UHGV virus genome: UHGV-1359728 | Source of the DNA: a virus | DNA: 14,383 nucleotides | Reading direction: 5' to 3' (one strand) | Shown: one piece after another, positions 1 through 14,383 of the stretch | Layout of the letters: each line of letters opens with the position of its first letter | Numbering within the stretch: the stretch's first letter is position 1 | The notes under the pieces: generated by a model | The model's database searches: none | Seen by the model: only the letters and a program-made list of their open reading frames with translations | Told to the model about the DNA's origin: nothing | Program-made: the position numbers and the translations under genes

Positions 1-632
1 AGGTTTCCGCAGAACACTGCGCCGGTATCGATATACATCTGGTTGGCAAATTTGAGTGGTTTCACTGCTGGCGTATGACCAAAGATGAACGTGTCCGCGC
101 CTTTGATTTCTTTCACGATCCCGTCTTGTGAGTTGCTGATTCGTTCGCGGTTCCAGATTACCTGCTGATGATCAACTGGCTTTCCAAACTCGTATTCGTC
201 ACAAGGATAATCGGCGTGGCAGATGACATATTTTTTATCTTTGCTCACCAGTTCGATGATTAACGGAAGTTCATCTGCTTTATGGGCAAGAGCTTTAGCC
301 AGAATTTCTTTGTCGTAATCGAGATTAAAGAACCAGCCACCGCCATTAAGCAGCCAGTGATTGACGTTTCCACGCTCTGATAAGCCATCAATCATCATTT
401 GCTCATGGTTTCCACGTACAGCTCTGAACCAGGGGAATGTGATTAATTCCAGGCATTCAACGTTCTCTGCACCACGATCAACCAAATCGCCAACCGAGAT
501 AAGCAGGTCTTTTTTGGTGTCGAATCCAATCGTCTCCAGTTTTTTCATCAGGTTCGTGTAGCATCCGTGCAGATCGCCAACTACCCAAATATTTCGGTAT
601 TTGCTGCCATCAATTCTTTCGTAATAGCGCAT
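1..632 (-). CDS. ninI: Serine/threonine protein phosphatase, λ-PPase (NinI/ORF221)-like; 3' end runs off the window
   Basis: My own minus-strand translation from the ATG at 632 gives [24 protein letters not shown]...GDLVDRG...RGNHE, the metallophosphatase GDxHG/GDxxDRG/GNHE motifs. About 210 codons are in the window with no stop. It is absent from the ORF track because it is open at the edge. Confidence 0.85.
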
Positions 633-816
633 CTCTTTCACTCCATCCGCGATGAACCATGAGAACGTCGTTGACGATGGCGTGCATTTTCCCGTCTTTA
701 TCATCAACGTATTTTCTGACCGTACCGCGACTACATTTCAGTCTGCGTGCTACTTCTGTCTGGTTTCCGTATGCTTCAACGAGCATGTCTGGAATGGTTT
801 TTACTGAGAACGTCAT
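610..816 (-). CDS. ninH: NinH-like small DNA-binding protein
   Basis: 68-aa ORF ([37 protein letters not shown]...) with an HTH-like segment, matching my recollection of λ NinH. It sits between ninG and the phosphatase as in the λ nin region, and overlaps its neighbours. Confidence 0.75.
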
Positions 817-1418
817 GCGGCCTCACTTCTGCTATTTCGCAGGTCTTTGAGTTTCTGTTGGTACTCTGCCTTGATCGCCTTGCACTCTTCGATAGTCCAG
901 CGATGGCGGTTATGGTTTGATTCGATTTCGTCTACTGCTTCCTGCCCGATTCGGTTAATCAGTTCGACGCGATACGGAACGAGATTTCCACTTTTATGCT
1001 GGTTGCACACCACGCATTGCTTGTGAATATTGCGTTCATCAAATCGGAGTTGAGGTGCCGCAGAAGTTGTCCGGTAATGTCCGGCATCCCACTGAGCAGA
1101 CGTGAGCGTTCCGCACGAGATACATGGTAAGTCGCGGTCTCTTTCTCTGATGAAGGCGTTTACGGCTTGTTGGGCTTGTTTAATCCAGTAACTGCGGGGT
1201 TTTAAGGCGAGTTTTCGAATCTTAAGTTTATCTTTCTGTTTCTGCTCCTCTCGTCGTCGTTTCTTCTCTGCTGCTTTTTCCGCTTTTTCGCGTTCTTTGC
1301 TTCGTCGTTCGAGTGCTATCCTGGTTCCACACTCTGGAGAGCACCACCACTGATTGGCGAATGCAGGGTGAAACCATTCCTTGCATATTTTGCATTTCCT
1401 TCGCGCTGGTTTAGCCAT
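813..1418 (-). CDS. ninG: NinG/Rap-like protein (recombination/Holliday-junction endonuclease family)
   Basis: 201-aa ORF starting [18 protein letters not shown]..., with a Cys-rich N-terminus and a basic KR-rich linker. It takes the ninG position and is start/stop-coupled to the flanking genes. Confidence 0.8.
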
Positions 1419-2140
1419 TAAGCAGCCTCTCCTGTTACTTTCAGCATTCCGTTATCGAGCAGCTTTCTGGTCAGCCACTGTTGACCACGCCCGGTGATTT
1501 TTGTAGTGAACGATATCTGTATTCCGTGATTTGTGTTGACCGCTGTTTCTTTCACTGTGAAATAGCCGCGCTCCATATATTCCTGCATTGGCACATTGCG
1601 CCGGGCACCTGAAGCAATAAGGATTTTGTGATCGCGCATCCACGCAAACAGTTTGTTTGGACCAATACCAACAACCTTTGCAAAGTTTCCAATCAAAATT
1701 CCGCTGGCCTCGCCAACGCGATCGGCAAAATCAACTTTAGGTGCTGCGAGAGCAAGCTGTTTCTCCAGTTCAGCCTTCTGGTCTTCAAGGTCAGCCGCGA
1801 GGCGCAATGCTTCAGAGAAGGTTTGTGGGATTTTCGCGGTTGCCCCTTCGAGTTCTCGCCAGCGGTCAACAAGGCGAGCGGTGAACTCTGGCGACAACTG
1901 GGCAACAACAACAATACTATCTCGCTTACCTTGTTCGCCTTCGAAGACGTAATGCTCGTACTGAACATTGAACCCTAAGTTATTGATTCTTTCGGAAACC
2001 TCAATTTGAGGAAGCCGGATAACACCATTTTTAGCCAGCGTTTCGATGGTACGTTTCACATTGTCATGACGCTTACCAACCAACTCAGCGATTTCAATGC
2101 TTGTCATTTTGATGGCATTGCCATTTATTAACTCATTCAT
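1418..2140 (-). CDS. Rha-family phage regulatory protein / antirepressor with C-terminal KilAC (ANT) domain
   Basis: 240-aa ORF. The N-terminus ([23 protein letters not shown]) looks like a Phage_pRha domain, and the C-terminal part ([27 protein letters not shown]...[10 protein letters not shown]) like a KilAC antirepressor domain. It is inserted between ninF and ninG. Confidence 0.75.
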
Positions 2141-2303
2141 CGTCTTCTTCCTCGTACATTGAGCTATTCGGATCGCTCATCAGCTCTGCACAGCAGTACT
2201 CACACACGTGAACTTCCAGCACATGCAGCTTCTGACCGCAATTAGCGCACGTTAAAGCCCGCTCGACGCTTTCTTGTTCGTAACTTCGATTTGGGTCAAT
2301 CAC
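2133..2303 (-). CDS. ninF: NinF-like small Cys-rich protein
   Basis: ORF ending ...[46 protein letters not shown], matching my recollection of λ NinF. The start is ambiguous: GTG at 2303 forms a GTGA overlap with the ninE stop and gives about 56 aa; the ORF track's GTG at 2345 gives 70 aa. Confidence 0.65.
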
Positions 2304-2482
2304 CTTGTATTCCTCGCACGATGTCTTAGCCACCGGATATCCCACAGGTGAGCCGTGTAGTTGAAGGTTTTTACGTCAGATTCTTTTGGGATTGGCTTGG
2401 GTTTATTTCTGGTGCGTTTCGTTGGAAGGTATTTGCAGTTTTCGCAGATTATGTCGGTGATACTTCGTCGCTGTCGTCTCAT
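2300..2482 (-). CDS. ninE: NinE-like protein
   Basis: 60-aa [26 protein letters not shown]...[16 protein letters not shown], matching recalled λ NinE. Its ATG overlaps the ninB stop. Confidence 0.8.
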
Positions 2483-2889
2483 TCGTACCTCCTGTCGGTA
2501 AATCTGACACCCTGACCAATAGCCCAGGCTGTTGTGTACTCGATCAGACTTGCCATACGCTTCACGCTCATCTGCGCGCTGCTTTCGCGAATGTTGACGT
2601 ATTCGCCTTCAAGCCCGGGTAAAACATCAGCTTCCTGTTTCGTTGCCACTGCATGACCGCTTATCAACAAAACCTTCCATTGTTCTGGTTTTAACCATTT
2701 ATCGCGCCACTGAACTTGCCTAGCGATATCTGCGACCATCGCGTGAAATTTTGCGTTCTGGTAAAGGTTGCGCTTGTAGTCAGTAATGCGGATGGTGACT
2801 GGCTTGTCTTTATCGAGAGGAGTTGCGAGGATGGCGTTGATTGCGGCTTGCTGTTGTTGCTTAGTTCGGAGGAATATTGTTTGCTTCAT
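2479..2889 (-). CDS. ninB: NinB/Orf-family recombination mediator
   Basis: ORF-track frame 2479..2937. The likely start is the internal ATG at 2889 ([21 protein letters not shown]...), which has a GGAG Shine-Dalgarno 7 nt upstream. The extra 16 N-terminal codons in the track overlap the upstream gene. Confidence 0.75.
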
Positions 2890-2891
2890 CG

Positions 2892-3080
2892 TTACTCCTT
2901 CACTTTGACTCCGGCGGTGCGAACTGCGACCATCCAAGCCCTGTATCTCTTGTTTATTTCAACTCGTTTATACACAATCACGCCCAAAATATTCTTGCTT
3001 CGCATTTGTCGAATGAAGCAAGCGGAGACACCAAGTTCATCAGCGCACCAATCTTCAAATCTCTCTAAGTTATCGTCCAT
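2892..3080 (-). CDS. Hypothetical small protein (62 aa from ATG 3080; 70 aa if GTG 3104 is used)
   Basis: ORF-track frame 2892..3104. The ATG at 3080 follows GGGGA and sits 1 nt after the upstream stop. Its stop (TAA) lies inside the ninB Shine-Dalgarno. No recognisable motifs. Confidence 0.45.
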   Translation of the reverse strand: MDDNLERFEDWCADELGVSACFIRQMRSKNILGVIVYKRVEINKRYRAWMVAVRTAGVKVKE

Positions 3081-3081
3081 A

Positions 3082-3297
3082 TCAATCCCCGTTAATCGTT
3101 TCACTCACGAATCTGACAAAACCAGCCATGTTAATTTGCATGAGTTTTTTCAACACTTTGTCTCGCCGGCTACGTTTTGGTTTTGGCCTGTGGTTGAATC
3201 TTTCACAAACTGGAAGGCTTGATGATTTCCAGTACCTATTACGCCTTGCTCCATCTTCCGCCATATCGGCATGAATAAGGTCTGCGAGTGTGCTCAT
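3082..3297 (-). CDS. Hypothetical basic small protein (71 aa)
   Basis: ORF-track frame 3082..3303. The ATG at 3297 is preceded by GGAGAGGTG. The protein (MSTLADLIHADMAEDGARRNRYWK...RPKPKRSRRDKVLKK) is lysine/arginine-rich. Confidence 0.5.
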   Translation of the reverse strand: MSTLADLIHADMAEDGARRNRYWKSSSLPVCERFNHRPKPKRSRRDKVLKKLMQINMAGFVRFVSETINGD

Positions 3298-3311
3298 ATT
3301 CACCTCTCCAG

Positions 3312-3494
3312 TTACATTGGTTTTGTAATGTTGCTAGTCATCTTACGAATAAAAAAATGCGTACGTAGCTTTGCTTCCCACATGTAAATCTCTTCAAGAC
3401 GAGATAAATCTACGAATACCGGACCTTTGTAATCTGGTCTTGATGCCCTTATGTATGAGCTAATAGTTTGTGCATCTTGCTCGTCAAGATTCAT
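3312..3494 (-). CDS. Hypothetical small protein (60 aa)
   Basis: The internal ATG at 3494 of ORF-track frame 3312..3698 gives MNLDEQDAQTISSYIRASRPDYKGPVFVDLSRLEEIYMWEAKLRTHFFIRKMTSNITKPM. It lies immediately downstream of the terminator hairpin and is preceded by GGGGGAGAGGGA. Confidence 0.45.
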   Translation of the reverse strand: MNLDEQDAQTISSYIRASRPDYKGPVFVDLSRLEEIYMWEAKLRTHFFIRKMTSNITKPM

Positions 3495-3509
3495 GACTTC
3501 CCTCTCCCC

Positions 3510-3542
3510 CAAATAAAAAGGCCTGCGATTACCAGCAGGCCT
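3510..3542 (-). terminator. Rho-independent terminator (tR2-like) downstream of the helicase gene
   Basis: On the minus strand an 8-bp perfect stem (AGGCCTGC/GCAGGCCT, plus-strand 3519-3526 and 3535-3542) with an 8-nt loop is followed by TTTTTATTT. Confidence 0.6.
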
Positions 3543-3570
3543 GTTATTAGCTCGGTGATGTAGATGGTCA

Positions 3571-5007
3571 TCAGAATCCTCCTTTCTTCTTGGATTGCGG
3601 TTCCTCGCGTTCACGGCGGCGCATTTCAGCGGACTGTTGGTCTGTGTCATAAATAGCGCCATTTGCCTGAATGCAATACACCGTGCCGGTATTGCCATGA
3701 CGATTGAGACGAAGGATTAGTTCAGTTTCACCAGGTGGAACACTGTCATCAAAAGCGCCTTCACGATGGATCCCGACCCAATAATCGCAATCCTGTTCAA
3801 TCTGCCCTGTATCTCGTGAGTCACTTGGTAATGGGCGTTTATTGGTTCGGCTTTCCAGTGCGCGGTTAAGCTGTGTCAGAAGCACAACAACGCAATCAAG
3901 CTCTTTGGCAAGGTTCTTCAGTCCTTTGGTGATCATGCCGTAAGCAAGGTCGTTGCGATCGGCCTTCTCAGCGGTCATTAGTGTCAGGTAATCGACCAGA
4001 ATCATGCCAACATATCCTTTTTCTCGCTTGATTCGACGGCTTTCGCTGACGATTTGAGCCAGAGATAATCCCGGCGTGTCGTCGATGTAAAGCATGTCGA
4101 TTTCACTCAAGCGATTGGCTGTTTCGATCGCCCTGTTGAAGTCACCATCGTAATCACCCTGATAGCCGTCATCAGCGTCATTTGTCGCCGGAAGGTAAAA
4201 AATATTCGGGTTAACACCAGACTTCTGCCCTACCAGTTTTTCCAGTATCTGGTCACCGGGCATTTCAAGGCTGAACATCAGAGCGGGCTTTTTCTCATGC
4301 ACTGCGCAGTTGATTGCCATCTGGCTGTATAGCGTCGTTTTCCCCATCTTAGGGCGAGCGCCAATGACAAACAGAGAGCCTTTCACCAGACCTTTCGGTG
4401 ACAGCATCCTGTCCAGCGATGGGATCCCTGTGCTCATTCCTCGTTGTTCGCCTGACGGGTCAAATCGCTTCTCAAGGTCGCTAACCCAGTCTTCCATGAC
4501 CTCACCAAATGAGCGAAGGCCGCGACGCGATCCGGTTTTTGCATGGTCTGTCAGTTGCGTGAAAATCGCCTGAATAGCTTCGTACTTCTGCGTTGCAGTC
4601 ATTCCGTTGCGGGAATAGAGCAATTCCGTCGCTTCAGTCATGCGGTTGATGGCGTAGCGTTCCATTGCGGTTTCACGAACCTGCATTGCATAGGCAACGA
4701 TGTTTGCTGCGCTTGGCGTGTTCTTTGCGATCTCAGCGATATAAGCAAAACCGCCAACAGACGCCGTTAACGATTTACGCTCCAGTTCATCGAAAAGCGT
4801 CAGGCCATCTACTGGCTTTTGCTCCCGGTGCATTCTGGTTATTTCTTCGAAAAGGATTTTGTGTGGCCGGCTGTAAAATGAGTCAGGCTTCAGCATCGCC
4901 AGAACTTTCTGGACGCGCTCACTGCTGTCATCATCCAGAAGCAATCCACCAATCACCGCCTGCTCTGCCTCGATGCTATGGGGCGGCGCATAAAAATTAT
5001 CGGTCAT
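3571..5007 (-). CDS. DnaB-family replicative DNA helicase (phage-encoded, P22 gene 12-like)
   Basis: About 478 aa from the ATG at 5007 (the track's GTG at 5022 is an alternative). Walker A GARPKMGKTT and a DnaB-like N-terminal domain. GAGG lies about 10 nt upstream of the ATG. Confidence 0.9.
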   Translation of the reverse strand: MTDNFYAPPHSIEAEQAVIGGLLLDDDSSERVQKVLAMLKPDSFYSRPHKILFEEITRMHREQKPVDGLTLFDELERKSLTASVGGFAYIAEIAKNTPSAANIVAYAMQVRETAMERYAINRMTEATELLYSRNGMTATQKYEAIQAIFTQLTDHAKTGSRRGLRSFGEVMEDWVSDLEKRFDPSGEQRGMSTGIPSLDRMLSPKGLVKGSLFVIGARPKMGKTTLYSQMAINCAVHEKKPALMFSLEMPGDQILEKLVGQKSGVNPNIFYLPATNDADDGYQGDYDGDFNRAIETANRLSEIDMLYIDDTPGLSLAQIVSESRRIKREKGYVGMILVDYLTLMTAEKADRNDLAYGMITKGLKNLAKELDCVVVLLTQLNRALESRTNKRPLPSDSRDTGQIEQDCDYWVGIHREGAFDDSVPPGETELILRLNRHGNTGTVYCIQANGAIYDTDQQSAEMRRREREEPQSKKKGGF

Positions 5008-5896
5008 CGTGTTCACCCTCACGAACTTTCAGGTAGGTATTATCGTTAAGCAGGAAATCAAATCCCTTTTTGTGCCAGACGGTTCCGCGTTGATGGTTTG
5101 GGCGCTCTTCGAACATCCATCGGCAATTTTCGCCAACGTAGCTCAAATAATTTCTCCAGTCCTGCATCGTGAACCCATGCCCGTCAAGCTGGCGGGTTAT
5201 CACTCCGGCTTTGCGCCAGAACGTTCGGATCTGGTTTTTACGCTTGTCATTCAGTGCGCGGATTCTTGGAGCTTCAGGAAGGATTTCGTGGTAAGCATCG
5301 ACAACATCCTGACAGCTGACGGAAGGTTTTTTCTTGTCAGACTTTTTGTCTGCTGTGGCACTCTCTAATACGTCAGTATTAGAGATAATATTATTATATT
5401 CTTTATCTGTGGTAATTTGCTGGTAATCTGCTGGTACAGCATTGCTTACAGGCATTGGTATTGCTGGCTTTGAGGTGGTAATTTGCTGGTAATCTGCTGG
5501 TACAAAATTTGACTGATAATCGTCATATTTCTCTACCGAGAAAACTGAGAATTTACCGTGTGAAACCCAGTCAATCATGCCGAGTTTTTTGAACTTTCTA
5601 AGCAGGTACTGAACGCGATCTGGTTTGAGTCCTGTTTCAAACGCCAGAGAGTTTCTACCGCCAAGTAGCTTCCCTCTGCCTACCAGAATTTCTCCTGCGT
5701 CAGTCATTACATACTCAGGCGTATGCTTTGCTTTGAGGATTAAGTGAACCCACAGATGCGCTGCTTCTGCATCCTTGTAAAACGGCACATCCATAATTTT
5801 ACGGTGCAGCAAGGCATACCCCTTACCGCTGCTTTGATGCGGTTGTTGTAGCCTTCTGGCCTCTCTGGCTTCGGCTAGATTAGATATGTTACTCAT
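4997..5896 (-). CDS. Replication initiator, λ O / P22 gp18-like; contains the origin iterons
   Basis: 299-aa ORF with AAGGAG 8 nt upstream of the ATG at 5896. A 10-aa motif [10 protein letters not shown] occurs twice in the protein, encoded by DNA direct repeats, as expected for ori-inside-O. Confidence 0.85.
5375..5510. repeat. Candidate origin of replication: iteron array plus adjacent AT-rich tract inside the O-like gene
   Basis: A 29-bp direct repeat TGGTAATTTGCTGGTAATCTGCTGGTACA occurs at 5410-5438 and 5476-5504. Within it, TGCTGGTA units lie 10 bp apart (5419/5429 and 5485/5495), with a further TGCTGGC at 5462. An AT-rich tract (AGAGATAATATTATTATATTCTTTATC, 5381-5407) lies on the gene-downstream side. 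Confidence 0.6.
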
Positions 5897-6035
5897 GACC
5901 TTTCTCCTTCTGCATCAGCTTCACTTTTTCCAACTCAGCCCGGAATCGACCAGGCTGCTTGAAGCTGGACAGGAAGCGATCACGTAGTATGTGTTTGTGA
6001 ATTTTGTCCTGGTAAGGACTGAGTTGTTTTGTCAT
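5889..6035 (-). CDS. Candidate small ORF (48 aa) between cII and O
   Basis: ATG at 6035 preceded by AGGAG with 5-nt spacing. Protein [48 protein letters not shown]. Its last codons overlap the O start. It is not in the ORF track (under 60 aa) and may be spurious. Confidence 0.3.
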
Positions 6036-6067
6036 AATTACTCCTGTGGATTGATCCAGTAATTCCC

Positions 6068-6364
6068 TCAGAATTGCATATCAATTTGCTTAAAATCCTC
6101 GGTGGCGGCCGGGGATTTTTTCTTTGTGATTTCATCAAGCGCATACTTAAAAGCCCTGCTAATCGGACTGATGTCTGATGCCATTCCGAAAGCACACAAG
6201 ACCGAAGCAATAAATCTCCAGTCCGTTCTGCTTATCTTCGATTCATGACAGCCAATCATCTTTGCCAGACCGCGCTGGGTAAGCGTTGACAGGTTGATGA
6301 GTAAATCAGTTTCAGCGCGATCAATTTCTCGCTGTGTTGGCTTGCTGTAGCTTGCTTGTGCCAT
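6068..6364 (-). CDS. cII: CII-like transcriptional activator (lysogeny establishment)
   Basis: 98-aa ORF with an HTH region ([14 protein letters not shown]) and a C-terminus ([18 protein letters not shown]) resembling recalled λ CII (KKRPAATERSEQIQMEF). Positioned between cro and O. Confidence 0.8.
6094..6125 (+). terminator. Strong plus-strand intrinsic terminator inside the 3' end of the cII-like gene (oop-like antisense terminator)
   Basis: 9-bp stem AATCCTCGG/CCGGGGATT (6094-6102 and 6109-6117, one G-U pair), loop TGGCGG, followed by TTTTTTCTTT. It is antisense to the cII-like coding sequence. Confidence 0.55.
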
Positions 6365-6375
6365 TTGTTAATTTT
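6342..6375 (+). promoter_or_regulatory. Candidate CII-dependent establishment promoter (PRE-like) with a TTGC-N6-TTGC motif
   Basis: TTGCTGTAGCTTGC at 6342-6355 (TTGC, 6 nt, TTGC) lies at the 5' end of the cII-like gene on the opposite strand. A possible -10 TAATTT sits about 17 bp downstream. It is oriented toward the repressor gene. Confidence 0.4.
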
Positions 6376-6428
6376 CCTATATTGATATTGAGTTATAGCG
6401 GCACACCCAATGGATTTGCCGCTGATGT

Positions 6429-6473
6429 TTGCTCACCCGGTTAGAGGTGAAAGGCCAGAACTGTTAAAGAGCA
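6429..6473 (-). promoter_or_regulatory. nutR site: boxA plus phage-21-type boxB
   Basis: Minus-strand boxA TGCTCTTTAACA (plus-strand 6462-6473) lies 7 nt after the cro stop. The boxB hairpin TTCACCTCTAACCGGGTGAG (plus-strand 6432-6451) matches my recollection of the phage 21 boxB. Confidence 0.6.
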
Positions 6474-6479
6474 ATTTGC

Positions 6480-6665
6480 TTATGCCGCTTGGCGGTAAGC
6501 ACTTTCTTGATACTTCAGGGCGCCAGCTGTAACGATTTCCAATCGATAGGCGTCTTTCTCTGGGATAACTTCTTTCCACTGAGAGACTGCTGCATCGCTA
6601 ATGCCTAGTGCTTTAGCAACAGCACGCTGGGTTCCGAAGTGGTCAATAACATCTTTTTTGTACAT
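6480..6665 (-). CDS. cro: Cro repressor (P22-type)
   Basis: 61-aa ORF MYKKDVIDHFGTQRAVAKALGISDAAVSQWKEVIPEKDAYRLEIVTAGALKYQ... with an HTH, divergent from the repressor gene. Confidence 0.9.
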   Translation of the reverse strand: MYKKDVIDHFGTQRAVAKALGISDAAVSQWKEVIPEKDAYRLEIVTAGALKYQESAYRQAA

Positions 6666-6745
6666 AGACTCGCTCCGAAATTAAAGAACACTTAAATTAT
6701 CCACCAAAGGAATCTTAAGTCAAGTTTATTTAAGATGTCTTAACT
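6666..6745. promoter_or_regulatory. OR operator region with divergent PR and PRM
   Basis: Three 18-bp P22-type operator-like sites with TTAAG...CTTAA half-sites (6680-6697, 6704-6721, 6728-6745), centres 24 bp apart. PR reads on the minus strand as -35 TTGACT (rc of 6718-6723) and -10 GATAAT (rc of 6696-6701) with a 16-bp spacer. Confidence 0.6.
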
Positions 6746-7396
6746 ATGAATACACAACTGATGGGTGAGCGTATTCGCGCTCGCAGAAAAGAACTCAAGA
6801 TTAGGCAGGCTGCCCTTGGCAAGATGGTTGGCGTGTCTAATGTTGCTATTTCCCAATGGGAGCGATCTGAAACTGAGCCCAATGGCGAAAACCTATTGGC
6901 CTTAGCCAAGGCTTTGCAGTGCTCCCCTGATTACCTGTTGAAAGGAGAGGATAGTCTTTCAAACATTGCCTATCACAGCAGGCATGATCCAAGAGGTTCG
7001 TATCCTCTAATTAGTTGGGTAAGCGCAGGATGTTGGATGGAAGCTGTAGAGCCATATCATAGGCGTGCAATAGATAACTGGTACGACACAACGGTAGATT
7101 GTTCTGAAGACTCTTTTTGGCTCGACGTTAAAGGCGATTCAATGACTGCCCCGGCAGGACTGAGTATTCCTGAGGGGATGATTATTCTCGTCGACCCAGA
7201 AGTCGAACCACGTAATGGAAAGTTGGTAGTCGCCAAACTTGAAGGAGAAAACGAGGCGACATTCAAAAAGTTAGTTATTGATGCCGGTAGAAAATTCCTG
7301 AAACCACTCAATCCACAATACCCAATGATTGAAATCAATGGGAACTGTAAAATCATTGGCGTTGTCGTTGATGCCAAGCTAGCAAACCTTCCTTAA
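6746..7396 (+). CDS. c2: Prophage repressor, P22 C2-type (HTH plus S24 LexA-like autopeptidase domain)
   Basis: 216-aa ORF MNTQLMGERIRARRKELKIRQAALGKMVGVSNVAISQWERSE... with an N-terminal HTH, an Ala-Gly cleavage site (SAGCW) and the GDSM/K catalytic motifs. Very close to the P22 C2 sequence as I recall it. Confidence 0.93.
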   Translation: MNTQLMGERIRARRKELKIRQAALGKMVGVSNVAISQWERSETEPNGENLLALAKALQCSPDYLLKGEDSLSNIAYHSRHDPRGSYPLISWVSAGCWMEAVEPYHRRAIDNWYDTTVDCSEDSFWLDVKGDSMTAPAGLSIPEGMIILVDPEVEPRNGKLVVAKLEGENEATFKKLVIDAGRKFLKPLNPQYPMIEINGNCKIIGVVVDAKLANLP

Positions 7397-7420
7397 GGGG
7401 CTTTCGCCCCTTTTTTATTT
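7395..7420 (+). terminator. Rho-independent terminator after the repressor gene
   Basis: Stem AAGGGGC/GCCCCTT with loop TTTC, followed by TTTTTTATTT; it overlaps the c2 stop codon. Confidence 0.65.
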
Positions 7421-7460
7421 CCCGTTAAAAATCAAAGACAAACTAAATTCACGCCCATAA

Positions 7461-7515
7461 AATTAAGTTTTCTTCAAAATGCACTTGACCAATAAATTAA
7501 GAAGTCTTAAATTTA
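7461..7515 (+). promoter_or_regulatory. OL operators and PL promoter
   Basis: Operator-like 18-mers at 7461-7478 and 7495-7512 (AATTAAG....CTTAAAT). PL reads as -35 TTGACC (7485-7490) and -10 TAAATT (7508-7513) with a 17-bp spacer, overlapping the operator. Confidence 0.55.
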
Positions 7516-7558
7516 AGCCATCAGCAGGACGCTGGAAGCCAAACGGAACAGATTGGCA

Positions 7559-7600
7559 GGCTCTTTAACATCGACGGACTCTCAACCTAACCGTTGAGAC
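7559..7600 (+). promoter_or_regulatory. nutL site (boxA plus boxB)
   Basis: boxA GCTCTTTAACA at 7560-7570. The boxB hairpin TCTCAACCTAACCGTTGAGA at 7580-7599 has a 7-bp stem and a loop related to the nutR boxB (CTAACCG core). Confidence 0.6.
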
Positions 7601-7709
7601 CAGAACTTGAGTGGTTTTGGGGATGGCGCGAATTGCAGCTGCAAGACAGCGATCGAGAAGATAAGCACCTCGACGCGTCATGCGCCAAAGCCACTTAAAG
7701 GAGACCATC

Positions 7710-8015
7710 ATGGTAACCATTGTCTGGAAAGAATCCAAAGGTACGGCAAAAAGCCGCTACAAAGCTCGCAGAGCAGAACTTATTGCCGAGCGACGCAGTA
7801 ATGAAGCACTGGCGCGAAAAATTGCGCTAAAGCTCTCTGGTTGCGTCAGAGCAGACAAAGCAGCATCGCTAGGAAGCCTTTGCTGCAAGAAGAAAGAAGA
7901 AGTCGTTCGAAAAAATAGAAGTATTTATTACAAAGATTCAAACCCATTAGGAAACAAAATACATGCAGTCCAAAAAATAAAATTGTACAGTAAACTACCG
8001 TACGGTGCTTATTGA
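7710..8015 (+). CDS. N: N-type transcription antiterminator (phage-21-like arginine-rich motif)
   Basis: From the ATG at 7710 (AGGAG 8 nt upstream) the protein starts MVTIVWKESKGTAKSRYKARRAELIAERR..., containing the phage 21 N arginine-rich peptide as I recall it. The C-terminus has the QKIKL motif. The track's upstream extension from 7680 overlaps nutL. Confidence 0.85.
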   Translation: MVTIVWKESKGTAKSRYKARRAELIAERRSNEALARKIALKLSGCVRADKAASLGSLCCKKKEEVVRKNRSIYYKDSNPLGNKIHAVQKIKLYSKLPYGAY

Positions 8016-8017
8016 GT

Positions 8018-8356
8018 ATGCTTATGGTGAAAAAGACTATTTATGTTAATCCTGACCGCGGACAAAACAGAAAAGTATCTGATAGAGGTCTTACATCTCG
8101 AGACAGGAGGAGAATAGCGAGATGGGAAAAAAGGATAGCATATGCATTAAAAAACGGTGTAACACCTGGATTTAATGCTATAGATGATGGCCCTGAATAT
8201 AAGATTAATGAAGACCCAATGGACAAAGTTGACAAAGCATTAGCAACACCATTTCCTCGCGATGTCGAAAAAATTGAAGATGAAAAATATGAGGATGTAA
8301 TGCACAGAGTTGTTAATCACGCTCACCAACGAAATCCAAATAAAAAATGGTCATAG
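8018..8356 (+). CDS. Hypothetical protein (about 112 aa), AT-rich gene between N and the tL1-like terminator
   Basis: Uninterrupted ORF in markedly AT-rich DNA. The N-terminal half is basic (RGQNRKVSDRGLTSRDRRRIARWEKR) and the C-terminal half acidic (EDPMDKVDK...EKIEDEKYED). The start is ambiguous (TTG 8012, ATG 8018 or ATG 8024) and the Shine-Dalgarno is weak. A terminator follows immediately. Confidence 0.55.
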   Translation: MLMVKKTIYVNPDRGQNRKVSDRGLTSRDRRRIARWEKRIAYALKNGVTPGFNAIDDGPEYKINEDPMDKVDKALATPFPRDVEKIEDEKYEDVMHRVVNHAHQRNPNKKWS

Positions 8357-8380
8357 CCCACTTCGGTGGGTTTTTTATTG
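8355..8380 (+). terminator. Rho-independent terminator (tL1-like)
   Basis: Stem CCCAC/GTGGG with a TTCG tetraloop (8357-8370), followed by TTTTTTATT. Confidence 0.7.
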
Positions 8381-8489
8381 TCTGAACAAACCTAATTTAC
8401 TACCGCAAGCCACGCAGTGAAATGGGTGTGACTTGTGTTGGTCGCCAGAAAATGAAATTAGGCAGCAAACCACTTATTTGAGGTGATAT

Positions 8490-8576
8490 ATGGAAGAAGA
8501 ATTTGAAGAGTTCGAAGAGCATCCTCAGGATGTGATGGAACAATACCAGGACTATCCGTATGACTACGACTATTGA
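8490..8576 (+). CDS. Candidate highly acidic, aromatic-rich micro-protein (28 aa)
   Basis: ATG at 8490 follows GAGGTGA. Sequence MEEEFEEFEEHPQDVMEQYQDYPYDYDY. The stop overlaps the start of the next gene by 17 nt. Not in the ORF track (under 60 aa). Confidence 0.3.
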   Translation: MEEEFEEFEEHPQDVMEQYQDYPYDYDY

Positions 8577-8760
8577 TAAAAATCAATGGTGTGGACAATT
8601 CAAGCGATGCAATGGATGCAAGCTGCAATCGGAATGCATGGTTAAGCCTGAAGAAATGTTTCCTGTAATGGAAGATGGGAAATATGTCGATAAATGGGCA
8701 ATACGAACGACGGCAATGATTGCCAGAGAACTTGGTAAACAGAATAACAAGGCTGCCTGA
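8560..8760 (+). CDS. ral: Ral-like restriction-alleviation protein candidate (66 aa, Cys-rich)
   Basis: 66-aa ORF with a CX5CX2CX5C motif (CGQFKRCNGCKLQSEC). Its position after N and before cIII/kil, and its length, match λ ral. Identity is by synteny and recollection, not search. Confidence 0.5.
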   Translation: MTTTIDKNQWCGQFKRCNGCKLQSECMVKPEEMFPVMEDGKYVDKWAIRTTAMIARELGKQNNKAA

Positions 8761-8799
8761 TGGTGGCCTTTATTTTTGGCATAAACAACAGAGGTGAAT

Positions 8800-8934
8800 A
8801 TGAACGCAGTTGAATTTACAAAATGGATGGCAGAGCAAGATATCACAGGAGCCGACGAAAAGGCTGTGTACTACATGGCTCTGCTATGGATTCACAAAGC
8901 AAAAGAGGCTGCAAATGCTCTTGGAGGTGAGTGA
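8800..8934 (+). CDS. Hypothetical small protein (44 aa)
   Basis: ATG at 8800 after GAGGTG. Protein MNAVEFTKWMAEQDITGADEKAVYYMALLWIHKAKEAANALGGE. Its TGA overlaps the next ATG (TGATG). Not in the ORF track. Confidence 0.4.
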   Translation: MNAVEFTKWMAEQDITGADEKAVYYMALLWIHKAKEAANALGGE

Positions 8935-9119
8935 TGTGCGAGTTTTATGAAGCAGATATCAAACGCCCAGAAATGGCAAGTGATGCGACATTACGTGATT
9001 ACTTCGCAGCAAAGTTCATGCAGGGAGTTTGTGCAAATCCAGACAGGCTTTATGACAACGAACCACTTGCTAAAGAAGCTTATGCGATGGCAGACGCAAT
9101 GCTCAAAGCTCGCGAATAA
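8934..9119 (+). CDS. Hypothetical small protein (61 aa)
   Basis: ATG at 8934 preceded by GGAGGTGAG (the ORF track starts at GTG 8931). Protein MCEFYEADIKRPEMASDATLRDYFAAKFMQGVCANPDRLYDNEPLAKEAYAMADAMLKARE. Confidence 0.5.
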   Translation: MCEFYEADIKRPEMASDATLRDYFAAKFMQGVCANPDRLYDNEPLAKEAYAMADAMLKARE

Positions 9120-9214
9120 GCACTGTGTATTCATTCCAACGAGTGAATACACGGAGCAATGTCGCTCGTAACTAAACAGGAGCCGACTTGTTCTGATTAT
9201 TGGAAATCTTCTTT

Positions 9215-9240
9215 GCCCTCCTATGTGAGGGCCTTTTTAT
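9215..9240 (+). terminator. Rho-independent terminator upstream of the cIII-like gene
   Basis: Stem GCCCTC/GAGGGC (9215-9220 and 9227-9232), loop CTATGT, followed by CTTTTTAT. Confidence 0.6.
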
Positions 9241-9304
9241 ATGCATACCAATAACGCTTCACTTGAGGCGTTTTCGTTATGCAATCAAATATAAGGAGTT
9301 ACCC

Positions 9305-9439
9305 ATGATGCACTTTCAGCTCGCGGGTAGCGGCGTCATGTCCGCTTTCTACCCGCACGAATCTGAATTATCACGCCGAGTTAAACAATTAATCAGAGCA
9401 GCAAAGAAACAACTGGAGGCGTTATGCGCAATGAAATAG
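9305..9439 (+). CDS. cIII: CIII-like protein (FtsH inhibitor family), 44 aa
   Basis: The internal ATG at 9305 of track ORF 9200..9439 is preceded by AAGGAG. Protein MMHFQLAGSGVMSAFYPHESELSRRVKQLIRAAKKQLEALCAMK resembles recalled λ CIII (MQYAIAG...ESLLERITRKLR...). Confidence 0.6.
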   Translation: MMHFQLAGSGVMSAFYPHESELSRRVKQLIRAAKKQLEALCAMK

Positions 9440-9576
9440 CCATCAATCACCAGATGCTTCGTGCTGCACAGAACAAAGCAGTAATAGCCAGATTTATTGG
9501 TGATTCCAAAATGTGGCTTGAAGCAAATAAAGCGATGAAATCAGCTATCAACCTTCCGTGGTATCGCAGGAAATGA
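9424..9576 (+). CDS. kil: Kil-like host cell-division inhibitor (50 aa)
   Basis: I translated this codon by codon: MRNEIAINHQMLRAAQNKAVIARFIGDSKMWLEANKAMKSAINLPWYRRK. The core IARFIGDSKMW resembles recalled λ Kil (IATFIGDEKMF). GGAGG lies upstream, and it overlaps the cIII stop as kil follows cIII in λ. Confidence 0.55.
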   Translation: MRNEIAINHQMLRAAQNKAVIARFIGDSKMWLEANKAMKSAINLPWYRRK

Positions 9577-9680
9577 GTTTTACAGATAACTGGTCAGACG
9601 AAGAATTCATTCGTCAGATGAAAGAAATGCTCAATCAGCACAAAGAACAGGAGAAAGATGATGATTCTGACTCTGAATGA
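9573..9680 (+). CDS. Candidate acidic micro-protein (35 aa)
   Basis: ATGA overlap with the kil stop. Protein MSFTDNWSDEEFIRQMKEMLNQHKEQEKDDDSDSE. It overlaps the start of the next gene. Low confidence. Confidence 0.3.
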   Translation: MSFTDNWSDEEFIRQMKEMLNQHKEQEKDDDSDSE

Positions 9681-9969
9681 TAAGCGTGAAATATCGCAAA
9701 TAATCGCAAGTTTTACTGATGAAGATTACGAACGAATCAACAGTGAAGTTGATCGCCTCTGCAAACGTTGCGACCCAATAAGCGAAATGCTTCGCTCATA
9801 TAAACCAGATGAACACACTAAGGACGCTATCGACTGGCTGGAAGATGATGACTGTAACTATCAGGAAAAAGCCGCTGAATGGTTCTGGGATGCAATAACC
9901 GAAAGAGTTAAGGCTGAATATGCTTTCGCAATATTCAAACGCAGACACATTTATGGAGAAGCAGCATGA
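9658..9969 (+). CDS. Hypothetical protein (103 aa) in the gam/arf/abc position upstream of recT
   Basis: AGGAGA Shine-Dalgarno before the ATG at 9658, and the stop overlaps the recT start. No similarity to λ Gam that I can recognise. Acidic, with WLEDDDCNYQEKAAEWFWD. Confidence 0.6.
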   Translation: MMILTLNDKREISQIIASFTDEDYERINSEVDRLCKRCDPISEMLRSYKPDEHTKDAIDWLEDDDCNYQEKAAEWFWDAITERVKAEYAFAIFKRRHIYGEAA

Positions 9970-10877
9970 GCAATATCGTTGAATTCGTTAAACAGCAAGA
10001 GCAGTTATTCTGCGGAGCATTGACTGAACAGACGGTGACATGGGCTAAGGAAAGCCAGTTTGCAATTCAGTATTTCCAGAAAAACGATTACCTGGCTAAA
10101 ACAGCACTGGCAAATCCAACAAGCGCACAGAACGCCATCATCAATGTTGCGGCGATCGGCATCACCTTAAACCCGGCTAGCAAACTGGCTTATCTGGTTC
10201 CGCGCGACGGCATGGTATGCCTTGATATCAGTTACATGGGATTGCTCCATATTGCAATGGAGTCTGGTGTTATCTCATGGGGTCAGGCAAAACTTGTTCA
10301 TGCTAACGATACCTATGAGTCAAACGGGCTTGATAAAGCACCAACCCATAAATACAAAGCCTTCGGTGACCGTGGTGATATCGTTGGCGTTTACTGCACA
10401 GTTAAGACGCCAGCAGGTGATTATCTAACGGAAGAGATGAGTCTGGCTGAAATTGAGGCTGTAAGGAAAACAAGCAAGGCAGCATTCAAAGATAAAGGAC
10501 CATGGGTAAATCACTGGAATGAGATGGCGCGAAAGACGGTCGTAAAGCGTGCAAGCAAGTATTGGCCTAAGGCATCACGTCTTGATAGTGCTATTCACGT
10601 ACTAAACGAAGAAGAAGGTGTATGGACTGAACCAGTTATGCCGCACAAATCAGAGGAAGATATCCGCGAAGATGAACGGAAACGCCAGCAGGAAATAACG
10701 GATAAAGCACAACTTCTTTGTGATGAAATGGCTCAGGCTGAAAACATGGATGATTTGAAGAGATATTTTGCAGAAGCATATCGCCTGACATCTGGAATGA
10801 AATTGCAGCAGAACGTACAAGCCATTTACATAGAATGCAAAGCGAAACTGGAGGTTGCCAGTGAGCAAACTATATGA
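9966..10877 (+). CDS. recT: RecT-family single-strand annealing recombinase
   Basis: 303-aa ORF. The motif KGPWVNHWNEMARKTVVKRASKYWP matches the conserved RecT core (Rac RecT: NGPWVTHWEEMAKKTAIRRLFKYLP, as I recall it). Confidence 0.9.
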   Translation: MSNIVEFVKQQEQLFCGALTEQTVTWAKESQFAIQYFQKNDYLAKTALANPTSAQNAIINVAAIGITLNPASKLAYLVPRDGMVCLDISYMGLLHIAMESGVISWGQAKLVHANDTYESNGLDKAPTHKYKAFGDRGDIVGVYCTVKTPAGDYLTEEMSLAEIEAVRKTSKAAFKDKGPWVNHWNEMARKTVVKRASKYWPKASRLDSAIHVLNEEEGVWTEPVMPHKSEEDIREDERKRQQEITDKAQLLCDEMAQAENMDDLKRYFAEAYRLTSGMKLQQNVQAIYIECKAKLEVASEQTI

Positions 10878-11343
10878 AATAGCCAATGAATACGCAAAAT
10901 TGATGGATTCAGATTTAGAGCCAGAGATGATTGCTGACACAATAGAAGGAATGGAAGGAGAATTTACCGATAAAATAGAGCAACTTCTCGCCATTATTAA
11001 AAATGAATCTGGTTATGCTGAACGCCTCAAGGACGAGGCAAAGTCACTGAATGAACGAGCCGCAGTAATTCAAAATAAGATTGACAGCATTATGGCGTAT
11101 ATAGCGTCATCGCTTGAAATGGTTGGCAAGAAAAAGATTCGAGCAGGTATTCACCAGGTAACAATCCGCAAACCGTCAGAAACTGTAGAAATCATCGACT
11201 CAAGCGCCCTTCCTCCTGAATACGTTGAGTTTGAAACGACAATTAAAGCCGACAAACTGGCAATCAAACACCAACTAAAAGCAGGAATAAATATCCCCGG
11301 CGCTCAACTCAAAGTTGGGAAACCTTCACTTCTTATCAAATAA
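10861..11343 (+). CDS. Siphovirus Gp157-family protein (recombinase-associated accessory protein)
   Basis: GTG at 10861 sits 6 nt after GGAGG (the ORF track uses TTG at 10855). The N-terminus SKLYEIANEYAKLMD and the coiled-coil character are typical of Gp157 proteins, which are commonly encoded next to RecT/Erf. Confidence 0.65.
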   Translation: MSKLYEIANEYAKLMDSDLEPEMIADTIEGMEGEFTDKIEQLLAIIKNESGYAERLKDEAKSLNERAAVIQNKIDSIMAYIASSLEMVGKKKIRAGIHQVTIRKPSETVEIIDSSALPPEYVEFETTIKADKLAIKHQLKAGINIPGAQLKVGKPSLLIK

Positions 11344-11669
11344 TGGTATCGCCTATGAAAAAGACTCCATGGGAGAAATGGGAAGTCGATTTCTTGCGCG
11401 AAGTAGCGGCGACAATGCCAGTTGAAGTTATCGCTGAAAAACTGGAAAGGACTGAAAAAGCAGTAATGGCGAAAGCAACAAGGATTGGCGCTGACATTGT
11501 TAGCCGACTTCGTGGAAGACGCTGGACAAGAGCCGAAGTATCACTTTTCGGTAAGTTCTCCGCAGAAGAAATAGCAATTGCAACCTGCCGCTCAATTTAT
11601 TCAGTAAGAGCTATGCGATACAAGCTAAAAAAACTCGATGAAGAAAGAGCAGGCATACGAATAAATTAA
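11343..11669 (+). CDS. Hypothetical protein with two internal W-x-E-hydrophobic repeats (possible tandem HTH/Myb-like DNA binder)
   Basis: 108-aa ORF with TAATG coupling to the upstream stop. Repeats PWEKWEVDFLREV and RRWTRAEVSLFGKF. An alternative start is the ATG at 11355. Confidence 0.55.
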   Translation: MVSPMKKTPWEKWEVDFLREVAATMPVEVIAEKLERTEKAVMAKATRIGADIVSRLRGRRWTRAEVSLFGKFSAEEIAIATCRSIYSVRAMRYKLKKLDEERAGIRIN

Positions 11670-11685
11670 CATGGAGTAATTAACA

Positions 11686-11967
11686 ATGAAGCTAAACATC
11701 GACCTCGGAAAATACGTTATTACCGGAACCAAACACGACCTGATTCTTAGCGAAAGAGGAATTATCAAAGAAGGCGAGAATGCAGGGAAAGAAACACTAA
11801 GTCGTATCGGTTATTACAGCAAGTTTGAGCATCTGGTTAAAGAATTATGCAACCGTGAAATCCTGTTATCTCAGGCGCAGACGCTACAGGATATTCAGCA
11901 GCATATCGAGACTTTAGGTGTATCACTTAGCATGGCTATTGACCAGTTCGTGGAGAGTAAATCATGA
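11686..11967 (+). CDS. Hypothetical protein (93 aa)
   Basis: ORF with GGAG upstream and ATGA coupling to the next ORF. Confidence 0.55.
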
Positions 11968-12128
11968 GAGGACTTGCATACAATCCCGGCATTCTTCCGG
12001 CAGAAATGATTATTCGCCAACGCGTAAAGCCAATGCCATCGAGAGAGGAATTGCTTAAGAGAAATTCTTTTCCTTCAGTGAATCAAAACAAATATCTGAA
12101 TGCGATGTTACGGAGTGGGAAAAAATGA
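11964..12128 (+). CDS. Hypothetical small protein (54 aa)
   Basis: ATG at 11964 sits 6 nt after GGAGAG, with ATGA overlaps at both ends. Protein [54 protein letters not shown]. Not in the ORF track. Confidence 0.45.
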
Positions 12129-12442
12129 CAATCACAAAACAACGTGTAGAAGAAATCATATCCCGCATTGAAATGTATGGGCATGGTGCAGGGTATACCG
12201 CTGACGAGGTTTATGACCTGGCTGTACTGGCGCTGAATTTATCAAATATCGCAAACCTGAAGCGATACGAACTTGATATGGGTGGTTGTGACTCGTGCGG
12301 TCAGGATTGTGGCGCTGACATGACTGAAGATTCTGATGGCGATTATGTCCTGTTTGATGACGTGGTTAAGTTGTTTGAGTTTGATACAACCACTCAGAAG
12401 ATAGAAAGCCCAGCAAAGGAGGCAACCAGTGAGCAAGATTGA
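12125..12442 (+). CDS. Hypothetical acidic protein (105 aa) with a CDSCGQDC cysteine cluster
   Basis: ORF with GGAGTGGG upstream; overlaps the next gene by 14 nt. Confidence 0.6.
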
Positions 12443-13061
12443 CTATCAGGCACTGCGAATGGCGGCAGAACGTGCAACTCAAGCAATGGAACGCCTGTTA
12501 ATGTTGCCAGTTGATGATGATTTGTTAAGTGAACAGGAACTTAAAGATTACGGTGTGGATATTGATGCGCTCAACGCCTTCAAATTTCTGGCCGGACCAG
12601 AAACCGTGCTGGCACTACTGGATGAACGGGAAAGAAACCAGCAATACATCAAACGCCGCGACCAGGAGAACGAGGATATTGCGCTAACGGTAGGGAAGCT
12701 GCGCGTTGAACTTGAGGAAGCAAAATCAAAACTCAACGAGCAGCGTGAGTATTACGAAGGTGTTATCTCGGATGGAAGTAAGCGCATAGCAGAACTGGAG
12801 GAGCGGGAAATAAAACCAGCCAAAGGTGAAGTTCTGGTCGTTGTATCTGGTTTTACTGGTTGCGGAAAAAGCGCCATTGCCGGGGAAATAGAAATCGCGA
12901 TGAAGGCTATTGGTGTACCGGTTAAGTGGACTAATGGCGATGCAGAAAAGCGCATGACTGGCGCTGACTGGCTGACTGCGATTGAGATGTACAAACCAAC
13001 TGTGCGCATCGTGGAAGTTAATGTGCCACGCGCCCCTGGCATTCGCATCAAAGGAGAGTGA
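12429..13061 (+). CDS. Ead/Ea22-like coiled-coil protein with a C-terminal Walker-A-like motif
   Basis: GTG at 12429 sits 6 nt after AGGAGG. The N-terminus [19 protein letters not shown] resembles Ea22-like proteins. The central part is coiled-coil-like. The C-terminus carries SGFTGCGKS (GxxxxGKS). Confidence 0.6.
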   Translation: MSKIDYQALRMAAERATQAMERLLMLPVDDDLLSEQELKDYGVDIDALNAFKFLAGPETVLALLDERERNQQYIKRRDQENEDIALTVGKLRVELEEAKSKLNEQREYYEGVISDGSKRIAELEEREIKPAKGEVLVVVSGFTGCGKSAIAGEIEIAMKAIGVPVKWTNGDAEKRMTGADWLTAIEMYKPTVRIVEVNVPRAPGIRIKGE

Positions 13062-13062
13062 T

Positions 13063-13272
13063 ATGGCTATCGCTGCAAGTTACACCATGCATCTCTATTG
13101 TGACTGCCGCCAGTGTACGGAAGGTGTATATCCAGTGCCAGACTTCGGTGAGTATATCGGTACGTCATGGTCTGGTTGTGCAAAAGAGGCCCGTAAAGAC
13201 GGGTGGCGAATAAGCGCCGACAAAACACGTGCTTTTGCGCCCGGGCATAAAGTTTTGAGGATTAACAAATGA
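13063..13272 (+). CDS. Hypothetical Cys-rich small protein (69 aa)
   Basis: The internal ATG at 13063 of track ORF 12982..13272 is preceded by AAGGAGAG. Protein MAIAASYTMHLYCDCRQCTEGVYPVPDFGEYIGTSWSGCAKEARKDGW... with a CxC-x2-C...C pattern. Confidence 0.55.
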   Translation: MAIAASYTMHLYCDCRQCTEGVYPVPDFGEYIGTSWSGCAKEARKDGWRISADKTRAFAPGHKVLRINK

Positions 13273-13820
13273 CCACTATAACCAAAGAGCGACTGCTGAC
13301 AATCAAGCAGTGGCGCGAAACATACGGACCGGGTAGCAACGTTGTACTGCCAGCAGAAGAAGCGGAAGAACTGGCACGGATTGCGTTAGCCTCACTGGAA
13401 GCCGAACCTGTAAGCCAAACTTACAACTTGCCAGAATTGATCGAAGGCATGGAAGTTTCCATTGATGTAAGCACTTGTGATGCTGATTTAGGTAATCGCT
13501 ATTTCGGCACCGTCACCGAGGCGTTAGAACTTGATACTGCCAAGAATGGTTACATCCTCCTGGTTCAGGACGCAGAGCCAAACTTCGATGTAAATGGCAA
13601 CTCTCCGGTAACTCCGGATGCTTGGATAAGCTGTAGTGAGCGAATGCCGAAAGGGTATGCTGATGTGTTAGTGACCGACGGCGAGCATGTCGAGGTTAAA
13701 TGGTGGGATGAATCTGGGTATTGGAATAGTTGGACGGAACTTAACTCAGATATCTTTGCCGATGAAATAACTCACTGGATGCCGCTACCGGAGCCGCCGC
13801 AGGAGGTTAACCGTGGCTAA
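13269..13820 (+). CDS. DUF551-domain phage protein
   Basis: 183-aa ORF with ATGA coupling. The C-terminal WISCSERMP...WWDESGYW...THWMPLPEPP matches the DUF551 signature as I recall it. Confidence 0.65.
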   Translation: MTTITKERLLTIKQWRETYGPGSNVVLPAEEAEELARIALASLEAEPVSQTYNLPELIEGMEVSIDVSTCDADLGNRYFGTVTEALELDTAKNGYILLVQDAEPNFDVNGNSPVTPDAWISCSERMPKGYADVLVTDGEHVEVKWWDESGYWNSWTELNSDIFADEITHWMPLPEPPQEVNRG

Positions 13821-14097
13821 CCTGCAACTTGCCGTTAAAGGTGAATACTTCGATGCCATGATTCGCGGAGAGAAAACGGAAGAGTATCGCCTGTGTAATG
13901 ACTATTGGAATAAGCGAATTATGTTCCGAAAGTATGACCGTCTGATTATCACAAAGGGATATCCGAAGCGCGACGATTCCAGCCGCAGAATTGATATTCC
14001 GTATGACGGATATGAAATCAAGACAATCACACATCCCCACTTCGGCGATAAACCGGTAAAGGTGTTCGCGATAAAGGTGAATATCGGCACTGAATAA
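13813..14097 (+). CDS. ASCH/DUF3850-like (PUA-fold) small protein
   Basis: GTG start at 13813 sits 6 nt after AGGAGG. The N-terminus LAVKGEYFDAMIRGEKTEEYR fits the ASCH/DUF3850 pattern. Confidence 0.55.
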   Translation: MANLQLAVKGEYFDAMIRGEKTEEYRLCNDYWNKRIMFRKYDRLIITKGYPKRDDSSRRIDIPYDGYEIKTITHPHFGDKPVKVFAIKVNIGTE

Positions 14098-14099
14098 CA

Positions 14100-14127
14100 A
14101 TCCTCGCATTCGCGGGGATTTCTTTTA
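14100..14127 (+). terminator. Rho-independent terminator (first of a tandem pair)
   Basis: Stem ATCCTCGC/GCGGGGAT (one G-U pair), loop ATTC, followed by TTCTTTTAT. Confidence 0.55.
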
Positions 14128-14131
14128 TCTG

Positions 14132-14158
14132 AACTCGCTACGGCGAGTTTTGTTTTAT
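14132..14158 (+). terminator. Rho-independent terminator (second of the tandem pair)
   Basis: Stem AACTCGC/GCGAGTT, loop TACG, followed by TTGTTTTAT. Confidence 0.55.
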
Positions 14159-14169
14159 GGAGATGATAA

Positions 14170-14337
14170 ATGCACTTCCGGGTGACAGGTGAATGGAATG
14201 GAGAGCCATTCAACAGAGTTATCGAAGCAGAGAACATCAACGACTGCTATGACCACTGGATGATATGGGCGCAGATAGCGCATGCAGACGTAACCAATAT
14301 TCGAATTGAAGAACTGAAAGAACACCATGCCGCCTGA
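14170..14337 (+). CDS. Hypothetical small protein (55 aa) bracketed by terminators
   Basis: ATG at 14170 preceded by GGAG. Protein MHFRVTGEWNGEPFNRVIEAENINDCYDHWMIWAQIAHADVTNIRIEELKEHHAA. Not in the ORF track. Confidence 0.45.
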   Translation: MHFRVTGEWNGEPFNRVIEAENINDCYDHWMIWAQIAHADVTNIRIEELKEHHAA

Positions 14338-14352
14338 TGGCGGTTTTTTATT
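14329..14352 (+). terminator. Rho-independent terminator overlapping the stop of the 55-aa gene
   Basis: Stem CCGCC/GGCGG with loop TGAT (the stop codon is in the loop), followed by TTTTTTATT. Confidence 0.6.
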
Positions 14353-14363
14353 GGAGACAAGAA

Positions 14364-14383
14364 ATGTCAGATTTGGCTATGAA
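14364..14383 (+). CDS. 5' end of a further ORF (MSDLAM...), truncated by the window edge
   Basis: ATG at 14364 preceded by GGAGA. Only about 6 codons are visible. Confidence 0.25.

Follow-up and report, generated by a model that had tools for sequence, protein, structure and literature searches.

Annotation of the 14,383-nucleotide window, the whole stretch of viral DNA analyzed here (UHGV virus genome UHGV-1359728), revealed the early region of a lambdoid Escherichia coli prophage of the HK022/mEp235/Kapi1-like type; its nearest phage isolates are Kapi1, phiv205-1, mEp235, and HK022, which are 96-98% identical to the window with 40-50% of it covered. The genes on the minus strand follow the order cro (P22_Cro), cII, a DUF2740 gene, an O-like gene, a DnaB-type helicase gene at the position of lambda P, ninA with the terminator tR2, three small open reading frames (ORF1-3), ninB, whose product is the Orf recombination mediator, ninE, ninF, ant (a KilAC/Rha antirepressor gene), ninG, and ninH (Table 1). 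The original prediction had placed three minus-strand ORFs of 60, 71, and 62 aa head to tail in front of ninB, and its coordinates and spacings proved exact; that the three are real genes is borne out by family HMMs and distant homologues for ORF1 and ORF2, and by the ratios of non-synonymous to synonymous polymorphism (pN/pS). Like other nin-region accessory genes, the three ORFs belong to the pR operon: they follow tR2, in the interval that separates the replication genes from Q, and they share the orientation of their neighbors with little space between genes. The GC content of this cassette is 38-44% compared with about 50% in the flanks. No RNA family of Rfam was matched in the window, and no repeats were found in positions 2700-3700. 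A 168-aa antisense ORF on the plus strand (2716-3222) was rejected as a gene, the codon-position variation pattern fitting the minus-strand frames.

Table 1. Features at and around the junction between ninA and ninB, in positions of the window.
Feature	Position	Strand	Basis
DnaB-like replicative helicase gene	3571..5022	-	PF03796 2.3e-60, PF00772 3.4e-31
ninA micro-ORF, 26 aa, hydrophobic, MTIYITELITGLLVIAGLFIWGRGKS	3491..3571	-	identical peptide to the mEp234 'NinA protein' CDS
Intrinsic terminator (lambda tR2), inside ninA	3511..3542	-	terminator scan, fold, identity to lambda
ORF1, 60 aa, near-neutral, ATG 3494 to TAA 3312	3312..3494	-	phrog_21123
ORF2, 71 aa, ATG 3297 to TGA 3082	3082..3297	-	DUF7301 (PF23975), phrog_1785
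ORF3, 62 aa, ATG 3080 to TAA 2892	2892..3080	-	rare short allele, third-gene position
ninB, ATG at 2889	2479..2889	-	PF05772 2.3e-52

Upstream of ORF1, the hairpin AGGCCTGC-TGGTAATC-GCAGGCCT at 3542-3519 is followed by TTTTATTT, which together give an 8-bp stem with six G-C pairs, an 8-nt loop, and a T-tract. A terminator scan of both strands of 2400-3800 returned this hairpin as the sole terminator-like site. Over the hairpin and the T-tract, no base differs from the ren-ninB interval of lambda, and the element described in the original prediction as tR2-like is, on this identity, lambda tR2 itself, located inside the ninA micro-ORF. The helicase stop codon (TGA, 3573-3571) overlaps the ninA ATG (TGATG), and the ninA TGA in turn overlaps the ORF1 ATG (ATGA), ninA thus linking the helicase stop to the ORF1 start. 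The lambda ren-ninB intergenic sequence encodes the same ninA ORF, and the published geometry, in which NinA starts ~30 bp before tR2 and stops ~16 bp after it (PMC4824070), is the same in the window. Comparison of 12 ninA alleles revealed 11 synonymous versus 4 non-synonymous changes, the latter conservative, and two variants in the tR2 stem, both C-to-T with pairing kept as G-U. Because the changes are mostly synonymous and the stem pairing is kept, the NinA peptide and tR2 both look constrained. NinA variants at other loci have a different hairpin or none that is obvious, yet they are still hydrophobic. As a side observation, ninA (3571-3491, 26 aa) is a fourth small ORF of this locus, overlooked in the first reading of the sequence.

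In lambda and in mEp234 the stop codon of ninA shares bases with the ninB ATG, and the ren gene of lambda precedes tR2. Lambda therefore has no gene at the ninA/ninB junction, and the cassette sits at that junction and not at the ren position. Thus, the proposal that the cassette lies where lambda carries ren and ninA does not hold, since ren is upstream of tR2, ninA contains tR2, and lambda ninA abuts ninB. The sequences flanking the cassette match those of lambda and mEp234 identically or nearly so, and the ORF1 ATG stands where the ninB ATG stands in these two phages. Orthology to Ren or NinA, which the original prediction had raised as the contrary outcome, was not found: ORF1-3 gave no blastp match to either protein at E<=10, and the PHROG families that were matched carry no Ren or NinA annotation. 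Identity with Ren was rejected on the missing blastp match and on position, Ren lying upstream of tR2 and the cassette downstream. Identity with NinA was rejected as well, since none of ORF1-3 resembles NinA or is a hydrophobic micro-ORF of 26-34 aa that overlaps the upstream stop and contains tR2, and NinA itself is encoded by the separate ORF described above.

Between the helicase gene and ninB, neighboring genes either share bases of their start and stop codons or leave a gap of 1-14 nt. ORF1 and ORF2 are separated by a 14-nt spacer that has its own Shine-Dalgarno sequence and contains GGAGAGG, and the ORF3 ATG follows the ORF2 stop after 1 nt. ORF3 ends ...AAG GAG TAA CG ATG(ninB), 2 nt ('CG') before the ninB start, and the AAGGAG of its final two codons serves as the ninB Shine-Dalgarno sequence; both the 1-nt gap and the overlap with the ninB ribosome-binding site had been predicted correctly. 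Tight ATGA-style packing with translational coupling is a general property of nin regions (PMC8022706). Hence, of the predicted translational coupling, the tight packing is present, but it is generic to nin regions and gives no sign of a functional cassette.

A consensus scan of 2892-3542 found no promoter-like site, and the terminator scan of 2400-3800 found no terminator after ORF3. An arginine-rich motif of the phage-21-type (phi21) N protein is encoded at 7680-8015. Because the cassette lies downstream of tR2, lacks an internal promoter-like site, and is accompanied by a phi21-type N motif, its expression should be delayed-early and antitermination-dependent, judging from gene order. ORF1-3 would be transcribed only within the delayed-early pR transcript, after antitermination carries RNA polymerase through tR2. 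For the nin genes of lambda and Sf6 in general, dependence on antitermination is known (PMC8022706; PMC5630979). The cassette resembles morons in being a low-GC accessory insertion between conserved genes, but differs from them in having no promoter-like site of its own (in the consensus scan) and no terminator after it, and in being co-oriented with the operon and packed into it; with no flanking promoter and terminator of its own, it was rejected as a moron.

Profile searches matched ORF1 to phrog_21123 over positions 1-60 of 60 (PHROG HMM, E 5e-40) and to no Pfam family, and ORF1 homologues are present in Serratia phage Eta (41% identity) and a Klebsiella phage (55%). This conserved gene is left unannotated in RefSeq and in many records of Stx phages. 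ORF2 scores 108.6 bits with Pfam DUF7301 (PF23975; cut-off 27; E 1.6e-31) over model positions 1-64 of 65, and it matches phrog_1785 over its full length (1e-34). The match is full-length and far above threshold, with no difference from the family, and by its sequence ORF2 is a plain DUF7301 member. Phages of Salmonella, Klebsiella, and Cronobacter carry homologues of ORF2 with 41-64% identity, and Stx phages of the VT2-Sakai type carry a paralogue with 45% identity; most of these relatives lie in nin regions. A literature search found DUF7301 mentioned in no paper, DUF7301 patterns run against the GTDB representative genomes brought up no real relative, and an index-based homologue search returned only close relatives for all three proteins. 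In the one RefSeq genome checked, the start of the DUF7301 gene is called 11 codons short.

ORF2 is strongly basic, as the original prediction had noted for the middle protein, with a pI of 10.35, a net charge of +6.7, and 10 K/R among residues 33-51. Its AF2 model (pLDDT 82) has helices at residues 4-25, 30-35, and 44-69 arranged as a helical hairpin with a basic linker, and a Foldseek search of the PDB and BFVD gave no fold match below E=3. In the allele comparison, variation was concentrated at third codon positions, and pN/pS was 0.30 for ORF1 and 0.14 for ORF2, compared with 0.09 for ninB, so that ORF1 and ORF2 show clear purifying selection.

ORF3 has no significant match in Pfam, PHROGs, NCBIfam, or PADLOC, so that the earlier remark that none of the three proteins is recognizable holds for ORF3, which has no family match, but not for ORF2 (DUF7301) or ORF1 (phrog_21123). 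An exhaustive HMMER search of 1.84 billion proteins recovered relatives of ORF3 in 15 representative clusters, and among 50,697 phage isolate records ORF3 has a single match, 35% identical, in Providencia. In some of its relatives from other genera, the ORF3 domain is fused N-terminally to DUF551. The AF2 model of ORF3 consists of three helices at a pLDDT of only 64 and has no PDB or BFVD match below E=3 (Foldseek). Helix-turn-helix-like matches of this low-confidence model (pLDDT 64) to Xis, Cro, and GntR are non-significant and local (22-29 columns, E>3), and no Pfam helix-turn-helix family was matched.

The position that ORF3 occupies is never empty across the 49 IMG/VR loci that carry a close relative of ORF2. 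The typical third gene encodes 80-117 aa, starts 1 nt past the ORF2 stop, begins MD(E/D)SRK.FE.W, and usually closes with ...IRAAG(V/I)KVKE ahead of the ninB start; its family is phrog_343 (type of Sf6 gp48, mEp235_047, and HK022_59). At this position the 49 loci hold 32 distinct proteins, in which 11 N-modules and about 10 C-modules are joined in 23 combinations. The striking modularity and hypervariability of the third gene contrast with its near-identical neighbors. ORF3 shares with the phrog_343 family the locus before ninB, the first codons (MD...), the FE.W motif, and the last 9-10 codons with the ninB ribosome-binding site, and DNA comparison of 14 loci gives it the same start and end as the phrog_343-type genes, with the AGVKVKE tail containing the ninB Shine-Dalgarno sequence. 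The N-domains are homologous by profile-profile comparison, the profile of the ORF3 family aligning with the third-gene N-halves over 51 columns (hhalign probability 96.5%, E 9e-10).

ORF3 differs from the phrog_343 family in having another N-module and no C-terminal module, and in forming a rare sub-family of its own. It has no match to the phrog_343 profile at E<=1, compared with 1e-19 to 1e-30 for seven other third-gene alleles. ORF3 keeps the N-terminal FE.W...RAW.A domain and the ...AGVKVKE tail but lacks the C-module body (…G.[ND]…A.…IRAAG[IV]KVKE), its N-domain running straight into the 10-residue tail; a C-module is present in every other third-gene allele sampled, with one ambiguous exception. 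Because it shares the gene ends and aligns by profile with the N-halves, ORF3 is a rare, short, and divergent allele of the module-shuffled third gene, one that consists of the N-domain only. Homology of the C-terminal part of P0040 to third-gene C-modules was rejected (E=4.6).

The loss of a module raises the possibility that ORF3 is what remains of a longer phrog_343-type gene in decay, and that the cassette is, in part or as a whole, passenger DNA with no function. The C-module that ORF3 lacks is found in the other third-gene alleles, apart from the ambiguous one, and ORF3 has the highest pN/pS of the set (0.51, from only 7 alleles). The nin genes of lambda and Sf6 are moreover generally dispensable for lytic growth in the laboratory (PMC5630979; PMC8022706). 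However, E. coli and Citrobacter relatives with identities as low as 77% keep the short form intact and at equal length, intact versions of the domain occur in other genera, in some cases fused to DUF551, and purifying selection is clear for ORF1 and ORF2, and we regard the passenger explanation as distinctly improbable. The third gene is variable in a manner that suits an arms-race target, and module shuffling could also stem from recombination at the conserved gene ends and not from diversifying selection.

Inspection of the same 49 IMG/VR loci revealed ORF1 and ORF2 as an adjacent pair in every one of them, and of 5,426 complete E. coli genomes 95 carry either gene, each of these 95 having the pair; the ORF1-ORF2 gap measured by tblastn is 17-18 nt. 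The exact ORF3 joins the pair in only 4 of the 49 viral loci and 5 of the 95 E. coli genomes. Relatives of ORF3 with 78-90% identity occupy the same helicase-ninB slot but follow unrelated genes, and mEp235 and HK022 carry relatives of the third gene without the ORF1-ORF2 pair. Distant homologues of DUF7301 and of ORF1 are found without each other. The suggestion that the three genes travel as a unit is thus contradicted by these counts, ORF1 and ORF2 being constant and ORF3 not. As judged from sequence comparison, the cassette falls evolutionarily into a conserved ORF1-DUF7301 pair and a variable third position. Paralogy of ORF1-3 with one another was tested with blastp and rejected.

These distributions also bear on the possibility that the three products form one functional unit, either as a three-protein complex or as a cassette for toxin-antitoxin-like activity or superinfection exclusion. 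Tight start and stop spacing would suit such a unit, as would the constant association of ORF1 with ORF2 among close relatives and the presence of a gene of the ORF3 superfamily after ORF2 in every case. Conversely, the same tight packing is shared by all nin genes, the exact ORF3 accompanies the pair in the few loci and genomes counted above, its relatives follow unrelated genes in other prophages, third-gene relatives do without the pair in mEp235 and HK022, and the distant homologues of DUF7301 and ORF1 occur singly. The cassette also has no promoter-like site of its own, and ORF1-3 have no PADLOC match at E<=1 and match no Pfam or NCBIfam toxin-antitoxin family. A single functional unit is therefore very improbable.

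The surroundings of the pair are similarly diverse. Upstream of it are at least five different gene ends, including those of helicases only about 39% identical to the one here and of an HNH endonuclease gene in Stx phages, and downstream are two types of ninB, in agreement with the description of this part of the lambdoid early-right operon as exchange-prone. Some loci carry a 67-aa gene upstream of ORF1, which was rejected as Lar-like because the resemblance is limited to a Cys pattern, with no Pfam match and a blastp E of 1.9. Lambdoid phages shuffle a nin pool of 30-50 genes. With lambda the locus shares its operon position, the tR2 hairpin and T-tract within ninA, the neighbors ninB, ninE, ninF, ninG, and ninH, ATGA-style packing, antitermination dependence (read here from gene order), and mosaic exchange; the differences are that ninA and ninB adjoin in lambda and that lambda ren precedes tR2. 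Comparative evidence thus identifies ORF1-3 as non-core accessory genes of the lambdoid nin pool, inserted between ninA/tR2 and ninB. A known DUF, a small PHROG family, and a rare short allele of a variable gene make the cassette ordinary delayed-early mosaic cargo of the nin region.

Location between the replication genes and ninB/ninG raises the question of whether the products are accessory factors of replication or recombination that act with the DnaB-type helicase or with NinB/Orf, ORF2 for example binding DNA or SSB-coated single-stranded DNA to modulate helicase loading or strand annealing. The highly basic character of ORF2 and its helical-hairpin model are compatible with this role, and in Klebsiella phage RCIP0034 a DUF7301 homologue lies directly before a NinB-like gene. 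However, the pair occurs with helicases of ~39% identity, with other upstream genes, and with ninB types of 32-38% identity, and so tracks no particular partner; lambda and mEp234 do without any of ORF1-3, and none of the three proteins is similar to a known DNA-binding or replication family. We consider such an accessory role unlikely.

Function assignment from databases was uninformative: Pfam, PHROGs, NCBIfam, and PADLOC returned only families without function for the three proteins, and PDB profile searches with all three found nothing. The nin region was outside the coverage of the accessory-gene screen of Silas et al. The helical models of ORF2 and ORF3 and the lack of matches to enzymatic families favor proteins of a binding type. 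All three products would be small, probably soluble, helical proteins without catalytic motifs, whose most likely action would be stoichiometric binding to another macromolecule during lytic growth, and the basic linker of ORF2 would contact nucleic acid or an acidic protein.

The best guess for the role of these proteins is host takeover or counter-defense, as for other cargo of the neighborhood. Ren acts against Rex exclusion, and the Lar family is associated with restriction alleviation. In Stx phages a Lar-family gene is located between the third gene and ninB (TIGR03655 7.6e-17; PF14354 2.3e-9), and one third-gene allele is a fusion to a Lar-like domain. The Lar-family gene in the same slot of Stx phages, the fusion, and Ren next door together favor counter-defense. 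Lar-family genes and lambda ren are small early genes in or beside the same slot, but they have no sequence similarity to ORF1-3, and the likeness is one of location and possible role. The assignment to host takeover or counter-defense is accordingly a guess by analogy, of low confidence, drawn only from neighborhood association and variability. Taken as a whole, the reading of ORF1-3 as nin accessory genes that are expressed delayed-early and encode small binding proteins with a host-takeover or counter-defense role is on balance probable. A more specific version, which we regard as quite unlikely, is that of a counter-defense locus in which the conserved pair would provide a common activity and the reassorting N- and C-modules of the third protein would set specificity for fast-evolving targets in the host or in rival phages, ORF3 being an N-domain-only allele.

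As it stands, the cassette adds three uncharacterized entries to the known nin gene pool and matters little. Its value lies in part in annotation, ORF1 being conserved but unannotated and the DUF7301 start being miscalled in the RefSeq genome checked, and the ninA/ninB junction emerges as a well-defined hotspot with fixed ATG-to-ATG boundaries. O157 Stx-converting phages carry the ORF1/DUF7301 pair, so that any function found for the pair would apply to medically relevant prophages. Lastly, if the counter-defense role is true, the locus would be a compact and easily screened source of small inhibitors.

At the sequence level, the gene immediately preceding ninB, of which ORF3 of the cassette is a short N-domain-only allele, is strikingly modular. 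Comparison of 49 loci in which the adjacent ORF2 (Pfam DUF7301) is 94-100% identical revealed that the N- and C-modules of this third gene reassort independently, with 32 proteins representing 23 combinations, and that ~10 codons at either end, as well as a central SRAAIEI junction, are conserved. The gene begins 1 nt past the ORF2 stop in the IMG/VR loci (L009-L055), and HK022_59 and mEp235_047 are of the same type. In more distant phages, a DUF551 domain and the ORF3-type domain are adjacent, overlapping in another reading frame, or fused (locus L008, 3989-4397; proteins P0041, P0045 and P0046), and these arrangements are likewise placed between the helicase gene and ninB.

In Stx phages, as in Stx2a_F349 (L001, AP012530, 2393-4395), the 5' half of ninA is replaced by an HNH endonuclease gene, the end of which directly abuts the tR2 hairpin; ORF1 (phrog_21123) and ORF2 are followed there by the third gene, beyond which lie a second DUF7301 gene, paralogous at 45% identity, and a restriction-alleviation gene of the Lar family. 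Separately, in a record of Salmonella phage PSP2-22 (L109, ON886116, flagged UNVERIFIED_ORG), genes for a T7-like DNA ligase and RNA polymerase adjoin lambdoid early genes encoding a DUF4752 protein, DUF7301 (64% identity) and a phrog_343-type protein; either a chimeric assembly or unusual recombination could account for this.

Although ORF1 is conserved, no annotation for it is given by PGAP/RefSeq or in the majority of GenBank records for Stx phages (H108-H116). DUF7301 is called from Met12, as a protein of 60 aa, in the one RefSeq genome examined (E. coli MB15, L106, NZ_CP073984, 6030-6337), although a start at the upstream ATG, giving 71 aa, is favoured by both the Pfam model and the distant homologues. 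The GC content is 38-44% across the cassette (window 2900-3500), whereas the helicase gene has 48-54% and ninB 46-50%. An antisense ORF opposite the cassette (see table) is probably spurious, since the pattern of variation fits the minus-strand frames.

Features of the window other than the three cassette genes
Feature	Position	Strand	Remarks
Antisense ORF, 168 aa	2716-3222	+	Opposite ninB, ORF3 and ORF2
ninA micro-ORF, 26 aa	3491-3571	-	Hydrophobic; lambda tR2 inside
cro-cII gap	6365-6479	-	boxA-like GCTCTTTAACA, then hairpin CACCTCTAACCGGGTG
ORF with phage-21 N arginine-rich motif	7680-8015	+	Exact motif GTAKSRYKARRAELIAER
Nun-like protein	8012-8356	+	99% identical to HK022 Nun

The NinA peptide and the tR2 terminator that its gene contains both look to be under selection, because changes among 12 ninA alleles are mostly synonymous (11 versus 4 non-synonymous), G-U pairing in the tR2 stem is retained in both variants, and NinA variants of 32-34 aa at other loci are associated with a different hairpin or none that is obvious.

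The HK022 sequence upstream of nun corresponds to DNA of the motif-bearing ORF from ~7898 onward, and by sequence this ORF looks like a chimeric N gene adjoining nun. An N-type antiterminator beside a Nun exclusion protein looks to be an unusual combination. HK022 homology in the cro-cII area begins only at cII, and the HK022 putR region is therefore absent from the gap. The gap holds the hairpin CACCTCTAACCGGGTG, which we take to be the phage-21 boxB, and the element constitutes a candidate nutR, by means of which polymerase would pass tR2 into the cassette.

Follow-up and report, generated by a model that had tools for sequence, protein, structure and literature searches.

Does the strand opposite the cII-like gene of this phage encode a short antisense RNA of the oop type known from lambda? 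The question arises from an initial annotation of UHGV virus genome UHGV-1359728, in which the whole stretch of 14,383 nucleotides analysed here is referred to as the window. That annotation placed a strong intrinsic terminator on the plus strand inside the 3' end of a minus-strand cII-like gene, suggested a possible -10 element upstream of it, and proposed that a short RNA runs from one to the other. Whether such a unit is present depends on what the target gene is, on how the promoter and terminator compare with those of lambda, and on whether the same arrangement is kept where the surrounding genes differ.

The cII region of the window

The 601 bases around the putative oop site are 99.8% identical to Enterobacteria phage mEp235; with many Stx phages, VT2-Sakai among them, the identity is 97.8%. 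Judged by this 99.8% identity, the window appears to be essentially phage mEp235. Its immunity and replication region is lambdoid, with an orientation inverted relative to the lambda map, and contains the following genes:

6746–7396, plus strand: repressor resembling P22 C2
6480–6665, minus strand: P22-type cro (Pfam P22_Cro, 5.7e-28)
6068–6364, minus strand: cII, the antisense target (Pfam Phage_CII, E = 2.7e-33; CII in the GenBank record of mEp235)
5889–6035, minus strand: orf48 (DUF2740), 48 codons, downstream of cII on the pR transcript (Pfam DUF2740, 8.9e-29)
4997–5896, minus strand: O-like initiator
3571–5022, minus strand: DnaB-type helicase

The minus-strand reading frame that had been called cII-like is a bona fide cII by its Pfam match. 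It is a distant relative of its lambda counterpart: identity between the protein and lambda CII is just 36%, and the first 242 nt of the gene are 59% identical to lambda. The next gene, orf48, is annotated likewise in P22 (as ORF48), HK620 and VT2-Sakai. In lambda, by contrast, gene O occupies the place held by orf48 in the window. The early-right transcript from pR corresponds to the minus strand; an oop-like RNA would therefore be encoded on the plus strand.

Several other features of the region deserve mention. Within the 5' end of cII, the plus strand carries the lambda CII-binding motif TTGC-N6-TTGC at 6342–6355. This motif is directed towards cro and the repressor gene and reads as a pRE-like establishment promoter site, as it is annotated in mEp235. 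The mEp235 GenBank record labels the P22-type cro (6480–6665, minus strand) a 'prophage antirepressor', which looks like a naming slip. Farther away, a GC-rich hairpin at 3519–3542 (AGGCCTGC...GCAGGCCT) has a T-run on each side and so resembles a terminator whichever way it is read. The helicase ORF reaches into it with its 3' end, it lies within an overlapping ORF (3312–3698), and it ranks second and third among the hairpin plus T-run sites of the window.

The predicted RNA, its promoter and its terminator

On the plus strand, window positions 6028–6122 align without gaps to the pO-oop strand of lambda. The promoter and leader block, TTTGTCATAAT(T/G)ACTCCT, matches lambda at 17 of 18 positions, and 58 of the 77 nucleotides of the RNA body are identical to lambda oop in the same ungapped alignment. 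The 5' end of lambda oop has been assigned to base 38,675, with the -10 located 8–13 nt upstream (PMC5869508). Checked in the lambda sequence, base 38,675 is the G of GTTGATAG and maps to G6046 of the window. Lambda 38683–38688 reads CATAAT on the oop strand and corresponds to window 6033–6038, so that the hexamer suggested by the initial annotation as a possible -10 is present and identical to that of lambda. The parts of the element are as follows:

6010–6015, plus strand: candidate -35 of pO, TGGTAA, matching TTGACA at three of six positions, followed by a 17-bp spacer; inside orf48
6030–6031 and 6033–6038, plus strand: extended -10 of pO, consisting of TG, one nucleotide and CATAAT, within an 11-mer (TTTGTCATAAT) that is identical in lambda
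6028–6060, plus strand: junction block, holding the pO -10, the SD of orf48 (AGGAG, complement of 6041–6045) and its start, and the first ~15 nt of oop
6046–6122, plus strand: predicted oop RNA, 77 nt, with its 5' end at G6046 by homology to lambda 38675
6046–6089, plus strand: stem-loop I, in which 6046–6055 pairs with 6080–6089 around an inner hairpin (6059–6065 with 6071–6077)
6092–6125, plus strand: intrinsic terminator tO, with a 12-bp stem (6092–6103/6108–6119), loop GGCG and tail UUUUUUCUUU

If the start is taken from the 5' end mapped by sRNA-seq in P22 instead, it falls on G6049 and the predicted length becomes 74 nt. The predicted 3' end lies in the U-tract at 6120–6125, at about 6122. 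The length of roughly 80–100 nt first proposed for the RNA is thereby sharpened to about 77 nt, or 74 nt from G6049. The predicted RNA overlaps cII by 55 nt (6068–6122, stop codon included) and covers the 22-nt spacer between cII and orf48; owing to the cis-antisense arrangement, it is fully complementary to its target. Lambda OOP RNA (77 nt, 38675 to 38599) has an equal 55-nt cII overlap and an equal 22-nt spacer. It also starts at the same position relative to the -10, ends at a terminator of like kind in a like place, and folds into two hairpins. One difference is that the CAT of the -10 is the complement of the ATG of O in lambda and of the ATG of orf48 in the window (6033–6035). In position, homology, -10 element, terminator and overlap, the window element is, as far as its sequence tells, a member of the lambda OOP family, which supports the oop-like antisense reading proposed at the outset. 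We conclude that positions 6010–6125 of the plus strand are very probably the pO-oop-tO unit of a lambdoid phage, acting antisense on cII as in lambda.

The -35 of pO had been described as weak, and we find the same. The TGGTAA at 6010–6015, which encodes Tyr-Gln codons of orf48 on the minus strand, matches the consensus at only half of its positions. The lambda -35, TTGAGT, is not found upstream of pO in the window because the upstream module is different, with orf48 in place of gene O. A generic sigma-70 scan of the window did not list pO, owing to the three-of-six score of its -35, and the placement of the promoter needed homology. A TG extended -10 motif makes up for poor -35 elements, and the TG at -15/-14 (6030–6031), present as in lambda, indicates an extended -10 promoter. 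In lambda, -10 mutations abolish oop function, and full function of pO requires more than the 45 nt upstream of the start, 94 nt being sufficient (PMC5869508); the lambda region from -45 to -94 that contributes to this function is replaced by unrelated sequence in the window. A -35 and upstream region unlike those of lambda do not define the family, however, as P22 and many phages with the orf48 module make or encode oop.

Two observations concern the DNA around the -35. A small inverted repeat, GTCCTGGTAAGGAC, at 6006–6019 of the plus strand overlaps the -35 position of pO and contains a CCTGG (Dcm) site. The sequence CCTGG(T/A)A recurs at equal spacing in several upstream modules, which may reflect conserved Tyr/Phe-Gln codons. 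We also considered regulation of pO by LexA and dropped it: no CTG-N10-CAG box was seen, and the literature consulted gave no support.

The strong plus-strand terminator claimed for the 3' end of cII is present. It reads AAAATCCTCGGT ggcg GCCGGGGATTTT, then TTCTTTGT, and ends in a U-rich tail at 6116–6125 (U6CU3). The hairpin, whose 12-bp stem spans 6092–6119, has a predicted stability of -16.4 kcal/mol (z = -3.4); no other hairpin plus T-run in the 14.4-kb window, whichever the strand, is as stable. When the whole window was shuffled with dinucleotide composition preserved (28.8 kb, both strands), 3 of 25 shuffles gave one equally stable site anywhere; the chance of such a site in a given ~60-nt zone is thus approximately 2–3 in 10,000.

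Variation within the stem indicates that it is the structure that is maintained. In the 77-nt class, 29 distinct variants were compared; the tO helix is paired in 97% of cells, and three of its pairs show compensatory changes (UA/CG, 16:13; CG/GC, 15:14; and GC to CG or AU). Between lambda and the window, two pairs are swapped, a C-G and a G-C in lambda being a U-A and a C-G in the window. These swaps alter CII residues from Arg...Arg to Ser...Asp; the RNA structure of the antisense terminator is thus preserved even though the C-terminal tail of CII changes with it.

The 5' half of the RNA gives a less uniform picture. The predicted oop RNA folds into two hairpins with a total of -30.4 kcal/mol (z = -4.2), of which stem-loop I accounts for -13.6 kcal/mol (z = -3.3) when folded by itself. 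The register of stem I differs between lambda (GAUAGAUCCAG/CUGGAUUUGUU) and the window (GUGGAUUGAU/AUCAAUUUGC), the paired alignment columns summing to 50 in lambda and 46 in the window. In the alignment of variants, no compensatory pairs occur in stem I in either register. A single conserved stem I was therefore rejected as a description of this region.

Conservation of the junction block and of the antisense terminator

The block at 6026–6060 is the only stretch over which P22-like, Klebsiella and Yersinia phages match the window, with 87–100% identity, and the flanking genes are unrelated. Just 5' of TTTGTCATAAT, at about 6026/6027, there is a mosaic boundary at which homology to the window stops. 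In 80 loci whose cII genes are nearly identical, this boundary is the joining point for no fewer than four unrelated upstream modules, including the lambda-type O with its TTGAGT -35.

Searching IMG/VR with the conserved block as a DNA pattern, and adding the earlier loci, gave 212 loci that hold the block. They comprise 46 distinct upstream sequences, or 36 when grouped by the first 22 nt. Across these 36 variants, the hexamer 17 bp before CATAAT begins with T (35 of 36), followed by G or T and then by G (31 of 36), and 28 of the variants retain the TG ahead of the -10, counts that overstate independence since many of the TGGTAx variants are DUF2740 homologues. What preserves the TG is an NCA second codon in the downstream gene, irrespective of the amino acid that it specifies. 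Even so, the pattern of -35 and TG across upstream variants seems to fit what a working promoter would leave.

On the other side of the block, at least 28 different stem-loop sequences occupy the place of the terminator in the 212 loci, and the stem ends 56–77 nt after the predicted start. A strict terminator detector missed 28 of 98 distinct RNA variants, mostly of the Klebsiella type, in which the hairpin is bulged and the U-tract interrupted. In this Klebsiella-type cII subfamily (4 plus about 20 loci), the bulged antisense hairpin is followed by the interrupted U-tract CGGCUUUCGCCUUUCUGUU, and the hairpins have compensatory changes of their own (UUAGUG/CACUG versus UUGGUG/CACCG).

An independent set of cII loci was assembled by protein similarity, using a three-protein alignment, with one genome per species and no selection on the DNA block; contigs identical to lambda were removed. 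In this sample, drawn from different Enterobacterales species, an antisense hairpin followed by a T-run occurs in 46 of 47 cII loci and ends 31–56 nt inside the 3' end of cII. The stabilities of these hairpins range from -14 to -25 kcal/mol, with one exception at -8.6, and the remainder of the 320 nt scanned contains sporadic weak hairpin matches only. Furthermore, a [C/T]ATAAT hexamer lies 65–96 nt upstream of the 3' end of the stem in 41 of 45 distinct sampled sequences. Nearly all cII genes of Enterobacterales prophages thus combine an antisense terminator in their 3' end with a -10 set at a constant distance. Homology, geometry, promoter core and the terminator with its structural conservation are shown by the present analysis.

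We considered whether the overlap with oop is conserved in excess of the rest of cII, and rejected this. In the HK97/mEp235-type cII family, 33% of sites in the 55-nt overlap are polymorphic versus 13% in the rest of cII, a 2.5-fold difference in the opposite direction, which arises because lambda-type and 933W-type patches have recombined in. It is therefore geometry and structure, and not conserved sequence, that argue for function. Such recombinant patches are seen in HK629 and P27, which carry a lambda-type stem I and terminator, and in phi315, which carries a 933W-type terminator.

A separate observation concerns contigs in which cII is 99–100% identical to lambda. These are short, of low coverage, and assigned to Ruminococcus, Shewanella, Kitasatospora, Bradyrhizobium, Enterococcus, Vibrio and others. 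They almost certainly represent lambda DNA contamination or spike-in rather than prophages.

Proposed mode of action, alternatives and known relatives

How would the element act? We propose that RNA polymerase starts at a constitutive promoter with a weak -35 and an extended -10, overlapping the start codon of orf48. It would proceed for about 77 nt on the strand opposite that of the early-right message from pR and stop at the intrinsic terminator within the 3' end of cII. The RNA would pair perfectly with the last 55 nt of cII and the 22-nt cII-orf48 spacer, and the duplex with the mRNA would, by analogy with lambda, be cut by RNase III, giving less cII expression and favouring lytic growth. 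Convergent transcription from pO would probably also damp pR transcription entering the replication genes. Both the synthesis of the RNA and its RNase III-mediated action on cII are inferred from lambda, P22 and BTP1. In lambda, oop causes RNase III-dependent cleavage of the cII-O mRNA (PMC5869508, PMC12197685). The cut lies 12 nt downstream of cII; CII is lowered and lytic growth favoured (PMC5869508, PMC12197685, PMC2327240). Only in lambda is RNase III dependence known (Krinke and Wulff 1987, 1990, cited in PMC5869508, PMC2327240). In lambda, pO also interferes with pR and affects the initiation of replication (PMC3985674), and CII activity was not restored in oop and rnc mutants after SOS induction (PMC2327240). 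By analogy, the physiological weight of oop in the window phage is probably modest.

The interference just described raises the question whether the RNA matters at all. The main role of the locus could be that of the promoter, with convergent transcription from pO throttling the passage of pR transcription into orf48, O, the helicase gene and the origin and thereby tuning the initiation of replication, and the quickly terminated RNA largely a by-product. In lambda, a -10 mutation in pO leads to more read-through from pR, to fewer plasmid copies and to impaired replication of phage DNA, and altered stability of oop RNA has little effect on copy number (PMC3985674). Across phage families, too, the best-conserved part is the promoter and 5' block (6028–6060), not the RNA body. 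Against this, tO is held at a fixed distance by compensatory changes despite the amino-acid changes in CII, which argues that a defined short RNA matters, and OOP supplied from a plasmid suppresses CII functions in lambda (PMC5869508). Moreover, the origin lies farther from pO in the window than in lambda because orf48 intervenes. We consider it unlikely, though still a serious candidate, that interference is the main role; the promoter and antisense roles are in any case compatible, not exclusive.

Two further readings dispense with a functional antisense RNA altogether. One places the hairpin on the sense (minus) strand, within the cII mRNA, as a 3' stabiliser or processing site, with the T-run representing Lys codons (AAA AAA). 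The T-run does correspond to conserved K-K residues of CII, and the minus-strand complement of tO also folds (-11.1 kcal/mol, z = -3.1). However, three tO pairs are G-U in most of the 29 variants (U-G in 28, U-G in 20 and G-U in 18). On the minus strand these become C-A mismatches, leaving the plus-strand hairpin 5 kcal/mol more stable (-16.4 versus -11.1 kcal/mol), a difference which indicates that the structure belongs to the plus-strand RNA. A sense-strand element also sits badly with the -10 that 41 of 45 unrelated loci have upstream at a constant distance and with the sequencing of P22 RNAs that have exactly such ends; we regard it as extremely unlikely. The other reading takes the match as chance or as a relic, in which the terminator and -10 are inherited and pO is silent owing to its weak -35 and foreign upstream module. 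The three-of-six -35, the absence of pO from the list of scanned promoters and the requirement in lambda for sequence beyond -45 for full pO activity (PMC5869508) would all fit a silent promoter. Yet P22, with nearly the same orf48 upstream module, makes oop RNA, and TG extended -10 motifs compensate for poor -35 elements. In addition, unrelated upstream modules retain both T-K-G where the -35 would lie and TG at -15/-14, and in a relic a 12-bp stem would not be preserved by compensatory changes. A silent relic is thus very unlikely. The reading that we favour remains an antisense RNA transcribed from pO and directed at cII.

If the RNA is made, its 5' end might reach beyond its own phage. The first ~22 nt of oop together with the promoter (6028–6067) are almost invariant among lambda, HK97/mEp235, P22, Klebsiella and Yersinia phages. 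The cII and replication genes of these phages are otherwise unrelated, and the invariant stretch covers the RNase III cut site of the lambda cII-O message. The oop RNA of a prophage could therefore pair in trans with the spacer of a superinfecting phage. It is improbable, in our estimate, that the oop of a resident prophage does pair with the spacer between cII and the downstream gene of a heteroimmune phage and so biases its lysis-lysogeny or replication decision. If true, this would be a cross-phage RNA interaction on the same block that serves as the recombination joint for module exchange.

What the analysis adds is chiefly annotation. The records of mEp235 and of most related Stx phages list cII, orf48 and O and not the antisense RNA, and oop is missing from the mEp235 and VT2-Sakai records in particular; this gap is now filled. 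A search of the window against Rfam gave no match at gathering thresholds. With the lambda oop and P22 loci as queries, no relevant match was obtained at E <= 1. As even lambda's own oop is unmatched, Rfam 15 holds no oop model, which is why automatic RNA annotation misses the element and why the negative result for the window is uninformative about it. A covariance model could be seeded from the variants collected here. The result leaves the understanding of regulation in such phages unchanged. It has some relevance to Stx phages, in which the lysis-lysogeny balance affects toxin release.

Among the known relatives, P22 provides a comparison with an RNA that has been sequenced. P22 is 97% identical over window positions 6026–6060, and its orf48 module, its -10 block and the first ~15 nt of its RNA are nearly those of the window. 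Its promoter reads TGGTCA in place of TGGTAA and TGG in place of TGT before CATAAT. By sRNA-seq of P22-infected Salmonella, P22 oop is 63 nt long and reads GAUUGAUCC...GGCUUUUCUUU (GAUUGAUCCAGUCUUUC...GGCUUUUCUUU) (PMC13397905). The published RNA is the sequence that we extracted from the P22 locus, with its 5' end corresponding to window G6049 and its 3' end in the U-run that follows the hairpin. OOP(BTP1) has been annotated in this position from a Salmonella prophage transcriptome (PMC7067206). Both P22 oop (P22C-oop, antisense to c1) and OOP(BTP1) end in a hairpin plus U-run terminator, as in the window. The RNA body and terminator sequence of P22 oop are nevertheless unrelated to those of the window, since c1 is a different cII allele. 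P22 oop is also shorter (63–67 nt) and consists of a single long terminator hairpin with a small 5' hairpin only.

Nearer relatives differ little. Stx phages and HK022/HK97-type phages (VT2-Sakai, Stx1-converting phage, HK106, mEp234) are 99–100% identical to the window over 6026–6130, with some Stx phages at 100%, whereas 933W-type phages have a variant terminator, UCCCCGG...CCGGGGA. According to reviews (PMC5488031, PMC12197685), Stx phages have sequences resembling lambda OOP in their cII-O regions, and in the sister genome HK629 the corresponding place carries the annotation 'similar to coliphage lambda oop RNA'. The oop of the window is an unannotated member of this long-known family, and is ordinary for phages of this kind.

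Follow-up and report, generated by a model that had tools for sequence, protein, structure and literature searches.

We identify, with high confidence on the strength of sequence comparisons, the AT-rich open reading frame that follows N in this early region as nun, an allele of the HK022 gene for the transcription termination factor Nun, here residing in a lambdoid prophage whose N/nut antitermination is of the phage-21 type. The gene is already known, and it is among the best-characterised phage exclusion factors. The window (the whole stretch of DNA that was analysed, 14,383 nucleotides of the UHGV virus genome UHGV-1359728) is a lambdoid early region in which the PL operon is on the + strand and runs rightward, and its features around nun are collected in Table 1.

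Table 1. Features of the early region around nun, with positions in the window and the evidence used for each assignment
Feature	Position	Strand	Basis
cI/C2-like repressor	6746-7396		
PL-like promoter of the early operon, TTGACC-17-TAAATT	7485-7513	+	Consensus scan
nutL, phage-21 type	7560-7599	+	Match to the phage 21 (OL657228) annotation
N antiterminator gene, hybrid	7710-8015	+	PHROG 271; alignments to phage 21 N
HK022-like nun cassette (N 3' end, nun promoter sequence, nun, terminator)	7898-8373	+	blastn and alignment
PNun promoter sequence, within the N coding sequence	7963-7991	+	Transferred by alignment from O276 (MH547045)
nun, transcription arrest/termination factor	8024-8356	+	PDB, 1HJI and PHROG 5632 matches; Nun annotation in mEp235 and mEpX1
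Predicted intrinsic terminator after nun (7-bp G+C-rich stem, UUCG loop, T-run)	8355-8380	+	Terminator scan, fold
Orphan 3' end of a phage-21-type N, codons 70-99, TNLIYYRKPRSEMGVTCVGRQKMKLGSKPLI and stop	8386-8481	+	Frame-3 translation; alignment to phage 21 N

Identity of the open reading frame

The frame is open on the + strand from TTG 8012, ATG 8018 or ATG 8024 to a stop codon at 8354-8356. Translation from ATG 8018 yields 112 amino acids, in agreement with the first-pass annotation of the window, which had placed a frame of about this length between the N stop codon and a terminator; the start annotated in HK022 corresponds to ATG 8024 (110 codons).

In a sequence search against all PDB chains, the product was identical to HK022 Nun (UniProt P18683) at 108 of 109 residues (6ALG chain N, E 2.5e-71), a chain entitled 'Transcription termination factor nun' in the solved complex of Nun with RNA polymerase (RNAP). 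All 26 of the 26 residues compared were also identical to the Nun peptide in 1HJI chain B, which was solved by NMR together with lambda boxB. Likewise, PHROG 5632, 'Nun-like transcription termination factor', matched positions 1-112 of 112 (E 4.5e-71). The arginine-rich motif (ARM, residues 20-44), which binds lambda boxB in HK022 Nun, is fully conserved according to the comparison with 1HJI chain B, and the same binding is predicted here. In the C-terminal segment that interacts with RNAP, H93, H98, H100, K106, K107 and the aromatic W108 are all kept (...MHRVVNHAHQRNPNKKWS), and every one of the residues that have been mutated in functional studies (H93, R94, N97, H98, H100, R102, K106, K107, and W108) is present, the list of residues implicated in arrest being taken from PMC5386594. 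The sole difference from HK022 Nun is S11R, which lies N-terminal to the ARM and is common to mEp235 and PA28. At the codon level, the gene differs from that of HK022 by eight synonymous changes and one non-synonymous change, and from the PA28 allele by 13 synonymous and seven non-synonymous changes.

The product was identified solely by PHROGs and the PDB sequence search. Profile scans of it against Pfam, NCBIfam and PADLOC gave no match, as these libraries hold no Nun model, and for this reason nun carries the label 'hypothetical protein' in the listed RefSeq E. coli records (drawn from the ~220 with the gene; e.g., NZ_CP093068), one record excepted, and the first-pass annotation recognised no family. 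The latter had gone on to propose the frame as the best candidate in the window for an undescribed function, in other words a gene of an undescribed family that might serve anti-restriction, host takeover or a novel form of exclusion. The silence of the three profile libraries and the RefSeq label would fit such a gene, but the product is nearly identical to a protein whose structures are solved and whose genetics and biochemistry have been studied for decades, which refutes this reading, and we leave it next to no probability; HK022 Nun is already characterised, and its structure on RNAP is solved (PMC5386594). The class that had been guessed, a prophage-borne exclusion gene, does match HK022 Nun. 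Also correct in part was the description of the protein as charge-bipolar: the first 55 residues carry a net charge of +8 and are basic as described, but the acidic part, described as C-terminal, is confined to the middle of the protein, the remainder having a net charge of -2 and the last 20 residues, at the basic extreme C-terminus, one of +3.

The HK022-like cassette and the hybrid N gene

The PL-like promoter occupies the place that pL/OL has in the aligned phage 21 record. The nutL site consists of boxA GCTCTTTA at 7560-7567 and a boxB hairpin TCTCAACCTAACCGTTGAGA at 7580-7599, and agrees letter for letter with the boxA-L and nutL stem-loop in the phage 21 annotation (OL657228). The same boxA is present at nutR, where boxB-R is TCACCTCTAACCGGGTGA, and neither nut site differs from its phage 21 counterpart. 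A search of the whole window for lambda-type boxB, with up to two mismatches allowed, gave zero matches, and a scan of the whole window at the Rfam gathering thresholds returned no RNA family.

The N product matches PHROG 271 (E 1e-31), with a score of 18.1 bits to Pfam N_peptide that is under the 27.9-bit cut-off. Its residues 1-57 are those of phage 21 N, and the similarity runs on to about codon 66. By contrast, the last ~39 codons of the gene (7898-8015) come from the HK022-like cassette and are diverged from, yet alignable with, the C-terminus of phage 21 N. The cassette is 96.8% identical to HK022/O276 DNA (blastn, query 7880-8420), and the HK022-like block opens 118 bp before the N stop codon rather than at nun. 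In a four-way alignment, phage 21 N matches the window to about 7897-7915 and resumes at about 8386, so that the block from ~7898 to 8385 is an insertion inside N relative to phage 21. This inserted block starts with a diverged homologous 3' end of N (...EEVVRKNRSIYYKDSNPLGNKIHAVQKIKLYSKLPYGAY in the window versus ...EEVERKQNRIYYSKPRSEMGVTCVGRQKIKLGSKPLI in phage 21).

The window therefore holds two copies of the 3' end of N, a diverged AT-rich one that is in use and the original one, displaced, and the two share ~50% nucleotide identity. The displaced copy has no start codon, is preceded by an in-frame TGA, and is located 3' of the nun terminator. Judging from these alignments, the cassette swaps out the 3' end of N and leaves the original behind, and the N protein is a hybrid because the insertion brings in a diverged 3' end while the original one remains beyond the nun terminator. 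The frame had been rightly placed when it was described as wedged between N and its terminator, but this description did not capture that the cassette replaces the end of N and displaces the original.

The composition of the region sets it apart. GC content over the cassette (7898-8380) is 36.0%, compared with a window mean of 45.6% (z = -2.9); just 0.3% of windows of equal length reach a value as low, and the lowest-GC stretch of the window is the region holding the nun ORF, nun itself having a GC content of 37.2% and a GC3 of 25%. Computation hence bore out the conspicuous AT-richness reported in the first-pass annotation, and the horizontal acquisition that it had suggested fits with both the low GC content and the insertion relative to phage 21.

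It might be argued that nun goes unexpressed, as an inert passenger or a decaying remnant of an earlier recombination. The region is indeed a patchwork, with an orphan fragment of N adjoining nun, and the lineage of PA28 and the Stx1a-converting phages combines a degraded terminator stem with a 1-bp deletion that makes N continue into nun. On the other hand, the window, HK022, mEp235 and PA28 all have an intact ORF, and ~219 copies in E. coli genomes are near full length as judged by coverage. Further, the excess of synonymous changes, the full conservation of the functional residues, and a promoter sequence that equals the one annotated in HK022/O276 are all difficult to reconcile with decay, and we regard it as very improbable that nun is inert.

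Tandem duplication was considered as a source of nun. Despite the adjacent position of the two genes, a BLASTP comparison of Nun with the N of the window produced no alignment, and the notion of Nun as a detectable duplicate of N was rejected for want of sequence support.

Separately, an extremely acidic ORF of 28 codons (MEEEFEEFEEHPQDVMEQYQDYPYDYDY) was observed at 8490-8576, between the N remnant and ral (8560-8760), the start of which it overlaps. Its DNA is also found in phage 21, and the ORF is unannotated both in the phage 21 record and in RefSeq.

Expression and the proposed mechanism of exclusion

The putative PNun is composed of a -35 hexamer ATGCAG (7963-7968) and a -10 hexamer TACAGT (7986-7991), and both the hexamers and the spacer are identical to those in HK022/O276. 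The O276 record, which covers the HK022 immunity region, marks 'nun gene promoter' hexamers 55 and 32 bp 5' of its nun start. A generic sigma-70 promoter scan did not pick up PNun, whose hexamers are weak and far from consensus, and the position was therefore transferred from the O276 annotation; the assignment draws on this GenBank annotation and on the title of King et al. (2000). That title, as listed in PMC6814406, speaks of HK022 nun promoters giving constitutive expression in a repressed prophage, and an estimate of ~100 nM Nun in lysogens is given in PMC5386594 with reference to King et al. (2000). Since the cassette carries the sequence that the O276 record marks as the nun promoter, expression of nun would be expected in the repressed prophage, independently of PL. 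In the first-pass annotation, nun was expected to be transcribed from PL even without antitermination. This is compatible with the sequence, but as a model it is incomplete, as it misses the putative PNun. PL is repressed in the lysogen, which is when Nun acts.

At its 3' end, the nun transcript is predicted to stop just beyond the gene at an intrinsic terminator, as the first-pass annotation had noted from a UUCG tetraloop. The hairpin AGCCCAC-TTCG-GTGGGTT (8355-8372) is followed by TTTTATT, and its centroid fold is a 7-bp stem with a UUCG loop (-10.3 kcal/mol), with a z-score against shuffled sequences of -1.17 that is not significant alone. The stem also shows a compensatory A:T to G:C change between the window and HK022 (CCCAC..GTGGG versus CCCGC..GCGGG). 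A terminator scan of the + strand between PL (7485-7513) and 8355 detected no other terminator-like site.

A second, strong hairpin with a T-run (AAGGGGC-TTTC-GCCCCTT, then TTTTATTT) is located at 7395-7412, at the repressor stop codon and just 5' of the PL region. This hairpin probably ends the repressor transcript, keeping transcription of the repressor gene off N and nun.

HK022 Nun excludes phages with lambda-type nut sites and requires NusA, B, E and G to do so (PMC5386594, PMC4496710). It binds boxB of the lambda nut sites via its ARM, in competition with lambda N, and its C-terminal segment arrests the translocation of RNAP (PMC5386594), the arrested complex being freed by Mfd (PMC4496710, PMC4124055). 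From this established work on HK022 we infer how the gene might act in the present prophage. In the lysogen, nun would be transcribed from its own constitutive PNun, situated within the 3'-terminal part of the N frame, and the transcript would halt at the hairpin directly 3' of nun. On superinfection by a phage with nut sites of the lambda type, the Nun arginine-rich helix (residues 20-44) would bind the nascent boxB in place of lambda N, and the C-terminus (H93, H98, H100, K106, K107, and W108), together with the host Nus factors, would wedge into the RNAP elongation complex and block its translocation. Mfd would then release the arrested complex, so that early transcription of lambda ends prematurely and lambda is excluded. 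The boxB hairpins of the prophage itself are of the phage-21 type, and its own N-dependent development would be spared, while in its own lytic growth the N-modified polymerase coming from PL would read through the nun terminator.

Thus, because its own nut sites are of the phage-21 type and the window holds no lambda-type boxB, a phage-21-type N/nut pair and a Nun directed at lambda boxB would be compatible within one genome, and Nun should spare its own phage. Robert et al. are said to have found, in 1987, that the phage-21 nut is not a Nun target. Our literature search for the insensitivity of imm21 to Nun found no such statement.

Distribution, origin and comparison with known systems

The nun coding sequence was found in 221 of 5,426 complete E. 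coli genomes (~4%), in all cases on the chromosome, with at least 80% query coverage in 219 of the 221. E. coli BR1220, an isolate from Canada goose faeces, harbours a prophage with 100% identity to the window. For an 801-bp stretch (7700-8500) that takes in N, nun and the orphan N end, 213 genomes reach a coverage of 80% or more. With 213 genomes covering the N-nun stretch and 219 covering nun, the N-nun layout prevails, and that of HK022, without N, is rare.

Such a context raises the question of whether Nun might do a different or additional job in N-dependent phages, such as tuning their own N-21 antitermination or the choice between lysis and lysogeny, or excluding other phages. In 213 of about 219 nun-bearing E. 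coli genomes, nun comes right after a phage-21-type N and has DNA in common with the 3' end of that gene, and the exclusion of lambda is the sole role known for Nun (PMC4496710, PMC4124055), which leaves room for another one. Moreover, boxB is dispensable for polymerase arrest by Nun in vitro, and Nun is toxic when overproduced (PMC4124055). However, the ARM is identical to the peptide that binds lambda boxB, the boxB of the window is that of phage 21 and none of the lambda type is present, no sequence feature indicates a new target, and nun mutants of HK022 grow and lysogenise normally (PMC4496710). A different or additional job is accordingly improbable, albeit less so than an inert gene, and exclusion of phages with lambda-type nut sites remains our preferred reading of nun in this prophage.

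In HK022/O276, the sequence 5' of nun is a start-less open fragment (...IEVVRKNRSIYCKDSNPLGNKIHAVQKIKLYSKLPYGAYW...) that corresponds to the same 3' end of N, with its stop codon changed from TGA to TGG. The presence of this relic, with the stop mutated, 5' of nun suggests that HK022 descends from an ancestor with the N-nun pair. The statement that HK022 has Nun where lambda has N would then describe a derived exception, in which Nun arose and spreads in N-dependent phages against other N/nut specificities, and HK022 lost N secondarily on adopting put RNA. We offer this broader scenario tentatively, as a possibility that we would sooner doubt than accept. In the O276/HK022 sequence, the relic occupies L004 1472-1633, and the annotated nun promoter hexamers (L004 1566-1594) are inside it.

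As a discovery lead nun carries little weight, given that several phage genomes already have annotations of the N-nun pair. A literature search combining mEp235, mEpX1 and Nun found no paper on the N-nun arrangement (older papers on HK022 being outside its reach). The significance of nun is rather that surveys of defence systems based on Pfam, NCBIfam and PADLOC will miss Nun, and that the usual context of nun, an N-dependent prophage of the phage-21 type and not the N-less HK022, bears on the evolution of the competition between Nun and N.

Among known proteins, the N of lambda and phage 21 resembles Nun in being small and basic, with an N-terminal arginine-rich helix that binds boxB and a C-terminal part that acts on RNAP, and in being encoded in the same neighbourhood, but the outcome is opposite, namely antitermination instead of arrest. 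The phage 434 protein gp48 (PHROG 12139, 'Nun C-terminal peptide-containing protein') is encoded directly 3' of N, and its last 14 residues (VNHAHQRNPNKKWS) are those of the Nun C-terminus; unlike Nun, it is 289 amino acids long, its N-terminal 270 residues are unrelated, and it is without the Nun ARM. The Nun C-terminal peptide may be a portable module.

The gp48 gene of phage 434 (OL657226, L008 677-1546) follows an N of the lambda type, and VNHAHQRNPNKKWS represents the RNAP-arresting C-terminus of Nun. A similar short DNA match was observed in Hafnia phage Pocitis76.

In a megablast search of phage genomes, mEp235, mEpX1, Kapi1 and PDP110P1 showed the same N, nun, terminator and orphan N 3' end at 97-99% identity. 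The pair is annotated as 'antitermination protein N' and 'transcription termination factor Nun' in mEp235 and mEpX1, and across the phages with the N-nun pair nun is labelled 'transcription termination factor Nun' or 'Nun-like'. Phages of the mEp235 type differ from the window by point changes only, such as D63E in mEp235. At 91.6% identity, PA28 and the Stx1a-converting phages are built in the same way, but their left junction is slightly shifted, their terminator stem is degraded, and a 1-bp deletion at the end of N frameshifts it across the nun start. The Nun variant of PA28 (L007 1317-1760) and the Stx1a phages has seven amino acid changes, including G21S and K42E in the region of the arginine-rich motif.

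Finally, HK022 shares with the window the promoter hexamers and the terminator type. However, HK022 has no N, and its nun is preceded by PL-putL and a relic of an N 3' end that lacks a start codon, whereas in the window nun follows a complete, functional-looking N of the phage-21 type that ends in the very sequence of the HK022 relic. The two also differ 3' of nun, where HK022 carries IS903 and the window carries the orphan N fragment and then ral.

Follow-up and report, generated by a model that had tools for sequence, protein, structure and literature searches.

Comparative evidence that lambda orf28, overlapping ral in a lambdoid early region, is a conserved microprotein gene

The orf28–ral locus and its upstream stretch

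The stretch of DNA analysed here (hereafter the window, 14,383 nt of the virus genome UHGV-1359728) is of lambdoid phage or prophage type, and its + strand carries the leftward (pL) early operon. The features surrounding the micro-ORF, orf28, are collected in Table 1. Behind the Nun-like gene lies an element that resembles an intrinsic terminator, so that transcripts must read through it to reach orf28 and ral. The Ral protein of the window matches Pfam PF11058 (Ral) over residues 1–66 of 66 (E = 1.6e-48, 162.5 bits, with a cut-off of 25), and a PDB sequence search returned no solved relative of Ral; background on this protein was taken from a 2025 EcoSal review (PMC12707154). The phage 21 record annotates the AGGA preceding ral as its ribosome-binding site. 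A second terminator-like hairpin marks the end of ral, and in relatives that have lost ral this terminator directly follows the orf28 stop codon.

Table 1. Features of the pL early region around orf28 in the window
Feature	Position	Strand	Details
cI-like repressor	6746–7396		
N antiterminator, phage-21-type N-terminus	7680–8015		ORF
Nun-like termination factor	8012–8356		ORF; phrog_5632, E = 5e-71
Intrinsic-terminator-like hairpin and T-run behind the Nun-like gene	8355–8380	+	stem 8355–8372, then TTTTATTGTC
Dead C-terminal fragment of a phage-21-type N gene	8386–8481	+	31 codons and stop TGA (8479–8481), no start
Inverted repeat, left arm	8391–8398	+	CCTAATTT
Inverted repeat, right arm	8455–8462	+	AAATTAGG
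orf28 Shine-Dalgarno sequence	8480–8487	+	GAGGTGAT; overlaps the stop codon of the N remnant
orf28 coding sequence	8490–8576	+	ATG start, 28 aa, 3.7 kDa; product MEEEFEEFEEHPQDVMEQYQDYPYDYDY
ral Shine-Dalgarno sequence	8548–8551	+	AGGA; inside orf28 codons Gln20–Asp21, 8 nt before the ral ATG
ral, restriction-alleviation protein	8560–8760	+	66 aa; +1 frame relative to orf28, 17-nt overlap; phrog_1055
orf28 stop codon	8574–8576	+	TGA; 17 nt inside ral
Terminator-like hairpin and T-run	8749–8778	+	hairpin 8749–8770; left arm formed by the last ral codons

The sequence-only reading of this DNA had described a micro-ORF with a good Shine-Dalgarno sequence, an end 17 nt inside a Ral-like gene, and an extreme content of acidic and aromatic residues, and all of this is borne out. 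The Shine-Dalgarno sequence is an 8-nt match to the anti-Shine-Dalgarno and stands 2 nt before the orf28 ATG, with its GAGG core 6 nt upstream. The peptide contains 12 acidic and 7 aromatic residues among its 28, without any Lys or Arg, and carries a net charge of about −12. In the window, an acidic run directly follows the start codon (MEEEFEEFEE).

Over all 87 nt, the coding sequence is 100% identical to orf28 of phage lambda (lambdap47, NP_040623.1; NC_001416 complement(34271..34357)). The same nucleotides, the same peptide, the same place upstream of ral and the same 17-nt overlap make it the same gene. The difference lies only in the upstream context: lambda carries sieB between N and orf28, whereas the window has the Nun-like gene, the terminator and a dead N fragment. 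The overlap of 17 nt is also common to phage 21, Sf101 and Phi75. Against phrog_16060, the peptide of the window aligns over residues 1–28 with profile positions 1–28 of 28 (E = 7.1e-19), and diverged and stand-alone homologues match the same family with E = 3e-7 to 4e-10. The lambda record labels lambdap47 a ‘hypothetical protein’, and PHROG labels phrog_16060 ‘unknown function’. The ORF is annotated in the Sf101 and Phi75 records (‘similar to phage lambda lambdap47’) and unannotated in phage 21 and HK544. Of 5426 complete E. coli genomes, 883 contain the orf28 region, and RefSeq/PGAP calls the ORF in none of these 883. The identity with the annotated lambda gene had been missed by the sequence-only reading.

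The peptide gave no Pfam, NCBIfam or PDB match, even at permissive thresholds. A full-text literature search found no functional study of orf28, and its matches to the ORF28 of other phages concern unrelated genes. The micro-ORF is an already known object, lambda orf28, which has carried the label of a hypothetical protein from the first annotation of the lambda sequence onward. A CRISPRi knock-down of orf28 was reported to be non-essential and without plaque phenotype in a host lacking type I restriction (PMC10695390), which fits an accessory gene and gives no function. In the strain list of another study, a Δorf28-ral deletion served as a cloning site (PMC2327257).

The intergenic stretch upstream of orf28 had been suggested as a possible structured leader. 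Positions 8386–8478 translate to TNLIYYRKPRSEMGVTCVGRQKMKLGSKPLI followed by a stop codon, to be compared with the C-terminus ...NRIYYSKPRSEMGVTCVGRQKIKLGSKPLI (and stop) of the phage 21 N protein, and an in-frame stop precedes the fragment. Judged by this alignment, the stretch is a non-translated N-gene remnant rather than a leader. The same N fragment, together with the Shine-Dalgarno sequence and an ATG, precedes quite different genes elsewhere (HK97 gp45 and genes of 933W-type phages), and it thus behaves as a recombination boundary sequence common to many lambdoid phages. The 8-bp inverted repeat reported in this stretch exists, with its second arm at 8455–8462 rather than at 8453–8460, i.e., 2 nt further along than had been given. 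The accompanying proposal of a structured leader or binding site is not supported: when the 133-nt intergenic stretch is shuffled with its dinucleotides preserved, 72 of 500 shuffles contain a perfect inverted repeat with arms of 8 nt or more and a loop of 3–100 nt, which is chance level; the left arm differs from phage 21 at 2 of its 8 positions; the whole stretch is absent from lambda; and the repeat lies inside the dead N fragment.

Coding constraint among relatives of orf28

The main comparative sample was anchored on Ral, and is therefore unselected for the micro-ORF. It comprises 14 diverged loci, from lambda, P22-type phages of Salmonella, and prophages of Cronobacter, Kluyvera, Providencia, Proteus, Pantoea and Erwinia, the prophage loci having been collected via Ral proteins 66–80% identical to that of the window. 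Most of what a genome scan by Ral alignment retrieved was lambda DNA present as contamination in unrelated assemblies, and only two of its diverged loci (L108 and L111) were useful. A micro-ORF of 22–28 codons is in place at 7 of the 10 diverged Ral loci with contigs examined, as well as at both of these genome-scan loci, and in all of them it possesses a Shine-Dalgarno sequence, a start codon and an overlap of 11–17 nt with ral. The relatives include MEEDIEEFDEHPDDDMRQYQDYPYEYDY in Providencia, MEDDIEEFDEHPDDDMSQYQDYPYEHDY in Proteus, MDEEEFDEHPADDMSQYQDYPYEFDY in Pantoea, MEEFDQHPDDDMSQYQDYRYEY in Erwinia and VEDEFDEHPDDDMSRYQDYPYDH in Kluyvera, and what the diverged copies keep can be written as F-[DE]-x-H-P-x-D-x-M-x-Q-Y-Q-D-Y-P-Y-[DE]-Y-D-Y. 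Differences in length are whole codons throughout (22–28 aa).

Codon statistics were taken from the 16 codons that precede the ral ATG, where orf28 does not overlap ral. Among the 14 sequences, the variable columns at codon positions 1, 2 and 3 number 4, 6 and 14, respectively, of 16 each (Fisher test of position 3 vs. positions 1 and 2, p = 5e-4). Pairwise comparison in this Ral-anchored sample gave pS = 0.81 and pN = 0.13, i.e., pN/pS = 0.16, with synonymous sites near saturation. As for the other five frames, one contains stops in every sequence pair, and the remaining four contain stops in some to most pairs, with pN/pS of 1.5–4.4 on the stop-free pairs. A larger sample of 58 sequences yielded a pN/pS of 0.14; it is supportive only, since its search pattern forces H, P, D, M, Y, Q, D and Y at 8–9 positions and the statistics are biased at those fixed codons.

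Across 53 distinct peptides of the family, a start codon is found in all and a Shine-Dalgarno-like purine run in almost all, in the form of GAGGTGA or of the GGGG/GGAG type. An acidic run at the N-terminus is likewise found in 53 of 53, with varying exact sequence and length. The best-conserved part of orf28 is not this acidic run but the C-terminal two-thirds (HPxDxMxQYQDYPY...). An internal start at Met16 was considered and rejected, as the diverged copies have no conserved Shine-Dalgarno sequence before Met16.

The variation at third positions and the low pN/pS, together with the lack of a conserved RNA structure (see below), argue that conservation acts on the peptide. The distinction that the sequence-only reading had posed, between conservation of the ORF and conservation of the nucleotides only, is thus decided for the ORF: the peptide frame is under selection. 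As far as sequence comparison can show it, orf28 is a conserved protein-coding gene whose peptide is under purifying selection across Enterobacterales prophages.

orf28 without ral and ral without orf28

Viral and metagenome contigs, when scanned with a degenerate pattern, yielded many copies of orf28 without ral behind them. At least three kinds of ral-deletion junction were observed, with a terminator directly after the micro-ORF. In the first, the orf28 stop codon runs straight into GGCTGCC, the terminator arm usually found at the end of ral (11 distinct sequences); the second is a shorter form with the end ...QDYED and stop; the third has a different terminator. In the ral-deleted lineages, the old ral ATG has become either ACG, a change that is synonymous in orf28 (TAT to TAC), or TTG, and the orf28 tail stays YPYDYDY, YPFDYDY or YPYEYDY. 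For this first group, the largest of those lacking ral, the 12 codons left free by the search pattern have a pN/pS of 0.12, and the last six codons, which formerly overlapped ral, one of 0.14. Recent lambda-type alleles with an internal deletion in ral and an intact orf28 were also found (L187, L191, L209, L238 and L246). By these sequence measures, orf28 persists under purifying selection without ral and is hence more than a ral leader.

The converse arrangement exists too. A Citrobacter-type module has ral without orf28, with an unrelated 66-aa ORF in its place that overlaps ral by ATGA, and in Kluyvera georgiana ral stands directly behind a Shine-Dalgarno sequence, again without orf28. The occurrence of each gene without the other indicates that the two are linked but separable, and are not obligate partners. 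Furthermore, P22-type phages pair a peptide identical to that of lambda orf28 with a Ral that is clearly unlike lambda's in its central part, which argues against tight co-adaptation.

The geometry of the junction bears on how ral is translated. Translation of orf28 ends 14 nt beyond the ral ATG, and the ral AGGA lies within orf28, suggesting that translation of orf28 probably boosts translation of ral; on this geometry the two genes in the window are probably translationally coupled. In this respect orf28 is like other translationally coupled phage leaders, with a stop/start overlap and the downstream Shine-Dalgarno sequence inside the upstream ORF; it differs from them in that its peptide is under purifying selection and survives without the downstream gene.

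The sequence-only reading had raised the possibility of a leader coupling translation into ral. In its strict form, such a leader would act purely in cis, with only the translation of orf28 mattering, through ribosome delivery to the ral start or its unmasking, and the peptide itself being functionless. The coupling part fits: the ral ATG and AGGA are inside orf28, the overlap of 11–17 nt is kept in ral-linked relatives, and where orf28 is missing, ral is either coupled to another ORF or placed directly behind a strong Shine-Dalgarno sequence, so ral seems generally to depend on translation signals located before it. The pure leader, however, is contradicted, because the peptide is conserved and the ORF remains under the same constraint after the deletion of ral; leaders for which translation alone matters do not conserve amino acids, whereas orf28 has a pN/pS of 0.16 and nearly saturated synonymous sites. 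Nor does a conserved RNA structure mask the ral start: RNAalifold on 13 diverged junctions, in an alignment that begins at 8460 and leaves the inverted-repeat arms outside, gave a consensus fold of only −3.25 kcal/mol and no conserved structure at the orf28–ral junction. We therefore consider the pure leader improbable.

Three further candidates at the RNA level were considered. Pairing of the two start regions (8487–8494 with 8555–8562 in the window) is unconserved, the consensus fold being the one given above, and was rejected. A hairpin at 8569–8590 that includes the orf28 stop codon gave no positive sign of a functional structure: its stem columns hardly vary, compensatory changes are nearly absent, and covariation contributes a negligible term. 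The frame geometry would permit a +1 frameshift at the orf28 stop codon into ral; a programmed frameshift producing an orf28–Ral fusion was rejected, as TAT-TGA is not slippery, its context varies, and the stand-alone copies have no fusion target.

A different reading of the linkage is that the acidic peptide is a physical partner or chaperone of Ral, binding it and being needed for its stability or activity. In most loci the two genes lie side by side, overlap and have been transferred together, and the charges are opposite, Ral being mildly basic (pI ~8.8). Natural fusions of orf28 to ral through a 1-nt deletion also exist in public assemblies (P0001 with 76 members and P0005 with 5 members). 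The conserved DYPYDYDY tail is missing from these fusions, however, which could be dead alleles or errors of sequencing, and an AlphaFold model of the fusion P0001 is of too low confidence to be informative (mean pLDDT 63, pTM 0.39). The separability described above also weighs against a dedicated partner, since orf28 is constrained without ral, ral exists without orf28, and P22-type phages combine an identical orf28 peptide with a clearly diverged Ral. The probability that we assign to this reading is accordingly low.

Possible roles of the orf28 peptide

Most loci have orf28 overlapping ral. One clade lacks ral, and here the micro-ORF begins with a GTG inside the last codons of a gene for a 77-aa Lar-family protein (PF14354, 36.6 bits with a cut-off of 28.6; phrog_599). 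Ral and the Lar-like protein each match a Pfam family of their own, and neither matches that of the other at E ≤ 0.1. The micro-ORF is thus kept beside two different kinds of type I restriction-alleviation gene. This pattern is suggestive rather than statistical: the Lar-linked copies are all of one architecture, which implies a single evolutionary event. Judged by this linkage only, orf28 may have a role in restriction alleviation.

We propose that orf28 is probably a real, selected microprotein gene that acts in trans and is, in the window, coupled to ral. It would encode an acidic, aromatic-rich microprotein of 22–28 residues that belongs to the early (pL) accessory region of Enterobacterales lambdoid phages and prophages. 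Transcription would start from pL and, with N allowing read-through of the terminator that follows the Nun-like gene, reach orf28, which would be translated from its own strong Shine-Dalgarno sequence, with the ribosomes that finish it probably also feeding ral. The peptide would be the selected product. Early in infection it would most likely act in trans, its target being a protein of the host or of the phage. It would most likely bind a basic surface, with the type I restriction-modification machinery as the most plausible target; both the action in trans and the target are suggested by composition and linkage. Inspection of the residue spacing points to a layout of two stretches with helix-like periodicity, an invariant His-Pro between them, and a Tyr/Asp tail. 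Given a real trans-acting microprotein gene coupled to ral, the link to restriction is a serious possibility that falls clearly short of an even chance.

The more specific version, in which the orf28 family is a trans-acting anti-restriction or anti-defence effector, i.e., an acidic amphipathic peptide of ~25 residues, is tentative and on balance doubtful. Such an effector would bind a basic or DNA-binding surface of the type I restriction-modification complex, or of another early target, and would work alongside either Ral or Lar. T4 Stp is a phage peptide of 26 residues that acts on the type I restriction-modification enzyme EcoprrI. By analogy, both may be described as very small early phage peptides, and orf28 is linked to modulators of type I restriction-modification. 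Stp is not known to resemble orf28 in sequence, nor is it known to be acidic. With T7 Ocr and with ArdA, orf28 shares extreme negative charge, carriage on mobile elements, early expression and linkage to anti-restriction. However, Ocr and ArdA are far larger, orf28 has no Pfam or PDB match to place it with them, and a 28-mer alone cannot reproduce an extended DNA-like surface. The earlier suggestion of a DNA-mimic or anti-restriction peptide draws its support from linkage only, to Ral in most loci and to a Lar-family protein in one clade, and is a possibility.

What this analysis adds is comparative evidence for orf28 as a bona fide, independently selected microprotein gene, by which an overlooked annotation in the best-studied phage becomes a cheap and well-defined genetic question. 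If the peptide modulates restriction or an early host target, the known anti-defence repertoire would extend to very small peptides; were the effector reading true, orf28 would be among the smallest phage counter-defence proteins, overlooked in lambda for more than 40 years. With such a modulating activity, the peptide could also have a bearing on a recombineering study (PMC9410887) in which ral cloned by itself did little.

Two alternatives to the trans-acting microprotein are left to consider, and the first is a regulatory nascent peptide. The acidic run would cause ribosome pausing or abortion, either through intrinsic ribosome destabilization or through pausing relieved by the ABC-F factor EttA, so that orf28 and the coupled ral would track the Mg2+ or energy state of the cell. 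Three reports describe that consecutive acidic residues near the N-terminus destabilize ribosomes and that ABC-F proteins relieve this effect (PMC11162784, PMC11282234, bioRxiv 10.1101/2021.02.02.429294), and an acidic run opens all members of the orf28 family. However, conservation is strongest in the C-terminal two-thirds of the peptide and not in this run, and the stand-alone copies, with a terminator directly behind them, have nothing to regulate. A literature search found no experimental data on pausing or abortion for the orf28 sequence. We regard this alternative as very improbable.

The second alternative, a spurious ORF whose frame is kept by nucleotide constraints (the ral ribosome-binding site or the recombination boundary sequence), is extremely improbable: the ORF is indeed very short, uncalled by PGAP in 883 E. 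coli genomes and without a knock-down phenotype, and part of it carries the ral Shine-Dalgarno sequence, but its variation falls on third positions, its indels are in frame, its pN/pS is 0.12–0.16 even without ral, and its start codon is present in 53 of 53 peptides, with a Shine-Dalgarno-like run in almost all.

N, Nun-like gene and N remnants upstream of orf28

The prophage encodes both an N antiterminator and a Nun-like transcription termination factor, the reading frame of the latter overlapping the stop codon of N. The Nun-like gene is followed by a terminator and then by a remnant of the phage-21 N C-terminus. Phages mEp235 and mEpX1 have the same pairing of N and Nun in their annotation. 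In lambda, a small piece of the boundary sequence from the C-terminus of N (…TTTACTACCGCAATCCACTATTTAAGGTGATAT) is retained immediately 5' of orf28, at about 560-590 of the lambda locus L002; N and orf28 are now parted by sieB, and the piece is nevertheless present. The same boundary variant occurs in exactly this form in 18 of the viral loci that were fetched.

Features flanking and spanning the orf28–ral junction (window coordinates)
Feature	Position	Remarks
N antiterminator	7680-8015	Phage-21-type N-terminus; C-terminus diverged
Nun-like transcription termination factor	8012-8356	phrog_5632, E = 5e-71
Imperfect hairpin, ACTATTGAT/ATCAATGGT, 4-nt loop	8569-8590	Encloses orf28 stop, within ral codons 4-10
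46-aa ORF	8794-8934	3' of ral terminator; phrog_24660, E = 4e-35
62-aa ORF	8931-9119	3' of ral terminator; phrog_2201, E = 5e-15

The orf28–ral junction and its variants

Among 13 diverged relatives, the stem columns of the hairpin at the orf28 stop are near-invariant and compensatory change is almost nil, so that this comparison gives no positive sign of a functional structure. Natural orf28::ral fusion proteins of 89 aa were observed in Logan assemblies (protein entries P0001 and P0005, the former representing 76 member sequences). Their N-terminus reads MEEEFEEFEEH[QP]QDVMEQYQ-TIR-MTTTID..., and they originate from a 1-nt deletion in orf28 codon 21, which could be either a true allele or a recurrent sequencing error.

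A recurrent deletion internal to ral, which fuses ...WCGQ to ...YERRQ* and leaves orf28 intact, was found in five loci (L187, L191, L209, L238 and L246), its endpoints apparently being the near-repeats GGACAAT and GGGCAAT; L191 lacks a further 6 nt within the orf28–ral overlap. In the Citrobacter-type module (L113, L114 and L126), the place of orf28 5' of ral is taken by an unrelated 66-aa ORF (MAKITFGFC...), which has a Shine-Dalgarno of the same kind as that of orf28 and an ATGA stop/start overlap with ral, and for which no match was found in Pfam or PHROG. On the other side of ral, the 46-aa and 62-aa ORFs belong to PHROG families without assigned function.

Apparent lambda sequence in foreign records

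Lambda-identical ral was also encountered on small or ~48.4-48.5 kb contigs in assemblies of unrelated bacteria (L089-L112), among them Pseudoxanthomonas, Nocardioides, Shewanella, Paenibacillus, Bradyrhizobium and Kitasatospora; these contigs look like contamination of the assemblies by lambda control DNA. A viral record, MW057783.1 (H37; 'Campylobacter phage CJLB-4', 48,361 bp), contains a match to the lambda orf28-ral region at 98.3% identity and is lambda-like in overall size and in where this match falls; the entry is probably either lambda itself or wrongly labelled.

Follow-up and report, generated by a model that had tools for sequence, protein, structure and literature searches.

The promoter-distal part of the leftward early operon of phages lambda, 434, and HK022 carries a small gene and three hairpins upstream of the excisionase gene. 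The gene is known as orf55 in lambda (lambdap35, 29,118 to 29,285), as ORF55 in 434, and as gp33 in HK022, where it is annotated as an "undocumented homolog present in lambda." The lambda hairpins are the terminators t3, t4, and t5 predicted with ARNold (Bloch 2014, PMC4195576, Table 4), and the first of them carries the label "tL4 terminator" in X51962.1, which covers the int-xis region of HK022, and "t-L4" in M60848.1, which belongs to 434. The GenBank tL4 labels and the ARNold predictions are apparently sequence based. The searchable literature yielded no in vivo 3'-end, Term-seq, or other experimental data on termination or N-dependent readthrough at tL4, t4, or t5. The gene itself belongs to the lambda "bin" interval (orf73, ea22, ea8.5, and orf55), which has been implicated in blocking the initiation of host replication (PMC9239242), and lambdap35 lies outside the gene set of the lambda CRISPRi essentiality screen. 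Closely spaced terminators before the RBS of a small gene are also found in the tL2 cluster of the same N-antiterminated pL operon, where tL2b lies upstream of cIII and tL2a is documented to form the 3' end of an sRNA, PreS/LPR1; tL4/t4 are not known to give rise to a product of this kind.

We looked into a locus of this kind near the end of a 14,383-nt stretch from virus genome UHGV-1359728 (the whole stretch is called the window here). The 260-bp cassette listed in Table 1 aligned with positions 29,102 to 29,361 of lambda over 260/260 nt with 95.8% identity, and it was 95 to 97% identical to lambda, 434, HK022, and other relatives. In lambda, HK022, and 434, it was the minus strand that matched, so that the plus strand of the window is the leftward, pL-driven strand of a lambdoid prophage. 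A segment of 584 bp around the feature had matches in hundreds of lambdoid phages and in more than 3,300 complete E. coli genomes, and the cassette was found at ≥80% coverage in 2,180 of 5,426 such genomes, which puts the share of complete E. coli genomes with the tL4-orf55 stretch at about 40%. The locus is the tL4-orf55 stretch of phage lambda, an already known and ordinary case of terminators inside an N-antiterminated early operon: the homology extends over the hairpins and the ORF, and the distal pL position upstream of xis is the same. All three hairpins are present in lambda itself, those designated 1, 2, and 3 here being t3, t4, and t5, and the Shine-Dalgarno (SD) site and the 55-aa protein are likewise common to the window and the three phages. 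The neighbors differ, since the preceding gene is ASCH-like in the window and ea8.5 in lambda and the following gene is ORF114 in the window, 434, and HK022 but xis in lambda. Within the cassette, the loop of hairpin 1 reads AUUC here versus ACUC in lambda, one pair of hairpin 2 is U-A here versus U-G in lambda, and a Q53H change leaves the stem of hairpin 3 two A-U pairs shorter here than in lambda. There is little new in this rediscovery of tL4-orf55. The locus illustrates two established ideas, namely, that terminators punctuate N-antiterminated operons and thereby keep the distal orf55, xis, and int dependent on N and that the mosaic modules of lambdoid phages meet at intergenic terminator linkers.

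Table 1. Cassette features and upstream operon elements, in window coordinates
Feature	Position	Strand	Remarks
LexA-family cI-like ORF	6746-7396	+	
pL-like promoter	7485-7513	+	TTGACC, 17-nt spacer, TAAATT; promoter scan; downstream of cI-like ORF
nutL-like site	7560-7599	+	boxA GCTCTTTAAC at 7560-7569; boxB hairpin TCTCAACCTAACCGTTGAGA at 7580-7599; read from sequence
Antitermination protein N	7680-8015	+	111 aa; weak Pfam N_peptide match, E 0.004
Nun-like gene	8012-8356	+	mEp235-matching block
ASCH-like gene	13813-14097	+	94 aa; PHROG 625; RefSeq "ASCH domain-containing protein"
Conserved mosaic cassette	14094-14353	+	TAA, hairpin 1, hairpin 2, SD, orf55, hairpin 3; BLAST block
Hairpin 1, U-rich tail	14099-14128	+	tL4 of HK022/434, t3 of lambda; terminator scan and fold
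Hairpin 2, UACG loop, tail UUUUGUUUUAU	14131-14158	+	Second terminator, t4 of lambda
SD site GGAG of orf55	14159-14162	+	7 nt before ATG (14170); in conserved linker
orf55 (lambdap35 homologue)	14170-14337	+	55 aa; predicted beta-beta-alpha-beta fold
Hairpin 3, U6 tract	14329-14350	+	orf55 TGA in loop; t5 of lambda
Start of next gene (434 ORF114 homologue)	14364-14383	+	SD GGAG at 14353-14356; window end cuts gene

A sequence-only reading of the window had described two hairpins directly after the ASCH-like gene, followed by a GGAG site, a 55-aa ORF, and a third hairpin with the stop codon of the ORF in its loop. All of these elements were present, with boundaries that agreed to within 1 to 2 nt. 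Hairpin 1 has a stem of 9 pairs (14099 to 14107 with 14112 to 14120), a loop AUUC, and a tail UCUUUUAUCU, whose U tract is interrupted (UUUCUUUUA). The stem of hairpin 2 (14131 to 14138 with 14143 to 14150) carries a UACG loop and a tail UGUUUUAUGG, and that of hairpin 3 (14329 to 14334 with 14339 to 14344) carries a UGAU loop, which contains the orf55 stop codon TGA (14335 to 14337), and a tail UUUUUAUUGG. Folded alone as RNA, hairpins 1, 2, and 3 had dG values of -13.1, -11.9, and -11.4 kcal/mol and z scores of -5.3, -4.4, and -3.1, respectively, against dinucleotide shuffles. Each of the three combines a G+C-rich stem-loop with a following U-rich tract on the transcribed strand, as intrinsic terminators do. 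The number of terminator-like sites expected in the whole window was 14.6 on both strands, i.e., ~0.13 per 260 nt of one strand, versus the three seen in the cassette (Poisson P of ~4e-4, calculated from the scan figures). The TAA stop codon of the ASCH-like ORF (14095 to 14097) ends one base before hairpin 1, where a terminating ribosome could interfere with the hairpin; this closeness and the interrupted U tract speak against the explanation preferred below.

We then analyzed orf55 and its product. orf55 is a real, conserved protein-coding gene under strong purifying selection: among 30 distinct nucleotide versions from 101 related loci, 15 synonymous variants were found versus 4 nonsynonymous ones, 17 of the 19 fell at third codon positions, and pN/pS was ~0.06. 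The GGAG was unchanged in 28 aligned variants, and the 7 nt between it and the ATG were preserved in length, the spacer sequence differing in one locus only. The protein is acidic and tryptophan rich, as had been remarked (pI of 5.1, net charge of about -6, and 3 Trp among 55 residues), but the earlier statement that it belongs to no recognizable family did not hold, as a sequence search with the 55-aa protein returned its lambda and 434 homologues. It is identical to lambda Orf55 at 54/55 residues (98.2%), is also 98% identical to ORF55 of 434, and matches PHROG 676, a family of unknown function (E of 6e-39). Pfam, NCBIfam, and PADLOC gave no match for it. In an HMMER profile search of 1.84 billion representatives, the Orf55 family had only 54 matches at an E value of ≤0.001, nearly all of them enterobacterial fragments or fusions, with no informative distant family among them. 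A scan of genome contigs returned mostly lambda DNA contaminating unrelated assemblies and was uninformative on diversity.

The plus strand of the window presents the order cI, pL, nutL, N, Nun-like, ral, cIII, kil, RecT, Gp157, DUF5405, DUF2737, Ea22, DUF551, and ASCH-like, which is the lambda order. Over the pL-nutL-N-Nun-like region, the DNA is 99.2% identical to that of phage mEp235, whose annotation places a "putative Nut boxA site" under the matching stretch and names the N product "antitermination protein N." The pL-like promoter is likely the start of the transcript that reaches the cassette. Past this promoter, the N gene and the boxA/boxB elements are followed by seven plus-strand terminator-like sites (at 8355, 8749, 9215, 9253, 14099, 14131, and 14329), all located at gene ends, and this is the composition of an N-antiterminated operon. 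Two of them form a second tandem pair (9215 to 9232 and 9253 to 9272) that lies directly upstream of the cIII RBS and is homologous to tL2a/tL2b of lambda, i.e., to the described cluster whose layout the cassette resembles. Beyond the cassette, the window ends within the next gene; the sister prophage L003 of strain Ecol_545 contains the complete ORF114 homologue (16565 to 16909) and shows the succession of cassette, ORF114, and a TorI-type excisionase.

We also examined how orf55 could be transcribed. No sigma-70-like site with at least 8/12 matches was found on the plus strand between 14,200 and 13,926; within the larger interval from 13700 to 14200, there was a single weak match at this threshold (13898 to 13925), which precedes both hairpins, and sites of this quality were less dense here than in the window background. 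There was no cII box either. Moreover, the U tract of hairpin 2 ends at 14156 to 14158, only 0 to 2 nt before the SD site begins at 14159, and this leaves no room for a promoter. With no promoter after the hairpins, orf55 can be transcribed only by readthrough of both of them, and an operon-wide antitermination by N fits as the control, as the window contains both N and nutL.

We consider it highly probable that the locus is the lambda tL4-orf55 cassette at the promoter-distal end of an N-antiterminated pL operon, where the hairpins would stop unmodified RNA polymerase and N-modified polymerase would read through. The cassette stands just upstream of the excision/integration module. Its three hairpins would function as intrinsic terminators at which polymerase that was not modified at nutL stops, and orf55 and the downstream excisionase gene would be expressed only upon derepression of pL and with N at hand. 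Polymerase coming from pL and modified by N and the Nus factors would pass all three hairpins, and orf55 would be a delayed-early gene on the long pL transcript, with xis and int as further N-dependent delayed-early genes. From lambda biology, we infer both the termination at these hairpins in vivo and its suppression by N. In addition, the hairpins mark junctions of lambdoid module exchange, which explains why the cassette occurs beside many different neighbors.

The sequence-only reading had offered another view, in which the small gene was either a deliberately insulated, moron-like unit or subject to an attenuator formed by the upstream hairpins. That the unit is bracketed by terminators and portable was borne out (the 14094 to 14353 block recurs in 101 loci), but neither of the two mechanisms was, and we regard both an autonomous moron and an attenuator dedicated to this gene as extremely improbable. 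Like the morons of lambdoid prophages, orf55 is a small accessory gene with a 3' terminator of its own (hairpin 3) that is present or absent between conserved neighbors, and the genes flanking it vary between loci. Unlike them, it does not follow the promoter-gene-terminator plan, as promoter prediction assigned it no promoter of its own and it is part of an early operon whose orientation it shares. As for attenuation, the ORF list contained no leader ORF upstream of orf55, Rfam gave no match anywhere in the window at gathering thresholds, the stem of hairpin 1 is replaceable (see below), and the linker serves other genes in other phages. When 86 nt (14090 to 14175) were folded together, hairpins 1 and 2 formed in both the minimum free energy (MFE) and the centroid structures. 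The MFE structure also contained a weak helix between UUAUCU (14123 to 14128) and AGAUGA (14161 to 14166) that overlaps the last two bases of the SD site and could sequester it; we rejected this helix as evidence for attenuation, given that it is absent from the centroid and that the MFE structure has a frequency of 0.07. A competing antiterminator fold was thus absent from the centroid. Alternatively, processing of the pL transcript could yield an Hfq-binding sRNA that ends with the tandem hairpins, in parallel to PreS/LPR1 of lambda. This has a precedent in the same operon, since LPR1 ends at tL2a and binds Hfq, and the succession of hairpin 1, U-rich linker, hairpin 2, and U tail resembles an Hfq-binding module. 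A U-tailed terminator is present, but a conserved seed is missing, as phages differ in the sequence that precedes hairpin 1, Rfam contains no matching family, and the lambda RIL-seq study gives only LPR1, LPR2, and 6S as Hfq-bound phage sRNAs; the parts of its text and supplements that were searched do not mention the cassette region (ea8.5, xis, or lambdap35). We therefore hold an sRNA origin of the hairpins to be very unlikely.

A comparison of the 101 related loci bears on two further explanations. The ends of the homology block cluster at 14094 and 14353, so that the block opens with the TAA that precedes hairpin 1 and closes with the tail of hairpin 3, and it is flanked by at least 11 distinct upstream and at least 5 distinct downstream sequences, the latter including lambda pI/xis, an AlpA-type xis, ORF114, and two others. 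It is possible, and we entertain it tentatively, that the hairpin stretches are first of all mosaic linkers, which would mainly provide boundary homology for the recombination of lambdoid modules and whose role in transcription would be incidental. The homology indeed extends precisely as far as the outer limits of hairpin 1 and of the hairpin 3 tail, and in some loci the junctions fall inside hairpin 1, where unrelated stems precede the same, shared U tract. Many Salmonella P22-like phages have the TAA-hairpin 1-hairpin 2-GGAG linker in the absence of orf55, among them ST104, in which the linker connects the ASCH gene with another small ORF that precedes xis; P22 retains only the last ~45 nt of orf55 and hairpin 3; and in 434, two similar terminators flank ORF114. 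Distant Orf55 homologues (36 to 51% identity), found in Tbat2_3, 15G, Proteus phage Brookers, and Morganella phage IME1369_01, reside elsewhere in early-left operons. The tandem upstream terminators are absent from all of these, two of which have a hairpin at the stop codon, and the pair is hence not a property of the orf55 gene family. As judged from these alignments, the upstream hairpin pair is a portable intergenic linker and not an orf55-specific device. The role as a linker is compatible with termination under N control and does not exclude it, however, and the unrelated replacement stems are still strong, which points to selection for hairpin function rather than for sequence homology alone. 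The replacements of the hairpin 1 stem had dG values of -12.4 (AACCCGC..GCGGGTT), -10.2 (the 434 version), and -9.4 (AAACCTCG..CGAGGTTT, which contains a compensatory swap of U-A to A-U). Hairpin dG values were ≤-9 in most of the 101 loci, and those of hairpin 2 were ≤-10 in ~81 of them. Stem pairing was kept in 92.6% of cells, versus 37 to 56% when the 3' partners were slid; covariation consisted of one pair changed on both sides, a thin support because the sequences are >90% alike. In a minority of loci, a hairpin is lost or weakened (in 11 of them, the dG of hairpin 2 is -5, and in ~13, hairpin 3 contains a C-to-A mismatch), so that selection on each single hairpin is not absolute.

The other explanation supposes that termination is modulated by translation: a ribosome moving in coupling with the polymerase would cover the 5' arms of hairpins 1 and 3, only untranslated, uncoupled transcripts would terminate, and hairpin 2 would serve as a ribosome-independent backup. 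A short spacing between a stop codon and a hairpin lowers intrinsic termination, and the geometry of the sequence, with the upstream stop 1 nt from hairpin 1 and the orf55 stop inside hairpin 3, is of this type. The conserved block includes the TAA 1 nt ahead of hairpin 1, which serves several different upstream genes as their stop codon, and a stop codon within the loop is also seen at ral (8749 to 8770) and in the Tbat2_3 homologue of orf55. In lambda, however, ~20 nt separate the ea8.5 stop codon from hairpin 1, which means that the spacing is not conserved, and such modulation would be redundant when N is present. We consider this explanation unlikely and retain control by N as the preferred reading.

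We also considered what Orf55 itself might do. An AlphaFold2 model of the protein showed a confidently predicted beta-beta-alpha-beta fold (pLDDT of 89.8), for which the best Foldseek match in the PDB was T7 Gp2 bound to E. coli RNA polymerase (4lk0_M; TM scores of 0.59/0.62, E of 0.044), followed by the RNA polymerase epsilon subunit YkzG and phage p56. This ranking reproduces the Gp2 match of an earlier model of lambda Orf55, for which a T7 Gp2-like fold was proposed with a speculative docking model only (Donaldson 2021, PMC8614690). Gp2, an inhibitor of the host RNA polymerase, and Orf55 are both small and acidic and, according to the models, share the beta-beta-alpha-beta arrangement with 23% identity but without detectable sequence homology; Gp2 did not appear in a profile search of all PDB sequences with Orf55 at E values up to 10. 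It is thus conceivable, if quite improbable, that Orf55 is a Gp2-like binder of the host RNA polymerase or another host-toxic early protein, which the double terminator would keep off in the lysogen, or that the hairpin pair yields an sRNA. If true, either of these readings, Gp2-like/toxic or sRNA, would assign a role to one of the few lambda genes or terminators that are still uncharacterized.

Finally, the surroundings of hairpin 3 differ among the relatives. In lambda, the hairpin abuts the TTGCN6TTGC cII box of pI, and in 434 and L003, a similar terminator (t'-I), situated after ORF114, takes the place adjoining the cII box. The P22 annotation assigns the homologue of hairpin 3 to the opposite strand, as the terminator for aI, an antisense RNA activated by C1.

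The arrangement of two terminator-like hairpins, a ribosome-binding site and a small gene, as seen ahead of orf55 (a 55-aa homologue of lambda lambdap35), recurs upstream of cIII. The gene ea10 is missing from this part of the window, so that its tL2a-like and tL2b-like hairpins stand in tandem directly 5' of the cIII ribosome-binding site, and the cIII site is thus a second case of this arrangement in the same operon. The stretch at 9113-9272 (+) shows homology to the lambda PreS/LPR1 sRNA region. The placement of a stop codon in a hairpin loop, found where orf55 ends in hairpin 3 (14329-14350), also has a counterpart at ral, whose TGA (8758-8760) lies within the loop of a terminator-like hairpin that shares this design and is similar in sequence.

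Features of the early operon outside the orf55 region
Feature	Position	Strand	Remark
114-aa ORF	8012-8356	+	directly after N; counterpart of mEp235 "Nun-like transcription termination factor"
Terminator-like hairpin at ral end	8749-8780	+	GGCTGCC UGAU GGTGGCC, then T-tract
tL2a-like hairpin	9215-9232	+	end of PreS/LPR1-homologous stretch
tL2b-like hairpin	9253-9272	+	immediately after tL2a-like hairpin
cIII ATG	about 9306	+	

Some phages keep only parts of the orf55 region. P22 (NC_002371.2) retains hairpin 3 and just the last ~45 nt of orf55 (1501-1564, 98% identity), and its annotation places on the opposite strand of this hairpin the terminator of the "aI RNA", a C1-activated transcript of 485 nt antisense to eaC. 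It may thus be that hairpin 3 works in both directions in some phages; its minus-strand version (14342-14323 of the window) is a weak terminator candidate. In Salmonella phage ST104 (1201-1415), the linker composed of the TAA, hairpins 1 and 2 and the GGAG site follows the ASCH gene and opens, where orf55 would be, into an unannotated ORF of ~46 codons (MMILVISATYL...), hydrophobic in appearance and just 5' of xis.

Near-identical orf55 loci were also found in assemblies labeled Shewanella, Pseudomonas, Chromatium, Kitasatospora, Oceanobacillus, Paenibacillus and others (genome contig matches L087-L102). The contigs are often ~48.5 kb long or of very low coverage. These loci almost certainly reflect contaminating or spiked-in lambda DNA rather than real hosts.

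The 114-aa ORF has no match in Pfam and lies in DNA that is 99.2% identical to mEp235, where its counterpart is annotated; this prophage therefore seems to carry a Nun-type exclusion factor in addition to N. Comparison of positions 8488-10790 of the sister prophage in E. coli Ecol_545 with about 7400-7700 of the window revealed no similarity between the N proteins, and an IS21-family element, ISEc12, is inserted between the immunity region and N in the former. The distal cassette (14094-14353, from the TAA through hairpin 3) is 100% identical in the two despite their differing immunity and N modules, a further sign of mosaicism. Beyond the window end, the Ecol_545 prophage (16915-17040) carries a hairpin after ORF114 (a 434 ORF114 homologue), then a t'I-like terminator (GCCGCATCAATGCGGT, then T6) adjoined by a cII-box-like motif, TTGCCTGATTTGC, with a TorI-type excisionase 3' of the motif. 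It occupies the argW/dsdC-side locus, as does KplE1, and contains five terminator-like hairpins in the ~900 bp ahead of the excisionase.
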